Sequence record: NC_101835.1
Direction: 5' to 3' (one strand)
Length of the DNA: 64,000 nt
DNA from: a phage
The translations under genes and the position numbers were made by a program. The notes beneath the pieces were generated by a model. The model did not search any database, was not told the DNA's origin, and worked only from the letters and a program-made list of their open reading frames with translations. This document shows, piece after piece, positions 1 to 64,000 of the stretch (position 1 is its first letter; every line of letters begins with the position of its first letter).

Positions 1-13
1 TTGGAGAGAAAAA

Positions 14-874
14 GTGAAAGTTGTAAAACGGGACGGTAGAGAAGAGGTCTATAACGGAATTAAGGTGATCAAGGCGGCAGAGTCCGCCTTACTTGAGTCT
101 GGACATACTGAAGAAGAAGCTTACCGGATCGCCTGCGCGGTTAATGAAGTTGTTGCTAACAATCTACCAACCGACCAGTGCACGATCTCTGTAAAAAATA
201 TCCATATCCTTGTTGAAGACGCTCTTATGGATATGGGTTTAAAATGTGCAGCCAGAGAATACATCCAGTATAGGCAGACAAGAGATAATAACAGAGAGGC
301 AGGTGGAAAACTGCTTGCAGATATTAGTGGCTTCTTGGATCGCACTTGTGATGAATTTACAAAAGAAAACGCAAATAAGCCTACCAATCATGTACACACT
401 CATCGTGACCTGCTTGCAGGCATCCTTAGCAAACACCTTGCATCAACACAGATCCTGCCAGACCGTGTCTCAGAAGAGCACAATAGAGGCTTCATCCATG
501 TGCATGATCTTGACTACTTGATCAGTCCGTTAACAAACTGTTGTTTGGTAAATTATCCAGATATGTTGGAAAACGGATTCAATATTGGTAACGCCCATGT
601 CAGTAAGCCGAAGTCAATAGGGGTTGCAACAACAATCCTTAGCCAAATCTCTAGTGCGGTAGCTAGTGCTCAATATGGTGGTCAGACTATGAGCCATATT
701 GATCATTATCTGGCACAGTATGCTGAAGCAACCTATGAGAAGAACCTTAAATTTTGCCAGGAACATTGGTTGCCAGATGCTGAGACTGTTGCAATGCAAA
801 TGACAGATAAGGACGTGTTTGACAGCATGCAGACGTTGCTTTATCAGATCAACACACTAACCTCGGTAAACGGT
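14..874 (+). CDS. nrdD: anaerobic ribonucleoside-triphosphate reductase NrdD, exon 1
   Basis: GTG start at 14 after GGAGAG; ATP-cone-like N-terminus and class III RNR core; reading frame hits a stop right after ...LTSVNG. Confidence 0.85.
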
Positions 875-1131
875 TAACAAACTGGCCGTTTTAAAACTCT
901 GCTAACCTCAGTATGAGGGGTCAGCTGATCGCTGGCTAACGGGGAACGCTAAGGCGAAAGCTATGCCAATCCCGTGACTAGCTTCACAAGGAGTGAGGCG
1001 GTTGTAACGACTAACCTTTTGGTGTAGGGATTATGGAAGATTCCGAAACGCAGAGGTCTGATTAATAATCACACGGTGTGATTTCAGGCAAGAGATAGTC
1101 TGGCCTTGTGGAAACATAAGGGTGGGGACCG
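875..1131 (+). mobile_element. group I intron in nrdD, no ORF
   Basis: Exon 1 ends on T(874), intron ends on G(1131); exon 2 resumes in frame (NG|QTPFITLSLGLDTS); P7-like agatagtctgg near 1093. Confidence 0.6.
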
Positions 1132-1431
1132 CAAACCCCTTTTATCACATTAAGTTTAGGTCTGGACACCTCAGTATTTGGTAGAATGATTACCAAAAAC
1201 TACTTGAAAGTCCACAAAATGGGTCTTGGTGAAGAACGTATCACACCTGTGTTCCCTAAAGTGCTGTTCTTCCTAGAAGATGGTGTCAACATGAACCCTG
1301 GAGATCCTAACTATGATTTGAAACGATTAGCTCTGGAATGCTCTGCAGAGCGGATTTATCCTGACTTTGTTTCTGTTCCACTAAATCGTAAAGTGACAGG
1401 CTCGACAGATGGTAAAGTAACGAGCATGGGT
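1132..1431 (+). CDS. nrdD: NrdD, exon 2
   Basis: Colinear with class III RNR (QTPF...GLGEERITPVFPK...NPGDPNYDLKRLALECS...VTSMG); frame closes 2 codons after MG. Confidence 0.8.
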
Positions 1432-2193
1432 AAACTATAACTGCTCATGTAAAATCTATCTAAACGGGGAAACTCCAGAACGGACAATCCCGTGCTAAAC
1501 GTAACAGAACTCCTGACCAAGAGGAGTCCTGAAATGAGAAAACAAATTCGTGATTTTGAAGGTTATGAAATTGACGAGATGGGCAATGTTTATTGCACCC
1601 GCTACGAAAATGAAAGAATTATTCATTCGTGGGAAGAGATAAACACAGGTTACCGTCTTGTTAGGATACGCAAGAACAAAAAGACTGTTTGCCTAAGGGT
1701 TCACAGACTTGTTGCTGAAGCGTTCTTACCAAATCCAGACAATTTACCCTATGTTAAGCACAAAGGGGACAACAGGAAAGATAACAGTGTATACAACCTT
1801 GAGTGGGGAGCTTGCCCAGACAATACGCAAGAAGGATACAACAACAACTGTTATGCTTTTTACACAAGATGCCACGGTGTGAAAGCCACCAACAAATTAA
1901 CTGGTGAGGTTTTCCACTTTAAAAGTCTGAGATGTTGTGCTGATGTTTTAGGAGTGGATAGAAAAAGAATATCTGCTATCCTGAAACGTGGTGCGCCTAA
2001 TAACTATGATTACGAGTTCTGTTACGAAATGCCTAACGACTAACCGTGATGAATGTAGCGGTGTAGGGTGTAAGCCGATGACACTCGAAATGGTAGACAC
2101 ACTAAGTGTGAAGATATAGTCTGATCTGCATGGGAACATGCAGCAGCACGTAAAGGTGCGGGGGTGGACTTGCGAACCACCCTGAACATAATG
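1432..2193 (+). mobile_element. group I intron in nrdD carrying an HNH homing endonuclease ORF
   Basis: 5' splice site after T(1431), last nt G(2193); exon 3 resumes MG|CRSFLSKY; aagatatagtc core motif at 2111-2121 downstream of the ORF. Confidence 0.6.
1492..2043 (+). CDS. intron-encoded HNH homing endonuclease
   Basis: HNH_3-type motif VHRLVAEAF...KHKGDNRKDNSVYNLEWG; lies wholly inside intron 2; true start may be the ATG near 1534. Confidence 0.75.
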   Translation: MLNVTELLTKRSPEMRKQIRDFEGYEIDEMGNVYCTRYENERIIHSWEEINTGYRLVRIRKNKKTVCLRVHRLVAEAFLPNPDNLPYVKHKGDNRKDNSVYNLEWGACPDNTQEGYNNNCYAFYTRCHGVKATNKLTGEVFHFKSLRCCADVLGVDRKRISAILKRGAPNNYDYEFCYEMPND

Positions 2194-3171
2194 TGTAGAA
2201 GTTTCTTATCGAAATATAGCGACCCTGTAACAGGCGAGGAGAAATACCTTGGCAGATTTAACTTAGGCGTTGTTAGCATTAACCTGCCAATGATTGCGGC
2301 AAAAGCTAAAACGGAAGGTGTTGATTTCTTTGCAGTTCTTGACGAATACCTGGATCTTGCATACGAGGCTCACCTTGTAAGGGTTAATCGTCTAAAAGGG
2401 GCAAAGGCAGGGCAGAACCCTATCATGTGGTGTGAAGGCGCTCTTGCTCGCCTGGATCCTGAAGAGAGTATTGATAAACTCTTCTATGACGGGTACGCTT
2501 CCATCAGTATTGGGTATATTGGTGTGTATGAAACCTGTCAGATTTTGGGCAGAGAGGGTGACAAGGCTTTAGCTCTTGGAATCCTTCAGCACATGAGAGA
2601 TGCTTGTGAGAGATACAAGAAGGAAAGTAGACTAGCGTTTAGCTTGTACGGCACCCCTTCTGAGAGTCTATGCTATAAAGCTGCAACCTGTCTGGATCGT
2701 GAATATCCTGAAGTGTTGAAGCACGAGCATGAATATCTCACCAACAGTTTCCATCAGCCAGTATGGATCAATAGCTCTCCTTTTGATAAGTGGAAGTATG
2801 AGGAAGGTTTTGCTATGATCTCCTCTGGTGGCAACATCGGATACGTAGAGACACCAAATCTGAAAAACAACTTAGATGCTTTGGAAGCTCTTGTTGATTT
2901 CGGATATAAACACATTATGTATTTTGGTATCAACCAGCCTGTGGATAAATGTCTTAAGTGTGGTTTCTCTGGTGAGTTCAGTGCAACAGCTAAAGGGTTC
3001 TGCTGCCCTGCGTGCGGATGCCACGATGAACAATATATCTCAGTGATCCGAAGAGTGTCTGGCTATCTCTCCAGCCCGAACAGTAGACCGTATAACACAG
3101 GTAAACAAGCAGAGGTTATCGAACGTGTTAAACATGTTGGGAATGTAGACTGGTGTCCGTTGAGTAAATAA
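2194..3171 (+). CDS. nrdD: NrdD, exon 3 (glycyl-radical domain)
   Basis: GRFNLGVVSINLP, C-terminal zinc ribbon CLKCG...CPACGC, glycyl radical motif RRVSGYL. Confidence 0.85.
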   Translation, partial: CRSFLSKYSDPVTGEEKYLGRFNLGVVSINLPMIAAKAKTEGVDFFAVLDEYLDLAYEAHLVRVNRLKGAKAGQNPIMWCEGALARLDPEESIDKLFYDGYASISIGYIGVYETCQILGREGDKALALGILQHMRDACERYKKESRLAFSLYGTPSESLCYKAATCLDREYPEVLKHEHEYLTNSFHQPVWINSSPFDKWKYEEGFAMISSGGNIGYVETPNLKNNLDALEALVDFGYKHIMYFGINQPVDKCLKCGFSGEFSATAKGFCCPACGCHDEQYISVIRRVSGYLSSPNSRPYNTGKQAEVIERVKHVGNVDWCPLSK

Positions 3172-3280
3172 GGAAAGAGATTGAGAGCAAGGATGCTCTC
3201 ATTTTTGTTTTTATTGACTTCTATTCCTCTTTTCTATAGTATGCAATATAAAGTGAATAGCGGAAGGGTCTGGTCTGGTA

Positions 3281-4213
3281 ATGAGGAGACTAACAACCGA
3301 AGAGTTTATAGAAAAAGCTCAGACTATACATGGTGACAAATATGATTACTTCAAAGTGGAGTATAAAAACAACAAGACACCTGTGTGTATAATTTGTCCT
3401 GAGCACGGTGAGTTCTGGCAAACCCCTGTGGCACATGCTTTCAAGAAGCATGGTTGTCCAAGGTGTGGTGGGTCAGCGAAAAAGAACACTGAAGAGTTCA
3501 TAAAAGAGGCTATGGTTGTTCATGGGGACAAGTACGATTACTCATTAGTCAAATATGCGAACATGAGAACGCCTGTAAAAATTGTTTGCCCTGAACACGG
3601 TGTGTTTGAACAATACCCTGAAAACCACTTATACCAAAGAAACGGCTGCCCAGAGTGCTATGACTTAAGACGTGGGCAAAGTCAAGCGTTAACCCATAAG
3701 GAGCATGCTGCAATTATCCACAAAGCCAACCCAGACATAGAAATATTAGAGAAAATTGCCAATGATAACACAAAAGTGCAATGTAGGTGCAAAATTTGTG
3801 GGTATAAGTGGTCTGCTAAACCTAATAACCTAAAAAGTGGTCGTGGCTGCTGTAAATGCGCACAAAATGGATTCTTATCTCATGAGTACGGTAAACTCTA
3901 CATTATGGTTGATGACTTAGAAGTGCCAACACTTATGAAAATCGGTGTATGCGTTAAAATGCACAGGAGGAAAAATGAGGTGCTTAACAGTGCTCGTAAA
4001 TCTGGCGCAGGTGTCCACACTCTTCACGTAGTAAAAACGTGGAGCGGATCAACTCAAAACATGGTAGACTTAGAAAAATCTGTGCATAAGGCCTTCAGCA
4101 AGTATAAAATAAACTTTCCTGTAAAATTTGACGGTAGCACTGAGTTTTTCTACTACAGGCCTGAAGTGTTTGACACGGTAGAAGAGGTATACAAGAAGAT
4201 TTGTGGTAAATGA
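3281..4213 (+). CDS. T5orf172 (GIY-YIG superfamily)-like endonuclease with three N-terminal zinc-ribbon repeats
   Basis: Three repeats HGDKYDY..V.Y.N..TPV.I.CP.HG.F.Q.P..H...GCP.C; C-terminal LYIMVDD..KIGV...GSTEFF resembles T5orf172. Confidence 0.5.
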   Translation: MRRLTTEEFIEKAQTIHGDKYDYFKVEYKNNKTPVCIICPEHGEFWQTPVAHAFKKHGCPRCGGSAKKNTEEFIKEAMVVHGDKYDYSLVKYANMRTPVKIVCPEHGVFEQYPENHLYQRNGCPECYDLRRGQSQALTHKEHAAIIHKANPDIEILEKIANDNTKVQCRCKICGYKWSAKPNNLKSGRGCCKCAQNGFLSHEYGKLYIMVDDLEVPTLMKIGVCVKMHRRKNEVLNSARKSGAGVHTLHVVKTWSGSTQNMVDLEKSVHKAFSKYKINFPVKFDGSTEFFYYRPEVFDTVEEVYKKICGK

Positions 4214-4265
4214 TCGTAGAAAGATACACATATCTTAAACATGCTATAAACTAAGGAGGTACAGT

Positions 4266-4382
4266 ATGTCTACAGGTATTTATAAAATTTGCAAGTGCGG
4301 CTGTAGTTGCAATCTTCGTTGGTGCAAGGCACTAGACGATTTTATCTGGCATTGCCCTAAATGTGATGCGGAGTATCTATGA
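4266..4382 (+). CDS. small Cys-rich zinc-ribbon protein (38 aa)
   Basis: AGGAGG RBS; CKCGCSC...HCPKC; stop overlaps the nrdG start (ATGA). Confidence 0.4.
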   Translation: MSTGIYKICKCGCSCNLRWCKALDDFIWHCPKCDAEYL

Positions 4383-4852
4383 ACATTGTCGGATACACAG
4401 AAATATCTTACACCGAAGGGCCAGGTATTAGAACTGCCTTGTGGGTATCTGGGTGCCCACACGCTTGCCCTGGTTGCTTTAATCAGGCATTTTGGTCAAA
4501 AGATAAGGGGAGGGAGTTCACTGAAGAAGACTTGCAAAAAATCTTGTCAGATTTAGATAACCCGTCTGTGTGCGGTATCTCTCTGCTGGGTGGAGAACCC
4601 TTAGCATACTATAATGAGCCAGATATTATTAGCCTGATGGAGAAAATTAAGGAAAAATTTGGTGACAAGAAAACTATTCTTGTATATACTGGGTTCACAT
4701 TTGACCATATCTCTAGTAATGTTCTTAAACTGGCTGATATCATCATTGACGGTAAGTATGTAAAAGATTTACCAACCAAGAAACCGTTCCGAGGTAGCGA
4801 TAACCAAAGAATGTTTAAAAAAGTAGCAGGCGGTTGGGTCCAGGTAGACTAG
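4379..4852 (+). CDS. nrdG: anaerobic RNR activating protein NrdG (radical SAM)
   Basis: GPGIRTALWVSGCPHACPGCFN and GISLLGGEP motifs typical of NrdG. Confidence 0.9.
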   Translation: MNIVGYTEISYTEGPGIRTALWVSGCPHACPGCFNQAFWSKDKGREFTEEDLQKILSDLDNPSVCGISLLGGEPLAYYNEPDIISLMEKIKEKFGDKKTILVYTGFTFDHISSNVLKLADIIIDGKYVKDLPTKKPFRGSDNQRMFKKVAGGWVQVD

Positions 4853-4855
4853 TTG

Positions 4856-4885
4856 TTGACAAAGCTTTGTTTAGATAGGTATAAT
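4856..4885 (+). promoter_or_regulatory. sigma70-like promoter (TTGACA-18-TATAAT)
   Basis: TTGACA at 4856-4861, TATAAT at 4880-4885. Confidence 0.6.
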
Positions 4886-4916
4886 TATCGTAAAATGAAA
4901 GCAGAGGAGGTGCCAA

Positions 4917-5030
4917 ATGGCTAAAAAAGCCTTGAAGAAGGCGTACAAGAAAGAGATTGCGCTTGAGCTTAAGAAAAAACACAAGCGTGAAAAGAAACAT
5001 CATGAAGATGAAGAGGGGGTGCAACAGTGA
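4917..5030 (+). CDS. small basic protein (37 aa)
   Basis: GAGGAGG RBS; MAKKALKKAYKK...; stop overlaps the next GTG start. Confidence 0.4.
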   Translation: MAKKALKKAYKKEIALELKKKHKREKKHHEDEEGVQQ

Positions 5031-5377
5031 CACAAGAACGTATCGATTTGGCTAATAAGTTTGTAGATCTCATTTTGCCACGGTTAGTTACTCAACATGC
5101 AGATGCTATTTCTACTAATCTTGATGGCTTACGTCTAATGCTGAATCGCACAGATGACCCTCGTATTCGGGCTGATTTAGAAGCCTCTGCCAACAAACTG
5201 GAAAAGTTCTTGCAAGTAGGTACGCAAGAAGCCTTACACAAGATTATGGTGGAAGGTTTCTCTAAAGAATTTACCATTAAAGAGCTTAAGGAGCTGATCC
5301 ACCAAGAAGAGATGAATATCCGAGTTCAGGCTGTTGCAAGCAGCATGGAAGCGGCTATTGAAAAACTGTTGCAGTAA
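5027..5377 (+). CDS. hypothetical protein
   Basis: Track ORF, GTG start coupled to upstream ORF. Confidence 0.5.
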   Translation: MTQERIDLANKFVDLILPRLVTQHADAISTNLDGLRLMLNRTDDPRIRADLEASANKLEKFLQVGTQEALHKIMVEGFSKEFTIKELKELIHQEEMNIRVQAVASSMEAAIEKLLQ

Positions 5378-5415
5378 AAGTTCCAGACACATCTCAATCT
5401 GAAAGGAGTCCCAAC

Positions 5416-6210
5416 ATGGGTCGAGCTAAAGAAACAAAACGCATGCGTGATGAAGCTAAAGAGGCTCGCAAATCTGATCGCCTGCGTAAAGCTGCTGAGA
5501 AATTTGCTGAAGAACGAGAGCACACAGCTCCAGCTCTCCGACCGATGAATAAAAAACAAGAGTATTATCTCCACCTTCTTAAAACTAAACAGTTAGTGAT
5601 CGCAACAGGGCTGTTTGGCACAGGCAAGTCGTTTATGGCTGCAGCTTATGCTGCAGACCTGCTTCGTAAGAACGAGATTGATAGAATTATTGTTTGCCGC
5701 CCAAATGTTGAATGTGGAAGCCATGGCACGGGGTTCAAACCTGGAGGTGTATTACAGAAAAACGAACCTTTCTTAAAATCAATTTTAGAAACTCTCAAAA
5801 AACGACTCGGACCTGGTGCTTATAGTACGTTATTGGGAGACGGTCAGACTGGGCGCATCGAGGTGCAAGAGGTTGCAACAATCCGAGGTCGAGATTTCTC
5901 TGATCGTTGCATCATCCTAGTTGATGAGTTTCAGTTGACAACCTGTGCAGAGGCTTTGGCAATTGCCACACGGCTTGGTGAGCATGCACAAATGATTTGC
6001 ATGGGAGACTTACGACAGAACGATCTCAAAGGCACCTCAGGACTTCAGTGGCTGATCGACTTTGTAACGAGGCACGAAATCAACGGTGTTGGTATCGTAG
6101 ATTTTGACGAGCCAGAAGATGTGGTTCGCTCAGGTATTGGTAGACTGTTTGCACTAGGCCTTATGACTGACCGTAATAAAGGTGTGTGGACCCCTGAGGC
6201 AGGTTTATAA
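5416..6210 (+). CDS. phoH: PhoH-like ATPase
   Basis: P-loop ATGLFGTGKSF, Walker B ILVDEFQ; PhoH-like architecture. Confidence 0.8.
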   Translation: MGRAKETKRMRDEAKEARKSDRLRKAAEKFAEEREHTAPALRPMNKKQEYYLHLLKTKQLVIATGLFGTGKSFMAAAYAADLLRKNEIDRIIVCRPNVECGSHGTGFKPGGVLQKNEPFLKSILETLKKRLGPGAYSTLLGDGQTGRIEVQEVATIRGRDFSDRCIILVDEFQLTTCAEALAIATRLGEHAQMICMGDLRQNDLKGTSGLQWLIDFVTRHEINGVGIVDFDEPEDVVRSGIGRLFALGLMTDRNKGVWTPEAGL

Positions 6211-6251
6211 TATATAGGAGAGAGGGTGATATTATTCACCCTCTATTTAAG

Positions 6252-7181
6252 ATGCGTTTAGGAGAACAGTTATCACGAGAAGAAGTGTTTATCAAGAAAG
6301 CTACTGATAAGCATGGTGACAAGTATGATTACTCCAAAGTTGTATACAAAAACAACACAACACCTGTGAATATAGTGTGCAACAAGTGTGGTACAGTTTT
6401 TAGTAAAACTCCTAAGTCTCACCTTATAGGCGCAGGATGCCCAGATTGTAAGAACAGGGAGTTAAGTGAGAGATTCCGAATGTCTAAGGAGGAGTTTGTA
6501 AAAAGGGCAACAGAACTGCACAAGGGGAAGTATGACTACTCTCTTGTAAAAAGTTTTTCTAACAGGAACGACACTGTTACTATTATTTGCCCCATCCACG
6601 GAGAGTTCAAGCAGACAGTTGCAAATCATTTAGCTGGTGGGTGCTACAAGTGTGGAAAAAGAGCGACAGCTAAAAAGATGAGGAAGTCTAAAGATAGATT
6701 CATAGAGGATGCTACTCAACTACACGGAGACATATATGACTATTCAGAAGTGAAGTATGTGAATACCCACACTCCTGTAACCATTATCTGCAAGTCTTGC
6801 GGGTGTAAGTTTCTTCAACAGCCTGCAAACCACCTGTGCGGTAACGGTTGCCCAGAATGCTCTACTTCAGGATTCAGGCAGAGTACTAAAGAGAGCTGTC
6901 TGTACCTTCTTGTTGATGATCTTACCATTCCCACGGTTATAAAAGTTGGGGTGACTATCAATCTACAGAGCAGACTATACAACATAAGAAGGAACACAAA
7001 TTTTCCTGTTCACGTGCTTAAAGTATTTACTTTCGAGCAGGGGTGTGCTACCATGCAGCTTGAAAAATTGGTGCATAAAGTCTTTGCAGATCGCAACTGC
7101 CACTTCGAAGGTTTCGACGGGGCAACGGAGTGGTTCTGGTACTCTCATGATATTGTAGAGTTTCTAGAAGACAATTGTTGA
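6252..7181 (+). CDS. T5orf172-like endonuclease with three zinc-ribbon repeats (paralog of 3281-4213)
   Basis: Same triple HGDKYDYS...CP.HG...GCP.C repeat; C-terminal LYLLVDD..KVGV...GATEWFWY. Confidence 0.5.
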   Translation: MRLGEQLSREEVFIKKATDKHGDKYDYSKVVYKNNTTPVNIVCNKCGTVFSKTPKSHLIGAGCPDCKNRELSERFRMSKEEFVKRATELHKGKYDYSLVKSFSNRNDTVTIICPIHGEFKQTVANHLAGGCYKCGKRATAKKMRKSKDRFIEDATQLHGDIYDYSEVKYVNTHTPVTIICKSCGCKFLQQPANHLCGNGCPECSTSGFRQSTKESCLYLLVDDLTIPTVIKVGVTINLQSRLYNIRRNTNFPVHVLKVFTFEQGCATMQLEKLVHKVFADRNCHFEGFDGATEWFWYSHDIVEFLEDNC

Positions 7182-7206
7182 CAAACAGATAAGCTTTAGG
7201 TATTAT
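7178..7206 (+). promoter_or_regulatory. sigma70-like promoter (TTGACA-17-TATTAT)
   Basis: Resembles the 4856 promoter (GTTGACAAA ... AGGTAT.ATTATCG). Confidence 0.55.
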
Positions 7207-7236
7207 TATCGGACAAAACAAGGAGAAGGAGATAGT

Positions 7237-7548
7237 ATGGCTACAATACAAGAGAGACTGAATAAAATATACTGCCTGTTTGTCTATAACGGCGAGACAA
7301 TTTTGGCAAATAAAGGATCCAAGAATGTGTGGATCAAGGACAGTGGTGGTAATATAATCAACTTAGCGTTGCTACGTGAGCGCCGACACAGATTCTTTAT
7401 CGAGTCTCGGATTATTGAAAGCAGCACCTGCTACAGAACAGGCGATAAAGTAATTGTTGACAATGATACGTGGTATGTGGTAGACTGGCAATCATTGAGC
7501 TGTGATGCTTCTGACAATCGTAAGTATTCCCTAGTGATTGCTAAATAA
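7237..7548 (+). CDS. hypothetical protein
   Basis: Track ORF downstream of promoter with GGAGAAGGAG RBS. Confidence 0.55.
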   Translation: MATIQERLNKIYCLFVYNGETILANKGSKNVWIKDSGGNIINLALLRERRHRFFIESRIIESSTCYRTGDKVIVDNDTWYVVDWQSLSCDASDNRKYSLVIAK

Positions 7549-7608
7549 AGGTAAATGTGAATCAGTTTTAAATAAATAGCTTTCAACTTCCAATATTAAG
7601 GATTTCTC

Positions 7609-8658
7609 ATGAATTTAACACCTCGCAGCACCATGGTACACGGCATGAAAGAAAAACAGAACGGTTTCGAACCTATGAGTAATAAAATGTTTGGTATGCC
7701 GGGTGGTATTATGGAAACATACAGCTACCCAACACCTGTTGTTGACCACGTTCTTTATATCGACGATTTGGAAGACTTACAAGATCATATGTCTCGTCTG
7801 CAGACGATCCGTATGGCTCAGCCAGAAGAAAGTATCCGTGTAATCATTAACAGTCCTGGTGGTTGCGTTCACATTGCTATGGCGTATTTGCAGGCATTCC
7901 GCGAGTCTCAGGCAAGCGTTGTTGCACATGCTGAAGGGATGTGCTGCTCTGCTGGAACAATCTTATGGCTTGGTTGTAAAGAACGTACTGTGGCTCCGGA
8001 CACAGAGTTTATGTTCCACTACTATCAAGGTGGCACTTATGGTAACGGTGTGAACATGAATACTCAGGTCAGCTACTGGAAAAAACGTTTTGAACGCCTG
8101 ATCGAAAAATACTACGGTGGGGTGCTGACAGAAGATGAGATCGCATCCATCACAGCTGGTGGCGAAGTGTGGTTGGACGGAGAAGAGCTGGCAGCACGCA
8201 CTGGAGCTATTATTCTGGATGAAGGCAACATACAACGCATCCAGAACGGACAAAAACCGAAAAAGCTTCTGGCAAAAGGTGATGAAGAAGGCGTGTTAGG
8301 TGAAGCAGGTCTTCCGGAGATTCACCAGTGCACATCTTTAGATGAGTTAGTTCATGCTGTTGAATCTGCAAAAGCGGGTGGTTCGAAAGGTGATGTTCAC
8401 ACTGTGTTCCTGAATCTGCAGATGGAAAGTGGCGAGACCGTCAGAATTGCCCTGAGTGAGATTACTTCAGAAGATCTGCAGAGATTCTCTGTCGTTGAAC
8501 TTCAGGATATTCTGTCTCAATTGAAGACTACTCTGAACGGCGGTGAAGAGGTTAAGGTGAAAGATAAGACTCGCAAGCGTCTGGTGGACAATATTATTAA
8601 AACAGCAAAAGAGCTCAATGAAAAAATCCTGGGTGCAGGAATTGTCGAAGAAGCTTAA
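7609..8658 (+). CDS. ClpP-like serine protease with long C-terminal extension
   Basis: INSPGGCVHIAMAY...AEGMCCSAGT resembles the ClpP/S14 core. Confidence 0.55.
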   Translation: MNLTPRSTMVHGMKEKQNGFEPMSNKMFGMPGGIMETYSYPTPVVDHVLYIDDLEDLQDHMSRLQTIRMAQPEESIRVIINSPGGCVHIAMAYLQAFRESQASVVAHAEGMCCSAGTILWLGCKERTVAPDTEFMFHYYQGGTYGNGVNMNTQVSYWKKRFERLIEKYYGGVLTEDEIASITAGGEVWLDGEELAARTGAIILDEGNIQRIQNGQKPKKLLAKGDEEGVLGEAGLPEIHQCTSLDELVHAVESAKAGGSKGDVHTVFLNLQMESGETVRIALSEITSEDLQRFSVVELQDILSQLKTTLNGGEEVKVKDKTRKRLVDNIIKTAKELNEKILGAGIVEEA

Positions 8659-8670
8659 ACATTAATTCTA

Positions 8671-8695
8671 AAGCCCTCTTCGGAGGGCTTTTATG
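8671..8695 (+). terminator. rho-independent terminator
   Basis: AGCCCTC-ttcg-GAGGGCT hairpin followed by TTTTAT. Confidence 0.65.
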
Positions 8696-8709
8696 ATCTG
8701 GAGATTTGC

Positions 8710-9243
8710 ATGACTTGTGCTAGAAAACCTGATGAACAACGTAACGCCTACGATGAGTATGTGACACCGGAGTGGTGTGCAGAAGGGCTGTATGACCTTA
8801 TTCCGTTCCCAGAAGACTGGACCTACTTAGAGCCTTGCAGGAATAGTGCCTCAGGTGTGTTCTACTCCCGTATGCCGTTAGGATCTGCATGGGGAGAAAT
8901 ACAAGAAGGTGTTGACTATCTGAATACAGAATACAACCATGTTGACTGTATTATCACCAACCCACCATACAGCCTGGCTCGTGAGTTTGTAGACAAGGCG
9001 TTGAAAGATGCTGACGTAGTTATTATGCTTTTGCGTCTTAATTTTCTGGAAAGCAAAGCCAGATTTGAATGGTGGCTTGATAATGCACCTACTACTGTGA
9101 TCACAATATCTAAGCGTCCATCATTTCAATCAAACGGCAGAACTGACGGGCAAGCATATGCGTATTTTGTGTGGGATAAGAAAAACCGTTTAGACTTGCC
9201 GCCGTTTATGTGGTTGGCACCCCCAGAGGTAGACCTGAAATGA
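8710..9243 (+). CDS. DNA N6-adenine methyltransferase (small phage Dam-like)
   Basis: Catalytic IITNPPYS motif; about 177 aa. Confidence 0.6.
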   Translation: MTCARKPDEQRNAYDEYVTPEWCAEGLYDLIPFPEDWTYLEPCRNSASGVFYSRMPLGSAWGEIQEGVDYLNTEYNHVDCIITNPPYSLAREFVDKALKDADVVIMLLRLNFLESKARFEWWLDNAPTTVITISKRPSFQSNGRTDGQAYAYFVWDKKNRLDLPPFMWLAPPEVDLK

Positions 9244-9524
9244 AAATGAGTGCTAAGGACAAATTACACCAGCTAGCGCTAAAACGCCCTGTAACGCTCC
9301 CTGACGAGCTTAACTCCATTTATGATGCGATTGTAGGGGAGATACAAAATAAAGCGTTAGCAGGCTTTCTGGGGTGCGGATTTTCGATAAATCTACCCTC
9401 GCATCTCTCAGATTACTTCCCGCACATTGTTGGAGATTTAAGGGCAGGAGGTCTGCAGGTAGATGTTGTTGGCATCTCCCCAGAGAAAAATAATACGGTT
9501 GCCTACTTGACAGTAACCTGGTAG
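9240..9524 (+). CDS. hypothetical protein
   Basis: In-frame ATG at 9240 overlaps upstream stop (ATGA); track ORF starts 9210. Confidence 0.5.
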   Translation: MKMSAKDKLHQLALKRPVTLPDELNSIYDAIVGEIQNKALAGFLGCGFSINLPSHLSDYFPHIVGDLRAGGLQVDVVGISPEKNNTVAYLTVTW

Positions 9525-9800
9525 TTGTGTATTGTTGTTTTCAACAAGAGGGGGTCATTTATGTACAAGTCATTTTCAATCTACTCAAGACAGGCGAAAC
9601 ACTACACAGAGATCCTGATCACTCAGAAAAAATCTGTGGAAGGTGAGTGGGAATATCACCATAAAATGTTGCGTCCAGACTGGGTTTTTGATAGACTTAT
9701 TGCTATGATCCCTCTCGGAGAAGTATACCCTCTGACAGCCCATCGCGATGCTTGGGATTTAATTGATTACATAGATTCATTTAAGGAGCCTAGATTATGA
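9525..9800 (+). CDS. hypothetical protein
   Basis: Track ORF; real start may be the internal ATG near 9561. Confidence 0.45.
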   Translation: MCIVVFNKRGSFMYKSFSIYSRQAKHYTEILITQKKSVEGEWEYHHKMLRPDWVFDRLIAMIPLGEVYPLTAHRDAWDLIDYIDSFKEPRL

Positions 9801-10195
9801 AGATTGAGATTACTAAAGAAGGTAAGAAAGTGTCCGGCAACTATGCAACAGTAATTCGGGATTTAATGTTTGAAGCCACCAAGATCGGTACATCTAAAGT
9901 TGGTCAAACTGTTAGTGTGAAAAGTAATATCTCCACAGGAGAGAAGGTATTCATTGTGGTCAAAGGGCAGGATCCCGTGGAAGGAACAGTGGGCCGAGGT
10001 GGCTACCTGTGCATTTCTGAAGAGCCGCGTATGTTAGTGGCTGACGCTACTATGGGTGGGAAACGTGTGTGCGAGGCGGATGAGGTAATGATTATCCAAC
10101 CTGTTGATCCAGATGACCCAGCAACTTGGGTGGTAGGAAATGAAATCTTCTCTTTAGAAGAGTTATCCTTCCCAGCACCGCGCTCTGTTCAGTAA
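9797..10195 (+). CDS. hypothetical protein
   Basis: Track ORF, start overlaps upstream stop. Confidence 0.5.
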   Translation: MKIEITKEGKKVSGNYATVIRDLMFEATKIGTSKVGQTVSVKSNISTGEKVFIVVKGQDPVEGTVGRGGYLCISEEPRMLVADATMGGKRVCEADEVMIIQPVDPDDPATWVVGNEIFSLEELSFPAPRSVQ

Positions 10196-10232
10196 TAATT
10201 TATCTTACCAGGGACGGTAGGTAGGAGGTAGC

Positions 10233-10466
10233 ATGAAAGTTAAATTTCTTACAGATTTAGGGTACCCTTCCTTGGTTGACTGTGTTGGTAAAATTGTGGA
10301 AGCAAAACGGCTATCTGCAAACGAGAATGTTGTCCTGGTTAAAGGGAAGGATTTACTAGCTGCAGGTGCAGAGTCTGGCAGGATCTCTCCTGATTATATG
10401 TATTACCTATCTTTAAGTAATCTGCCAGAGCGAGGCGGTAAAGGCCTTGAAGTTGTGGAGGAGTGA
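10233..10466 (+). CDS. small acidic protein, MKVK...VEVVEE family
   Basis: MKVKFL N-terminus, VKGKDLLAAGA core, C-terminal LEVVEE; paralog of 13792 and 14009. Confidence 0.55.
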   Translation: MKVKFLTDLGYPSLVDCVGKIVEAKRLSANENVVLVKGKDLLAAGAESGRISPDYMYYLSLSNLPERGGKGLEVVEE

Positions 10467-10996
10467 CAGGTATGCTTCTGATTAACTGGGAAGACCTCTA
10501 TGGGGACAAAGACCCTGTTGCGTTTGTTGATCGTAGGTGGAGATACACTGAAGAACAACTGGCGGCAAAAAATTTAACTGCAAAACGCAGAAAGATCATC
10601 CAGTGCAAGTACAAATACGCACAGTTTGCTGCAAAAGTGTCTCCACAAATCGAGAGCTTTGTGCTTAAATTGTATGACGAGTACCTCAAATTCAAATTGG
10701 ATTTTGTGCAGGTGTACCGTGCACAGGTACGACCAGATACCAACATATGTAGATGGAAGGTTGTTTGTGAAGGTAAAGATTTGCCGCTCAGCTTGACAAT
10801 TGAGTGGCGTTATGGGTATCATGAGTGTGGTCTGTATGATATTTGGGATGTCATTGTAGATCCTGCTAAGCATCTGAACACAGAGGAGCTGGAATATATC
10901 AATAAGGTTATTCTCGATATGTTTTTCAGCTACACACATGAAAACTCTGAGAAAGAACGGGATAATTTTCTTGACACCCTCAGCGACCATTTGTAG
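10463..10996 (+). CDS. hypothetical protein
   Basis: Track ORF, overlaps upstream stop. Confidence 0.5.
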   Translation: MTGMLLINWEDLYGDKDPVAFVDRRWRYTEEQLAAKNLTAKRRKIIQCKYKYAQFAAKVSPQIESFVLKLYDEYLKFKLDFVQVYRAQVRPDTNICRWKVVCEGKDLPLSLTIEWRYGYHECGLYDIWDVIVDPAKHLNTEELEYINKVILDMFFSYTHENSEKERDNFLDTLSDHL

Positions 10997-10999
10997 TAT
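10971..10999 (+). promoter_or_regulatory. sigma70-like promoter (TTGACA-17-TAGTAT)
   Basis: Consensus -35 with a reasonable -10, upstream of the 11027 gene. Confidence 0.45.
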
Positions 11000-11026
11000 A
11001 CAATTTAACCTACAAAGGGAGGACCA

Positions 11027-11254
11027 ATGAGTATAAATGTTGTGCTAATAGGTTACCTGGTAATGTCCGTTATAACAGCGGTATTCTTGACAGGTGTATG
11101 CATCGTGTCCAGACGAAGGGTGAAGTTTGATGATTTTATCACCATCATCACTGCTGCACCTTTTTGGCCTGTTGTTATCTTCATCGTAATAATGTGCCTA
11201 GTTGATTACTACAAGAATATCAGGAAGGAGAGTAGGGATGGAGACCGCACCTAA
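11027..11254 (+). CDS. small membrane protein (2 TM)
   Basis: GGGAGG RBS; two hydrophobic helices. Confidence 0.55.
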   Translation: MSINVVLIGYLVMSVITAVFLTGVCIVSRRRVKFDDFITIITAAPFWPVVIFIVIMCLVDYYKNIRKESRDGDRT

Positions 11255-11390
11255 AACTATCTATACTGTTCTTAAAGAGATTGCGTTCTACGCAGATCTT
11301 AGCCAGGCACCTTTATGGGAAAAGAGCATGTATTTAAAATGGTGCGTTAATTTAGGGAGACCTTCCAGTGTTTCAAGCCATGTTTATTGA
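11238..11390 (+). CDS. hypothetical protein
   Basis: ATG at 11238 with GGAAGGAG RBS; track ORF 11202-11390. Confidence 0.4.
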   Translation: METAPKTIYTVLKEIAFYADLSQAPLWEKSMYLKWCVNLGRPSSVSSHVY

Positions 11391-11487
11391 GATGCTATCT
11401 GGGATATTGTTACTGGTAGCCATCTTAGGTGGTGCAGTTCTGATGTATAACTATCTTGAAAAAGGAGACAGCAATGGTAAAAAATAA
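11380..11487 (+). CDS. small hydrophobic peptide (35 aa)
   Basis: MFIEMLSGILLLVAILGGAVLMYNYLEKGDSNGKK; below track cut-off. Confidence 0.3.
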   Translation: MFIEMLSGILLLVAILGGAVLMYNYLEKGDSNGKK

Positions 11488-11659
11488 ATCTTTAGAGCAG
11501 GCTGAAAACCTTCTCCACGAGCTGGTAAAGGAGTGGAAAGTTGAATACTCAGATTTTAATGCACGAGAGGGTGAAGATTATTGGCCTACGGAGCGCTCAG
11601 AGGGCGAATGGTATCAAGATTTTATAGAGTGGTTATATCAGACGTGCGATGAGGGGTGA
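11474..11659 (+). CDS. hypothetical acidic protein
   Basis: ATG at 11474 after AAGGAG; track ORF 11456-11659. Confidence 0.5.
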   Translation: MVKNKSLEQAENLLHELVKEWKVEYSDFNAREGEDYWPTERSEGEWYQDFIEWLYQTCDEG

Positions 11660-12126
11660 CGATGTTTGTTAAATATGTAAAAACGTGCCTCAACAGTCTT
11701 GGCAGAGAGCATTGGTACACCTTGCTTGAAAAAGGGGAAATTTTAACAAAATCTGGAAAGATAACTTTGATACCTCTTGATAGTAAAGGTAAAGACCCGT
11801 CACGACTTGTTATAGATGATTACGTTACAGGTGTGACGTTCGAGGTCTCTGTGGAGAGGTTAATACGCAGAGCTGGCGGCCCTTATGACCGAAGAGAGTA
11901 TGTTTTCGATTCCGTTACAGAGATGGGGGAGCATCCGTCTTTAATGTTCAGGATGGTAATCAGAGATATGAGGTCATCTATAGATAGGATCGTAAAGGAC
12001 ATTAAGGAACCTTTTAGAGTAAAAGTTAAGAAGTTTTTCGATTCTAAGATTAACATACTCGCCGTTGCACTAGGTGTAGTTCAACTTCTGTTAATTTTGC
12101 ACTATTTTGAACTGCTATTTAAGTAG
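11656..12126 (+). CDS. hypothetical protein with C-terminal TM helix
   Basis: Track ORF; hydrophobic C-terminus. Confidence 0.5.
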   Translation: MTMFVKYVKTCLNSLGREHWYTLLEKGEILTKSGKITLIPLDSKGKDPSRLVIDDYVTGVTFEVSVERLIRRAGGPYDRREYVFDSVTEMGEHPSLMFRMVIRDMRSSIDRIVKDIKEPFRVKVKKFFDSKINILAVALGVVQLLLILHYFELLFK

Positions 12127-12188
12127 TAGTTGAGATATGGCACAAAGGATGTGCCATAGTGAAATAAACTAAGAAAGAGGTAGAGAGA

Positions 12189-12536
12189 ATGCCAAAGATT
12201 AAAACGTTATTACTGTGGGTAGCTGTTTTAGCTTTTATAGGGTACTGGACTTGGGAAACTGAATTAAAAGATATCGGATATACCAGTCTTGAGAGCAAGG
12301 CGTGCATTGGCATAACCGATGCGTTCAGGCAAAATGCTATGGATCACGAATGTGTTGATGCAGATATAGATGAGAAACTGTCTAAGGACAAAGATTTTTA
12401 CCATGGGCATGCTTTACTTGATAGTGGTGACACTGTAGAGTTCTGGTCGTGGTTTCGTGAAGATGGAACAATAAAAACAGCAGTAAAGATCTCTAACAAA
12501 GAGTTAATGCTGTTGCAGCAAAAGGAGGCTCAATGA
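12189..12536 (+). CDS. membrane-anchored protein
   Basis: N-terminal signal-anchor (LLLWVAVLAFIGYW); RBS AAGAAAGAGG. Confidence 0.55.
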   Translation: MPKIKTLLLWVAVLAFIGYWTWETELKDIGYTSLESKACIGITDAFRQNAMDHECVDADIDEKLSKDKDFYHGHALLDSGDTVEFWSWFREDGTIKTAVKISNKELMLLQQKEAQ

Positions 12537-12820
12537 TCTGGATATCCTATGCTGATGGCACCATGCTGTATACTGCAGGTACCAGATATGAAGTTCAGGA
12601 GAACGATAAAAAATTTATCGTAAAAACATTTGACAAGGACGACAACCTTTTGCTAGAATTGACTTACAAAGTTGGAGAGGTATCCAATATCCAGTTGGAT
12701 TGTGGTCATAAAGATAATCCACTCAAAAAACCTGGAGTAGGTAAGGCTTCAGAAGAACGTCTGTCTCGTATTGCAGAAAGCGTTTCTCCCCAAAAATCTA
12801 AGAAGAGGACTAGAAAATGA
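12533..12820 (+). CDS. hypothetical protein
   Basis: Track ORF, coupled to neighbours. Confidence 0.5.
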   Translation: MIWISYADGTMLYTAGTRYEVQENDKKFIVKTFDKDDNLLLELTYKVGEVSNIQLDCGHKDNPLKKPGVGKASEERLSRIAESVSPQKSKKRTRK

Positions 12821-13011
12821 AAAACTTACGTTTTAACACTTATTACTACAACACATTGAATGATTTGTATTATATTGTTCGAAGTAAAAGTCCTGAAACA
12901 GTCCTATTCTGCCGCGAACCTTTCAAAGGGGAGGAAGTAGAGTCTGAGATGAATGTTAGCCAGATCACCTCTTTGTTGCTCTCAGGCGCAATGGAAGAAG
13001 CAATATTCTAA
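12817..13011 (+). CDS. hypothetical protein
   Basis: Track ORF, coupled to neighbours. Confidence 0.45.
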   Translation: MKNLRFNTYYYNTLNDLYYIVRSKSPETVLFCREPFKGEEVESEMNVSQITSLLLSGAMEEAIF

Positions 13012-13029
13012 ACCAGGCAGGAGGGTTTT

Positions 13030-13218
13030 ATGAAGCACTATTGCCTGTCTGGTAGAATGGGTGCAGATTGTGATTGGGTTTTCTTAAAACTTGTCAGCAT
13101 TCGAGAGTTCATCCCAGAGGAAGAGCAAGAAAGCGAGCTGATGTCATGGATCAACCATTACGGTAACACTTTTCGGCATGTTAAGGTAGAAGAGTTGCCA
13201 AGCGAGGCTGAATTATGA
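13030..13218 (+). CDS. hypothetical protein
   Basis: Track ORF. Confidence 0.45.
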   Translation: MKHYCLSGRMGADCDWVFLKLVSIREFIPEEEQESELMSWINHYGNTFRHVKVEELPSEAEL

Positions 13219-13511
13219 AACTTTTTGAGTGGTTTAAAAAGTTTAAATATAAAGCTGTAGCCATCGTGCCGTGGTCCATTCAGTGGGTTGATGAAGGTGG
13301 TCTACCGATACCTGGTGACAAAGATACTGGGTACTGGATTATGATGGAGAACGGGTTTGGAAAGCGAAAGTATACGTGCACAAACTCTACTCGATCTGCA
13401 CTTAATAGAGTGCCTGGTTACAAACTTATGGTTGTGTGGAAAATGTCAGGCGTGCCTCCAGCCAATGCTCAATTTCTTACTGACAATCCGACCACGGTAG
13501 AGGGAGATTGA
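13215..13511 (+). CDS. hypothetical protein
   Basis: Track ORF, ATGA overlap with upstream gene. Confidence 0.5.
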   Translation: MKLFEWFKKFKYKAVAIVPWSIQWVDEGGLPIPGDKDTGYWIMMENGFGKRKYTCTNSTRSALNRVPGYKLMVVWKMSGVPPANAQFLTDNPTTVEGD

Positions 13512-13795
13512 TAATGAAAAAGATTAACAGTAGTGAAGTAGAGTTTAAACTTGTCGGAAAAGGCACTTACTGGGAAGTTCGTCAAAAGGTATATTTGTTC
13601 GGTCTTATTCCCTACTGGTCTAAATTCTACTGGGGAGCTAACGAGTTGGGAAGATACGCCACCAAATCAATGGCACTTATTGGTATAGCAGAGTACATTG
13701 CAGCCCGAGACAGGGTTGGAACCACTTATTACTACACTGCTGACGATATTCGTAACAGTGTTTACGTCCCACAACCACCTGATGGAGACCGTTGA
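13508..13795 (+). CDS. hypothetical protein
   Basis: Track ORF, overlaps neighbours. Confidence 0.5.
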   Translation: MIMKKINSSEVEFKLVGKGTYWEVRQKVYLFGLIPYWSKFYWGANELGRYATKSMALIGIAEYIAARDRVGTTYYYTADDIRNSVYVPQPPDGDR

Positions 13796-14019
13796 TGAAA
13801 GTTAAAGTTTTAGATTCAAGCTTCTATATTGGTCAGGAGCCTTTAGTAGGAAAAGTGTTTACTGCTGTCCCTAACGAAGATTACCCTGACCTTTTAAAAA
13901 TAAAAGGAGCAGATCTTATTGCCGCTGGTGCATCTCAAGAATGCTTTGACAGTCAGTGGACCTATAACTTTGCCCTAGGTGAGGATGTAGAGGTAGTGGA
14001 GGACGATCATGAAGGTTAA
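13792..14019 (+). CDS. small acidic protein, MKVK...VEVVE family
   Basis: MMKVKVLDS...IKGADLIAAGA...GEDVEVVED. Confidence 0.55.
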   Translation: MMKVKVLDSSFYIGQEPLVGKVFTAVPNEDYPDLLKIKGADLIAAGASQECFDSQWTYNFALGEDVEVVEDDHEG

Positions 14020-14263
14020 AATTCTTGATTCTAACGTCTACTTGGGACAATCCTTCCTGAATGGAAAGGTCGTTCCTGCGGTATACTTTGAAGGGTTGCC
14101 GTGGGATGATCCTGTGCGGCAACATCACAGTTATGTAGGCCACAACGTGGTGTTTATCTTGGGATCAGACCTGATCACCGCTGGTGCACCTGAATATTAT
14201 TTCGGGGAAGAGTCCTACTATGCCTTTGGGGTAGGGTCAGATGCAGATATTGTAGAGCTGTGA
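14009..14263 (+). CDS. small acidic protein, MKVK family
   Basis: MKVKILDS...GSDLITAGA...SDADIVEL. Confidence 0.55.
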   Translation: MKVKILDSNVYLGQSFLNGKVVPAVYFEGLPWDDPVRQHHSYVGHNVVFILGSDLITAGAPEYYFGEESYYAFGVGSDADIVEL

Positions 14264-14275
14264 TGGGTAACCGTT

Positions 14276-14674
14276 GTGAAAAATAAACTGTTTAAAGTTA
14301 CAATGAAAATTCGCGGGGCTTGGAGCGTAAAGCAAGGGCGTATTCCAGAATTTGAGAAAGACTTCTACGTAGTCTCCACCTCGGAGGAGGCTGCATGCTG
14401 GCAGGCTGGCTATGCCTATGCAAGAACCTGGTACGAAGGATACCAGACTGGGGGCTATGACGGAGAAATTATCAGCAAGGGTGTAGAAGAAATTAATGTG
14501 TTGACAAGTGAAAAAGTTTTTGTTATAGTGCATCCAGATTCCAGAGTGAAGCATTACTGGAATGCCAGAACAAAAACTTGGACACCGTTTGCAGATTCTG
14601 CTACGCCACTTTTAAACCAGAAAGCTCTTGACTCTGCCCCAAGTTATGGGGTTGTTGAAGAAAAGCTAAACTGA
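14276..14674 (+). CDS. hypothetical protein (paralog of 16486-16881)
   Basis: Shared motif V.HP.S...YW.....WTP with the 16486 ORF. Confidence 0.55.
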   Translation: MKNKLFKVTMKIRGAWSVKQGRIPEFEKDFYVVSTSEEAACWQAGYAYARTWYEGYQTGGYDGEIISKGVEEINVLTSEKVFVIVHPDSRVKHYWNARTKTWTPFADSATPLLNQKALDSAPSYGVVEEKLN

Positions 14675-14691
14675 AACAGTGAGGTGTCACC

Positions 14692-14982
14692 ATGATGGAT
14701 TTAATTCTAAATATTGATAACGCAGGAGAGTTTAAAGACGATGGTGTAACAAGCATGGACAAACCCTGCTCTGCTAAGGTTGACTCAAAATGGACCTACA
14801 AGTTTGACGGAGAGATCTTCGCAAATGATGAGAAGGTTGTAGATGCTGCAGCCATTTTAAACGCTCTAGGGTACGACCCTGTGAATTCTTTGATCAAGGA
14901 TCCTGTTGAGTTTGCAGAGTATGTTCGAAAAATGGCAGATCTTGCTGTGGATATTTTAAAAACTATCGACAACAAGCTGTAA
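14692..14982 (+). CDS. hypothetical acidic protein
   Basis: Track ORF. Confidence 0.5.
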   Translation: MMDLILNIDNAGEFKDDGVTSMDKPCSAKVDSKWTYKFDGEIFANDEKVVDAAAILNALGYDPVNSLIKDPVEFAEYVRKMADLAVDILKTIDNKL

Positions 14983-14988
14983 AAACTG

Positions 14989-15017
14989 TTGACACAACGC
15001 TTCAGATTTAGTATCAT
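14989..15017 (+). promoter_or_regulatory. sigma70-like promoter (TTGACA-17-TATCAT)
   Basis: Upstream of the HPF gene. Confidence 0.5.
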
Positions 15018-15066
15018 TGTTTTCAAAGAGAGATAGTTATTCCCTCTTCCTTAAAAGGAACACGTT

Positions 15067-15387
15067 ATGCAAATTGAAATCACTGGCAACAATGTAGAAA
15101 TCACAGAAGGTATGGTATCTTTTATTTCCCGCAAAATGTCCAAGCTGGAGCGTTTACATCCCTCTGTTAACTATGCACGTGTGAGTGTAAAAGTTGAAAA
15201 TGATCACCAGGAAGTTATGGCGTTCATTTTTGACAATTCTGGAAAAGAAGTTATTGCCAAGGCTAAAGGCAGTGATGCTTACGAGGCAACTGACCGTATG
15301 GTAGATGTTGCAGCACGTCAGCTGGCTAAATGCGGTGGAAAGAAAGGTAAGGGGAAAGGCAAAGTAAAGATTGACTTTGGAGAATGA
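15067..15387 (+). CDS. hpf: ribosome hibernation promoting factor (HPF/RaiA family)
   Basis: MQIEITGNNVEITEGM...KLER...V.VKVE closely parallels E. coli HPF N-terminus as I recall it; Lys/Gly-rich tail. Confidence 0.8.
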   Translation: MQIEITGNNVEITEGMVSFISRKMSKLERLHPSVNYARVSVKVENDHQEVMAFIFDNSGKEVIAKAKGSDAYEATDRMVDVAARQLAKCGGKKGKGKGKVKIDFGE

Positions 15388-15396
15388 GGTGCTACA

Positions 15397-15498
15397 ATGG
15401 GTGTGATTAAGAAATTAGTCCCAAATGTAGAGATTGCATGCTTTGAAATTATGTTTGCAATCGCAGTTGTAGTTAATGTGTTAGGTTACGGCTATTAA
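15397..15498 (+). CDS. small hydrophobic peptide (33 aa)
   Basis: MGVIKKLVPNVEIACFEIMFAIAVVVNVLGYGY; below track cut-off. Confidence 0.3.
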   Translation: MGVIKKLVPNVEIACFEIMFAIAVVVNVLGYGY

Positions 15499-15524
15499 TA
15501 TCAAATAATTGAGGAGACCTCTAA

Positions 15525-15794
15525 ATGAAAATTAAATTATTCCAAACTGAGCTGGCAGACAAAAATTGTGGACTGGTTGAAGGCATGATTGTTGAAGCAC
15601 AACCAGTGGACTATATGAAGGTGGTTCGTGATGCCCTAGGTGAAGGTTTTGATCTGATGGAGCCAGCTCTGCGAGAAGATGTTATCGAGATGGCTAAAAA
15701 GCACACACCTGAAGGTTTGGTGGTGTTTGTTGCACCGGGTAACGGAGAAGAGTTGATTGTAACTCCTGATGTGTATGAGATTGTAGAGGAATAA
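15525..15794 (+). CDS. small acidic protein, MKIK...YEIVEE family
   Basis: MKIKLF N-terminus, C-terminal VYEIVEE. Confidence 0.55.
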   Translation: MKIKLFQTELADKNCGLVEGMIVEAQPVDYMKVVRDALGEGFDLMEPALREDVIEMAKKHTPEGLVVFVAPGNGEELIVTPDVYEIVEE

Positions 15795-15885
15795 TCCTGC
15801 TTGGATTAGCATACTTCCTCGCTAAGGAAGATTTGTAATTATTTGTGGGAAAGGAGTCCCAATCTCTTACCAGAGGTGATACTAT

Positions 15886-16149
15886 ATGATTGTTTATTTT
15901 AAAACTTCAGGTGGATACCCTGATTCTCAAAGCTTGATCGGAAAAACGTGCACAGCATACTCACCTCTTGATGAGGAGGTAAGCGATATTTTACGAAATA
16001 TGTATCGGATTGACCCCCAAGAAGCCTTTGATCAAAACCTTGTATTTGTCAAGGGCTCAGATATGAAGTCTTTGGGAGCATTCCCTGAAGCAGATGATGA
16101 TGCCGTTTATTCGTTCATGACTCCTTTTGAAGCTATGGTTGTTGGGTGA
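15886..16149 (+). CDS. small acidic protein (counterpart of 13792 in duplicated module)
   Basis: LIGKTCTAY..VFVKGSDMKSLGA parallels LVGKVFTAV..LKIKGADLIAAGA. Confidence 0.5.
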   Translation: MIVYFKTSGGYPDSQSLIGKTCTAYSPLDEEVSDILRNMYRIDPQEAFDQNLVFVKGSDMKSLGAFPEADDDAVYSFMTPFEAMVVG

Positions 16150-16153
16150 TAAT

Positions 16154-16486
16154 ATGAAAGTACGCTTTATTGGTGAAACAATTCCTGTGCATCTCCGGTC
16201 GCCTGAGGATTCTGCAGATCTTGCATCTCAAAAGGCGAGAGGTTATGATAAGAAAGTAACCTCAACCGATGTAGTGCTTGAGGCTACTAGTCTACCTGAC
16301 CCTGCTGCATTCTTTAATCATTATGGGTACTATTTCAGCAATCTGATGAATATCGGTGAGCTTGTGTTTATTAGTGGTGGAGAAATTGTTAGCAAGCTTG
16401 GCGGCGATCCGGATATCTTTCATGAAACCTGTCCTTTTGCATTTGTGGTAGGTTCAGATGTGGAAGTTATTGAGGAGGTGCGGTAA
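16154..16486 (+). CDS. small acidic protein, MKV...VEVIEE family (counterpart of 14009)
   Basis: In-frame ATG at 16154 (track 16127); C-terminal FVVGSDVEVIEE. Confidence 0.5.
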   Translation: MKVRFIGETIPVHLRSPEDSADLASQKARGYDKKVTSTDVVLEATSLPDPAAFFNHYGYYFSNLMNIGELVFISGGEIVSKLGGDPDIFHETCPFAFVVGSDVEVIEEVR

Positions 16487-16881
16487 TGGTAAGCCTATAC
16501 CGTGTTGAGTATAGCTCAGATACTGTATACAACGTAAGAAGCAAAGATCGCAGCGACAGAGTGCAAGAAATGTATGTTCTTGCCGACAGTCCGTTATCTG
16601 CAGCGTTCAAGGCAGGGGCTCTTGCATCTCGTTGGAAATTTGAAGGTGGATCTTTCTATGAAGAAACCCTTGAAGATTCTGTTGTTATTTCTTCTGTAGA
16701 GGTTTCAGATGACTACGAAGGGAAAAAGTTCGTAATGCGGCACCCACACAGCAACATTGCGTACTACTGGGATGTTCTGAACAACGAGTGGACCCCAGAT
16801 CTTCAGAAGGCTACTGTGCTAACACCGTTTTTGGCAGATAAGTTCCCACCAGAAGGTAATTTATCCGCACTGTTTCAGTAA
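16486..16881 (+). CDS. hypothetical protein (paralog of 14276-14674)
   Basis: FVMRHPHSNIAYYWDVLNNEWTP vs VIVHPDSRVKHYWNARTKTWTP. Confidence 0.55.
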   Translation: MVSLYRVEYSSDTVYNVRSKDRSDRVQEMYVLADSPLSAAFKAGALASRWKFEGGSFYEETLEDSVVISSVEVSDDYEGKKFVMRHPHSNIAYYWDVLNNEWTPDLQKATVLTPFLADKFPPEGNLSALFQ

Positions 16882-16957
16882 TTTTCTTGCACACAGGTGT
16901 TGACAACGCCAACCCTGTGTGAAATAATACCTTCATCTTAATAAGACAGGGGACCGA

Positions 16958-17218
16958 TTGATGAAGATTAAATTGAAAAACCTTGAAACGGCAGAGATTC
17001 AGGACGGTGTTGATTTCCGTTCTAAAGATGGTGACATCTTAGAGGTAAATATTCCAACCTACGAGCTGATTAAAGGTTTTGGCAACGTTCCGGAAGAGGA
17101 TATTACAGAAATTCTTATGATGTTGATTCTTGACGGAACTGTGTTTGTAGGTGAAGGTGAGAACGCTATTGCAATCCCAGGCCATTTTTATGAAGTAGTT
17201 GACGAAGAGGTGCTGTAA
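16958..17218 (+). CDS. small acidic protein, MKIK...YEVVDEE family
   Basis: MMKIKLKN...FYEVVDEEVL. Confidence 0.55.
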   Translation: MMKIKLKNLETAEIQDGVDFRSKDGDILEVNIPTYELIKGFGNVPEEDITEILMMLILDGTVFVGEGENAIAIPGHFYEVVDEEVL

Positions 17219-17569
17219 ATGAAAGTAGAAATTACCGGTTTTGATGTGAATGTGGTTCCGGAAGATATTTTAGCTAAACTTCCAGAAGGTTTTGGTAACG
17301 GCGTTGTGGTGGATGCTGTTCCTCCTACCAAAGACATTCTGCTGCAGTATGGTGTAGCAGAGGAAGATGTCGATAAAGTTCTTACAATGATGGCAATCGA
17401 TCGTGTTGTCGTTGTTAAAGGTCTCGATAATTTTGAGAGTGATCCCTTGATTATTCGTGGAGATGACTACAAAATCATCGATAATGAAGGCCAAGAGTTC
17501 TATGAACCTTGTGCAGAAGATATTCTTAACTTATTACTGGAAGCAGGTACCGAAGAGGAGGACGAATAA
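17219..17569 (+). CDS. small acidic protein
   Basis: MKVEITG N-terminus; very acidic C-terminus. Confidence 0.5.
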   Translation: MKVEITGFDVNVVPEDILAKLPEGFGNGVVVDAVPPTKDILLQYGVAEEDVDKVLTMMAIDRVVVVKGLDNFESDPLIIRGDDYKIIDNEGQEFYEPCAEDILNLLLEAGTEEEDE

Positions 17570-17898
17570 TGAAGATTGACCCGTTACTGAAGGCTCGTGC
17601 AGAAAAAGCGTACACCATTAAGCTGACCAACCTGGTTCCTACTTGTCATCCAGATGTAGGTTGGCCTGAAGGTCTGGTAGAGGGGACTGTAACAGCTGCA
17701 TACCTCCCTAACATCAAATACCTCATGGAAATCTTGGAGCTGGATGAGGAAACGGCAGAAGAGTTCCAGTTGGACATGAAACAAAGTGGGACTCTGGTTA
17801 TTCACGGGTGGTACAATACTAGAGATGCAGAAGACCCTCTGGTAACTTCTAATCTGGCATATGAAATCTTAGGGCCTTTGAACCTGGAGGAAGACTAA
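17569..17898 (+). CDS. hypothetical acidic protein
   Basis: Track ORF, ATGA coupling. Confidence 0.5.
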   Translation: MKIDPLLKARAEKAYTIKLTNLVPTCHPDVGWPEGLVEGTVTAAYLPNIKYLMEILELDEETAEEFQLDMKQSGTLVIHGWYNTRDAEDPLVTSNLAYEILGPLNLEED

Positions 17899-18185
17899 TG
17901 AAAGATCTGGTTAAGATTAAGATTAAAGATACCAATGGAGAACTCAGTCATTTTGGAATTAATGATGGTGACGAGCTGATCGCACACCTGCCTACCAAGG
18001 AGGTTGTAAGCAAAGCAGTTGCCGGAGAAGAAGCTGCAATGCAGGCTGCAGGTGTGGATGAAAACTATGTAGCTATGTGCATGTGCCGAGATCAGGTTGT
18101 TCTGTATAAAGCGTATCGACCAAACGGAGCCACGGAGTGGCTTGTATTCCGACCCGAAGGATATGAAATCTTAGAGGCACTATGA
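17898..18185 (+). CDS. hypothetical protein
   Basis: Track ORF, ATGA coupling. Confidence 0.5.
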   Translation: MKDLVKIKIKDTNGELSHFGINDGDELIAHLPTKEVVSKAVAGEEAAMQAAGVDENYVAMCMCRDQVVLYKAYRPNGATEWLVFRPEGYEILEAL

Positions 18186-18265
18186 TAAATCTTGCCAAGG
18201 TTGCAACGGCACTGTTAGTTATTTGCTGGTCTGTAACCTTAACACTGTGTCTTGTATTTCAGTGA
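18182..18265 (+). CDS. small hydrophobic peptide (27 aa)
   Basis: MINLAKVATALLVICWSVTLTLCLVFQ; ATGA overlap with upstream stop. Confidence 0.3.
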   Translation: MINLAKVATALLVICWSVTLTLCLVFQ

Positions 18266-18274
18266 GGTGCTTGT

Positions 18275-18538
18275 ATGAACATCCTGATGTGGGTTATAGC
18301 AGTGGCGTTTGTTGCATGTTTTTGCTGCTGGGTTGCGGTGAGGATTTCTGTAGCTACCCTTCGGAAGTTGGGGTTCTCAGAATGGGATATTAATATCCTT
18401 TCTTTTCGCAATGAAACAATCTCAGCCGCCCTGCTTTGTAAGAAATTTAAGTGGGAACCTTGTGAGGTCATGAGCTATCTAAGAACAGGCGATATCCCTG
18501 AAAGATTTAAAAAAGTTCTTGACGGCAAGGATAAATGA
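18275..18538 (+). CDS. small membrane protein
   Basis: N-terminal TM (ILMWVIAVAFVACFCCWVAV). Confidence 0.5.
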   Translation: MNILMWVIAVAFVACFCCWVAVRISVATLRKLGFSEWDINILSFRNETISAALLCKKFKWEPCEVMSYLRTGDIPERFKKVLDGKDK

Positions 18539-18566
18539 CAGTATAGTGACTAACAAGAGGTGAGGA

Positions 18567-18707
18567 ATGACTGATTTTACTGAAGCTTTAATGATGGCCT
18601 TGTCTGTTTTAGCGCTATCGGTGTGTTTTGGGGCGTTATTCACATCTCTGGTTAAAGTTTTACATACAGTATTATTACCCAAGGAGCGCAGTAATGACGA
18701 AGATTGA
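18567..18707 (+). CDS. small membrane peptide (46 aa)
   Basis: TGAGGA RBS; hydrophobic core; below track cut-off. Confidence 0.35.
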   Translation: MTDFTEALMMALSVLALSVCFGALFTSLVKVLHTVLLPKERSNDED

Positions 18708-18945
18708 CTTAAATGCTGGAGACCATGTTGTTGTCAAATGCATCGGAGATTATCTTGGATTCACAATCGGCAATACTTACGAGGCGGTAGTGGCGAAGGT
18801 TTACCATGATAAAGTCCTCAGTCTTGTATTTGACTGCGATGATGATGGGGATGACCGATACGTCTGTGAGGTGCTGGCACGAGACGATAGTGAAGACCAG
18901 AAATTCCTGGTTATTGAACTGAACGGTATTTTTGTAGAACGTTAA
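18694..18945 (+). CDS. hypothetical acidic protein
   Basis: ATG at 18694 after AAGGAG (track ORF 18628-18945). Confidence 0.5.
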   Translation: MTKIDLNAGDHVVVKCIGDYLGFTIGNTYEAVVAKVYHDKVLSLVFDCDDDGDDRYVCEVLARDDSEDQKFLVIELNGIFVER

Positions 18946-18973
18946 TTTAAAACAACATAAGGAGACTCTTACT

Positions 18974-19279
18974 ATGGCTAAATCTAAAGTTGAACTGTTC
19001 ACCTCTCTTCCTTCTGACACTGCAGAGCGTGATCGCCTTCGCAAAACAATCGAAGAACTGGTAGAACTCCAACTTCAGATTAAAGATCTGAAAGATGCCA
19101 TTAAGGATATCATTCTCGTTGAGAAGCAGGATCACCTGTATTCTCCTAAATTCATCAAATCTCTGGTGGCTACCGAGTTCGATATTCGCTATGAGGCTGA
19201 AAAACGTCGCGCTAAAATCGAAGAAGAGGTTGAGCACATGTCTGAGGCAGACATTCTGTTCAAACGCTCTGTAGAATAA
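18974..19279 (+). CDS. hypothetical protein, coiled-coil-like
   Basis: AAGGAGA RBS; charged heptad-like sequence. Confidence 0.55.
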   Translation: MAKSKVELFTSLPSDTAERDRLRKTIEELVELQLQIKDLKDAIKDIILVEKQDHLYSPKFIKSLVATEFDIRYEAEKRRAKIEEEVEHMSEADILFKRSVE

Positions 19280-19285
19280 TGACAA

Positions 19286-19312
19286 AGAGGGGGGCTTGGG
19301 CCCCTCTTTTTA
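19286..19312 (+). terminator. rho-independent terminator
   Basis: AGAGGGG...CCCCTCT hairpin followed by TTTTT. Confidence 0.7.
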
Positions 19313-19334
19313 CTATCTATGAAGGAGATTTGAG

Positions 19335-19661
19335 ATGGGTATACCGATTACTGTAAAAGAGCTAAATGAACGTGATGCAGGTGGTCTATGGCCTGCACGA
19401 AAAATCCGCTGCGTCTATATGAAAGAGAATCTTGAACATCTTGATCAACAGATAAAGGTCGGCGATATTTTCGAGGTCTTCTATTCCAATCGGCGCAACT
19501 GGGAAACCATTCAGCCTTCTGGTTTTGTTCTTGCCAAACTTGACACTGGAGAAGTGATTATCCCTGGGTTGGATATTGTCTTCGAAATTATCCAAGAGTG
19601 GGATCCGGATAAGATTAGATACGAAGAATTATTCGGTAAAGGTATTATCAAACCTGTGTGA
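19335..19661 (+). CDS. hypothetical protein
   Basis: GAAGGAG RBS. Confidence 0.55.
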   Translation: MGIPITVKELNERDAGGLWPARKIRCVYMKENLEHLDQQIKVGDIFEVFYSNRRNWETIQPSGFVLAKLDTGEVIIPGLDIVFEIIQEWDPDKIRYEELFGKGIIKPV

Positions 19662-19669
19662 GGTGGATT

Positions 19670-19969
19670 ATGTCTACAAAGGCGGCTAAATACTCCTATA
19701 TGCCATCAACCTCTGCAGAGGTAGACTTTAGTTTCGATGTGTTTCCACTGTTTGAGGTGGTTCTGGCATACCCAACAATACTAACTACTCCTGAATCACT
19801 TGTGCCTGTTAAGTTGCAGAACGCTATGCATTCTATGCACTACAACAATAAATGTAGGCACAGATGGTGTCAGGACGAGGAAAAAGATTTGGATAGTTTG
19901 AGAGATTTTGACAGTCACCTTTTGACACCTTTTAGCTACTCCAACCTTGATAAGCCCTCATGGGTATAG
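19670..19969 (+). CDS. hypothetical protein
   Basis: In-frame ATG at 19670 after GAGGTGG (track 19658-19969). Confidence 0.45.
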   Translation: MSTKAAKYSYMPSTSAEVDFSFDVFPLFEVVLAYPTILTTPESLVPVKLQNAMHSMHYNNKCRHRWCQDEEKDLDSLRDFDSHLLTPFSYSNLDKPSWV

Positions 19970-19993
19970 CAAAATATCAAATTTAAGACACCT

Positions 19994-20022
19994 AGGACGC
20001 TCTGTGGCGTCCTTTTCTTTGT
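19994..20022 (+). terminator. rho-independent terminator
   Basis: AGGACGC-tctgtg-GCGTCCT followed by TTTTCTTTG. Confidence 0.65.
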
Positions 20023-20183
20023 CTGGTGCACGATTGCATACCTTGGACAGATAATCTCGTTACAGAGCGTTTAAGAGCTTCCTACAAACAACTCCATATT
20101 TCGAGCGTAGCGAGAACGCACGTCCGTTTTGACCCAAATCACCATACGCTCGGATTTTAACCAAACCCTCGCGGCGTTTCTAT

Positions 20184-20212
20184 TGACACATTACAGCTCC
20201 AGTGATAATATC
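20184..20212 (+). promoter_or_regulatory. sigma70-like promoter (TTGACA-17-TAATAT)
   Basis: Consensus -35/-10 about 20 nt upstream of the 20232 ORF. Confidence 0.5.
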
Positions 20213-20231
20213 CACACATCATTTGGAGAAT

Positions 20232-20333
20232 ATGGAATACACTATGAGAACATTGTCCGAAGTTTTAGTGGTGATCCTGATGATCATTACGTCCATAGCG
20301 GCTGTTGCCGGAATACTCACAGGTGGAACATGA
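20232..20333 (+). CDS. small hydrophobic peptide (33 aa)
   Basis: GGAGAA RBS; MEYTMRTLSEVLVVILMIITSIAAVAGILTGGT; ATGA coupling to next ORF. Confidence 0.35.
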   Translation: MEYTMRTLSEVLVVILMIITSIAAVAGILTGGT

Positions 20334-20542
20334 TCAACACACATGCATCTGAAGAGACATCCGAAGGAGTGACCATATGTCCCTTGGATGAGCCAGTTAA
20401 AGAGGAAAACTTAGATTCTGAGGACTCTTCATCTTCGTCCCAGACAGATCCTGAGGCTGATGACCTGACGTGGGAGGACATCGTAGATATCTGGTTCTCT
20501 ATTATGCCTGAGCACGAAGAGTTCAGAGGTGGTAGACTATGA
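20330..20542 (+). CDS. small acidic protein
   Basis: In-frame internal start of track ORF 20129-20542, whose 5' part overlaps the promoter. Confidence 0.4.
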   Translation: MINTHASEETSEGVTICPLDEPVKEENLDSEDSSSSSQTDPEADDLTWEDIVDIWFSIMPEHEEFRGGRL

Positions 20543-20661
20543 AGCACCGAGCCCACACAGGTTCCTCATGCTAAAGCATGGCCTGAAGAGGCAAACGTGC
20601 ATAATTCCTGCGCATTTGGACGTATAATCCTGTTCACACTCTCATTTCCAGAGGAGATTTT

Positions 20662-20877
20662 ATGAAGATAGAGATATTTGGTGGAGCTGACAACACTCGT
20701 GGCCTGATTTACCTTGAATTCGATGAATCATACCTGCCAGAGGTGTTAAATATAGACTCTGTTGCTGAGGCTTTGGGAGTAAACCCTAAAGAACTCCACT
20801 CTTGTGCTGAGATCGATGGTTGGGAAGAGACCATGAACATTGATTTCAGTGAAGTAGAGGATGAACCGCTGGACTGA
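20662..20877 (+). CDS. small acidic protein
   Basis: GAGGAG RBS; MKIEIFGG...SEVEDEPLD. Confidence 0.55.
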   Translation: MKIEIFGGADNTRGLIYLEFDESYLPEVLNIDSVAEALGVNPKELHSCAEIDGWEETMNIDFSEVEDEPLD

Positions 20878-21079
20878 CACACAATTAGCTGCCCGGCTAA
20901 AGTGCTGGAAGCACCTATAACACATCTTTCAACTAAATTTCCTACCACCACAATCACTTACCTCCCACACATGACTGTTTGCTTGTTTAGTGAGCAGTCA
21001 TGCCTTGACATTCTTGCCTATCCTGATAAAATTAAGTTCTTCTCTTTTCTTTTACCGAGTAATTCGGGTTTTCTGTTCT

Positions 21080-21300
21080 CTTCGGTTTGAAGGGGTATGG
21101 AGATACACCTGAGTGAACAGGGTGAACAACCGAACCTTTGGCTATGGCATTAGCATGGCGAAGCGGACGGGTGACGAAAGAGGGGCCGGAGGACACCAGT
21201 CACTGCCATATGATATATGGGTGATAACCTGAAGAGTCTGAATAAGTGTTTAAGTACCAGTCAGAGGAAAAGGTGAATGGTAGCCGAAGGGGGGAGGGGG
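21080..21300. other. GC-rich structured island in ORF-free region (possible ncRNA)
   Basis: Several short hairpins with GAAA/GCGAAG-type loops, ends in GGGGGGAGGGGGGG; no ORF. Confidence 0.3.
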
Positions 21301-22439
21301 GTTTCTTGTATCTTTAATTTGTATATTATGTATACACTTGTAAACCAATCTAATCTGAATCTGTTTACCACACAAAGCGGATAGAGACAAATATTGCCTA
21401 TTAAACTTGAATTATTTATAGAAAATACCACAACACTACTTAAGTCTTTGATTTTACACACAAATCCTGCAGATATTCACCCTCCATATTTAACATACTT
21501 GTAACATATTCCATACTCTACCTGCCCGATCAATTCACCCAACTACATCCCCATATTTTCCCTGTCTGTACTACCCCTGCCCCGCCGGGAGTCCCATCAT
21601 ATCTGGCTTTCCAGCAAATATCACACCCACAAATATCATTGCCTGAAGAGGGTTTCATCCCATAATACCTGCCTTACCTGAAGAGCGCTTCATACACCAC
21701 GTAAATTTTTTAATTGACCTCCCCCTGCCCCGCCGGAGAGGTTGGCTTTTCCCACACAGACCTGAAGAGTCAGCCAGAAATATCTGAATAGGCCCAATTC
21801 TACCACGATTTTGACCTGACCTACAGGGAGGCCCGAAGGGTCTAGCTTTCAGCTAGAGTCCTTGCAGGACCTACAGGAGCGCTGCCAGGCGGACGGAATG
21901 GGAATACTTCTCATTCTTATAACAATTCTCAAATATCGAGGCAGTGAGAGAAATTAATAGGCCAGGCCGTTCACACAGTGGCACAACATTTGCAACCTAT
22001 TTTGTGTGGATGAATGAGAATACCTATCATTATGAGAATAGTTATCATTACTGGCAATTTAACATAATACCCATTATGCGCACCACTGGCGATCCATACA
22101 GGGATTGATAACATGAGTTACTGTTTACGCATATAACAATTATATTTATTACTATTTGTGTTGGGTATAGTTAGCAGCCGATAGATTAGATATTGACCTG
22201 CAGACTTCCAACTGTCTAGACGTCTAAACGCCCACACAGCAAGGATTATACATACACAACTGAATGTAAACAGGGCCGCAAAAATGCTACCATACCAGAT
22301 TGTAAATTTTTCATGCAGCACTTGACAAAGAGGAGGAAAACTTGTCTGACATACTGTGACATAATATGACATAATAGTGACACACTGGGCATACTCAACA
22401 CTGGATACAATAACAATTGTTACTATTGCATGCCTCACT

Positions 22440-22750
22440 GTTCACGCATAGATGATAAGCCATGCCATTCGTTTGCATGACAATAATTAACTTGTTTACA
22501 ATCTTTCACTGGCTATGCCAGGTGACCTTTGGTCACCCCTTCGGGTGTTTCTATGACATAATATAAAAGCAGGGCAACTATTAGAAGATCTATAGTTGCC
22601 TTGCTTGTTATGTCATGATTAACTAAATACAAGGCAACTATGATCTGATTAATAGATTGCAGACAAACTATCACGGGGGTGATGGTTACTGCTTTTATAT
22701 TATGTCGCGACTCCGTCGCGCCATGCCATTCGTTTGCATAGTTGCCTTAT
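22440..22750. repeat. nested palindrome and direct-repeat complex
   Basis: GCCATGCCATTCGTTTGCAT twice (22459, 22720); GGCAACTAT/ATAGTTGCC arms four times; GACATAATATAAAAGC inverted at 22555 and 22691. Confidence 0.6.
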
Positions 22751-23351
22751 TGTTACAGGTAAAATAATTACATTATTAATTATTTCTTATCTTTCTCTTA
22801 GTCATCTAATGATTCCAGTCAGTATAGTAATGTACAGTAAACATTAGACGACTAAATATTTCTCTGTTTATGATAACTCACCGTGACAATTTCGGACTGT
22901 TTACGAAAAATGTTGACACCTAAGCTGATTTATGTTATGCAGTTTACACGAATAATTATTTTATGCAGGTATTGACTATTCCGTTATTCTGTGGTTGGAA
23001 TAAATACTTTGCAGGCTATAGAATGGCGTGCGTACATGAATTCTGAGATCTGGCGGCTATAGTTATACTCGATTTTTCACGTAGAACACGCTTTTTAGTT
23101 TGTGTAAGTGTATGACTTATAAGAATTTTTACTTGTTGACAAGATATTGAAGATCTGCATCAGGTTAAAATTTGTGCAATAGCTGCATTACGTGCAATTT
23201 TGGAAGGGAAAACGGGTAAAAATAGCCCTGCTACCACACAATGAAAAGTTATGCAATAGTTATTTTACATGTATATTTGTACAGTGTGTGGGGTTGATGG
23301 CTCGTCAATTATTCCACTTGCCAGGTAGGGCCGTTTATGGTAGGAGAAGAG

Positions 23352-23381
23352 CAGACAAAAAGAAAGGGGCCTAAGCCCCTT
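23352..23381 (-). terminator. rho-independent terminator closing the leftward array
   Basis: On minus strand AGGGGC-tta-GGCCCCT followed by TTCTTTTTGTC, just after the stop of 23400-23819. Confidence 0.6.
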
Positions 23382-23399
23382 GATAATTCAGTTAAAAAA

Positions 23400-23819
23400 T
23401 TATAATGATTCGTATATTTCAAAAATCCGATTTGCCAGGTCGTTACGGTAGCGGAATTTTTCCTCACGTTTGATCATAAGATCTTTATAGCCGTACTCTT
23501 TAAGCACTTCATTAACTTTATGGCGGCATACTTTCATATTATCCTGCGCGTCACCAATAAATCTGTTGCTATGGTGCATGGCTTTAATTTCTTCTTCCAG
23601 GACCAGGGCAACTATGCGGACCGGATCAAGCTGATAGGCGGTAACATCCATGCGGCATTGTAAACGGCTTTTTACGTCTGCCACCGGATATACTGCAACC
23701 TCTTCCCCGTCAACATTGACAATAATTAGTTTACCATCGATTTCGAATCCTTTCGCCGCCGGACCGTGACAAAAAGCGTTATCAAAGCTATATGCCGGAT
23801 TATTAGATTTAATGTTCAT
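23400..23819 (-). CDS. hypothetical protein
   Basis: Own promoter (TTGACA-17-TATATT on minus strand near 23890-23862); RBS AAGAGG. Confidence 0.55.
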   Translation of the reverse strand: MNIKSNNPAYSFDNAFCHGPAAKGFEIDGKLIIVNVDGEEVAVYPVADVKSRLQCRMDVTAYQLDPVRIVALVLEEEIKAMHHSNRFIGDAQDNMKVCRHKVNEVLKEYGYKDLMIKREEKFRYRNDLANRIFEIYESL

Positions 23820-23963
23820 GGTGTTTTTACCTCTTAGTTAATTTTCTTACAACTTCCCTTCAAAAAAGAATATAGCAAAACTGCCGATCCCTGTCAACCA
23901 GGGATAGCATAATTTTTATGTGATCAAGGGGCTTTATTGCCCCTGACCATGTAACTTGTTGTA

Positions 23964-24227
23964 TTATTTGTTGCTCATCCAGTTTTCCCAAGCTGCCTGA
24001 TAATCTGCCTCACTACGGCGGATCTCTTCTTGCTCTTCAAGGCGGATCTCTTCTTCCAGGTACCCCAAGATGTCAGCCTTTTTAGTCTGGCGCAGCATCC
24101 AGTCATCTTTTTTGCGAGTGAAGATCTTATAAGCTTTCTCGCAAACCTCTTTTTTGCTACCTTTCTGGACTTCAAGAACACGATAAGCCATATATTGAAC
24201 TAATTTGAGCTGATCAAGACGTTTCAT
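23964..24227 (-). CDS. hypothetical protein
   Basis: Leader hairpin GGGCC-aaaa-GGCCC (24260-24273) then cacaaagaggtaaacatc-ATG. Confidence 0.55.
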   Translation of the reverse strand: MKRLDQLKLVQYMAYRVLEVQKGSKKEVCEKAYKIFTRKKDDWMLRQTKKADILGYLEEEIRLEEQEEIRRSEADYQAAWENWMSNK

Positions 24228-24287
24228 GATGTTTACCTCTTTGTGCGGTTCTGATTAGTGGGCCTTTTGGCCCGTGTCATTATCTTA

Positions 24288-24560
24288 TTACTTATGGCGG
24301 CAGAATTCAAGCGTTTTTAATTGATAATCTTCCTCAGCTTGGAGTACGACCGCCTCGATCATTTCGTTGGCATTGTTAAAGCCATAACCTTTAGCGAACT
24401 CATCCGCGCCACCTTCGTGATCATGTTCTGCGTTCATCGCTTCCACAAAATGGAATTCCAAATTGTTGAGGTAGGGGCTTGATGTTCCGTCCTCTTTTTC
24501 GATGAGATCCCAAATAGCATTAAAACGTGATTCGACTTCTTGATTAATCCAGCTTGACAT
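24288..24560 (-). CDS. hypothetical acidic protein
   Basis: Leader hairpin GGGCA-aaag-TGCCC then RBS. Confidence 0.55.
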   Translation of the reverse strand: MSSWINQEVESRFNAIWDLIEKEDGTSSPYLNNLEFHFVEAMNAEHDHEGGADEFAKGYGFNNANEMIEAVVLQAEEDYQLKTLEFCRHK

Positions 24561-24668
24561 AGTGTTTTCCTCTCTCCTGGTTGTTGTGTGGGCACTTTTG
24601 CCCCTTCAAGATAAATGTTACCCCACCCCATGGCAGATGTCAACGGTTTTTATAGTTCTTATATGACA

Positions 24669-24711
24669 GGCAGGCCCGGTGATTGTCTCCCCCCGTCGCC
24701 AGGTGCCTGCC
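24669..24711 (-). other. conserved 43-nt stem-loop element, copy 1
   Basis: GGCAGGC...GCCTGCC imperfect hairpin just after a TTGCAA-16-TATACT promoter; related copies at 33658 and 33809. Confidence 0.5.
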
Positions 24712-24771
24712 GTGAAACAAGTATAACAAAAAACAGGACCATTGCAAGCCCTGTTTTGTAGTTTATAAATA

Positions 24772-24963
24772 TTATATTTTTTCGCCTATGTAGTCCGGTC
24801 GGTTTTTCTCTGTCATGCGCTTTAGCAATTCTTGCATGTTGCTTATGGCTTGTAGTGTATCCCCTTCCAGGCTTGAATCGACATAATCAGGATCGTCTAT
24901 GACCTTTCTATGATTATGATAACGCAGTACCGCCAATACCTTTCTGACTTGTTCGATATTCAT
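24772..24963 (-). CDS. hypothetical protein
   Basis: Track ORF. Confidence 0.5.
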   Translation of the reverse strand: MNIEQVRKVLAVLRYHNHRKVIDDPDYVDSSLEGDTLQAISNMQELLKRMTEKNRPDYIGEKI

Positions 24964-24975
24964 TTTTACCGCTCT

Positions 24976-25110
24976 TTAAAACAAGGTGCCAACCGTTTCC
25001 AATAGATCACTGACTGCCAGGACAATACCGATCAGCACATATCTAACCATAAGGGGAAAGAGCGCCAATATTGCCACCACAATCCCCAAGGTGATAATTA
25101 TCTTTCTCAT
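24976..25110 (-). CDS. small membrane peptide (about 44 aa)
   Basis: MRKIIITLGIVVAILALFPL...; below track cut-off. Confidence 0.3.
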   Translation of the reverse strand: MRKIIITLGIVVAILALFPLMVRYVLIGIVLAVSDLLETVGTLF

Positions 25111-25112
25111 GG

Positions 25113-25406
25113 TTAACGGTTCACGTAAGTTTTCCCGTTCACGGTTATGGGCAGATCCTCCAGGTCTGGATCTTCCTTAAGGTCGCGAGCAAGCTCACCG
25201 CACCGGATACCCTCGAATCCGTAGTACTCTGTTGTGCCGTCCTTAAAAGTTTTAGCGGCAAGGCATAAGCGATAAGTAACCCCGATTTGATTGACGGCAT
25301 GAATATCCGTTAGATTAACCTCTTTTGCCAGCTCTTTAGCCATTACAGGCGCATTAAGTCCAACAACCAGGGCAACCACTGCGATCATCTTTTTCATTGT
25401 GTCCAT
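25113..25406 (-). CDS. secreted protein (signal peptide)
   Basis: MKKMIAVVALVVGLNAPVMA signal-peptide-like N-terminus. Confidence 0.55.
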   Translation of the reverse strand: MDTMKKMIAVVALVVGLNAPVMAKELAKEVNLTDIHAVNQIGVTYRLCLAAKTFKDGTTEYYGFEGIRCGELARDLKEDPDLEDLPITVNGKTYVNR

Positions 25407-25488
25407 CCTCTTTCTGCTACGTTTAAGGCGGCGGTAACCGCCTGTTTATGCTTTGTTGGTTAATTTTCGGGTATAGGTATAAATTAAA

Positions 25489-25704
25489 CTATGCTGTACG
25501 CTCAACTATAACAACGGCTTGAGGGATCTCACCTTCAACCACTATCAAGGCTTTTTTCTGCGTGATAGATATCTTTACCCGCTTCAGCGTGGCGGTAAAA
25601 TCTTTCATTTCGTCACGTGGTGTTTTAGTGCAATACCAGATCTCAGGCTTGCCGATCTGTAAGTTGCGTAAAAATTCTGTTTTGCCTGTTTTGTTAGTGA
25701 TCAT
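25489..25704 (-). CDS. hypothetical protein
   Basis: Track ORF. Confidence 0.45.
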   Translation of the reverse strand: MITNKTGKTEFLRNLQIGKPEIWYCTKTPRDEMKDFTATLKRVKISITQKKALIVVEGEIPQAVVIVERTA

Positions 25705-25713
25705 TTGGCAACC

Positions 25714-25818
25714 TCACCCGATACCGTTGGAAGACAAGATCGCATTAGCCATGGTTGCAATCAGGCCAATACCCAGGGCAATAACCAAGATCACTGCATC
25801 GATTAATTTCTGTTTCAT
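25714..25818 (-). CDS. small membrane peptide (34 aa)
   Basis: MKQKLIDAVILVIALGIGLIATMANAILSSNGIG; leader hairpin 25854-25873. Confidence 0.3.
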   Translation of the reverse strand: MKQKLIDAVILVIALGIGLIATMANAILSSNGIG

Positions 25819-25895
25819 GGTGTTTATTCTCTTCTGTTAGTAACCTTATTCATGGGGCCGCTACCACAGCCCCAAGGTAAGGCAGCTATGTGCTT

Positions 25896-26141
25896 TTAGT
25901 GTTTCATTCCAACCATCGCGGCACGGATCGCCGTAGTGCTGTACTTGAAGCCGTCCGGGGTCTTATCTTGTCCGGTTAGCTCCAGAAAAAGCATCATATC
26001 CCGCGCCGCATCATTACGATTAGCATTGGCGTTAATAAAGCCTTGGGCCAACCGGTACAATGACTCATCGTTATTAATCCAAAGGCTTACATTCCAATGA
26101 GTTTTGTTTTTGTAACCGTTATAACCTTTATTGCTTTTCAT
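25896..26141 (-). CDS. hypothetical protein
   Basis: Leader hairpin GGTGG...CCACC then AAGAGG RBS. Confidence 0.55.
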   Translation of the reverse strand: MKSNKGYNGYKNKTHWNVSLWINNDESLYRLAQGFINANANRNDAARDMMLFLELTGQDKTPDGFKYSTTAIRAAMVGMKH

Positions 26142-26232
26142 GGTGTTTACCTCTTCTTTGTTCCAGGTGGCGGATCATTCTACCACCTTATGTATTATGC
26201 TTTGTTAGATGGTTGTTTGTTGTCAAACTATT

Positions 26233-26412
26233 TTACCGATAATCATCATATGCTTTATTTACCTGGCGAATATAACATTCAAAAGCCAAATCAATAGATT
26301 TATATTCACGGATATACTCACCATAGGAAACCACATACATTTCTATAGCTTCCTCATATGCGAGGAGAATAGAATCTAAGCCTACGATCTCAGTCTTTGC
26401 AATAATAGCCAT
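26233..26412 (-). CDS. hypothetical protein (59 aa)
   Basis: MAIIAKTEIVGLDSILLAYEEAIEMYV...; just below track cut-off. Confidence 0.35.
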   Translation of the reverse strand: MAIIAKTEIVGLDSILLAYEEAIEMYVVSYGEYIREYKSIDLAFECYIRQVNKAYDDYR

Positions 26413-26487
26413 GATTTTTTATCCTCTTTGTGGTTGGTGGGGTTCGTTGCCCCTTTGATTTATATATTACAGTCTTATATGGTCATG

Positions 26488-26721
26488 TCAACTATTTTCA
26501 AAAAATTTTTCTGCTGTGATATTCTTCCCGGTAGGGTTCGCTACTTTCAAAATTTTATCATGCACTGGACGCCCAAAAGAATAAGCGCCGTACACAGTAA
26601 ACCAATAATCGCCGTCAGGTTGTACTATTACTGCCGCATATGGTACGCCTTTTTCGTTTTTGCTGACAAAATAGATCACGTTGCCATTAATAGCCTCGGC
26701 GCGTTTAATTTGTTCCATCAT
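26488..26721 (-). CDS. hypothetical protein
   Basis: Track ORF. Confidence 0.5.
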   Translation of the reverse strand: MMEQIKRAEAINGNVIYFVSKNEKGVPYAAVIVQPDGDYWFTVYGAYSFGRPVHDKILKVANPTGKNITAEKFFENS

Positions 26722-26777
26722 GATGATTTGCCTCTCTTTATTTTCATAATTGGGGGGCCTTTTCGGCCCCGCCAGGT

Positions 26778-27062
26778 TTATTTATTGATAGCGTGCAGCG
26801 GGAAAGGTACGCCAGGTTGATAGATAACCTTTACAACCTCATCAGGACAAAAGAAGTTGCAGAACTCACCGCAATAGGCCTCATCCTCTTTCAACTCTTC
26901 ATCAACATACTCAAAAAAGTAGTCGATGCTTGGATAATCTTGACCAGGGTTATAATCAACCATAGTGAGGACCAGTTCAAGATCATTGCGGATGATATGC
27001 ATACCAGCTTTTAAATACTTCGCTTCCATTTTTACTACATCGCCAGCGGTAACAATAGCCAT
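26778..27062 (-). CDS. hypothetical protein
   Basis: Internal ATG (MAIVTAGD) with GGAG RBS; track ORF extends to 27128. Confidence 0.5.
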   Translation of the reverse strand: MAIVTAGDVVKMEAKYLKAGMHIIRNDLELVLTMVDYNPGQDYPSIDYFFEYVDEELKEDEAYCGEFCNFFCPDEVVKVIYQPGVPFPLHAINK

Positions 27063-27293
27063 GGTTTTAACTCCTGTTTCTGTTAATGATTGGAGGCATA
27101 ACCCCCCTCGACAACTCTTATTATCCATATTGTAGGGCTTGATGCAAGTACTTCTTTAAAAAAAAAAATTTTTTAAGTGCCTTGGAGGCCGCTGTAACGC
27201 CAAAATAATAAAGGCCATGCAACCGCATAGCCTTTATGTGATTATATCGCTGCAGGCCCTGCTAGGGGCCTTATTTTGCATCATTTGCCGGAA

Positions 27294-27602
27294 CTATACA
27301 GAGAAAACATCGTTCACAATAGCGATCACAATGCCGCCCACCTTGTCACGGTCAACAATGCACAAATCACCATAGATCATGTGGTAGTCTGGATGATCTT
27401 TCACGGAATAGTCAATGAGCGTTTTCTTGTCGTCCAGCTTTGTAACTTCCATTCTCATAACGATATGAGAATCATCAAAGGCATTATTCCGAAAAGTCAT
27501 AGCCTGACCACCAGGGCACCCAGTGATCTCCACTTCCACACCGTCTACGATCTGACCATCAAAGAAATAAAGATTATTAGCCAGGATAAACATGTTTATC
27601 AC
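27294..27602 (-). CDS. hypothetical protein
   Basis: Directly downstream of conserved 45-bp element copy 1; RBS AAGGAG. Confidence 0.55.
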   Translation of the reverse strand: MINMFILANNLYFFDGQIVDGVEVEITGCPGGQAMTFRNNAFDDSHIVMRMEVTKLDDKKTLIDYSVKDHPDYHMIYGDLCIVDRDKVGGIVIAIVNDVFSV

Positions 27603-27639
27603 TCCTTGTTAACTGCGTGTTATTTTACCACGATTAAAA

Positions 27640-27685
27640 TTTACTTTACTGATGGCCCTGGCGTCAAGGCCATCTAAAAATAAAT
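27640..27685 (-). promoter_or_regulatory. conserved 45-bp promoter/hairpin element, copy 1
   Basis: Minus strand TTTATTTTTAGATGGCC-TTGACGCCAG-GGCCATC...TAAATT: 7-bp stem flanking a -35-like TTGACG, then a -10-like hexamer. Confidence 0.45.
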
Positions 27686-27886
27686 TTACAGGCCTACAAT
27701 CTCTTTGATTCGTTTAACTGCTGCCTCAGCGCCTTGGGGGTAGAAATTATGGTAACCGATCACGCGAGTGATACTAATCGCAGTTTGATGATCTTCATAA
27801 TAGCCCTTGAAGATTTCTTGACCGTCAATCAGCACGGCAATTTTTTCTTCTTTTTTGAAGTTAATAACGCGGATATTGTTGCTCAT
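27686..27886 (-). CDS. hypothetical protein
   Basis: Leader hairpin GGGGA...TCCCC then AAGGAG RBS. Confidence 0.55.
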   Translation of the reverse strand: MSNNIRVINFKKEEKIAVLIDGQEIFKGYYEDHQTAISITRVIGYHNFYPQGAEAAVKRIKEIVGL

Positions 27887-28027
27887 TTTGTTTCTCCTTT
27901 CTGGTTTTTGTGTTGGTGGGGATTAGCTCCCCGTTGATTATTATTATCCATATTTCGGACCGGATTGCAACACCCCGGAAGAAAAATTTTTTGAAAAAGT
28001 TAGGCCCCCAGGGATCGGGGGCCGTTA

Positions 28028-28147
28028 TCAGTTACTTACAGCGATAAAATACATCCCTACGCCTAACAATATTTCAAGGGCGATGATCTCAAGCCATACC
28101 ATAACCCGGCGCACCTTATCGGTGCGGGGCTTATCCTTGGTTGTCAT
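28028..28147 (-). CDS. small membrane peptide (39 aa)
   Basis: MTTKDKPRTDKVRRVMVWLEIIALEILLGVGMYFIAVSN; below track cut-off. Confidence 0.3.
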   Translation of the reverse strand: MTTKDKPRTDKVRRVMVWLEIIALEILLGVGMYFIAVSN

Positions 28148-28407
28148 CGTCTCCCCCTTTCATCCTGGTAGTAGTGACGTGGTTTACAATGGCCCCCAGG
28201 AGTACCATCACCACGCACATCACAAGAAAAATTATCTCTGTCGTTGTTCGATCCATTGTTATAAAATTCCTTAAGATCAGGCCTGAAAATAAAGCGTTCG
28301 TTATTGAATCCATCACGCCAGGCGGCTGGCTTCAAATCTTCATCAAAGGGATTAATTAACGTGGTATTATTTAAACGGCTGGCCCACATATTTTCTATTC
28401 CTCTCAA
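28144..28407 (-). CDS. hypothetical protein (start uncertain)
   Basis: Track ORF; overlaps neighbouring ORF in another frame. Confidence 0.3.
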   Translation of the reverse strand: MRGIENMWASRLNNTTLINPFDEDLKPAAWRDGFNNERFIFRPDLKEFYNNGSNNDRDNFSCDVRGDGTPGGHCKPRHYYQDERGRR

Positions 28408-28738
28408 ATAGGCGATCCGCCTCAGTTAAACAAATCTCATGGGCGTGATCTCTGGTTTTAGCTTCATCGAAAACCTGTTGTGCAAGGCTGCAGCGTAGGG
28501 AGACTGGAAGATCACTATAATAGGCGTTGACAAATGTTTGCGCGTCATACAGGTCGGAAAATACTTTACCCTTTCTATTATCGCCTTTGTCAACAATTGC
28601 AAGGATAACAAGTACAATAGTTGCAACCACCCCCAGGAAAATAGATATAATAAACCATAAAAAGGCGGATCTACCCATCTTGCCAGCGATCCAGGCGTTA
28701 AACAAGGCAACTAATACGGCCAAAATAATAAATTCCAT
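28367..28738 (-). CDS. membrane protein (2 TM)
   Basis: Internal start MEFIILAVLVALF...; two hydrophobic helices. Confidence 0.5.
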   Translation of the reverse strand: MEFIILAVLVALFNAWIAGKMGRSAFLWFIISIFLGVVATIVLVILAIVDKGDNRKGKVFSDLYDAQTFVNAYYSDLPVSLRCSLAQQVFDEAKTRDHAHEICLTEADRLFERNRKYVGQPFK

Positions 28739-28802
28739 TCTATGTACCTCTTTTGCAGTTCTGTTTAACAATAAGGCGGCAAATATGCCGCCTGTTACCT
28801 GA

Positions 28803-29183
28803 TTAAAAATTATCGCCGTAAATCTTTCCGCTTTCTGCCCACACCACCACGCGGGGCATACTATCCCACACGTCTTGTTTTAGATTGAGCGCGTGCAATT
28901 CTTCGGTGGTGCCCATACCAGGCACGGGCTGATTGTATACTGCAAAACGACCACCCGCATAGTCATAGGCCAGAGTTAAATCACACTGGATCATCTTTTT
29001 GATCATGGCATTAAGCATGGCGTTAGCCGCATACTGATCACGTTTTAAAGGCAACTCTTTGATTAGTTTGCGATAGTTTTCAATGTGATCGCACACTGTT
29101 TCACGTGGAAGATCTTTCATATCCTCGCGAAAGGTAACCAGGTTAAACATGACGGTGTCAATAGCTTTAGTAGTGTTTTTCAT
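28803..29183 (-). CDS. hypothetical protein
   Basis: Internal ATG at 29183 preceded by AAGAGG and leader hairpin. Confidence 0.55.
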   Translation of the reverse strand: MKNTTKAIDTVMFNLVTFREDMKDLPRETVCDHIENYRKLIKELPLKRDQYAANAMLNAMIKKMIQCDLTLAYDYAGGRFAVYNQPVPGMGTTEELHALNLKQDVWDSMPRVVVWAESGKIYGDNF

Positions 29184-29207
29184 GATGTTTTCCTCTTTGT
29201 TTTGTGT

Positions 29208-29228
29208 GGGGGGCAAACGTCTTGCCCC
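29208..29228 (-). promoter_or_regulatory. 5' leader stem-loop (example of a recurring class)
   Basis: GGGGCAA-gacg-TTGCCCC about 8 nt after a TTGCAA-16-TATATT promoter and 25 nt before the ATG. Confidence 0.5.
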
Positions 29229-29273
29229 TTGAGTTTTAATATAGCAGGTTTTTAGATTATTGCAACACTTTAT

Positions 29274-29897
29274 TTATGAAAAACTCATCTCTCCATATTC
29301 ATCCACATCAAACCGCCAATCATTGGCCTCGATAAGGCCGATCAGGTTTTCGGTAGTAAATTGTTCAAGATAAGCTTGCTCCAGGTCTACGTAAACCTTG
29401 CGGGATAGTTCCCGTACGTTCTCGGTGATCAACTCTTCCAGCTCTTCAACCTTACTTTCTTGCTTGGCTGTCAGGTCTAGCCATGTAGTATCGATGTACC
29501 CGCTTACAGTGTTTTCGTGACTATAGCGGCTATATGGATCACGCTCAACACTTGCGGATAGCTCGCCATCGTGCATTGTGCCGAACAAGTGACGAATTGA
29601 GCGGAATTTAGTCAGAGACTTGACTTTACGCAAGAATTTTTCTAAATCCACGTTTTCCGCACTGATTGACGCGCCGTCGCCCTGGCACCAAAAGCCGGAC
29701 CAATGTACCTTGGTATCTTCAAGGCCATACTCTGGAAAGATATGTTCTTTATAGTCTTCAATTACACTTTCTGCAAAAAAGTTATCCCCGCTGTGTTCTT
29801 CTCTTTCGCGGACCATTTCAATAGCTTTTTCTTTTTGTTCATCGGTCAGCACGTCGAAAGATAAATTGTAACCTGTGGTAATGTTAACGGTGGTCAT
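29274..29897 (-). CDS. hypothetical protein (207 aa)
   Basis: Leader hairpin GGCGGGAA...TTCCCGCC at about 29925-29945. Confidence 0.55.
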   Translation of the reverse strand: MTTVNITTGYNLSFDVLTDEQKEKAIEMVREREEHSGDNFFAESVIEDYKEHIFPEYGLEDTKVHWSGFWCQGDGASISAENVDLEKFLRKVKSLTKFRSIRHLFGTMHDGELSASVERDPYSRYSHENTVSGYIDTTWLDLTAKQESKVEELEELITENVRELSRKVYVDLEQAYLEQFTTENLIGLIEANDWRFDVDEYGEMSFS

Positions 29898-29971
29898 GAT
29901 ATTTTCTCCTATTTTCTTTGTTAGTGGCGGGAAGTTTTCCCGCCTGTGTGTTTAAGTATACTTATCGAGAT

Positions 29972-30232
29972 TTACTTGTCAACACTATTTTTTAAATTAT
30001 TGTGGCGCAAAATGCTTAAAATCTCTTCAACGTCATCAACACGGCGGCAATTTTTAAACGCTACCAATTGCCCCATGATTTTAATCACTGGACGGCCTTG
30101 CCAGTGCCCCTGGAGAAAGCGCGCCTTGACTTTATCGGTGGAACTATCACGCCACCAAATGGCCTTGTTATTGCAGTAGTAAAAATTATTCAGGACAACA
30201 TCAACTTTATCAAAATTTTTTAATTTACGCAT
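29972..30232 (-). CDS. hypothetical protein
   Basis: Track ORF. Confidence 0.5.
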   Translation of the reverse strand: MRKLKNFDKVDVVLNNFYYCNNKAIWWRDSSTDKVKARFLQGHWQGRPVIKIMGQLVAFKNCRRVDDVEEILSILRHNNLKNSVDK

Positions 30233-30478
30233 GGCGTTTACTCCTTCCTTCTTGCTTTGATGTGGTTAGTATATCCGGACTATTCCAAGGTGTCAAGCTT
30301 TAAATAAAATCACTGTCAATGATATTTTTTAACACCATAAAACGGCCCTGGGTGATGTTTTCAGGTTAATAAAGGGGATTGCATAGGTAGGGGCTTTTGT
30401 GGCGTTTGTGGGGCCAACCAGGGGCGCTATTCGTAGGATAGAAATAAAAAACCCCGCACAATGGCGGGGCGTTGGTTG

Positions 30479-30676
30479 CTATTTGTCTTTGTGGCGGTAT
30501 CGTTCCGCTTGTCGTTCACGTTCCAAAAGCAGGCTGGGTAATTTGCGATCATAGTGATTTCGCCAGATCTTCCCAAATCTTTTCGGCTTATTCAGTTTAT
30601 TGTTACGCTGGCGTCGTTCCGGCAGCTCTTCGGAATCATGAGATCGCTTTACAATCTTCTCAAAATTAATCTTCAT
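30479..30676 (-). CDS. small basic protein
   Basis: Internal start MKINFEK; Arg/Lys-rich. Confidence 0.45.
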   Translation of the reverse strand: MKINFEKIVKRSHDSEELPERRQRNNKLNKPKRFGKIWRNHYDRKLPSLLLERERQAERYRHKDK

Positions 30677-31019
30677 ATATTCCCCCCTTGCTAACTTCAA
30701 TATTGGCCTGAATAGCCCGGATACGGCGCTTTATAACCTCCTGATCCTTGCAATCATATCCCCAAAAGTCTACGATTTTTGCGCCTCCAGCCTTTAGGCG
30801 GTATAGTGTTTCTTGCATCTTGTAAGCCGGGATCGGTCGCGGTGTTACCTGGTCGCCCTTCTCATTCTTGTACTTGATAATGTAGTCTTCATTGTCGTTG
30901 AATACCCAAAATGGGTATTCTGTGAGCGCGTTGCTCTCTTTTTCGTTTTTAGATTGGATCTTGTTTACAATTAAAGCCGTAGCAATAGCGCCAATAATAA
31001 AACTTGCCCCGCTGATCAT
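30666..31019 (-). CDS. membrane-anchored protein
   Basis: Internal start MISGASFIIGAIATALIV (TM). Confidence 0.5.
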   Translation of the reverse strand: MISGASFIIGAIATALIVNKIQSKNEKESNALTEYPFWVFNDNEDYIIKYKNEKGDQVTPRPIPAYKMQETLYRLKAGGAKIVDFWGYDCKDQEVIKRRIRAIQANIEVSKGGIYED

Positions 31020-31094
31020 GTACTTTCTCCTTTCATTGTGTTGATAAACTATCTTTATAGATGGCCCTGCTACCAGGACCACCGAAAAAACAGC

Positions 31095-31340
31095 TTATTT
31101 GACGATACCGACAAAACAGATCCCGCCTTCCCCTATATAGGCAATATCGGTAATTTTATAATTTGTCAAGATCCGCGTGTTCAGATCATTAATAAAATCG
31201 GTCATCGCGTTGGTGTGGTTGTCTTCCGTGTCTAAGGCATAATCCCAGGTGTAAACCTTTTTACGTCCGAAGCCTTTTACCATGATACGGGCGCTTTTGG
31301 TGTTGGTAGGGGCATAATATTTGGTGATTAGTGCTGCCAT
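31095..31340 (-). CDS. hypothetical protein
   Basis: Downstream of conserved 45-bp element copy 2; RBS GAGGAG. Confidence 0.55.
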   Translation of the reverse strand: MAALITKYYAPTNTKSARIMVKGFGRKKVYTWDYALDTEDNHTNAMTDFINDLNTRILTNYKITDIAYIGEGGICFVGIVK

Positions 31341-31382
31341 GGTTTTAACTCCTCTGAATTAGTTCAGTGTTAACAGTATAAA

Positions 31383-31427
31383 GTTTACTTTATTGATGGC
31401 CCTGAAGTCAAGGCCATCTAAAAATAA
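31383..31427 (-). promoter_or_regulatory. conserved 45-bp promoter/hairpin element, copy 2
   Basis: GTTTACTTTATTGATGGCCCTGAAGTCAAGGCCATCTAAAAATAA, near-identical to copy 3. Confidence 0.45.
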
Positions 31428-31429
31428 TC

Positions 31430-31771
31430 TTACTCGTTTTCTTCCAGCTCCGCAAGCTCTTCTTTTGCTTCTTCTAACTCTGTCTGTAGTTCCTGGTATT
31501 CTTCATCGTCCTCAATATCCAGGCTGTCGATGTAGTCGCTAAATCCGCAGCGGTAAGCGATAGGATCTAGCTCCTTGAGGATACGCGACGGAAGAAAAGA
31601 AATGTTTCCGATCATAATTTCGCCGTAGATCTCGTCTAACCATTCATCATAGTTTTCGTCGTACTTGTCCTCGTCGATTTCAAAGTTATCGATCTTGTTC
31701 TCAAGGTCTGCGATCTGTTTTTTCAGCGCGGCGATCTGCATAGCTTTTTCTGCGGCGGTCATAGTAGTCAT
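31430..31771 (-). CDS. hypothetical acidic coiled-coil protein
   Basis: Leader hairpin GGGAA-gtt-TTCCC then RBS. Confidence 0.55.
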   Translation of the reverse strand: MTTMTAAEKAMQIAALKKQIADLENKIDNFEIDEDKYDENYDEWLDEIYGEIMIGNISFLPSRILKELDPIAYRCGFSDYIDSLDIEDDEEYQELQTELEEAKEELAELEENE

Positions 31772-31850
31772 GGTGTTTTCTCCTTTTGTGTGCTCTGGGA
31801 AGTTTTCCCGTTTACGTGTTTAAGTATATCGATCTAAGTTAGTTTGTCAA

Positions 31851-31970
31851 TTAAAAATTTAAGAAAAATTTTGCAAAACTGTTAGCGCTACTCATTAACA
31901 TTTGCGCCAGGATGTAACCGACAACGCAAACGATAATAGTTACCTTTGTGTATTGGCGTGTAGTGCTCAT
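31851..31970 (-). CDS. small membrane peptide (39 aa)
   Basis: MSTTRQYTKVTIIVCVVGYILAQMLM...; follows element copy 3. Confidence 0.35.
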   Translation of the reverse strand: MSTTRQYTKVTIIVCVVGYILAQMLMSSANSFAKFFLNF

Positions 31971-32004
31971 CTTAAAGCCCCCTTTTTTCGCTTAGTTGAG
32001 ATTA

Positions 32005-32049
32005 GTTTACTTTATTGATGGCCCTGAAGTCAAGGCCATCTAAAAATAA
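32005..32049 (-). promoter_or_regulatory. conserved 45-bp promoter/hairpin element, copy 3
   Basis: Same sequence as copy 2; directly after the stop of 32052-32546. Confidence 0.45.
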
Positions 32050-32051
32050 AC

Positions 32052-32447
32052 TTAGTAAGTTTTCAGTACTTTACCGTCCAACCTGTCAAGCTGGATCTCG
32101 ATAGCTGCAGAAAACCTATTGTAAACCACATCGCCCATAGAATCCAACCAGTCTATGACATTATACACCTGCTCTTTATTCTTGCAAGTCCGGATCCGTT
32201 TCATTACGTAAGACGGATCAATATTAGTGCTCCCGTTGTTGTGGTCATGCGCCTGGCCTGCTGCACTGGTTATAGATTTTACAACCACCTGAAAGGGCTT
32301 TAAGGTGCCTTTTGCGTTCATCTCACGCGCTTTTGCGGCGCGGTTGTTATATGTTACACAACGGCGGCAAATGTTGACTAAATGCATGTCAATAATTTTT
32401 TCATCGTTTGCCAGTTCGTTCATGATGCGGCGTACGTTCTTATTCAT
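32052..32447 (-). CDS. hypothetical protein
   Basis: Internal start MNKNVRRIMNE after leader hairpin GGCGGGAA-aca-TTCCCGCC. Confidence 0.5.
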   Translation of the reverse strand: MNKNVRRIMNELANDEKIIDMHLVNICRRCVTYNNRAAKAREMNAKGTLKPFQVVVKSITSAAGQAHDHNNGSTNIDPSYVMKRIRTCKNKEQVYNVIDWLDSMGDVVYNRFSAAIEIQLDRLDGKVLKTY

Positions 32448-32530
32448 GATCTTTTTTCCTTTGTGCTGGCGGGAAACATTCCCGCCTTTTGTGTCTAGTT
32501 TACTTAAATTTTGCAGCGTGTCAATGATTT

Positions 32531-32929
32531 TTATTCGTGGGCGCATGTCACAATGTGCTTTTTATAGCCCAGGTGGTCAGCAAGTGCCGACAAAAACTCT
32601 TCTTCGTAGATCCAGCCGTCGGCAGTGATCCCCATAGCATTTAATGCGCTCTCAAGTGCTGCGTTAGCTTTATCGTAACCGTGACCGCTAGCCTTGCCGC
32701 CAGTATAACCGTACTTATTGTTCTTGTTGTCGTGAATCCAAAACACGCAGTAGTGAGTGTTACCACTGGCGGCGGCATAATACCGGATCTCAGCTACTTC
32801 GTGCAAATTATTGTCATCGTCCAGGCCCACCAGATTATAAGCCTTGTAAAATCCACGATCACGGCGGCAGTTCTTGACATCAGAAAAAGAAAAGTCGGCA
32901 TTATCAAAATTAAAGGTTGTGGTTTTCAT
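32531..32929 (-). CDS. hypothetical protein
   Basis: Track ORF; RBS AAGAGG. Confidence 0.55.
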   Translation of the reverse strand: MKTTTFNFDNADFSFSDVKNCRRDRGFYKAYNLVGLDDDNNLHEVAEIRYYAAASGNTHYCVFWIHDNKNNKYGYTGGKASGHGYDKANAALESALNAMGITADGWIYEEEFLSALADHLGYKKHIVTCAHE

Positions 32930-32993
32930 GATTTTATCCTCTTAGTGTCTTTTGTGATTTCAGTATATTTTGTGTCAGACTACATGTCAATAT

Positions 32994-33191
32994 TTATTTT
33001 TTATTAAACCAGTGGTTGATCTGACCTTTTGTCAGGGCGCAACGATTAAGCTGTTGCAGGGTATAGCTATGACCGCGACGAAATTTATAAAGGCCTTGCC
33101 CGTTGTTGATGGTTACATCCACCCGGCAAATCACTTGATTGGTGACCACCTGGCGAGTGTTGCGACGTACTTTAATTCCGTAGGCGTTCAT
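32994..33191 (-). CDS. small basic protein
   Basis: Internal start MNAYGIKVRRNTRQ; RBS AGAGAGGA. Confidence 0.45.
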   Translation of the reverse strand: MNAYGIKVRRNTRQVVTNQVICRVDVTINNGQGLYKFRRGHSYTLQQLNRCALTKGQINHWFNKK

Positions 33192-33277
33192 GATTTTTTT
33201 ATCCTCTCTGTTAATTGGTGTGGTGTTGTTCACCTTGCGAGGATAAGAATAACAAGAACTGTCCGAGCTGTCAACCA

Positions 33278-33454
33278 TTAGTTAAAATTATTTTTTGGGT
33301 AGAATTCTCCAGCCGCCGCCCCTGCCAGGTTAACCATCATTTTTTCGTACTCTTCTTTATGTTCCAACGCTCCCGCCATAGCCTTTTCAACCAGGGCGAT
33401 AGCCTCAGCGTCATTAATAGCTACATTTTCCAGGGGGATCATATTACCTTCCAT
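33278..33454 (-). CDS. hypothetical protein (58 aa)
   Basis: MEGNMIPLENVAINDAEAIALVEKAMAGALEHKEEYEKMM...; RBS GAGGAGG. Confidence 0.35.
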   Translation of the reverse strand: MEGNMIPLENVAINDAEAIALVEKAMAGALEHKEEYEKMMVNLAGAAAGEFYPKNNFN

Positions 33455-33657
33455 TTTTGTACCTCCTCTTCAATTGTTACCTATCCTATAGCATAGGCCC
33501 ACCAGGTTTACAAGCCTTCATTCTCCCCTACCTGGTCAGTTAGGTCCTGCCAGGCTGGCCCCGCCAGGTTGCAGCGGTTAGCGCATCAGGTTAGAAAAAT
33601 TTTTTGAAAAGTGTTGACAGCGGCCCCGCCAGGTGGCACAATATACCTATCGAAAGG

Positions 33658-33693
33658 ACGGCAGGCACTGGTGACGGGGGAGACAACCACCGG
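33658..33693 (+). other. conserved stem-loop element, copy 2
   Basis: GGCAGGCACTGGTGACGGGGGAGACAACCACCGGGG, homologous to the reverse complement of 24669-24711. Confidence 0.45.
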
Positions 33694-33808
33694 GGATGGG
33701 CGCTGCATAAAATGAGAACGATTATCATTATCATTTAAAAATTTATGCAAAAAATCCTTGCTTTCTTTGTCCTGTGTGATACTATAATAACAAGCCGGGG
33801 CAACAGGG

Positions 33809-33832
33809 GCCGGGAGACAATCACCGGGCCTG
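33809..33832 (+). other. conserved stem-loop element, partial copy 3
   Basis: CGGGAGACAATCACCGGGCCTGCC matches the 3' half of the 24669 element. Confidence 0.45.
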
Positions 33833-33949
33833 CCCGTTATTCTGCAAACGAGAATGATTATCATTCAAAATTCTAAATGAGAACTCCTCGCATTTAATAA
33901 ATTTAATTAGCACGCTAATTACCTACCGTGACAATTATATATAAAATAA

Positions 33950-34440
33950 TACCTCCTAAAATATTTCCATATACAAATTTTAAAAATCCATTTCTGAAAA
34001 CGAAAAATCGATTTCGTCCCCAAAAATTTCAGGTCGAGATCCGGAACGATTTCCAGAAAATCCGATTTAGAAAACGAAAAACAGATCGAGTACTGAGAAA
34101 TTTATCGAGAAAAATTTTCAGAAAATCCAAGCCATGAAATGAAAAGTAGATCGAGTACTGGAAAAATTGTACCGCAACCCACTGATAGTGATGGGTTTTC
34201 CGTCATAAATCACTAAGAGTGAGTGGAGAAAGGTATGGTGGAGAGGTGTGTATGTGTGGGAAATCTGTAATGGTGGCCTGAAATATGGTGCAAACGGCTA
34301 GATAGATTGGCACAATTTTCCGCGCCTGTGTTGAAAAAATCCATTTTAGTTTTCGATCCATTTTCTGATTTTCTAAGGATTTTAAAATATCCTGGTAGGT
34401 AAAATATCAAAAGGAGGAAATCCATTTTAGAAATCCCCCT
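33950..34440. repeat. AT-rich iteron region
   Basis: GAAAATCC(A/G)(A/T)TT five times, AGATCGAGTACTG twice (34083, 34148), palindrome TAATTAGC-ac-GCTAATTA near 33903. Confidence 0.55.
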
Positions 34441-34470
34441 TATACTTGATATGCCAGGAATTTTCAAGTA

Positions 34471-34800
34471 TCAGTTGTCTTTGTTTTTAGGTTTGTACAT
34501 GCGCAGAGGTATGGTCTTTGTAACATTCCATTTCCTCAACCCTTCCCAGCTCCAGTTGTGGGCGTGGTATCCGGTTATGCATGCACTACTGGAGTGATCG
34601 TAAGCATAAGAGAACGCTAAGCGCACCAGGTGGGGCCAGTCCTTCCATGGTTGTGGACCGTAAGCTTTTCTCCAACACCGACACAAACTAAATGTCTCAA
34701 GGATAGGAAGGATAACAAACCCATACACTGTCACCAAAATAGTCAGTGCAATGATTGTCAGGAACACATACCCTGCAGTTGAAATGATGATCTCTGTCAT
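34471..34800 (-). CDS. membrane protein
   Basis: N-terminal TM; ATGA coupling. Confidence 0.5.
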   Translation of the reverse strand: MTEIIISTAGYVFLTIIALTILVTVYGFVILPILETFSLCRCWRKAYGPQPWKDWPHLVRLAFSYAYDHSSSACITGYHAHNWSWEGLRKWNVTKTIPLRMYKPKNKDN

Positions 34801-35000
34801 TTGTCGTCCCCTTTCTTACGGATATAAATGTGAGAACCTGCCTGTATATAAATTTCTCGACCATCTTCTGCGAAGATGTGGAATACACGGTCACCTTCGT
34901 ACTCAATACGAGATATCTTCATAGTGGTCTTCCCACCGGGGATACGGATCTCATCACCCACAGCAATGTTCCATGCGGATTTAAGCTTAAACATCAGCAC
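34797..35000 (-). CDS. hypothetical protein
   Basis: Track ORF. Confidence 0.5.
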   Translation of the reverse strand: MLMFKLKSAWNIAVGDEIRIPGGKTTMKISRIEYEGDRVFHIFAEDGREIYIQAGSHIYIRKKGDDK

Positions 35001-35232
35001 CCTCCTTTGGGAACTTAAACTCTGGCATAGCCATGTACGCTACAACAGGGTTGTGATCAAAGTAGAACTGACCGTTAATTATCCCGGTTTTGTCCACATA
35101 GTTACCAGATCCTGCAAGAACAACCTCGCAAGCTCCGAAATCCACATTGCCATCCTCATCAGCCATGGCTACGATATACTTTCCAAGAGGCATGTTTTTA
35201 ACGCCGTCTACAAATGTCCACTCTGTGTTCAT
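34987..35232 (-). CDS. hypothetical protein
   Basis: Track ORF. Confidence 0.5.
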   Translation of the reverse strand: MNTEWTFVDGVKNMPLGKYIVAMADEDGNVDFGACEVVLAGSGNYVDKTGIINGQFYFDHNPVVAYMAMPEFKFPKEGADV

Positions 35233-35241
35233 ACTTTACCC

Positions 35242-35574
35242 TTAAGGTAGCCAGTAAACAATCTCGCCTTTCAGCTTCATGTCGTTTCCAACATAAATTT
35301 CCCAGCCATCCATCTTAGCCACTGCAGGAGTGAAGTCCGTAGAACCACTAACCTCTTTCCAAGTCCCGTAGTCAGGTTGCCAGATATAGAATCCACCTTC
35401 CTTGTCCCATGCTCCATATACCACATCGAGCAGGTTGCCCATTGCAACAATAATAGGCCGTGGGAATAATACATCTACAGATGCGCCACAATTTCGGGTA
35501 TCTTTTAAGTTGCAATCCCAAAAGATGTCTGCCAGTGTGGCGGCGATAGCTTTACGTCTTTCCAATGTTACCAT
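35242..35574 (-). CDS. hypothetical protein
   Basis: Track ORF. Confidence 0.5.
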   Translation of the reverse strand: MVTLERRKAIAATLADIFWDCNLKDTRNCGASVDVLFPRPIIVAMGNLLDVVYGAWDKEGGFYIWQPDYGTWKEVSGSTDFTPAVAKMDGWEIYVGNDMKLKGEIVYWLP

Positions 35575-35581
35575 ATCATAC

Positions 35582-35773
35582 TCACTTGTTGTTAAGAAGT
35601 TCTAAAACTTTCTGTTTTACTTTATCAAGATCTGTTGATTCAAAAACTGTGCGATATCCCCAACTTTGCCCGTAGGAGTGACTGCAATCCCCGTAGCACC
35701 ATTGCTCAATTTGATAGTATTCAAGGAACGGGTGCTGTCTAACTATGATACCATCCCGGTTAAAAATTACCAT
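35582..35773 (-). CDS. hypothetical protein
   Basis: Track ORF. Confidence 0.45.
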   Translation of the reverse strand: MVIFNRDGIIVRQHPFLEYYQIEQWCYGDCSHSYGQSWGYRTVFESTDLDKVKQKVLELLNNK

Positions 35774-35836
35774 AATACATCACTCTCTGTTAGTTTATGC
35801 ATATATTATACACTGCAGTTTTCAGATGTCAATCTT

Positions 35837-36031
35837 TTACAGGTTACTCCAGTATAATCGGCATTTACATTTTGGGCAATGAGGTTCTTTTATGTAATAA
35901 CCATCAGTCTTTGGAACACTTTTTGGTGCAGTTTTAAGATTGTACCTGGTAAAACATCGGAAGCAGGTTACCTCTCCCACCTGTTGATCGTTGATCCACT
36001 CACCAGAGTAAAGCTCTTTCTTGTTTCTCAT
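35837..36031 (-). CDS. small zinc-ribbon protein
   Basis: Internal start MRNKKELY; CFRC...CPKCKC. Confidence 0.45.
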   Translation of the reverse strand: MRNKKELYSGEWINDQQVGEVTCFRCFTRYNLKTAPKSVPKTDGYYIKEPHCPKCKCRLYWSNL

Positions 36032-36282
36032 AATTCTCTCCCAAATCCTCTGCAATCTTATACCAAAATCTCCAGCCAGAAAGCACACGGGAACACTTTG
36101 AGGATTGAATCTTTACTTGGCTCGGAAGTTCTTTTTCCGTATGGTAGGTAGAAATACCCTCCTGCAGATTCGAATATAGCTCCTTCGGTTGTATCTACCA
36201 CAGCAAGAATTAAGATTTTAGTCTCCACAGTGCTCTCCTCTCTTAGTTGTTGTGGAGACTATATCACCTCAGAAGATGGTCG

Positions 36283-36681
36283 TCAACACTTTTTGTACTC
36301 TACTACAACCACATCAATATCTGTGGTTGCAAGATTAATTACATCTTCTACATGTTCCCACTTTAGACCGCCAATACCGCATCCGATTTTAGGAATGTAG
36401 AACGGCAATGACACACCTTTGAATACCTCGTTGACTCGCTCAAAACCTTTCATGATTGAGAAGTATTCAGCATTGGGCCCTGGGTAGAACTGGGTATACA
36501 GGTTGATTCCATATACGACCCTGTTCTTGGCAAAATGCTCCCAACAAGAAAACATACCCAGCTTGCCTAGATCACCATAAGCAGTCTCTTTGTCGGCTGC
36601 CAGTGCTTGAGGGAACTCACGGGCAATATCTTTCGCTATGCCTGCACCCATTGTGTGAAAGCAGTTACAACCGTGGATCAT
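36283..36681 (-). CDS. putative macro-domain-like (ADP-ribose binding/processing) protein
   Basis: N-terminal HGCNCFHTMGAGIAKDI pattern resembles macro-like domains; from memory only. Confidence 0.35.
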   Translation of the reverse strand: MIHGCNCFHTMGAGIAKDIAREFPQALAADKETAYGDLGKLGMFSCWEHFAKNRVVYGINLYTQFYPGPNAEYFSIMKGFERVNEVFKGVSLPFYIPKIGCGIGGLKWEHVEDVINLATTDIDVVVVEYKKC

Positions 36682-36731
36682 GTGGCCCGACCCTTTCTTG
36701 AAAAGAGAGATTAGATCTCCCCCCTATAGTA

Positions 36732-37157
36732 TCAATAATCACGGTATGCCAGCTCCTCTTCCGCAATTTCAAAAAACTCAGTCCAGCACTGTGGCATATT
36801 GGAGTTACCGAAGTGGCTTTCATAGTAAAGGTTCTCACCGCTCGGGAGGTAGAAATCTGTTACCTCGTAGAATCCACAATCGTCGCACTCACCTTCTTCA
36901 AACTTGGCCTCAACCTTAATACCGAGGAAGGTGAAAAGTTTATGGATATCTTCAGTTTCGAACTCCCAGCAAATATTGTTTTCCGCATCGGTATAGAACT
37001 GGATCAGCAGACCATTGTCCAGTTTACCAAAATACTCTGTGAAGTAACTTCCTTCCCAGAAATCTTTATGACAAATAATATCCATGCGTTTGCCCATAAT
37101 AATGGTGTGAGCGTTTTGGGCATCGTCACGAATCAGTTTTGGCATTTCATAGATCAT
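36732..37157 (-). CDS. hypothetical acidic protein
   Basis: Track ORF. Confidence 0.5.
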   Translation of the reverse strand: MIYEMPKLIRDDAQNAHTIIMGKRMDIICHKDFWEGSYFTEYFGKLDNGLLIQFYTDAENNICWEFETEDIHKLFTFLGIKVEAKFEEGECDDCGFYEVTDFYLPSGENLYYESHFGNSNMPQCWTEFFEIAEEELAYRDY

Positions 37158-37225
37158 CTTAGTTCTCCGGGTTCAACAGGTGGTGGTGCTACAGGAAGAT
37201 CATAAAACATGGCTATCACAGTCTC

Positions 37226-37423
37226 TTACACAGGAATTGCTTCAAATAGACCGTTATCTATACCGTCCTTCAGATAGAGATTATATTCTATGTCGGTATC
37301 TGTATAAAGGGCAGCATCCAGCATTCTATCTGTGAGTCCATCCATCGGGTGGAGAAACCACCACCCACGCCAGTCAAAGTAACAGCCTGGTGCATCTTCT
37401 CTTACACGGATTCGATAAATCAT
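37226..37423 (-). CDS. hypothetical protein
   Basis: Track ORF. Confidence 0.45.
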   Translation of the reverse strand: MIYRIRVREDAPGCYFDWRGWWFLHPMDGLTDRMLDAALYTDTDIEYNLYLKDGIDNGLFEAIPV

Positions 37424-37519
37424 GGGCAGTGGCCTCCTGTTAGTTATACATCCCAGTTTTCTTCGTTCATCACGTCCTCCCGTTTTATGAAGTTATAATT
37501 GCACACCTTTCAACCTGTG

Positions 37520-37936
37520 TCAACAGAAAACTTCAACAAATTCTTCCACAGTTTTAATGTCATGGGAAAAAGGTTTACGGCTATAACGGGCAATAGCACT
37601 ATCAACCACCGCCCGATACTCAAGATCTTCAGAATATTTCATGAAGCATTGCAGCGTCTCTGGGCAGATAGCTAAATAGCTCCACCACCCTTCTTCAGAT
37701 TGGTAGTCGAATCCCATACTCTCCAACCATGAAGCATATACTCCAGCACCCTCAAGCCAGTGAGTATTTTCATCCAGAAACTTGTTAACAGACATGTGAG
37801 CTTCTAAGCACTTGTCCAGCTCTTTTCCGTTAACCAGCCACGCACTAACTGTGGCGCATCCAAGGTCTACAGATTGAGTTGACAGGTTGTATTGGTCATA
37901 GTTCTCAGGTTTAACAATGATATCTTCTAATGTCAT
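37520..37936 (-). CDS. hypothetical protein
   Basis: Track ORF. Confidence 0.5.
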   Translation of the reverse strand: MTLEDIIVKPENYDQYNLSTQSVDLGCATVSAWLVNGKELDKCLEAHMSVNKFLDENTHWLEGAGVYASWLESMGFDYQSEEGWWSYLAICPETLQCFMKYSEDLEYRAVVDSAIARYSRKPFSHDIKTVEEFVEVFC

Positions 37937-37998
37937 TTTTCAGATCTCCTTATACAAAAATGCCCCACCCTTTCGGGCAGGGCTATGTCAGTTAGGTG

Positions 37999-38577
37999 CT
38001 AAAAGTATTCATAGAGGTATCCATCGGGAGCTGGAATTTTTTCATGAATGTAGTAACCAACATATATTCCGGTTTCTCTGCTGCAAGAGTTGTGGGATAC
38101 CCATTCTTTAAGAACGTTGCCATTCATGTCCAACCTCCTTACATTTTTGCACCGTCTACCGCTGGTGCTTCTATGTAACAGAATATCCTCTGTCTGCTTG
38201 TCTTTATTTTCTCCCCAAGTCGTTAAACGGATATTATCAAAAGAGTATCCTTTGAAATCGTCTATCCTGTCACAAGAAGGCTTTTTCCTTTTGTCGTATC
38301 CGCTGGCTACCCATTGGTCATACAACTCTTTGTAACCGTTTAGGTATAGCCACTCTTTAAACTCTTTTTTGGTGTAAGTCGGAGGAGGGTGACCTCTTTG
38401 CTTGCTGTTGCACTTTTGAGTCTTGTACAACACACGTATTACACCTTTTTCTGAAGAGTCTTTAGCAAATTGGTCAGCCTCCCTGCTGGCCTTCTTACAG
38501 CACTCTTTGCACGTTGATTTGTTGCTGGTGTAGAAGTCGGAGGCCTCCTTGTCCTCCCCACAACGTTTGCATTTCAT
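37999..38577 (-). CDS. zinc-ribbon plus HNH-like protein with substituted catalytic His
   Basis: N-terminal CKRCG...CKEC; CDRIDDFKGYSFDNIRLTTWGEN follows the HNH_3 pattern with H replaced by R. Confidence 0.35.
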   Translation of the reverse strand: MKCKRCGEDKEASDFYTSNKSTCKECCKKASREADQFAKDSSEKGVIRVLYKTQKCNSKQRGHPPPTYTKKEFKEWLYLNGYKELYDQWVASGYDKRKKPSCDRIDDFKGYSFDNIRLTTWGENKDKQTEDILLHRSTSGRRCKNVRRLDMNGNVLKEWVSHNSCSRETGIYVGYYIHEKIPAPDGYLYEYF

Positions 38578-38585
38578 AACTGACC

Positions 38586-39812
38586 TCAGAAAGGGATCGA
38601 GTCATCAAAGGCGTACTGTGCTGGATTCTGATCCATCGGGTCATCTTCCTCATCATTTACAGGAGGAGCGTCTACAGTGTTTTGCTGTGGAGCTGCTTCC
38701 TGTTTGGCAGCCTGAGGTTCTTGATGGTCAGTTGACCCAGCACCGTTCTTGATCCAATCGTACAACGGCTCAGCCAGATTAGTCAAGACATCTTTTGCTT
38801 CTGCAGTAATTGCCACTGCAAAATCATCAACTTTCGTTTTCTTGTCAATACGGCGACAAGCGTTCAACACCGCATTACCGACACTGGCACCTACTTCATC
38901 TTCAGTTCGGTTGGTGGCTTGAGCATACTCTTTCTTAAGCTCAATAGTGACTACGTGTAGTGTTTTAGCCACTCCTAATGGGTCGTCTACCTTAAACCCG
39001 CGATCCAGGATGATCTGCAACGCATTGATGCTATGCCCCGTTTCCACACCGATAGGGTCGTAAGAGGATTTACGCTTGCCACCGGAGCCTTGAGTGCCGT
39101 TCTCTGCCTTAGGAGGATAGGCCTTGAAACCACTGATAATGTTTCCAGTGTCTTTGTCAACAATGGCTGCAACACGACCACCTACCACCAGGTCTTTAAG
39201 CTGCTCATCAGTGACAACCATAGCACCTTCGCCAATCTTGTGGTCATTAACAGTAACCACGTTGCCAACAATCTGAGTCACATCACCATAGATGCGTAAA
39301 ACGTCCTGATTGGCATTCTGCTGAGGTTTCTGCTTCTGGCCTTGTGATTGTGCACCTTGTTGCTGTTTTTGCTGCTGAGTCGCTGCTGGAGCCTCTCCTG
39401 CACCCAGCTTGACCATCTTAGCCAGTGAGCCTTTGTAATAGGTCTTACCGTTATGCTCGTTTGCCTTCAAAGGGATATTTACGATCCATCCTGGCGTTAC
39501 GGTTTCCCACTTGTCATCAATTTTAACAGAGACAGAGTCTTGATGACCCGGTTTAAGCAACTTATCGCCCATACTGATCCAAACTTCTTCACCACCTTGA
39601 AGCAGGTTATCAGAGGAATCCAGTTCAGAAATCAGTAAAGAGATGGTGTGGCTGGATTCAATTTTCTTACCTTGCCACACAGTGGTTTTAATACCTGTTG
39701 TAGGATCAGCACCTTTGATAGGCTTGATGCTGACACGTTTAATCATGCCGTGAGCCAGTAAAACAGTTTCACGCGGATTCATCGGGTTAGCGAATTGTTG
39801 AATAACGCTCAT
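38586..39812 (-). CDS. putative ssDNA-binding protein with host-SSB-like C-terminal tip
   Basis: Gln-rich linker, acidic tail ending AFDDSIPF (cf. bacterial SSB DDDIPF); sits at the head of the replication module. Confidence 0.4.
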   Translation of the reverse strand: MSVIQQFANPMNPRETVLLAHGMIKRVSIKPIKGADPTTGIKTTVWQGKKIESSHTISLLISELDSSDNLLQGGEEVWISMGDKLLKPGHQDSVSVKIDDKWETVTPGWIVNIPLKANEHNGKTYYKGSLAKMVKLGAGEAPAATQQQKQQQGAQSQGQKQKPQQNANQDVLRIYGDVTQIVGNVVTVNDHKIGEGAMVVTDEQLKDLVVGGRVAAIVDKDTGNIISGFKAYPPKAENGTQGSGGKRKSSYDPIGVETGHSINALQIILDRGFKVDDPLGVAKTLHVVTIELKKEYAQATNRTEDEVGASVGNAVLNACRRIDKKTKVDDFAVAITAEAKDVLTNLAEPLYDWIKNGAGSTDHQEPQAAKQEAAPQQNTVDAPPVNDEEDDPMDQNPAQYAFDDSIPF

Positions 39813-40177
39813 TATTTGTCTCCTTGTTCTTCGTTAGTGTTTGCCGTGTGTGCAAACCCTGCTTGAATTAATTTGTCCTGAACTTGAGCCAACAGGCCCA
39901 TTGCAAAACTTGTAGTCCCAGAGAGGGCCATTAGCATATCTCGTTGTTGAGCTACCCAACCTAAGGCATAGTCCAAACGACGATATTTTTCTTCTTCACG
40001 CAGAGCCTGAAATAATTGTTCAGCCTCCGGTTGTTGTGTGAGCTCCTGAAGTCTTCCCATGAAAGAAGAAAGCACTAGCAGAAGAGACACTTGATCTTTA
40101 CTTAACCCTAAGAAAAATTCTTGAGGTTGTTCTTGCTCGTTCATCGCAACCGACGCTTGATCGTTCATTTGTTCCAT
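39812..40177 (-). CDS. hypothetical protein
   Basis: Track ORF. Confidence 0.5.
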   Translation of the reverse strand: MEQMNDQASVAMNEQEQPQEFFLGLSKDQVSLLLVLSSFMGRLQELTQQPEAEQLFQALREEEKYRRLDYALGWVAQQRDMLMALSGTTSFAMGLLAQVQDKLIQAGFAHTANTNEEQGDK

Positions 40178-40260
40178 TATGGAATCTCCGATTTTATTTG
40201 AACAACATAGAAGGAGACACTATTTTAGCATCCCCTTCTGTAAATTACAATAGGTATTTG

Positions 40261-40506
40261 TTAGCCAATCACTTCGAAAGTTCCCCAATTCCCGTCCAGC
40301 AGGCAGGTGATCGGATCTCCATCGTCGTCAAAGATTTCAAAGTTTTCAGCATCCAGGATGTGGCCCTCGAACACAATACTCTCGTCGCCACCACCAGAAA
40401 TAACAGCGTATTCCTTACCTTGAGTCAAGTTTTGACACCCTTTGCCACCAAAACCTACTTCCACACAACGTACTTTCTGTCCTGCGCGAGCAACTACTTC
40501 AGCCAT
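40261..40506 (-). CDS. hypothetical protein
   Basis: Track ORF. Confidence 0.5.
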   Translation of the reverse strand: MAEVVARAGQKVRCVEVGFGGKGCQNLTQGKEYAVISGGGDESIVFEGHILDAENFEIFDDDGDPITCLLDGNWGTFEVIG

Positions 40507-40523
40507 CTTAAGGTCTCCTGATA

Positions 40524-40844
40524 TTAATCGTCAAGTTCAAAATAGATTTTAACAGCTTCATCAAAGATTGGAATCCCGACGTTGTTGATAAGCTGCCAAA
40601 CTACCATATCTTTACCTGGATCTGGGAGAATGTCAACCTTTCTCCATGCGCTGTATATCCAGTTCGGACCACCTTCTGCACTAACTGGCAGATTTTCACC
40701 AGCTTCCTGTAGATACTTATACAGCAAAAGATATTCTGGATACTCTAGAACACTGTCCTCTGTAGTATATAGCAGTTCACGGTATACTTTTAAGAACCCT
40801 GCTGGGGTAATGTTTTCAGTCTTCATTTGCCGCTTCTCCTGCAT
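40524..40844 (-). CDS. hypothetical protein
   Basis: Track ORF. Confidence 0.5.
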   Translation of the reverse strand: MQEKRQMKTENITPAGFLKVYRELLYTTEDSVLEYPEYLLLYKYLQEAGENLPVSAEGGPNWIYSAWRKVDILPDPGKDMVVWQLINNVGIPIFDEAVKIYFELDD

Positions 40845-41205
40845 TCATCAGGTCTGCCATAGCGTCACCCACGAAGAGAACAACCACATCGTTGACAGCG
40901 TCAGCATCATCTTTGTTGACGTTGCTGAATTTAGGACACACAGCAATGATCATATAGACACCGTTACCAACCTGGACTGTCCGTGTGGTGCACATCATGG
41001 CGGTATTTGTGCCTTCTTTGAAGGCGAAGCCTTGAAGACGCTCCTCTAAAGTGTTACCGGTAGACTTCAGAAGCGCCAGCTCGTCCAAGGCATAGATGAT
41101 ATCTCCGGAAGTTAGTGTTGCCTTGCCATCAGACACCATAATCACTCCATCAGTACCGTCAAGCTTAGAGGCTTCAAAGATATCAATATCCCAAATATTT
41201 TTCAT
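40816..41205 (-). CDS. hypothetical acidic protein
   Basis: Track ORF. Confidence 0.5.
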   Translation of the reverse strand: MKNIWDIDIFEASKLDGTDGVIMVSDGKATLTSGDIIYALDELALLKSTGNTLEERLQGFAFKEGTNTAMMCTTRTVQVGNGVYMIIAVCPKFSNVNKDDADAVNDVVVLFVGDAMADLMNAGEAANED

Positions 41206-41537
41206 TACGCTTCCTCGTCGTCTAAGTAATCATCAAGAGAGGCGAAGATTTCACCGAAGTATTCTAAGATTTCTAGCTCACGTGTGGTGCAGCAAACATA
41301 ATCGCCTTGGTCGTCCTTAATAGTGGCCTCTTTACCCAGAATATCTACTTCAAGTTCATCGTTCAACAGGACGGCCCCTGTGTAAACTTTGTCAGCTGTG
41401 CAGTCCCGAAAAGCAGAGTCCTTCTCCAGATAGTCTGGCTTAACCTTGGCTTTAATTCGTTGGTATTGTTTGGTCATTGCTGTGGTCCCCTTTCGTTTTG
41501 ATAGGGCCATTATATTAGGCCCTATCACTGTTGTCAA
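41205..41537 (-). CDS. hypothetical protein (tandem paralog of 41541-41795)
   Basis: Shared KP(D/E)..A(F)(K/R)DCT...KDD(Q/E)GD..(C)T motifs. Confidence 0.5.
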   Translation of the reverse strand: MTTVIGPNIMALSKRKGTTAMTKQYQRIKAKVKPDYLEKDSAFRDCTADKVYTGAVLLNDELEVDILGKEATIKDDQGDYVCCTTRELEILEYFGEIFASLDDYLDDEEA

Positions 41538-41540
41538 GTA

Positions 41541-41795
41541 TTAATGTTCAGGTTTTACAAAAACGACTTCATTAACAGTGCACCAGACAGAGTCTCCTTC
41601 ATCATCTTTAAAGGTAAGGCACTGTGCTGAGTTTTCCAGCTCATCGATCTCTTCTTGTGATAAAGGGGCCCCTTCTTCCAGAAGGGCTTTTACCAGAGGG
41701 TTCTCACAAAACTCTGCTTCATAAATTGCACCGACTGTGCAATCTTTAAAAGCTCGGTCATTTGCAACGCATTCTGGCTTCAAAGTAATTTTCAT
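41541..41795 (-). CDS. hypothetical protein (tandem paralog)
   Basis: See 41205-41537. Confidence 0.5.
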   Translation of the reverse strand: MKITLKPECVANDRAFKDCTVGAIYEAEFCENPLVKALLEEGAPLSQEEIDELENSAQCLTFKDDEGDSVWCTVNEVVFVKPEH

Positions 41796-41871
41796 CTTGG
41801 CAGTCTCCTCAGTTATTTAAAAATCAACGCTCTGTTTGTGTGAAGCATCTTATATCTAATCTTACTTCTTG

Positions 41872-42270
41872 TCAATGGCTATTTTCAATCAGCCACACAG
41901 GGTCGAGGTAAATTTGTTGGCGTGTTGCCCAATGACAAACTTCATTGTACATCTGAATCTCTTTGTCTGTCAATTCACGAATAGGCTCATCTATACCCTC
42001 ATTTTTGTGGTAATCCCAGTCGGCATCGATTTCCCACAGCCATGACTTGTTGTCACCACGCTTACGCACACAGAAGTCACCAGGACGGCCTGCCAATGCA
42101 TTTAAGAACTCGTTCTCCGCTCGCTCTTGGAGAATACTAAGGAGCAAAACGTTAGAACATGACCGTAGAATATGCTTCAGCTCACAATCATCAATCTCAA
42201 CTTCAATACGTTGTTTGACTGTGTGGGTACCTTTTACTAACATCCTACCTCCTCTAAACGAACTCTGCAA
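41872..42270 (-). CDS. hypothetical protein
   Basis: Track ORF. Confidence 0.5.
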   Translation of the reverse strand: MQSSFRGGRMLVKGTHTVKQRIEVEIDDCELKHILRSCSNVLLLSILQERAENEFLNALAGRPGDFCVRKRGDNKSWLWEIDADWDYHKNEGIDEPIRELTDKEIQMYNEVCHWATRQQIYLDPVWLIENSH

Positions 42271-42448
42271 GGGTTGTGTTGTTCACTGCACCGCAGTAAA
42301 TGGAGTATCCCAGCCCATTAGAGTGCAGAAACCACGGCGTGCCGAAATTATCTTTCACGTAGACATCGCCGTTGCTTGTAAAGGGCCAATATTCTTCACC
42401 AAGGGTGAAATACCTACTCATACCCTCAGCCAGATACTTTACTTTCAT
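42254..42448 (-). CDS. small protein, G..W(F/Y)L family
   Basis: KDNFGTPWFLHSNGLGYSIYCGAV; related to the next two ORFs. Confidence 0.5.
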   Translation of the reverse strand: MKVKYLAEGMSRYFTLGEEYWPFTSNGDVYVKDNFGTPWFLHSNGLGYSIYCGAVNNTTLAEFV

Positions 42449-42672
42449 AGGCCCTCTTCAACAGCTACAAACTTGGCAAGCAGGGTGGTTCCGTAGATAT
42501 GATACTCACCGTTTGCCAGATGGGAGATAAACCAGGAAATCCCTTCCTCGTCTTTAATCATCTTGTTTGCACGATTTTTATCGTAATAAACCTCGTAGGT
42601 CTTTCCTTCTTTAAAGAATGACAGGTCTGTCATCTTTTCTTCTACAAAAGTAGCTTTAACCAAAGTTGTCAT
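42445..42672 (-). CDS. small protein, G..W(F/Y)L family
   Basis: KDEEGISWFISHLANGEYHIYG. Confidence 0.5.
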   Translation of the reverse strand: MTTLVKATFVEEKMTDLSFFKEGKTYEVYYDKNRANKMIKDEEGISWFISHLANGEYHIYGTTLLAKFVAVEEGL

Positions 42673-42986
42673 TGATCGGTCTCCTTCTTGTTAAGTCTGA
42701 ATACTGCAATAATAGCATTCCCAAGGTGCAGTGTCAAATCATTTCCAAGATACCACAACATTCCACGGTCATCTTTAATGAAAGGGTAACAATCTGGTGC
42801 CTTCCAGACATTGTACACTTTCCCAACCTGAAAGAAATCAGGCCCTGTTGGGATTTTGGTGCCAGGCCACACTTGGGATGCCTGAACACACTCCACCTGC
42901 ATAATAACAGGGATAGTCATAGATGTAAATGTTTTTGTTGGTTCTACTACCATAAAAGTCTCCTCTTTGCTCAACAACACTTCCAT
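42669..42986 (-). CDS. small protein, G..W(F/Y)L family
   Basis: KDDRGMLWYLGNDLTLHLGNAII; internal start MEVLLSKEE chosen to clear the polymerase exon. Confidence 0.45.
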   Translation of the reverse strand: MEVLLSKEETFMVVEPTKTFTSMTIPVIMQVECVQASQVWPGTKIPTGPDFFQVGKVYNVWKAPDCYPFIKDDRGMLWYLGNDLTLHLGNAIIAVFRLNKKETDQ

Positions 42987-43002
42987 GTGTTGATAGTTTA
43001 CA

Positions 43003-43356
43003 TTAGTGACAATCACCCCAATTACGACCACACAAGTATTCACCTGTGATCTGGAACGGGACTCCCATCATTTTAGAAGCTTGCCAGAAGCAATGTACCA
43101 CCATTTCGCCCACAGGACTCCAGATAAGTTCAAGCTTTCCGTCATCGTTCAAGATAGGATCGTACACCGTGTTTCCGTTTCTGTCAACCACTTCGTTTCC
43201 GTTTTCATCCTTGCGTGCCTTTTTGTACTTATGACCGTCGAACACATGAAGTTTGGCCTCCTGCTCTGCCTTAAATGCTTCCAATTCTTCAATTGTGTCG
43301 AAGGTGTACACAGTCTTATACTTAGGTGTGTCAGGGACCTGAAGTTGGTACTCATC
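43003..43356 (-). CDS. DNA polymerase A, exon 2 (motif C to C-terminus)
   Basis: Begins DEYQLQV (motif C acidic pair after splicing to ...YYH), ends GRNWGDCH as in T7/Pol I C-termini. Confidence 0.7.
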   Translation of the reverse strand, partial: DEYQLQVPDTPKYKTVYTFDTIEELEAFKAEQEAKLHVFDGHKYKKARKDENGNEVVDRNGNTVYDPILNDDGKLELIWSPVGEMVVHCFWQASKMMGVPFQITGEYLCGRNWGDCH

Positions 43357-43632
43357 CAATAGTTCAGGTAGGTCGTTAAGCTACCCCGCACCATTACGTG
43401 CATAGCCATACGTTTTCACGTAGGATCGGACCATCTCATATTCCTATGATAAGCAACCACAGGAATCCTCCCATTTCGACCGCACTTGCTGGTCTACTTC
43501 CTTTCGGAATGGCCTCTGAGCGTTCGCTCTTTTGAGCGCTTCGTTGCGGATTACCTTGCCATAAGGTTTAGGCTTCCCGCAGTTAAAGAGGTTATTCGAC
43601 ATAGATTACTCTATGAAGCCACAATGTTATTT
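43357..43632 (-). mobile_element. group I intron in DNA polymerase gene, no ORF
   Basis: Exon 1 ends on U after ...IIYYH, intron ends on G before DE; splicing rebuilds the YYH|DE motif; 276 nt. Confidence 0.6.
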
Positions 43633-46056
43633 ATGGTAATAAATAATACGACGAACACCTTCATCGTACCACCCACGCTTCACCATTTGGTGGTGCATAA
43701 GTATCCCAACCAAGTCACACAGCGATGCACCACCATTCTGTTGATATGCATTAAGTAAAGAGTGTTTAGATCGGGTCCAGATGGCATGACCATCAAAAGA
43801 GTAGATAAACTTCTTACCCGTTGCTTCCCAGAATTTCTCCAGATCCTCTTTACGGCCCTTAAGACCAGGGTTGGCATCCCAAAGCGCATCGATTACCCTT
43901 TGTCCCAACTCTGGAGAGATGTCCAGCATATCTGCAACTTTATCTTTTTGTGCCCCGTACATAACCCCATACGTGATAGGTTTACCGTCGTTACGGGACA
44001 CCTCTCTACCTGCTACTTTTGTATATGCCTCAGCATTGTTTTGGTGTGCGTCCCCGTTACTTACAACATCGTAATACAGGCCGTTGTCGAACTCAAAGGC
44101 ACCCCAAGCCCCGATAAGCTGCTCTAAGTTGGACCCGTCAATACCGATCTCAAAGTATCCCGGAGGAACACCCCACAGACTACGCATCTCTTTACCCATA
44201 ACCACTTTAGGAGATGGTTTAGGCATGTTTGCACAAATACTGTGTTTCTGTCTGGAAGTGTTTGTTAATCCAGAGCTTTTAGCAGGAAGCTTATGGTCAA
44301 TCTTCAAACGTGGGTGATTAAGAAGACCAGTGTCAACCTTATCCTCCTTGATTGGATCAAGTACCGATCTGCGGTTTCGCAATGATAACCATAAGACGAT
44401 ATCTTTAGCCATCTCTCCGTTCAATTTTTCAAGATTCGGACACAGGTGTCCAAACGTATCTTTCAGTTGCGGAGAAGTAATAAGTGCCCTAGCTTTTCTA
44501 CGTATTTTCCCGAATACTTCCTTTTTAATCCTTTCGGAGTTAGGAAAGCTTCGGAACTTGTGCACTGTTGTCTGAAACTTAGCATCAGTTTTGTTCCAGA
44601 AGTTGATAATTAGGTCACAATACTCTGACTCTAAAAGCTCGTCCATGTATGCATATACTCGTGCATCAACATCTGCATCAGGTAGAGCTTTCTTCTTGCT
44701 GTCTTTAGTTACATCCTTAGTTCTCCACATTGTCGGAAGCCAACCAGCACTGATCAGGTATCGCTTAATGTCGTCCTGATTGCTGATTTTCATAGGTATC
44801 TTGCAGTCAGGCATTCGCTTCTGCTGCAGATCGCTTATTGCCTGATCCATCAGCTCTTTAGGCAAAGGTTGTGGTGTGGAGGTGCCCTTAATATAACCTC
44901 TCAAGAAATCAGCCATCTTGTCGGGGTCTTTGCAGCCCATCTCTTCACACCATTTTATCCCCATCTTACTGACATCTCCTGTGGAGGTAAATGCTCTCTT
45001 AGGCGGGGCTTTGAACTCTAGAGCGCTCATGTCTACAGGATAGCCAAGCTTATCTTTTAACCATTTCCAACCATTATTAGAGATTGTCCCGTCTTGGTTA
45101 AACGGCTTTTCAGGGAACTTGGGCCGCTGAGACATTGACAGCTCTTTTAAAGGCAGTTGTGGTTCAACACGATCAGCGATTTCTTTCATCCACGCATCGC
45201 AACGGTCACGTAAAGCAATAGCTCCATCTATGTCGAAGTATACACCCTGACGGGCCTGCAGCTCCATCAGGAAGTGCTGCAGCATGCCTCGACGTAATGC
45301 GTTCTTCCAGGTGATCTTCTTGAACCCTTTCGGCTTCTCTTTGGCAGGATCGTACATAAAGTTCTGCATGTCAGATTTGCCGTAGAATACACCTTTTGAT
45401 TCCGCTACCAGTTCTTTCCAGAGCAGCTCCTGGATGATAACGTCCTCAAATACACGATCCACATACTTCCACAACGGAAGATCGCGCCAGTCATCAATTT
45501 GAACTTTCTGGTTACCAAGGGCATAGCCCCATGCCATAAGGCCGTGGGGACCAACAGGCTGCATTTTCTTAGTAACCGGGTTGAATACAGCGTCCGGACA
45601 ACCTTTTGGTAAAGGGCGATCAGGCCACAAGATTCGGCTCATCGCCAACGTATCAAACAGGTTAACCTGGTGGTCGTTGATAGTCCCCATGCATTTAGGA
45701 TCACGGAACATATCAAAATGAATACCGGATAATCTTTCCATCAGCATAAAGTCATAACTGTAGCAGTTATGGCAGTTCAAAGCTGTTGGTGACCAGTCGG
45801 AATTGCCTGTAAGCCAACCTTCCAACTCCGAAAAATCTGCTATGCGAACTTCAAAACCTTTATAAAGAGTTTTCTTTGCCAGAATGAAGTTCTTAGCCTT
45901 TTCTATATCCTCCTCGGAGTAGTGTGTGCGGTCATTTAGAGGAAGGAACAGCATAAAACGGTTCTTATTCAGCTCTTTAAACAGGCCGCAGTGATAATAA
46001 AGATCTGGATCTTCCAAAAGCCCTGAGGCCTCCAGATCGAAGCACCAATTACTCAT
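43633..46056 (-). CDS. DNA polymerase A, exon 1 (3'-5' exonuclease and polymerase motifs A/B)
   Basis: Exo I FDLEASGL; motif B RNDGKPITYGVMYGAQ; upstream of motif C colinear with T7 gp5. Confidence 0.8.
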
Positions 46057-46787
46057 ACTGTCTCCTCCTGTGTCTTCTCAGCATTCTTTCTTGCAGCTAT
46101 TGCATCGTCCCTGTTCTTGAAATACCCAAGGCATTTCCTTTTACCATCTACATAAATTCTGGCTACCCATCTTTCATGGGTTTTATCCCAATTCACCCCT
46201 GAGCAACCGCTGGTGTTATTATACTGCACGGCTCTTCCACTCTTGTGCGAAAAACCATTATCTTCGAAGAACTTTCTTGCCCACTCTGCCTCTTCAAAAG
46301 TTCTGTACTGGCCTAGCCAGACCCTTTCACCTACAGAGTCTGTGCCTTGAGCTACCCATGCCCCTCTTTCTTCAGAATAGTGCACCCCGACCCTGCCAGA
46401 TTTGTTGTTGCTACGAGGTATCTTGCAACTTTTCTTTTTGTTATCTGTAGGTTCGAGTAGTTGCAAATTTTGAATACTGTTGTCAGCCACACCACCTGTT
46501 TCCCTTATCTCCTTGATGTGGTCAACCTCATACCCTTCCGGTACAGGACCGTTAAACATTTCCCAGATTATAACGTGGGCACCTTTAGTGCAATGCTTTC
46601 CTAGACTAACCACAGGCCTGCCATCAGCATCTTGCCCCTTGTCAGCTCTGGAGCCTGCTGAAGTTTTAACATATCCTACACCGCTGCCTGCCAGAATGTC
46701 TATCTTCCAAAAAAGATTTTGACCGTCATACTCCAATATTTCTGACCACAAGTGATTAGCTACACAGTGATCTCTGAACTCGTTCAT
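46053..46787 (-). CDS. HNH-AP2 homing endonuclease (free-standing)
   Basis: HNH motif HVIIWEMF...EVDHIKEIRETGGVADNSIQNLQLL; two AP2-like repeats (GVHYSEERGAWVAQ, GVNWDKTHERWVARI). Confidence 0.75.
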   Translation of the reverse strand: MNEFRDHCVANHLWSEILEYDGQNLFWKIDILAGSGVGYVKTSAGSRADKGQDADGRPVVSLGKHCTKGAHVIIWEMFNGPVPEGYEVDHIKEIRETGGVADNSIQNLQLLEPTDNKKKSCKIPRSNNKSGRVGVHYSEERGAWVAQGTDSVGERVWLGQYRTFEEAEWARKFFEDNGFSHKSGRAVQYNNTSGCSGVNWDKTHERWVARIYVDGKRKCLGYFKNRDDAIAARKNAEKTQEETV

Positions 46788-46845
46788 AAAGTGTTCTCCT
46801 TAAAGGGGAGGCGGTTGTACTACCCCTCCCACTCTTTGTTAAACA

Positions 46846-48924
46846 TTAAAAAGGCGTTTCATCATCCTCAAAACCAGGGACCGGGTCAGAGGATGGATCA
46901 TCGTACTGGAGGTCTTCCTGCGTGTCAACAGGCTTAACAGTAGGAGTTACAACCTTATCAGCCACAACCTTGCCCATAGGTGTTTCTACAACTGCATGCT
47001 CCTGATCCTCAAACATAGCCTGAGGTCTCCAAACAACCTCCCCACCTTCTCCGTCTGTAAACATTTGCATTTCTTTGTCCCAGTACCAATTACTGGCATC
47101 ATGGAACTTACCTGTATGTGGGTCCATAACTAAAGTGTCAGCAATACCTAAAGTTTTTGCTGGACGGTTTTTAAGACCTACCAGACGGACACGCCCACGA
47201 GAACGATCCACCATTTCTTCGGCCTCGACACCTATGACTACCCAACTCAACTGTTCAAGCCCAGCCGATCCTCGCAAATTCTCTTTTCGCACAGGATACC
47301 AGAAAGGTAATGGGTTACCATCCTTGTCCTTAGGGGGCACAATCTCTGTACGTTTGAGGTGAGCGATCACCAAGATAAACACGTTAAACTGCTTACAAAA
47401 CGCAGCCAGCTGAGTCATAGCCATGTCCAGTTCTTTTCGCTCATCTTTAACATTAAGCCCTGAAATTACCATAGACAGGTGATCCAGCACAATATAGCGA
47501 CAATGGTACAGGCAGACCATTTGCTTAAGCTTGGTAATCAACTCGTCCACTGGAATAGACCCGAAATGTTTGAACACTTTGATTTTTCCAGCTTTTGCCC
47601 ATGATTGGTGAATCTCTGCATGTTCTTGATCAGTTAAAAACTGGCTAGGATCTTCAACAAACTCTTTAACATCAAACCCTAACTGGTTTGCATACAAGGA
47701 GTTAATTGCTTCCTCTGGGTCCTCCTCAAGATGAATCATGCATAGACGATCATCCTCTTCGTAGTCATCGGCCTTTGGACATGTCGGGTCCATTAGGTAT
47801 CTTGCAATACAGTGTTCCAGTTTTTTGGCTACAGTTGTTTTACCACCTCCTGATGGACCTGTAAGCATTACGAGTGTCCCTTTGTGCAAGCCTTTTAGCA
47901 TTTTTTGCAGTTTTGGAAACTCTGCGCTGATATCTACCCCGTTGGAAGTCTTTTTCCGCAAAGATTCGATAGAGAAGTCTTCTAAATCCGACACAGCATC
48001 AGGCACATACTTAACAGGATGCCGGAACATGTTTACAATATCTTCCAGCTTTTTAGCCTTCAGCATGTCACGGATATCTTTTACACCATCAGGGTCGTTT
48101 ACCTCGCCAGGATATTCCACGTGGTAAACGTTGTCAGCCATCAAAAATGCTGCAATATTATGTGTGGCTTCAACACCTTTGATAACGTGTTTTTGCTTCT
48201 CTACCTCGTTAGCCGCATCGTTGTCCATTGCAAGGACCACTGTTCCGTAGCTACGGATAAATTTCTCATTGTTTGCAAAAGTATCTACTGCGTTTGCACA
48301 TCCACAGTTAATTCCAACAAAAGGTAGGCAGGGTTTTCCTGCCAGATCACCCCCGTTGATAACTGCATCGATCCCGTCCTGGACCTCTTTAGCCCACTGT
48401 TTCACCTTTGCCGGGGCTTTAGCGTTGGTGAGAATCCCTTTTACTTGTATCTGATATGCAGCCTGCCATGCTGCAATAACATCACCTTCCCCCTCACAAA
48501 CGTTAATCTGCTTACGGTTGTTAGAAGATGCACACAGCTTTTGCCCAAACATTTGGGAGTTAGCCTTTACGATCCCAACCGTCGTAAAGTGCCCACGTTG
48601 CTCTTTGGGGATCGTCCAGTCACGCTTTTTGAAACCGGACAGATTCCCGTAGCGGTCGTAATATGGGAAATATGTTGCAGTAACTGTCACACCGTCTTCT
48701 TGGGACAATGCTGATCGCACACCAAAATATTGTGCAGCCATCAGACCGATATTTTGTTGTGGGACAGGGACGATTTTAGTATTTTCTAAAACAGTCTCTA
48801 CAGTTTCAACTTCTTTTTCATCACGATAGTCTCGTTTCACACTTCCCCCACTTTTATACTTAGTTGCTTTCGGGTTTGGCTCACCGAAACGGTTGTATGC
48901 AGATGCCATAAATTTACTTCCCAT
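46846..48924 (-). CDS. primase-helicase (TOPRIM primase fused to DnaB-like helicase)
   Basis: TOPRIM VCEGEGD; Walker A GPSGGGKT; acidic C-terminal tail ...FEDDETPF. Confidence 0.8.
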   Translation of the reverse strand: MGSKFMASAYNRFGEPNPKATKYKSGGSVKRDYRDEKEVETVETVLENTKIVPVPQQNIGLMAAQYFGVRSALSQEDGVTVTATYFPYYDRYGNLSGFKKRDWTIPKEQRGHFTTVGIVKANSQMFGQKLCASSNNRKQINVCEGEGDVIAAWQAAYQIQVKGILTNAKAPAKVKQWAKEVQDGIDAVINGGDLAGKPCLPFVGINCGCANAVDTFANNEKFIRSYGTVVLAMDNDAANEVEKQKHVIKGVEATHNIAAFLMADNVYHVEYPGEVNDPDGVKDIRDMLKAKKLEDIVNMFRHPVKYVPDAVSDLEDFSIESLRKKTSNGVDISAEFPKLQKMLKGLHKGTLVMLTGPSGGGKTTVAKKLEHCIARYLMDPTCPKADDYEEDDRLCMIHLEEDPEEAINSLYANQLGFDVKEFVEDPSQFLTDQEHAEIHQSWAKAGKIKVFKHFGSIPVDELITKLKQMVCLYHCRYIVLDHLSMVISGLNVKDERKELDMAMTQLAAFCKQFNVFILVIAHLKRTEIVPPKDKDGNPLPFWYPVRKENLRGSAGLEQLSWVVIGVEAEEMVDRSRGRVRLVGLKNRPAKTLGIADTLVMDPHTGKFHDASNWYWDKEMQMFTDGEGGEVVWRPQAMFEDQEHAVVETPMGKVVADKVVTPTVKPVDTQEDLQYDDPSSDPVPGFEDDETPF

Positions 48925-49708
48925 TAATTCTGCTCCTTACTACAGGCTCGTTTGCTAAGAATACGGCTTTTGCCCAGCCACGTGGTGTGAGGCTTCGGAT
49001 CATCTTCGTTCTTGCACTCTTTCCACCCAGCTTGGCGTGTTGCATGGAATACCCGCTAACCGCGTCAACTATTTGCGGGACAGGTTTTGTGGCCGGGATT
49101 ATAAATCCATTACCTATCCAGCCGCAAGTTATTTTTGGATAGGCATCACGTGGAGCTATAAATTCAGGAAACCAAGGGTTTACATCATCCTCCGGTAAAT
49201 ACCCTCCATAGTCAGAAGGATGAAAACGGTAATCAGGTTTGCGCCACAGTGTGGACATAACACCAACAGGATTCTCTACATGCCACGGGCAATCGTAAAT
49301 CTCTCCCAGCTCTTCCGCAACCCGAGCATCCTTTACAGCATTAATTTGGATCATGGGGTCCTTAGCCAGCTTTTTCTTAAAATGTGCAGCACCTGATACC
49401 GCTAAATGCGTGCACGGAGGAAATGCAAGAATAAAGTCTGGGGCTGGGTACATGCAAAAAGTTTCCTGAGGGAACCATGGGTCAATCCAATAATCCACAT
49501 AGTGGATGTTGGGATGATCGGTTATCACCTCTGCATAACTGCCGTGATCAGCACCTTCTGCATTGAAGCATAGGCACAGGTACCCAGCTTTTGCCCAGTC
49601 AATGACTGCACCACCAGACCCGTCAAATAGACTCCACACAACACCTTTGTGGTAGTGTTCTTTGTAGATAAATTTCAATTTGCTGTCTCCTAATGCAAAA
49701 AGCCCCAC
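48914..49708 (-). CDS. DNA cytosine-C5 methyltransferase-like protein
   Basis: Motif I LFDGSGG, motif IV-like AFPPCTHLAVSG, motif VI HVENPVG. Confidence 0.55.
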   Translation of the reverse strand: MGLFALGDSKLKFIYKEHYHKGVVWSLFDGSGGAVIDWAKAGYLCLCFNAEGADHGSYAEVITDHPNIHYVDYWIDPWFPQETFCMYPAPDFILAFPPCTHLAVSGAAHFKKKLAKDPMIQINAVKDARVAEELGEIYDCPWHVENPVGVMSTLWRKPDYRFHPSDYGGYLPEDDVNPWFPEFIAPRDAYPKITCGWIGNGFIIPATKPVPQIVDAVSGYSMQHAKLGGKSARTKMIRSLTPRGWAKAVFLANEPVVRSRINGK

Positions 49709-49729
49709 CCTTTCGGGCAGGGCCTAGTG

Positions 49730-50212
49730 TTAAACCCGGATACCTATTGTATACTCGGTGGATACCAATGTCAAATCTAAATTTAAAATTTCTTGCATCT
49801 CATAGTATGCGTCCAGGGTGAGATACATTTCCCCATCCTTTTCTACATACTTGTCCAAGTGCTTGAGGCATTTCGGATAACTATCGAGCGCAGCTTTCAG
49901 ACACTCAAACTCTGTGCTGTTGATGAGTCCTTCCATCTTGGCTACCCGTTCTGGGGTAACGATAGCACTGTAGTGAGATTTAGCTTCCTGAATGCAATGG
50001 GTCCAAGCATCAACTTTCTCTTCGAAAAGTCCGAAGAATTTCTTTTTGGTGAGCTTCAGATTCTTTAAGTGCTTAAGCACTCGGTTGCCGATCACAGCCA
50101 CATCACGAAACTTAAGGATCACTTTGTCGATATCTTCGCGACCTATTTTCACAAAACAGGCCTTACACATTTCAGGGGAGGAATAACCAACTTTCCACAT
50201 AAAATCTGACAT
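49730..50212 (-). CDS. hypothetical protein
   Basis: Track ORF. Confidence 0.5.
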   Translation of the reverse strand: MSDFMWKVGYSSPEMCKACFVKIGREDIDKVILKFRDVAVIGNRVLKHLKNLKLTKKKFFGLFEEKVDAWTHCIQEAKSHYSAIVTPERVAKMEGLINSTEFECLKAALDSYPKCLKHLDKYVEKDGEMYLTLDAYYEMQEILNLDLTLVSTEYTIGIRV

Positions 50213-50224
50213 ACCACCCTCTCC

Positions 50225-50620
50225 TTATTCCTGAAAAGCAACGATATCATATGAACTTGCAGACGATCCTAGTGAAGAATGACTCCAGTCCAGGTTATCA
50301 GAGTAGTCAGCGTACTGTGCACCACTACGTAGTTTATATTTTACCCACTTACCTGGTGCAGGGTTTTCACCACCTTCCCATACTTCCCAGTCTTCTGGCA
50401 GGCCGTCCTGAGGGTAGTCATCCACCTCACTAATAATCTTAGGGTTTGGCACCAAGACCCATGCAGGCTCTTCCTTCCGGGTAAGTGTCCACACAGCGTA
50501 GGTATCTGAGCAGGCGCATGATAGCAAAGTATATCCACTATTCAGAACTTCTGCAAGCTCTTTTTCAGCATCTCCCAATTTGGTTAAGTGGTATTGGATA
50601 ATCTTCACACCTGTAATCAT
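50225..50620 (-). CDS. hypothetical protein
   Basis: Track ORF. Confidence 0.5.
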   Translation of the reverse strand: MITGVKIIQYHLTKLGDAEKELAEVLNSGYTLLSCACSDTYAVWTLTRKEEPAWVLVPNPKIISEVDDYPQDGLPEDWEVWEGGENPAPGKWVKYKLRSGAQYADYSDNLDWSHSSLGSSASSYDIVAFQE

Positions 50621-50922
50621 CAGAAACCTCCCACTTCTTCAGCAAATGCAGCTGCTGTCGTCGCTGCATCCAGATAGGACTCTAGTTCACGGGCTGCACG
50701 TTTGTAAATTGAGTGGCGCATATCGTTTGGCAGTTGGTGGAAGTCCACCTCTTCACCGTTGTGGTAAACACGCACATCGGTAATTTGTCTAAATCCGTAA
50801 TAGTCAACATCAGAGTCACGGCACTCCGAGTCTGGCAGCTGGACAACTGCTTGAGCTTCCACAGTAAACATATCGTCAAGTTCGAAATCGATTTCAAAAG
50901 TGTATGGTTTATAACGTTTCAT
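50620..50922 (-). CDS. hypothetical protein
   Basis: Track ORF. Confidence 0.5.
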   Translation of the reverse strand: MKRYKPYTFEIDFELDDMFTVEAQAVVQLPDSECRDSDVDYYGFRQITDVRVYHNGEEVDFHQLPNDMRHSIYKRAARELESYLDAATTAAAFAEEVGGF

Positions 50923-50982
50923 CGTTTAGTGCTTCCTTAGTTTTTGTGGGGAGGAGTGCCTCCCCTTTAGACTAACATCTTA

Positions 50983-51324
50983 CTACTGAAGGTCTTCAGA
51001 GTCAAGCTCAAAAAGAATCAAACTGTGCATGCCTGCAGAGAGATCAACGCACCCTGCAATAATAAGGGTCTGATAGTAAGGTTCAGCACCATCAATGTCT
51101 TCGTTAAAATCTACAACAAGATAGTCACCTTTGTTAAAGGTGTATTTGTCCGATGTAAACGCAAAACCTACCCAGTCCCCTACTGCAGGATCTTTATCAG
51201 TCACCTTTGTTAGCAGTAGATCTTTTTCACGAGATCTTTTAGTAAAATCGTGAATCACAACATCCTTCTCTTCAGGAGTTGGATTGCCGCACACGTAGTT
51301 AACTATATTTCTCCACAAACTCAT
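50983..51324 (-). CDS. hypothetical protein
   Basis: Track ORF. Confidence 0.5.
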   Translation of the reverse strand: MSLWRNIVNYVCGNPTPEEKDVVIHDFTKRSREKDLLLTKVTDKDPAVGDWVGFAFTSDKYTFNKGDYLVVDFNEDIDGAEPYYQTLIIAGCVDLSAGMHSLILFELDSEDLQ

Positions 51325-52691
51325 ACGTCCCCCTCTTCGGCTCTGGTTTCAAAATCTTTCCTGACAATTTTGTCTAAGTCAGGGAATGTTGTATTGTAAA
51401 ACTCTACGACTCGCGGGTCAACAATAATGTCAACTTCTCTTAGTGGACGCAACAAGTTTATTCCTTGTATTGTCTTAACTCGACTCAAAGCAACATACGT
51501 CATCCCCGGAGAGAAAGCTCCGTTCTTTCCAAGGTCTAGGTTGTAACAATCTAGCGTAAGTCCTTGACTTTTATGAGATGTTACGGCGTACCCAGATTTC
51601 AGAGGAAGTTGCTTGTATGACCCAATCACTACCCTCTCTATAAACTTCTCCATCTTCCTTTCTGCAATATTGTATCTCTGAGAGGGCTTATACTCGTTAT
51701 TCTCCCACAACCTCTGCTCTATGTCAACCTGTGTTCCATCTTCAAGCTCTACCACCACCGCCTTGTTCTTAAATTTAACAATTGTGGCACGTGTTCCGTT
51801 AACATAATAAGGTACTTTGTGCGTCGGGTCAACATCGTTGGCGGTTATCATAACTTTCATGCCAATTTTCAACTTCATCTCCTGCTCAACTGGCAGGGTG
51901 GAGGGAAACTTACCCTTCATTTCACCAGTGTATACCTTCTCTGGGGCGTTGATGGCATCATAGAACCTTCTGTTTACTTCCTCTGCTTGTTTGTTGGTGG
52001 CGCAAATTGTGAGAGCATCTGTTGGTACACCACCTTTGTAACAGCGAGCATTAAGTTCTGCTACAACCTCTTTTATGCGACGACCCTCACGAACACAGTT
52101 GAGCATTGTGGCAAATCGAATAGACTCCTGTCGGAACTGATCTATTAGGGCTATGTTGTGGAGGTCAAGCTCTTTCCAAGATTCGGTATAGCAACACAGG
52201 TCCGTATGGTAGAAGTTGAAGTAGGCTTCCTTCTCCATAGAAGAGACAACAGGAGGTGCCTGGTAAAAATCGCCAAACAATATGACCTGTATGCCCCCGA
52301 AAGGTTTGTCATTTTTTCGAAGGAAGCGGAGTTTCCTATCCATCTCTATAAACTTATCAGCACGAATCATAGAGATTTCATCGATAATTAGGATGGTAAA
52401 TGCCTTGCTTTTCAAAGGCTTTGCTGTTTTTGCCCTTATTGCGGTCCAGTCCGACTCCATGCTCACACCTGCTGCAAGATCGAAGGTTCGGTGTGCTGTT
52501 GCTCCATTAACGTTTAAAGCGGCTACCCCTGTCGGGGCAACCGTTATGCAAGAGTCTCCATACATTGACTGGATCATGTTGATGAGGTACGTCTTCCCAC
52601 AACCTGCGGGTCCTGAAACGAAGACATTCTCACCGCTCATGATTGCAACGAGGGCAGCATCTGTGCCTACATCATACTGCCCTTTTTCCAT
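51321..52691 (-). CDS. SF1 DNA helicase (Dda/RecD/PIF1-like)
   Basis: Walker A GPAGCGKT, Walker B ILIIDEISM, C-terminal VTSHKSQG.T...ALSRV. Confidence 0.8.
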   Translation of the reverse strand: MEKGQYDVGTDAALVAIMSGENVFVSGPAGCGKTYLINMIQSMYGDSCITVAPTGVAALNVNGATAHRTFDLAAGVSMESDWTAIRAKTAKPLKSKAFTILIIDEISMIRADKFIEMDRKLRFLRKNDKPFGGIQVILFGDFYQAPPVVSSMEKEAYFNFYHTDLCCYTESWKELDLHNIALIDQFRQESIRFATMLNCVREGRRIKEVVAELNARCYKGGVPTDALTICATNKQAEEVNRRFYDAINAPEKVYTGEMKGKFPSTLPVEQEMKLKIGMKVMITANDVDPTHKVPYYVNGTRATIVKFKNKAVVVELEDGTQVDIEQRLWENNEYKPSQRYNIAERKMEKFIERVVIGSYKQLPLKSGYAVTSHKSQGLTLDCYNLDLGKNGAFSPGMTYVALSRVKTIQGINLLRPLREVDIIVDPRVVEFYNTTFPDLDKIVRKDFETRAEEGDV

Positions 52692-53896
52692 TACGCCTCC
52701 TCGTAAAGAATGTCGATAGTATTACCGTCACGATCAACTACATATTCAATAGGGTCTCCATCTTTGCGTGCTTCCGGAGCTACCACAATCTCATAGCGGC
52801 ATGCACGGCACTTAGCGCTATTGTGTTGGTATGGCACACTAACCACATCTGCAGGATCAACCATAACAGTCATTACAGTGCCGTAGCTCTTTGCATACTC
52901 TTTGCTGGCGCAGTGTAAGCCATAGGAGCACGCAGCTTCCGGATCATCCTCTACAAAGTTACGAGGCATGGATACAAAAGCACCCTGGTATTGTGGAACT
53001 TTACCACTGTGCCAATCCACCCACTTGCTGCCGTTAAACTGAACCCCTTTGTAGCAAATGATTCGACCATCTTCTGCAATCTGGATATCGTTGGCCTGCA
53101 TAAAATCGTAGAGCATGTTTACAGATTTTGCAGAAGGATTGCGTAGCAGGCGAACGAGGAATTTCACATAGCGGTCATCCAGCGTTCCGTCTGCATAATC
53201 TTTCTCAATTTTCTTTGCAATGGTGGATCGCATCTCTACACCGTAGTAGTAGAGCTTACCATCTTTCATGATCAGGTTGTCTGCAAGTGTGGTGAACTCA
53301 TTCTTGCGTTCCAGCCAGACAAGGATTTCACCAATTGCCTCATCATATTCCTGAACAGAGATATGGTCGAAGACTTTCTGGTAAACTTCCTCACTTTCGC
53401 TGCGGCGAATTTCAAAAATGCCTTCGTTGCAGGTGATCTGGAGGAGTTCACCACAAATAACTACCAAAGGCTCGATGCTTCGAGTCTGTTGCTGAGACAC
53501 ACTGCTCACCACCTCCAGCACCGGGTCTTTGACTTCTACTAAAGGTTCTTCTGACTTGATTGCCACCCCAGTGAACCCCACACCGTGAACAACACACAGT
53601 GGGTATACCACGCCCCAACGTTTAACGGAACCTTCGCCTAAGTCTAAGATCATGGCGTACTTACCATTATCTTCCAGCCCATATCGAAATAGACGGGCCT
53701 CTTCACGGGTTTCAAAATCCTCACGGGTGTAGCAGACGCTGTCACGGTCAGGATCGAACAATTCTGGGGCACCCACTGCCAGTGTCCAGGTTGTGTCACC
53801 TTTCTCAATGGCACATGTGAAACCCTTCTTCTCAAGTTCTGCACGGCGGTCGCGTGCTTCTTTACGAGTTTTGAAATGTTCGTAGATGAAAATCAT
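52691..53896 (-). CDS. hypothetical protein (possibly rIIB-like, speculative)
   Basis: Immediately downstream of and coupled to the GHKL protein; no motif recognised. Confidence 0.3.
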   Translation of the reverse strand: MIFIYEHFKTRKEARDRRAELEKKGFTCAIEKGDTTWTLAVGAPELFDPDRDSVCYTREDFETREEARLFRYGLEDNGKYAMILDLGEGSVKRWGVVYPLCVVHGVGFTGVAIKSEEPLVEVKDPVLEVVSSVSQQQTRSIEPLVVICGELLQITCNEGIFEIRRSESEEVYQKVFDHISVQEYDEAIGEILVWLERKNEFTTLADNLIMKDGKLYYYGVEMRSTIAKKIEKDYADGTLDDRYVKFLVRLLRNPSAKSVNMLYDFMQANDIQIAEDGRIICYKGVQFNGSKWVDWHSGKVPQYQGAFVSMPRNFVEDDPEAACSYGLHCASKEYAKSYGTVMTVMVDPADVVSVPYQHNSAKCRACRYEIVVAPEARKDGDPIEYVVDRDGNTIDILYEEA

Positions 53897-53906
53897 CTTG
53901 GTCTCC

Positions 53907-55889
53907 TTATTTGATGTTATTCTTTGTATCGATCAGTTCACGGTATTCAATCATAGCAGGAGTGTCCCAATATTTCAAGCCTACATGCTTCAAAAGTGGG
54001 TATTTCTTTTCCAATCTTGCAATATAGGCCTTCCCGCATTTAACTCGGTTGGCGATTAAGATTTTGGCACGATGATTTAGCTCACTGTGCTTCCACGTGG
54101 TGTTACCTTCCCACTTGTGGAAATGTGGCCGATAATTTCCAAAATCTTGCATGGGAATAATTTTCCCTAATTGTCTATACAGGCTGTCATAAGAAGTCTC
54201 ATTTGCTGCACGGGTCAGTAAGAATTTCCAAGCATCCTCTTTCAACAGGTGCTCCACATTCTTCTCTGTAACATACTGGCAATCAGGATCAGTCCAAAGC
54301 AGACGAGATTCAGATACCAGATACAGATCTTCACCTTCAGGAATCTGAAGTGCCGCACGTACACGGTCATAATCTTGCTGGTAGATGTTACTCATCTGCC
54401 CCAGCCAACAACTTCCACGTTGGATATCACCCTCATAAGGGATGCAGTGTTTAATCTTCCGGAACTCTGCCTTAGTAATACGCTCACGGCGGAAGTAACC
54501 ATCCTTCTCAAGTTTTTTAACCCAATAGCCTGGCTCATAACGAGTTTTTGTTTCACCTTTCTTGGCAGGTCGGCGAGGGAGCTCCGATAACAATTTGACC
54601 GTATCTGCAAAGAACGGGTGGTGTGCCGCTTCTTTAAACTCTTCCACCAGATCCGTGGTACGGCAATAGAAAACGTTGCGTCCGGTGATCTCGCTTAAGT
54701 AGTTACACTTATTTCGGTTATATTTGCCGTCTCCGTCGTTAAATACTAAATAGACTCCCCGTAAGAACTCTGACTTTCCATAACGAGCATAGCCTATGCG
54801 GCCTTTATTTAAGCCGCCAGCGAAAATTTCACAATCGCCTAAGTCTCCAAGTCCTGTTTCTTCCCAACGGTTCCACATAAAGTTTTTGCCGAAGATGTGT
54901 CCGAACACCCCACTATTCTTCATCATTTCACGTGCTTCTGAGGATGTTTTTGCTGTTTCCAATTCCGCAACAACTTCTGCCCCACGAAGACGGATACCTT
55001 CTTTGACAAAGGCCTCCAGGCGATCCTGGAATCCACCGTCGTCATGGCCCTCTATGGTCCATTCACGCCCAGGGTTAATATTGCAATCCCCAATAGGAAT
55101 TTCCACGCAGATTGCAGGGTAATCGGTCAATGTCTCCAGGAACTTGGAGCGGTAAGGTTGGTGACCCATCACAACACGGCTCTCATCAGAACTGGTATAA
55201 CCTTTCAGGATGGTCATTTTCCAGCCATCCTTCTCGTAATGATACTGTGCCTCAACCTTGTCACCTTCTAACATCTTACTGGTCATAGGATCGGTGACGA
55301 TGAACGGAAACTTCGCATAGCGTAAGCACGATGCAATAGCAGTGCGATATTTCAGGACATGCTCTTTCTTAACATGGAACTGAACTTTTACCCCGTTGTG
55401 CTCTTCAGTCTTCCGCTCACGGATCTTGGTAACGTTTGGGATACCCTGATCCAAGAACAATAGATATGTGCTTTCAACACCATTGTGCACACTGATAACA
55501 TCGAAAGTGTCCACCATACTGAACGGAGCCTTTGAACCAACACCTTTATTACCTACCAGAGCGTTGCTGTTGCGCTTGGTTGACTCCCCGAGATTCATGA
55601 AAGTGTTGCGGACCATCTCTTCTGACATGCCCAATCCAACGTCCTGCACAAAGAAGTATGGTTCAAGGTCTGTAGGGGAGTGAATGATGATCGGTACATC
55701 ACCCCGTCCAGACTCAACATGGGAGTCCACAGCATTGAAGATTGGTTCACGGCAGCTTGCCAGCACCTTATCTTCGTAAATCCCTTTAATGATTAGCCCA
55801 AAAGTCTCTTTGTTCAGAGAAATTGAGCCCCTGGTGACCTCCATATTTCCGGTTAGTACTGCTTTAGTTTCATTACTGTTTACAATCAT
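53907..55889 (-). CDS. GHKL-family ATPase (possibly rIIA-like)
   Basis: Bergerat-fold boxes: N-box REPIFNAVDS, G1 DVGLGM, G2 GNKGVGSKAPF. Confidence 0.5.
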   Translation of the reverse strand: MIVNSNETKAVLTGNMEVTRGSISLNKETFGLIIKGIYEDKVLASCREPIFNAVDSHVESGRGDVPIIIHSPTDLEPYFFVQDVGLGMSEEMVRNTFMNLGESTKRNSNALVGNKGVGSKAPFSMVDTFDVISVHNGVESTYLLFLDQGIPNVTKIRERKTEEHNGVKVQFHVKKEHVLKYRTAIASCLRYAKFPFIVTDPMTSKMLEGDKVEAQYHYEKDGWKMTILKGYTSSDESRVVMGHQPYRSKFLETLTDYPAICVEIPIGDCNINPGREWTIEGHDDGGFQDRLEAFVKEGIRLRGAEVVAELETAKTSSEAREMMKNSGVFGHIFGKNFMWNRWEETGLGDLGDCEIFAGGLNKGRIGYARYGKSEFLRGVYLVFNDGDGKYNRNKCNYLSEITGRNVFYCRTTDLVEEFKEAAHHPFFADTVKLLSELPRRPAKKGETKTRYEPGYWVKKLEKDGYFRRERITKAEFRKIKHCIPYEGDIQRGSCWLGQMSNIYQQDYDRVRAALQIPEGEDLYLVSESRLLWTDPDCQYVTEKNVEHLLKEDAWKFLLTRAANETSYDSLYRQLGKIIPMQDFGNYRPHFHKWEGNTTWKHSELNHRAKILIANRVKCGKAYIARLEKKYPLLKHVGLKYWDTPAMIEYRELIDTKNNIK

Positions 55890-56386
55890 TTATTGCGCTC
55901 CTTGTAGTAGATATGACTCCCGAATTGAGCTGTCCTCTGCATCTTTTTTGCCCATTTCGGTCGTACTTTGGTTGTATGGTAGTGTGTTGCTCCACCTGTT
56001 ATATCCATAGCCATGTATGCAACATGGTTGTTATTATAGACCTTTAGAAGCATCTTTGCAAGACTTTTAGCGTGATCCCATGAATCTTTTTCTGTCACCT
56101 TAAAAGTTTTGCCGTGGTTTGTCCACGAAAACTGGTTGGGTTGGTAGACAATCTTTCTTATAGTGTCTGGGTATTTAGGGTGAGATTTCCTGTTTAATGT
56201 GGCAAACCCAGATGCCAGCATACCCATCGTGCCATCCCCTCTAGCTTCCCTGTAGATATTACATGCCAAAATGTTTTCCTTAGTATCTGAGGGCTTGCAA
56301 GTATGATATACTTTTTGTTTTGGTGCTGCAACAACAGGCAGCGATAAAAATGCGCTCAAAATAATAGCAAAGATCTTAATTTTCAC
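55886..56386 (-). CDS. secreted SleB-like cell wall hydrolase
   Basis: Signal peptide MKIKIFAIILSAFLSLPVVAA; Hydrolase_2-like NIYREARGDG...LNR...YP. Confidence 0.6.
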   Translation of the reverse strand: MKIKIFAIILSAFLSLPVVAAPKQKVYHTCKPSDTKENILACNIYREARGDGTMGMLASGFATLNRKSHPKYPDTIRKIVYQPNQFSWTNHGKTFKVTEKDSWDHAKSLAKMLLKVYNNNHVAYMAMDITGGATHYHTTKVRPKWAKKMQRTAQFGSHIYYKERNK

Positions 56387-56434
56387 AATAACTCCAAATA
56401 GAAAATCCCCGCCGAAGCGGGGTGGTATTAGAAA

Positions 56435-56815
56435 TTAATCGTAGTGTGCCAAAATCTCTCCATCGTTGCAAGTTCCCTCTACAAAGTTATGAAGATTCAT
56501 GCACTCATCTTGATAGAAGAATTTACCGCTTTTCAGCCGTAAGCCAAACAACTCCGCATCTCCACGATGGCAAGCCTCTACAAGTTCATAGATTTCATAC
56601 GGCAACTCTCCGTCGTCATGGAAGAACCCAGCCTTATCGTTGACATAGATGAAGAAATAATCACTGCTATCGCAAGCGTCCAATATTTTAAACCAGATTT
56701 CATCTACATCTTTTTCTCGGATATCGATCACGCAAGTGGAGCTGCATTCGTACTCCTTCTCCGGCTCCTCGGTCAATACCACCAGGTAGTTTCCCCGCTT
56801 ACCTACTTTAGCCAT
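56435..56815 (-). CDS. hypothetical acidic protein
   Basis: Track ORF. Confidence 0.5.
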   Translation of the reverse strand: MAKVGKRGNYLVVLTEEPEKEYECSSTCVIDIREKDVDEIWFKILDACDSSDYFFIYVNDKAGFFHDDGELPYEIYELVEACHRGDAELFGLRLKSGKFFYQDECMNLHNFVEGTCNDGEILAHYD

Positions 56816-56824
56816 ACAACCTCC

Positions 56825-58009
56825 TTAAGCTTTAGCCAAAATGGCGCTAAACTCTTCACCAAACTCTTTTACAATCTTCATCAGGTTTGGGTATGCTTTG
56901 ATCAGCTGAGCAACAATCTTGTCACGACCTTTACCGATAAGCAAGGCATTTCCTAAGGCATTAGGTTTCATCATCGCCATAAAGACTGAGAATACAAAAT
57001 CTCGGTTCTCGTCCTTGAAGTTTTCCCAAAGGAAATCGAGGAAGTTTGCCACACAGCTAACAAGATCTTCGTCGGAGATACTTGCATTTTCCATCATATT
57101 ACGAATAGCGATACAACCTTCAGATCCAAGAATCCACAAGATGTCTGGCTGTTTAGGGCCTACGTATTCTTTGCAACCTCCTGCCATAATCCGACCTATT
57201 TCCGGTAAGTTGCGTTTCTTGGTGTGGTAAGTCCAGATCTCTACCGCTGCAGTGTGACCAATAGCACCTTGTAGAAGAACACGGGCCATAGCGTCAGAAA
57301 TAATACCGCTGTCAAAATCGTGCAAGATATCAGATGCAGCAACCCAAGATCGCGGTGTGGCAAAAGATGGACAATTAATCTCAGCCATGGCCTCATAATT
57401 ATCAATAGCTGATGGAACTCTTTTCAGATATCCAATTACAGAGGAGTGCACCCCATTAAGGAATGCGTAGTCCTCAATAAACACCTCTGCGTTGCTTGTA
57501 ACTTCTACAATGATAAAGCGGTTAGCCAGAGGGGCTTCGAGCGCCGAAAGAACAGCACCATCTGTAGAACGGTTACCTGCAGCTACAAAAACAGAGCCCT
57601 TAGGGAATGCATAGGTGCCACACTTGTGGTCGAGCATAATCTGCATTGCAACCTTTTGCAGGTAGTTATCTGCATGAGTGAGCTCATCCAGAAAGACAAT
57701 TCCGCTCCAGTCAGGATCCGCAGGCCAAAATTCTGGGATTGCAAACACTGTACGTGTAGTCCCATCCGCTTCTACAGGGATAGGTAGCCCAGATAAGTCG
57801 GCAGGATCTTTATCTGACAGCCGCACGTCAACCAGGTTGTCATCTCTCTCACCGAACATATTATCAGCGATCTGCTTCATCACCTGACTCTTTCCCACAC
57901 CCATTGGTCCTAAAATCAGGACAGATCGGTTATGACGCTGGGCAAACTGAATGATAGCTGGCAACTCACGGACAGTGATTTGACCACTTTCAAATACGTT
58001 TCTTGACAT
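56825..58009 (-). CDS. MoxR/CbbQ-type AAA+ ATPase
   Basis: Walker A LILGPMGVGKSQ, Walker B IVFLDELTHAD. Confidence 0.7.
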   Translation of the reverse strand: MSRNVFESGQITVRELPAIIQFAQRHNRSVLILGPMGVGKSQVMKQIADNMFGERDDNLVDVRLSDKDPADLSGLPIPVEADGTTRTVFAIPEFWPADPDWSGIVFLDELTHADNYLQKVAMQIMLDHKCGTYAFPKGSVFVAAGNRSTDGAVLSALEAPLANRFIIVEVTSNAEVFIEDYAFLNGVHSSVIGYLKRVPSAIDNYEAMAEINCPSFATPRSWVAASDILHDFDSGIISDAMARVLLQGAIGHTAAVEIWTYHTKKRNLPEIGRIMAGGCKEYVGPKQPDILWILGSEGCIAIRNMMENASISDEDLVSCVANFLDFLWENFKDENRDFVFSVFMAMMKPNALGNALLIGKGRDKIVAQLIKAYPNLMKIVKEFGEEFSAILAKA

Positions 58010-58311
58010 TAGTAAAAGTCCTCTACTTGTGTGTAAGTGTTTTCAAAGTTTTCCAAAACAGATATCACATCGGATCTGTCAATATCGTACACAACTTCCC
58101 AGTTGTATGCAACCCTTTCTGCTGTTGCCTCTTCTGGCGCTAGTCGTCTGCTGGCATAAAAGAGTGTTGGAGTACACTTTCTTGCTTGCCCTCTAACTTT
58201 CCCATAATAATATCTGTGAATATCTTTGTCAAAATTTAACTCTTTTTCTGCACGAAGTTCATATTGCTGGTATAACATGTTTATTACTCTTTTAAGTGGC
58301 ATCCTTGCCAC
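58009..58311 (-). CDS. hypothetical protein
   Basis: Track ORF. Confidence 0.5.
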   Translation of the reverse strand: MARMPLKRVINMLYQQYELRAEKELNFDKDIHRYYYGKVRGQARKCTPTLFYASRRLAPEEATAERVAYNWEVVYDIDRSDVISVLENFENTYTQVEDFY

Positions 58312-58317
58312 TACCTG

Positions 58318-58698
58318 CTAGAATACGGTCCGAATCCAGACAAGGTTCTTATCTGCCCAATCATAGAGGCAAGTCATTGCACTGTTGAATTGCTCACACG
58401 GAGGATAATCTTCTTCCATCTGGCGCATAGCAGAGCCTTGTGGGTAAAGCTCCTGTGCTGCAAACCACGCGTCGTAGTCATCAACGGTGTCGAAGTAGTA
58501 TACAACATCCTCCAACTCAGGATCGAACTTTGAACTATCAGGATCCAGTTGTTCAGGGAACTTGGAGCGTAACTTGCCAGCCACAATACTTGCCAACTCG
58601 CTAACATGCTTATTGTCCCACTCCACTAGCTTCCCGCCTTCAGTGATGCGTCCTAACCACTGATCATGAAGGTCAACTGTTGTCTTCCACTGGGCCAT
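58318..58698 (-). CDS. hypothetical protein
   Basis: Track ORF. Confidence 0.5.
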   Translation of the reverse strand: MAQWKTTVDLHDQWLGRITEGGKLVEWDNKHVSELASIVAGKLRSKFPEQLDPDSSKFDPELEDVVYYFDTVDDYDAWFAAQELYPQGSAMRQMEEDYPPCEQFNSAMTCLYDWADKNLVWIRTVF

Positions 58699-58700
58699 TA

Positions 58701-58958
58701 TCAGTCCACCTCTTCTTCTCGTTGTAGTTCAAGATACCCGTAGGTCTGGACATCTTCAAGGGTGTGGAACTCCTCATCTGCCGCTAATGCACGAACAACT
58801 TGGCACAAAACCTTATGAGGAACTTCATCCAGACCAAGATTCAGTGCAGGGAACACCTTATCTAAGTCAACAAAATAAATGAACTGTAGCTCACCAGCTT
58901 CAAAAGGTGTATCTTCAATAAACATCTTCTCGGCATTAGTCAAGATCTGCACTTTCAT
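58701..58958 (-). CDS. hypothetical protein
   Basis: Track ORF. Confidence 0.5.
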   Translation of the reverse strand: MKVQILTNAEKMFIEDTPFEAGELQFIYFVDLDKVFPALNLGLDEVPHKVLCQVVRALAADEEFHTLEDVQTYGYLELQREEEVD

Positions 58959-59335
58959 TATTCTACCTCCTCTTCTTTTTCTTCGGCATTAGTTTCATGG
59001 CTACCCCACTCTGGAGTTTCCACCTCGATAGTAAACTCACGCACTACACGGTAATTACCCATGAAGCGCTCCACTTCGTCAAGGCTTACGGAGAAGCCAT
59101 TGGCAACCAGGTCTGCAGCACCCTCTTCTACCAGGTAGTCCAGATTGGCTTCCAGAGCTTCAGGCTCAAACCCTGTCAATGCAATCAGATAACCTTCCCC
59201 TTCATCAGGTAGGACAATACAGCCCAACTGATTTTCTTTAAAAAGGCAGTGACCATCATTATTGATCGGGTGTTCATTGCAGTAAATAGCTGCACGATAA
59301 GTAACTTTAGACATAGGTAAGGTCTCCTTAGGCAA
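58958..59335 (-). CDS. hypothetical acidic protein
   Basis: Track ORF. Confidence 0.5.
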   Translation of the reverse strand: MPKETLPMSKVTYRAAIYCNEHPINNDGHCLFKENQLGCIVLPDEGEGYLIALTGFEPEALEANLDYLVEEGAADLVANGFSVSLDEVERFMGNYRVVREFTIEVETPEWGSHETNAEEKEEEVE

Positions 59336-59606
59336 TTGTCATTTTACATTCTTGAAATTTTAACACAAGACGGTGATTGTGCCTAGTGTCTAAAAAGATT
59401 TTCTCAACCATCAGGCACACGGTATAACCGTCCATCTTGTTGATAACAAAATCTCCAGGGTGAGGGAGGATGTCTCCCGGATTGGGGAAACATAGTCCAC
59501 TCAGAAAGGCATCGTCAGTGGTGGACTTAATAGATTTCCACACACTGTCTGCCTGAACATGTTCACCGACGTAATATACATTACCACATGCCTTCATCAT
59601 AGTCAA
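59328..59606 (-). CDS. hypothetical protein
   Basis: Track ORF. Confidence 0.5.
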   Translation of the reverse strand: MTMMKACGNVYYVGEHVQADSVWKSIKSTTDDAFLSGLCFPNPGDILPHPGDFVINKMDGYTVCLMVEKIFLDTRHNHRLVLKFQECKMTIA

Positions 59607-60502
59607 ACCCTCGCATAAATTAAACTTGTATCAGTATACTTCTTTAATGGGTAAATATCCTGTCCATAGATGCAATCATTAAACACCTCATCTACCCAAA
59701 GGCTACACTTATATCCCATCATTTCTAAAACACCCATCTCTTCTTCGGTAAACTTATCACCGCTCTTGCAAGATGTCAATACCTCATTCTGAACTCTTGC
59801 TACCTCGAAGCGGTTATTGGCAATATCGCTATTGGCGATCAAATACTCACCTAGAGGGTGTGCGGCATTAAAGATGCACAGTGGACGGCTGACGTAATAG
59901 TCTCCGGGTGTATAAAAATTGTTGAGGTCTTTCACTAGAACATTCTTATCAGTCACTTCATTTATAACATCATGCATATCGCACATCTTTATATGTTTGA
60001 GGATTCCATCCCCCATCACAAAATAAAAACTTGCTGAGACACTTTCGGCATAGATCTTACTAGATCCGTTGTAGTTGTATTTTACTCGGATGCTAACGGG
60101 GGTTTTTCCTGTCGCGTTAGCCATCATCCAAAGAAATGGCAGCTCATACTTCTCCTCTGAGGAAACAAAAGGTGAGGTAGCCAGAGATCGAAAACCTCCA
60201 GAGAAGTTGAAAGTTACAGAACCGCTCCGGCGGTATGATACCGCGTATTCTACTTTTATATCGACATACCCATTGGAATAGGTGTGTCCTTCATTATCTA
60301 AATATGTCCACTTATCAGACCCAGATACCAATCTACGCTCAATAACCTTCATCACTATAGGAATTAATGGGTTGGTACAAACCGCTTTTGAAGTAGCTTT
60401 ATCATCTAAAGCCTCGTAAATTGCAGAAAGGATGTCTCCAGCTGAAAGATTGGTTGTTATATCCTGTTGCCACCGCGTACTAAAACTGTTAAGATTTGCC
60501 AT
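59603..60502 (-). CDS. hypothetical protein (299 aa)
   Basis: First gene of the leftward operon that ends with the MoxR ATPase. Confidence 0.55.
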   Translation of the reverse strand: MANLNSFSTRWQQDITTNLSAGDILSAIYEALDDKATSKAVCTNPLIPIVMKVIERRLVSGSDKWTYLDNEGHTYSNGYVDIKVEYAVSYRRSGSVTFNFSGGFRSLATSPFVSSEEKYELPFLWMMANATGKTPVSIRVKYNYNGSSKIYAESVSASFYFVMGDGILKHIKMCDMHDVINEVTDKNVLVKDLNNFYTPGDYYVSRPLCIFNAAHPLGEYLIANSDIANNRFEVARVQNEVLTSCKSGDKFTEEEMGVLEMMGYKCSLWVDEVFNDCIYGQDIYPLKKYTDTSLIYARV

Positions 60503-60584
60503 GAGTGAGTGCTCCTATGTTAGTTTTCTTTCGAATGGGTGCACTATATCGGAGATTTAGAGTAAAGTCAACACGTTTTTGATG

Positions 60585-60625
60585 TTGACATCTGTTGAGA
60601 CAATTGATAAGATTTCTTCACTTAC
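60585..60625 (+). promoter_or_regulatory. promoter with palindromic operator-like site
   Basis: TCAACA-N9-TGTTGA inverted repeat overlapping TTGACA-17-TAAGAT. Confidence 0.4.
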
Positions 60626-60644
60626 AGAGCACGAGAGACAACTC

Positions 60645-61622
60645 ATGAATCTTGAAAAATATTATACACCAGAAGAGTTAGAGCGCCTGCTCAAAAAATA
60701 TAGACGCAAACAGAATAATGCACGGAAACGAGATATAGAGTTCGACCTGTCGTGGGAAGAATACCTACTATTTGGTAAAAAACTTTTAGGGGAAGGGGTA
60801 TGCGACTACACCCTTATACCTTTCGACATGCACACAGATGAAAACGGACTGGGAAATCCTTTCTATCCATCTCTGGAGCGGATAGATGATGAAGGTCCTT
60901 ACGCAATTGATAATTGTTGTGTGGTAGGGTTGAGGTGCAACGCTCTGAAGGACTGTCTGGTAGATAAAAAGACTGCAATATTGATAAAAGACAAAACTGA
61001 TCGAAAAATTGTCCAGCAGATGATGCTCCACCTGAGCGAAGAGCGTATGGAGAAATTGAAAGGTGATTATACTTTCGAAGATTTCATCTTGCAATACGGG
61101 ACAGAAGAAGATAAACTAGCACTTTTTGACGAAGAGGAAGAAGATATGTCACCAATGCAGGACTTTAAAAATTTCATGGCTGATCGTGCAGCCAACAAAC
61201 ACATTTCAGATATCGTAAACGAAACTGTGACAGAAGAAATTGAAGAACAGAACTCTGAAGAGGAAAAAGAGCCTCAGGAGGTCGAAGAGGAGATTGCAGA
61301 AGAGGTTCCTGCACTGCCTGATGATGTTGAGGTTGCTAAGGCTTACACTTTCTATTGTCAAACGTTCTACGATGCAGGTATGAAAGTTGATCTGTCGTTC
61401 AGCCAATTTAAGAGTTCATATATTCGCAAATGCTGTGCTTTAACTGGTGAACGTCTCGGAGCTGGACTTAAACCGCTGTTGGTGACCGACTGGAATAAAG
61501 GTTTCACTAAAGGAAACTTTATGGTAGTATCTCCAATTATGGAAAAAGCCATGACAGATCTTATGAAGACCACTCGCATGACAATGACTGAGTTGGCAGG
61601 TATTTTCAAACACGTTAAATAA
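60645..61622 (+). CDS. endonuclease VII/HNH-like His-Me finger domain protein, acidic C-terminal half
   Basis: SLERIDDEGPYAIDNCCVVGLRCNALK resembles the endo VII core with His positions substituted; start placed downstream of the promoter. Confidence 0.4.
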   Translation: MNLEKYYTPEELERLLKKYRRKQNNARKRDIEFDLSWEEYLLFGKKLLGEGVCDYTLIPFDMHTDENGLGNPFYPSLERIDDEGPYAIDNCCVVGLRCNALKDCLVDKKTAILIKDKTDRKIVQQMMLHLSEERMEKLKGDYTFEDFILQYGTEEDKLALFDEEEEDMSPMQDFKNFMADRAANKHISDIVNETVTEEIEEQNSEEEKEPQEVEEEIAEEVPALPDDVEVAKAYTFYCQTFYDAGMKVDLSFSQFKSSYIRKCCALTGERLGAGLKPLLVTDWNKGFTKGNFMVVSPIMEKAMTDLMKTTRMTMTELAGIFKHVK

Positions 61623-61634
61623 TGACAGGGGCCA

Positions 61635-63116
61635 ATGGCCCCTTCTGGAGTTTTAATGGATAGCAGAAGTTCAGAAATCGTTGCCTCACAGAAAGATGAT
61701 GCCCTGAGAATGTTGCAGGCTGCACGTATGTATCTCCTTGAAAAGCTGCCGTTTTATGGCACACTGCTGTCAGGGTTGCAGTTCGTAGAAAACCACACAT
61801 GGTGCTCCACCATGGCAACCGACCATAAACGCATCTATTACAGCCCTGAGTTCATTATGGGATTGGCTGATGAACGCAAGGCTATTCTTAAGGCCTCTCT
61901 AACTGACAAGCAGTTTGAGATGGCTGAGGTTTTCTATTCCCCCAAATCTGTGAAAGAGGTGGCCTTTCTTCTGTCGCATGAGGTGGGGCATATTATCTGT
62001 GATCACCTGGTCCGTGGTAAAAGCTTTGAGCCGGAACTGTTCAATATTGCTTGTGATCACGTTATCAACACAGGCCTTGTGGTTGACTTTAGCAAACCTC
62101 CTTGTGTTTTCTTCTCGAAGGGGAAAAGCACTACGTTCGTGAAAGGTAAGCCTTTTGGCTTCTTAGCCAGCTGCTACTGCGACATGAAGTTTCATGGATG
62201 GATTGCTGAGAACGTTTATGCAGTTCTTGATAAGCAAAGAGATCAGAATAACGGTAAAAGTAAGAGCGGTAAAGGTGAGAACTCTCAAGAAGATAAGCGA
62301 CAAACCGATGATCACATGAGTGGTAACGGTGGCACCAGTGATGATCTTGGAAAGGCTATGGGGTATGATCAGCCACAACCTGTAATCAGTCAATCTGATA
62401 AAGATCAGGCCATGCAGGACTCTGGTGACATGCTGGAGGCAGCAATGCAAGCTTCCGGAGGTCGTTGCCCTGAGGCGGTTCGTGAGTTTGTCAAGAATAG
62501 AGGTAAGCCTGTAATTAATTATATAGACATCATCAAGCAACGCATGTTGTCTAAACGAAAGGCTGAACTGACCTACAGAAAACCTGGTCGCCGATCTGGG
62601 TCTTTGACCAGCACAATGCGAAAAGTTGGGGCTATAAACAAGAACCAGCACGTTATTGTTCCTGGTCGTAATCCGGAAAACACCATAGATATTGTGGTAG
62701 CTTTAGACGTTTCTGGCTCGATCTCTCAAAGAACTTTAAAGAAAATGTTCAATGAAATCACCGGATTGTGCAATCTGTATAAAGAGTTTAAGGTTACAAT
62801 GTTCTGTTGGTCAACTGAAGTCGGAGAGGTTAAAGTATACACTCGCGGCAACATAGACGAGATGATCAACTATGAGGTACACTCAACATGGGGCACAACA
62901 GCTGCTTGCGTGTTCGAGTATCTGGATGCCAACATACCGAATGCAAAAGATGTCATCGTCCTGACCGACCTATACTTTGAGCATAACTTTGAACAAAAGG
63001 CTGTTGACAACAAGTGGAAAAAGTACGATACTTTATGGGTTCTCACCGAAGGGTATAATAAAAATTATATCCCTAGCTTTGGGAAAACTGTGGAATTAAT
63101 CGAGTACGCTAAGTAA
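61635..63116 (+). CDS. VWA-domain protein with N-terminal HExxH metallopeptidase-like domain
   Basis: HEVGH zinc motif; MIDAS motif DVSGSIS; typical partner of MoxR ATPases. Confidence 0.65.
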   Translation: MAPSGVLMDSRSSEIVASQKDDALRMLQAARMYLLEKLPFYGTLLSGLQFVENHTWCSTMATDHKRIYYSPEFIMGLADERKAILKASLTDKQFEMAEVFYSPKSVKEVAFLLSHEVGHIICDHLVRGKSFEPELFNIACDHVINTGLVVDFSKPPCVFFSKGKSTTFVKGKPFGFLASCYCDMKFHGWIAENVYAVLDKQRDQNNGKSKSGKGENSQEDKRQTDDHMSGNGGTSDDLGKAMGYDQPQPVISQSDKDQAMQDSGDMLEAAMQASGGRCPEAVREFVKNRGKPVINYIDIIKQRMLSKRKAELTYRKPGRRSGSLTSTMRKVGAINKNQHVIVPGRNPENTIDIVVALDVSGSISQRTLKKMFNEITGLCNLYKEFKVTMFCWSTEVGEVKVYTRGNIDEMINYEVHSTWGTTAACVFEYLDANIPNAKDVIVLTDLYFEHNFEQKAVDNKWKKYDTLWVLTEGYNKNYIPSFGKTVELIEYAK

Positions 63117-63122
63117 GAGAGG

Positions 63123-63389
63123 ATGTTATTTATGGCAACAGAGGTAGTAATTAAAGCTGAACGCCCAGTTAAAAAAGCTATCAACACGTTCCCTGTGGGA
63201 ACCATTGTGAGCATGATCACAGAGTCAGGTCGTGTATCTACGCTGCTGATTGTGAAATCTGCATGTTCTTCTTGTGTGTGGGCTTACGATCTGGACAAGA
63301 AAGAACTAAAATATTTTGTTGGGGAGCTGAAAGCAACCGAGCTCGATGCTCGTATCGAAGTATTTGGTGAAACTATGGAGGAAGAGTAA
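63123..63389 (+). CDS. hypothetical protein
   Basis: Track ORF. Confidence 0.5.
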   Translation: MLFMATEVVIKAERPVKKAINTFPVGTIVSMITESGRVSTLLIVKSACSSCVWAYDLDKKELKYFVGELKATELDARIEVFGETMEEE

Positions 63390-63652
63390 TGACCACGAAA
63401 ATCACTATTGCAGAACCGAAAGCTAACACGCAACCTATCGAAAAATTTAAATGTGGTGAGGTGGTAACATTTACACCAGATAATGAAGATGCTAAGATTT
63501 TCGCCATGGTCACAGCTGAGTGGATGTGCGACAATACCACACAGGTTCTGCGTTTTGACACCTATCTTACCGATGAAATCAGGAACGACAAGATCGTGAC
63601 TGGTGTTGATACTGAAATTATTTTCTACAAGAGCTTTTTAGAGGGTTTCTGA
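63389..63652 (+). CDS. hypothetical protein
   Basis: Track ORF, ATGA coupling. Confidence 0.5.
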   Translation: MTTKITIAEPKANTQPIEKFKCGEVVTFTPDNEDAKIFAMVTAEWMCDNTTQVLRFDTYLTDEIRNDKIVTGVDTEIIFYKSFLEGF

Positions 63653-63653
63653 T

Positions 63654-63887
63654 ATGGAAAAAATTCGTAAATTATCCAGCAATCAGGTTGTGAAAGACTT
63701 TGAATCTGGAGAGATTCTGTATGTTCGTGATGCAGATGACGAAGGTGAAGATCTTGTTATGTTGGTGGGGCACGCTGAGGACGGATGCATCCAAGCTGTT
63801 TTTCTTGAAACAGCTATGGTGCACTGGATAGAGCTGGACTTGAAAGCACGAAAACCTAAAGCAGAAATCCTGATTTACGAAGATTAA
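63654..63887 (+). CDS. hypothetical acidic protein
   Basis: Track ORF. Confidence 0.5.
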   Translation: MEKIRKLSSNQVVKDFESGEILYVRDADDEGEDLVMLVGHAEDGCIQAVFLETAMVHWIELDLKARKPKAEILIYED

Positions 63888-64000
63888 CAAAAAGGAGATA
63901 GCCGTGTTGAGCAAGCGTGAATGCGACAGCATTAGCCTGAATTCTTATAAGAAACAATGGTTTGGGGTAGAAGTTTGCCGACTGCGGCTAGGCTCCTACC

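Follow-up and report, generated by a model that had tools for sequence, protein, structure and literature searches.

The organization of this locus raised a question: do a MoxR-class AAA+ ATPase and a protein joining an HExxH domain to a von Willebrand factor A (VWA) domain, encoded on opposite strands, work as one system, and does a palindrome between them control both? The window, a 64,000-nucleotide stretch of phage DNA (NC_101835.1), is 96–99.9% identical to Vequintavirus genomes and thus belongs to an rV5-like E. coli phage, a 136-kb non-jumbo myovirus. Together the two genes make up the Vequintavirus version of a two-component module that is widespread, common in large lytic phages and also present in some bacteria. 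This reading of the pair is not new, since a phage MoxR plus peptidase-vWA pair was described in 2021 (Iyer, Anantharaman, Krishnan, Burroughs & Aravind; PMC7824862) and relatives of this phage carry the annotations “MoxR ATPase” and “putative metallopeptidase”.

The ATPase and its putative peptidase partner

The ATPase gene, whose first-pass coordinates were correct, has the following features:
56825..58009, minus strand: MoxR-class AAA+ ATPase, 394 aa (rV5 “MoxR ATPase”; N4 gp24 homolog)
57887-57910, minus strand: Walker A, GPMGVGKS
57683-57697, minus strand: Walker B, VFLDE
57569-57580, minus strand: likely sensor-1, AGNR
57515-57529, minus strand: likely Arg finger, LANRF
57344-57358, minus strand: likely sensor-2, TPRSW

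Its ATG shares bases with the stop codon of the preceding ORF, in the sequence TAATG. Walker A, Walker B, the likely sensor-1 Asn, the likely Arg finger and the likely sensor-2 Arg showed no variation among 39 homologs; judged from its sequence, the ATPase is catalytically intact. The protein matched phrog_1297 at 2e-110, and BLASTP retrieved (6e-37) an AAA_5 ATPase adjoining a DUF2201 gene in Sulfurivermis. Scores against Pfam AAA_5 and bpMoxR fell under the gathering thresholds for the window protein itself; its homologs at E ~1e-45 bear AAA_3, AAA_5 and bpMoxR domains. An AF2 model (pLDDT 86) contained beta-hairpin inserts at 75-90 and 129-134. Its best PDB matches in Foldseek were NorQ (4.6e-8) and CbbQ2 (9e-8), with NorQ-NorD complexes also retrieved, and a profile search of the PDB found Midasin at 1.6e-10.

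The partner gene has these features:
61656..63116, plus strand: 486-aa protein, zincin-like metallopeptidase domain DUF2201_N (~aa 1-300) and VWA domain DUF2201 (~aa 300-486); rV5 gp012, N4 gp25 homolog
61977..62006, plus strand: metal-binding/catalytic motif HEVGHIICDH (H108, E109, H112, H117), invariant in 45/45 homologs
62055-62057, plus strand: further invariant Asp, D134, within ACDHVI (62049-62066), 45/45 homologs
62706..62720, plus strand: MIDAS motif DVSGS (D351, S353, S355), invariant in 45/45 homologs
62895-62897 and 62967-62969, plus strand: other MIDAS residues of the VWA domain, T414 and D438, invariant in 45/45 homologs

This ORF is real, but translation probably begins 21 nt downstream of the start first assigned to it (61635). 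The likely ATG, at 61656, is preceded by GGAG (61647-61650) and matches the start codon chosen in relatives; the ATG at 61635 falls in the loop of a GC-rich hairpin described below. Pfam assigned DUF2201_N, a “putative metallopeptidase” (8e-29, 101 bits), and DUF2201, “VWA-like” (3e-11), both over their gathering scores. The VWA fold was confirmed: the MIDAS region gave a profile match to the MIDAS strands of the integrin I-domain, and the top Foldseek match was the VWA domain of NorD in its complex with NorQ. The N-terminal domain matched no solved protease fold in structure and profile searches. Its profile matches to the HExxH regions of selecase, M48 and HtpX were faint (E 0.03-0.4), and no homology to FtsH was detected by profile search.

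Peptidase function, proposed in the first-pass annotation, is nonetheless plausible, because an alignment of 45 homologs spanning 20-82% identity shows no change in the HExxHxxxxH motif (catalytic Glu included) or in the MIDAS residues. An alternative is that the HExxH site holds a metal without proteolysis and that the pair serves as a chaperone in maturation or metal insertion, remodelling a target enzyme or supplying a metal as NorQD, CoxDE, CbbQO and the chelatases do. Those MoxR-VWA pairs whose biochemistry is understood all act as remodelling or metal-insertion machines rather than proteases (PMC13036017, PMC9976466), NorQ and NorD are the nearest structures, a ferrochelatase adjoins the bacterial operon in Sulfurivermis, and phage pairs adjoin metalloenzymes of nucleotide metabolism. 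However, the invariant Glu is the general base of zincins and is unneeded for merely holding a metal, Pfam places the domain in a putative metallopeptidase family, and no specific client enzyme co-occurs across the lineages compared. We therefore regard a purely chaperone-like role as quite unlikely.

Divergent promoters and the palindrome

The description of the two genes as members of divergent operons is literally true of the window. With 3.6 kb between them, on opposite strands and in different transcription units, their co-expression is an assumption. Six ORFs (~2.5 kb) separate the control region from the ATPase gene, and one gene separates it from the VWA-peptidase gene. The control region is intergenic and spans 60503-60644 rather than the 60503-60650 first given; the next gene begins at ATG 60645, whereas the program-made ORF list had placed its start at TTG 60579. 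The elements of the region are as follows:
60543..60571, minus strand: sigma70-type promoter of the minus operon; -35 TTGACT (60566-60571), 17-nt spacer, -10 TATAGT (60543-60548); 10/12 matches
60567..60589, no strand: inverted repeat GTCAACA (60567-60573)-N9-TGTTGAC (60583-60589), two extended -35s back to back
60585..60613, plus strand: sigma70-type promoter of the plus operon; -35 TTGACA (60585-60590), 17-nt spacer, TG-extended -10 TAAGAT (60608-60613); 10/12 matches plus TG
60645..61622, plus strand: first gene of the plus operon, 325 aa, Srd-like/endonuclease-VII-like, “anti-sigma factor” in relatives
61627..61643, plus strand: GC-rich hairpin AGGGGCC-AAT-GGCCCCT in the gap between the Srd-like and VWA-peptidase genes
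58204..58232, minus strand: promoter-like TTGACA-N17-TATTAT inside ORF 58009-58278; 11/12 matches, the best of the scan
56396..56422, minus strand: intrinsic terminator CCCCGC-TTCG-GCGGGG, then ATTTTCTATTT (terminator scan and sequence)

The Srd-like protein matched phrog_3118 (9e-111) and, more weakly, the Srd and endonuclease VII families, with no Pfam family assigned. Its gene lies directly upstream of the VWA-peptidase gene, and this position is kept in PVP-SE1. The hairpin that follows it has a minimum free energy of -14 kcal/mol (z-score only -1.2 vs. shuffles) and is terminator-like on the minus strand only; it is a possible attenuator or RNA-stability element. On the other side, the promoter-like site at 58204-58232 lies ~195 nt upstream of the ATPase ATG, is identical in AlexBoehm, and may be an additional ATPase promoter. 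The ATPase gene shares its transcription unit with a 126-aa ORF (56435-56815), and the terminator marks the end of this unit.

Both hexamers of the minus-strand promoter are kept in seven Vequintavirus genomes, apart from one -10 base change in Aya, and the plus-strand -35 is invariant in the same number of relatives. PVP-SE1 has TGTTGACA-N17-GATAAT at the matching position, where its record annotates a promoter.

The first-pass annotation had taken a TCAACA-N9-TGTTGA palindrome over the -35 element for a special control element. The palindrome is present and is in fact longer, with perfect 7-bp arms over both -35 hexamers; it occurs once in the window and in 0/100 shuffles. A dimeric phage or host regulator could bind it as GTCAAC-N11-GTTGAC, repressing both promoters and so co-regulating the two operons. 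Consistent with such an operator, the six-bp arms are kept in seven relatives, and Aya carries a symmetric double change (GTCAAC...GTTGAC to GTCAAT...ATTGAC), although by our rough estimate this one symmetric change would arise by chance about 5% of the time. Each arm, however, matches the extended -35 consensus of the phage itself: TGTTGAC occurs 30 times, 2.7-fold more often than the 11 expected, and TG precedes 16 of the 52 promoter-like TTGACN sites (31%). Two divergent promoters thus yield the dyad automatically. Moreover, the seventh pair, lost in 5/7 relatives, is shared by the window and AlexBoehm alone; the spacer of L017 is longer by a single T; and PVP-SE1 keeps divergent promoters, with -35s 3 nt apart, but has no such palindrome. 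Because neither the seventh pair nor the spacer length is conserved, an operator is not needed to explain the palindrome, and we give one only a slim chance. As read from the sequence, the palindrome is the extended -35 elements (TGTTGAC) of two back-to-back promoters. The earlier interpretation therefore stands in part: the partner families were borne out and a peptidase is plausible, the palindrome as a special control element was not supported, and shared control of the two genes and a regulated protease are inferences.

Coupling of the two families

The partnership proposed for the two proteins held up at the level of their families, which form a cognate pair; this follows from the structural matches to NorQ and NorD and from the near-obligatory adjacency of the genes elsewhere. 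In all 77 gammaproteobacterial loci for which upstream DNA was available, the ATPase gene directly preceded its partner in the same orientation. The same order was found in Sulfurivermis, metagenomic phages and contigs, a Sulfitobacter N4-like phage, the Certrevirus CR9, LIT1 and PA5oct. Only Vequintavirus and Seunavirus have the genes split into divergent operons. Across 50,697 phage records, the host-genus counts of the two families ran in parallel (671 vs. 812 records).

Does the separation in Vequintavirus mean that the two proteins no longer cooperate? Their placement in distant, oppositely oriented transcription units would allow it. Yet the split is old, being shared with Seunavirus at 45-50% identity, and the catalytic and MIDAS residues have all been kept. 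Both genes also diverge in parallel (ATPase/VWA identities of 48-53%/43-47% for Seunavirus-like phages, 35%/35% for CR9 and ~25%/~22% for N4-like phages). Both are present in every Vequintavirinae genus examined, while their neighbors are not; over 8 kb, they are the only genes in common with CR9. Other phages tolerate one to four ORFs between them. Independent roles are accordingly very improbable.

Known systems and the proposed role of the pair

The N4 gp24/gp25 genes of the Schitoviridae are homologous to the pair (tblastn of both window proteins against N4-like genomes, E 1e-8 to 1e-21; BLASTP of the Sulfitobacter N4-like phage ATPase, 1e-17), and their order is likewise ATPase, then vWFA protein. 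They are core genes of N4-like phages, middle-phase and expressed before the late genes (PMC4193335). They differ in lying on one strand, side by side or with a single ORF between them, in an RNAPII-dependent middle region beside replication genes (RNAP2, dUTPase, ThyX, helicase and DNA polymerase are neighbors), whereas the window genes lie in divergent sigma70-type operons; identity is only ~21-27%. The “chaperone-cochaperone pair” of group 2.2 jumbo phages has, as in the window, an N-terminal metallopeptidase fused to vWA, and proteins of RaK2/GAP32-like jumbo phages match at 1e-26 to 1e-46. In contrast, the window copy lies in a non-jumbo phage, among early genes, with its two members separated.

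For that jumbo-phage pair, a part in virion assembly was proposed (PMC7824862): the MoxR-vWA pair would help a structural component to fold or assemble, with the peptidase trimming structural proteins. The window proteins do match jumbo-phage proteins (GAP32 ATPase, 5e-34; VWA homologs in 350-kb phages, 1e-39 to 1e-46), and the mid-phase “second structural module” of roseophage RPP1 has four virion-protein genes beside its gp24/gp25 homologs (PMC4193335). A further model is the p618 (MoxR)/p892 (VWA) pair of Acidianus two-tailed virus, the cited precedent for a viral chaperone role, which serves tail development (PMC7824862); by description, however, that virus is archaeal, its tail development is extracellular, and its pair is without a peptidase domain. 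The PA5oct ATPase, gp149, is flagged “ESI-MS/MS”, but this is no proof of a structural role because an exonuclease carries the same note. Against virion assembly, all phage loci examined place the pair among early/middle, replication or nucleotide-metabolism genes rather than head or tail modules; in the window, it sits behind sigma70-type promoters beside rIIA/B, the Dda helicase gene and the Srd-like gene; and chromosomal bacterial orthologs without phage context keep the pair too. We consider a role in assembly unlikely.

The closest solved structures for both window proteins come from NorQ-NorD, which, like CbbQ-CbbO and RavA-ViaA, comprises a MoxR hexamer and an adjacently encoded, MIDAS-bearing VWA partner. 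In NorQD, the VWA domain inserts a finger into the pore of the ATPase, which remodels a linker of its partner (PMC13036017). NorD, CbbO and ViaA differ from the phage protein in having no peptidase domain and in having known clients, which they serve through metal insertion or enzyme activation, and sequence identity between these systems and the phage proteins is 9-20%. FtsH and Lon offer a functional analogy only: an ATP-driven AAA+ ring is coupled to a peptidase, which in FtsH is an HExxH zincin. There, a single polypeptide carries ATPase and protease, and substrates thread through the pore; here, a VWA adaptor separate from the ATPase bears the peptidase, and the ATPase belongs to the MoxR clade.

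In the literature searched, we found no experiment showing that any member of the family interacts with its partner, hydrolyses ATP or cleaves a protein, and no transcriptome that bears on the timing of the pair. Taken as a whole, the locus is probably best explained as a two-component module with two divergent promoters, which would act as a split AAA+ protease guided by an adaptor. On the model of NorQ-NorD, CbbQ-CbbO, RavA-ViaA and Midasin, the ATPase would form a hexamer and dock the VWA domain, whose MIDAS site would bind a specific target protein by an acidic residue. Pulling or twisting powered by ATP would then remodel the target or a long disordered linker, such that the fused peptidase could cut the target. 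The promoters are of the type used by host RNA polymerase and the genes lie among early/middle genes, which suggests that the pair works ahead of replication or while it proceeds, and not in late morphogenesis; the protease would thus serve the phage in early or mid infection.

The phage and its MoxR-type ATPase

The 7.5 kb around the ATPase/VWA gene pair are 96–99.9% identical to more than 100 sequenced genomes of Vequintavirus, the genus of rV5-like myoviruses of E. coli. Curated relatives (e.g. Bas56 AlexBoehm) already name the two products “ATPase / MoxR ATPase” and “putative metallopeptidase”. Around them lie numerous small ORFs together with rIIA, rIIB, and genes for a Dda-like helicase and a SleB-type cell-wall hydrolase, a set of early or accessory genes typical of phages. 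Neither the genes and their labels nor the pairing of a phage MoxR protein with a peptidase-VWA protein is new to the databases and the literature; the first-pass annotation is an ordinary one, read correctly, with the palindrome between the operons over-interpreted. All that the window adds to existing annotations is a clear view of the split, divergent layout, a corrected start codon, and a palindrome that we regard as a by-product of two promoters.

Sixteen GenBank “Campylobacter phage” records (MG0656xx; some UNVERIFIED; host C. jejuni) are 92–99.9% identical to the window and are classified as Vequintavirus. Their Campylobacter host label is almost certainly wrong, via contamination or mis-assignment.

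The ATPase ORF (56825-58009, minus strand) matches the original description, and its ATG shares bases with the stop codon of the ORF before it (TAATG). Across 39 aligned homologs, Walker A residues G37, G39, K40, and S41, Walker B residues D108 and E109, and N146, R164, and R220 were all invariant. Motif position makes the last three the likely sensor-1 residue, arginine finger, and sensor-2 residue, respectively, and the catalytic set (Walker A, Walker B, sensor-1 Asn, Arg finger, sensor-2 Arg) is, as read from the alignment, intact.

The assignment of this protein to the MoxR type was borne out by the domains of its homologs, by its predicted structure, and by its structural matches. Full-length homologs at E ~1e-45 carry PF07726 (AAA_3), PF07728 (AAA_5), and PF20030 (bpMoxR), and the corresponding ATPase neighbor in L104, a metagenomic contig, is an AAA_3 protein. 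The phage ATPase itself falls below the Pfam gathering thresholds (AAA_5, 16.4 vs. 22 bits; bpMoxR, 15.8 vs. 27). The Walker A region is its sole direct link to known AAA+ families, and a direct sequence search against the PDB returned only matches at the Walker A level. The protein’s membership in the MoxR family is deduced by transitive homology, via a bona fide AAA_5 protein of Sulfurivermis with which it shares 31% identity (6e-37). A helix-2 insert and a pre-sensor-1 β-hairpin reportedly define the MoxR/chelatase/dynein/Midasin superclade. The AlphaFold2 model of the ATPase (pLDDT 86) has a β-hairpin (residues 75–90) between β2 and the Walker B strand and a small hairpin (129–134) preceding the sensor-1 strand (138–145); in the model, these hairpins occupy the places of the two superclade features. 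Foldseek comparison to solved structures returned NorQ (4.6e-8), CbbQ2 (9e-8), and the MoxR protein CHU_0153 (1e-5), with NorQ-NorD complexes also among the best matches; NorQ and CbbQ2 are MoxR-class ATPases that work with VWA partners. The profile of the ATPase family also matched Midasin (1.6e-10). These data support a MoxR-type ATPase of a divergent subfamily. Searches of NCBIfam and PADLOC gave nothing meaningful for the two proteins, and we therefore rejected a known defense system as their identity.

The putative peptidase-VWA protein and its pairing with the ATPase

The ORF encoding a protein with VWA and HExxH motifs was also present, but the start codon first proposed for it, ATG 61635, lies within the loop of a GC-rich hairpin:

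61627-61643, plus strand: GC-rich hairpin, AGGGGCC-AAT-GGCCCCT

Relatives use the ATG at 61656, which lies six bases downstream of a GGAG ribosome-binding site and yields a protein of 486 residues. Pfam assigns DUF2201_N (“putative metallopeptidase”; 8e-29) and DUF2201 (“VWA-like”; 3e-11) to this protein, with DUF2201_N (PF13203) scoring 101.5 bits against a cut-off of 23.2. In the model (pLDDT 82), a disordered linker rich in Gly and Asp joins a helical N-terminal domain to a VWA domain, which has a Rossmann-like fold. Among 45 homologs with identities down to 20%, the HExxHxxxxH motif (H108, E109, H112, H117) and D134 of the N-terminal domain were invariant; H117 and D134 are the candidates for the third metal ligand. 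In the C-terminal domain, D351, S353, S355, T414, and D438 were invariant in 45/45 homologs, as were the columns of G354 (within D351-x-S353-G-S355) and of G413, which precedes T414. To judge from these columns, the MIDAS motif (DxSxS...T...D) is complete. We infer that the HExxH motif serves catalysis rather than mere metal binding, because its Glu is invariant. Comparison of the N-terminal domain to solved protease folds gave only faint profile matches, to the HExxH regions of selecase, M48/BepA, and HtpX; a direct sequence search of the protein against the PDB gave no match, and in the literature searched we found no published assay of peptide-bond hydrolysis for the DUF2201_N family. The family is large, having 33,742 representatives at 50% identity clustering (15,008 with E ≤ 1e-30), and nearly all of the best 150 of these are full-length matches.

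Both phrog_1314 and RefSeq give the label “HNH endonuclease” to this family (including L006 10045-11598, L008 7207-8433, and, in the jumbo phage PA5oct, L021 9081-10265). We rejected the label: Pfam finds DUF2201_N and DUF2201 only, and the model shows a helical, zincin-like domain and a VWA domain. As there is no HNH domain in the VWA-peptidase, the label is a propagated mis-annotation. The phrog_3118-type Srd-like protein encoded at 60645-61622 is likewise labeled “HNH endonuclease”.

That the ATPase and the VWA protein are partners, as the first-pass annotation held, is upheld by gene neighborhoods in other phages and in bacteria. In Sulfurivermis and a Sulfitobacter N4-like phage, the homologous ATPase gene is the direct upstream neighbor of the partner gene and is read from the same strand. 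The same order and orientation were found in all 77 gammaproteobacterial loci whose upstream DNA could be inspected (in 74 cases within 700 bp), a count drawn from a narrow alignment that represents a single gammaproteobacterial clade. They recur in CR9 (a Certrevirus of the same subfamily as the window) and in L003, L005, L102, L103, L104, and L105, a set of metagenomic phages and contigs that includes the Sulfitobacter phage just named. In LIT1 and PA5oct, one to four ORFs separate the two genes; immediate adjacency with the ATPase upstream is therefore the typical arrangement, not a requirement. The window departs from it: its two genes lie on opposite strands with 3.6 kb between them, and the Seunavirus PVP-SE1 is alike. 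Because it is common to both phages, this split, divergent layout must be old. With a single inversion of the adjacent layout considered as its origin, we found no flanking ORFs in the region common to the genera of the window and CR9.

Among 50,697 phage records, the ATPase matched in 671 and the partner in 812, with near-identical counts by host genus, and the divergence of the two proteins runs parallel across phages. Both genes are kept in Vequintavirus, Seunavirus, and Certrevirus; of the 8-kb region, they alone are retained in all three genera. The pair also occurs in N4-like podoviruses, RaK2-like and PA5oct jumbo phages, and a cyanophage. In N4-like phages it corresponds to gp24/gp25, two of only 14 core genes, which are transcribed in the middle phase (PMC4193335). 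By sequence, then, both families are present in the window and co-inherited elsewhere.

Some variations on the module were observed. In sulfur-oxidizing Gammaproteobacteria (L002 7297-9445, from Sulfurivermis, and L022-L101), the pair is chromosomal; a conserved 370-residue protein with no Pfam family follows it in 30 of 70 loci, and in Sulfurivermis a ferrochelatase gene comes next. A homing endonuclease is inserted between the genes for the PA5oct ATPase gp149 (L021 5079-6194) and the VWA-peptidase. On contig L104 (526-6218), three consecutive genes of one strand encode a 1090-residue SNF2-type helicase, an AAA_3 MoxR ATPase, and a DUF2201 peptidase-VWA protein, possibly a three-gene variant of the module.

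Transcription units and the palindrome between them

The two genes belong to operons that diverge from an intergenic region at 60503-60644, the plus-strand gene downstream starting at ATG 60645. The transcription signals are as follows:

56396-56422, minus strand: good intrinsic terminator, ending the minus-strand unit
58232..58204, minus strand: promoter-like site TTGACA-17-TATTAT (11/12, the best match of the region), inside ORF 58009-58278
60571..60543, minus strand: promoter TTGACT-17-TATAGT, from the promoter scan
60585..60613, plus strand: promoter TTGACA-17-TAAGAT with TG upstream of the -10 element, from the promoter scan
4856, 7178, 14501, 14989, plus strand: example TTGACN sites
29982, 36286, 41537, minus strand: example TTGACN sites

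From 60543 to the terminator, the minus-strand unit takes in six ORFs, then the ATPase gene and a 126-residue ORF. The promoter-like site at 58232..58204, which is ~195 nt upstream of the ATPase start and identical in AlexBoehm, could add ATPase-specific transcription. On the plus strand, the order is the Srd-like gene (60645-61622), the hairpin, and the VWA-peptidase gene. The hairpin at 61627-61643 was considered as a terminator and rejected: it is stable, but its z-score against shuffles is only -1.2, and the plus strand offers no clean T-run. Co-expression of the ATPase and the VWA-peptidase is plausible; no Vequintavirus transcriptome was found in the literature searched.

The first gene of the plus-strand operon is called “anti-sigma factor” in relatives and has no Pfam family. 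Its product, which has an acidic central region, matched PHROG families of T4 Srd/decoy of sigma70 (4e-14, 3e-9) and of endonuclease VII (2e-10). The gene also lies just upstream of the VWA-peptidase gene in PVP-SE1, a conserved position that may hint at a functional link between the two. On the other strand, the gene at 59603-60502 is named “putative alpha-1,3-fucosyltransferase” in many relatives; neither Pfam nor NCBIfam returned a match for it, it falls in a PHROG of unknown function, and the name looks unsupported.

The palindrome reported over the -35 element is real, with seven bases per arm (GTCAACA, 60567-60573; TGTTGAC, 60583-60589); its reading as a special control element did not hold up, as the arms are extended -35 elements. 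The two promoters stand back to back, nine bases (N9) separate the arms, and each arm consists of one -35 hexamer and the two bases before it. There is one copy of the palindrome in the window and none in 100 shuffles. The arm sequence TGTTGAC by itself occurs 30 times in the window, vs. 11 expected. The whole window holds 52 TTGACN-N16-18-TAnnnT sites, nearly every one pointing the same way as the genes around it, and their extended -35 preference is TGTTGACA. TG precedes 16 of these 52 promoter-like TTGACN sites (31% vs. ~6%), a habit that accounts for the two extra arm bases. The phage thus appears to lean heavily on host sigma70-type promoters across the 64-kb region. Three sites (27667, 31411, and 32033, minus strand) have the same longer string, ATGGCC-TTGAC[TG]-N18-TAAA[CT]T, which suggests a repeated element or paralogous coding sequence.

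Were the palindrome an operator, its symmetry should be kept for its own sake, and a single symmetric double change in phage Aya is the sole hint of such selection. Against this stand the identity of the arms with the phage’s extended -35 consensus and the behavior of the element in relatives. The hexamers are conserved in six other Vequintavirus genomes, whereas the seventh palindrome pair is lost in five of seven aligned genomes, and in one relative the spacer is longer by a T. In PVP-SE1, the promoters likewise diverge, just 3 nt lie between their -35 elements, and there is no such palindrome. Dyad symmetry beyond the needs of the promoters was not found conserved in these relatives. A scan of IMG/VR for further copies of the intergenic region yielded one true relative and six chance matches, too few for a covariation test. 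We consider an operator very unlikely and conclude from these comparisons that the palindrome is probably a by-product of two divergent promoters.

Possible function of the pair

In NorQD, a finger of the VWA protein enters the pore of the ATPase, which remodels a linker of its partner (PMC13036017). By analogy with NorQD, CbbQO, RavA-ViaA, and Midasin, the phage ATPase would engage the VWA domain as a hexamer, the MIDAS site would bind an acidic residue of a target, and ATP-driven force would expose that target to the fused zincin domain. Only domain identity and gene linkage are observed; every further step of this scheme is inferred.

In all phage lineages examined, the pair sits among early or middle genes and genes of replication and nucleotide metabolism, a context that favors action before morphogenesis. 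A role in virion assembly, with proteolytic processing, has been proposed for the phage pair (Iyer et al. 2021; PMC7824862). In keeping with that proposal, the PA5oct ATPase gp149 carries the note “ESI-MS/MS”, a mark of detection by mass spectrometry, and roseophage RPP1 has genes for virion proteins close to gp24/25 (PMC4193335). A paper on O177 Vequintavirus contained no virion mass spectrometry for the ATPase or the VWA-peptidase. A non-proteolytic chaperone role is a further, less likely alternative. Searches of the literature for rV5 or PVP-SE1 with MoxR, and for COG3864, found nothing useful. The paper on CRISPRi-ART fitness screens (T4, T5, SUSP1, PTXU04) does not mention MoxR, vWA, or rV5, and neither of its non-model phages, SUSP1 and PTXU04, appears to carry the pair.

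The most far-reaching reading would make the pair an early, ATP-driven, adaptor-guided protease acting on one specific host protein and, at the same time, the dyad an operator that silences both early operons. The protease part is favored by the invariance of the catalytic Glu and by a setting among early/middle genes, the operator part by one symmetric base change only; taken jointly, we hold the two to be unlikely. If true, the protease would destroy or process a host protein caught via the MIDAS site, e.g., a defense or housekeeping factor, and this activity would explain both the core status of gp24/gp25 in N4-like phages and the retention of the pair in all Vequintavirinae genera examined.

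The remaining interest lies in the target of this widespread core phage module, a question that the window makes no more tractable. The ATPase/peptidase-VWA pair is one of few gene pairs common to very different large lytic phages, and it also belongs to a very large cellular family (~34,000 representatives at 50% identity clustering). To our knowledge, no member of this family has an experimentally known target. Identifying one would close a genuine gap in phage biology, and a proteolytic branch would join the MoxR-VWA machines, so far known only as remodeling or metal-insertion chaperones.
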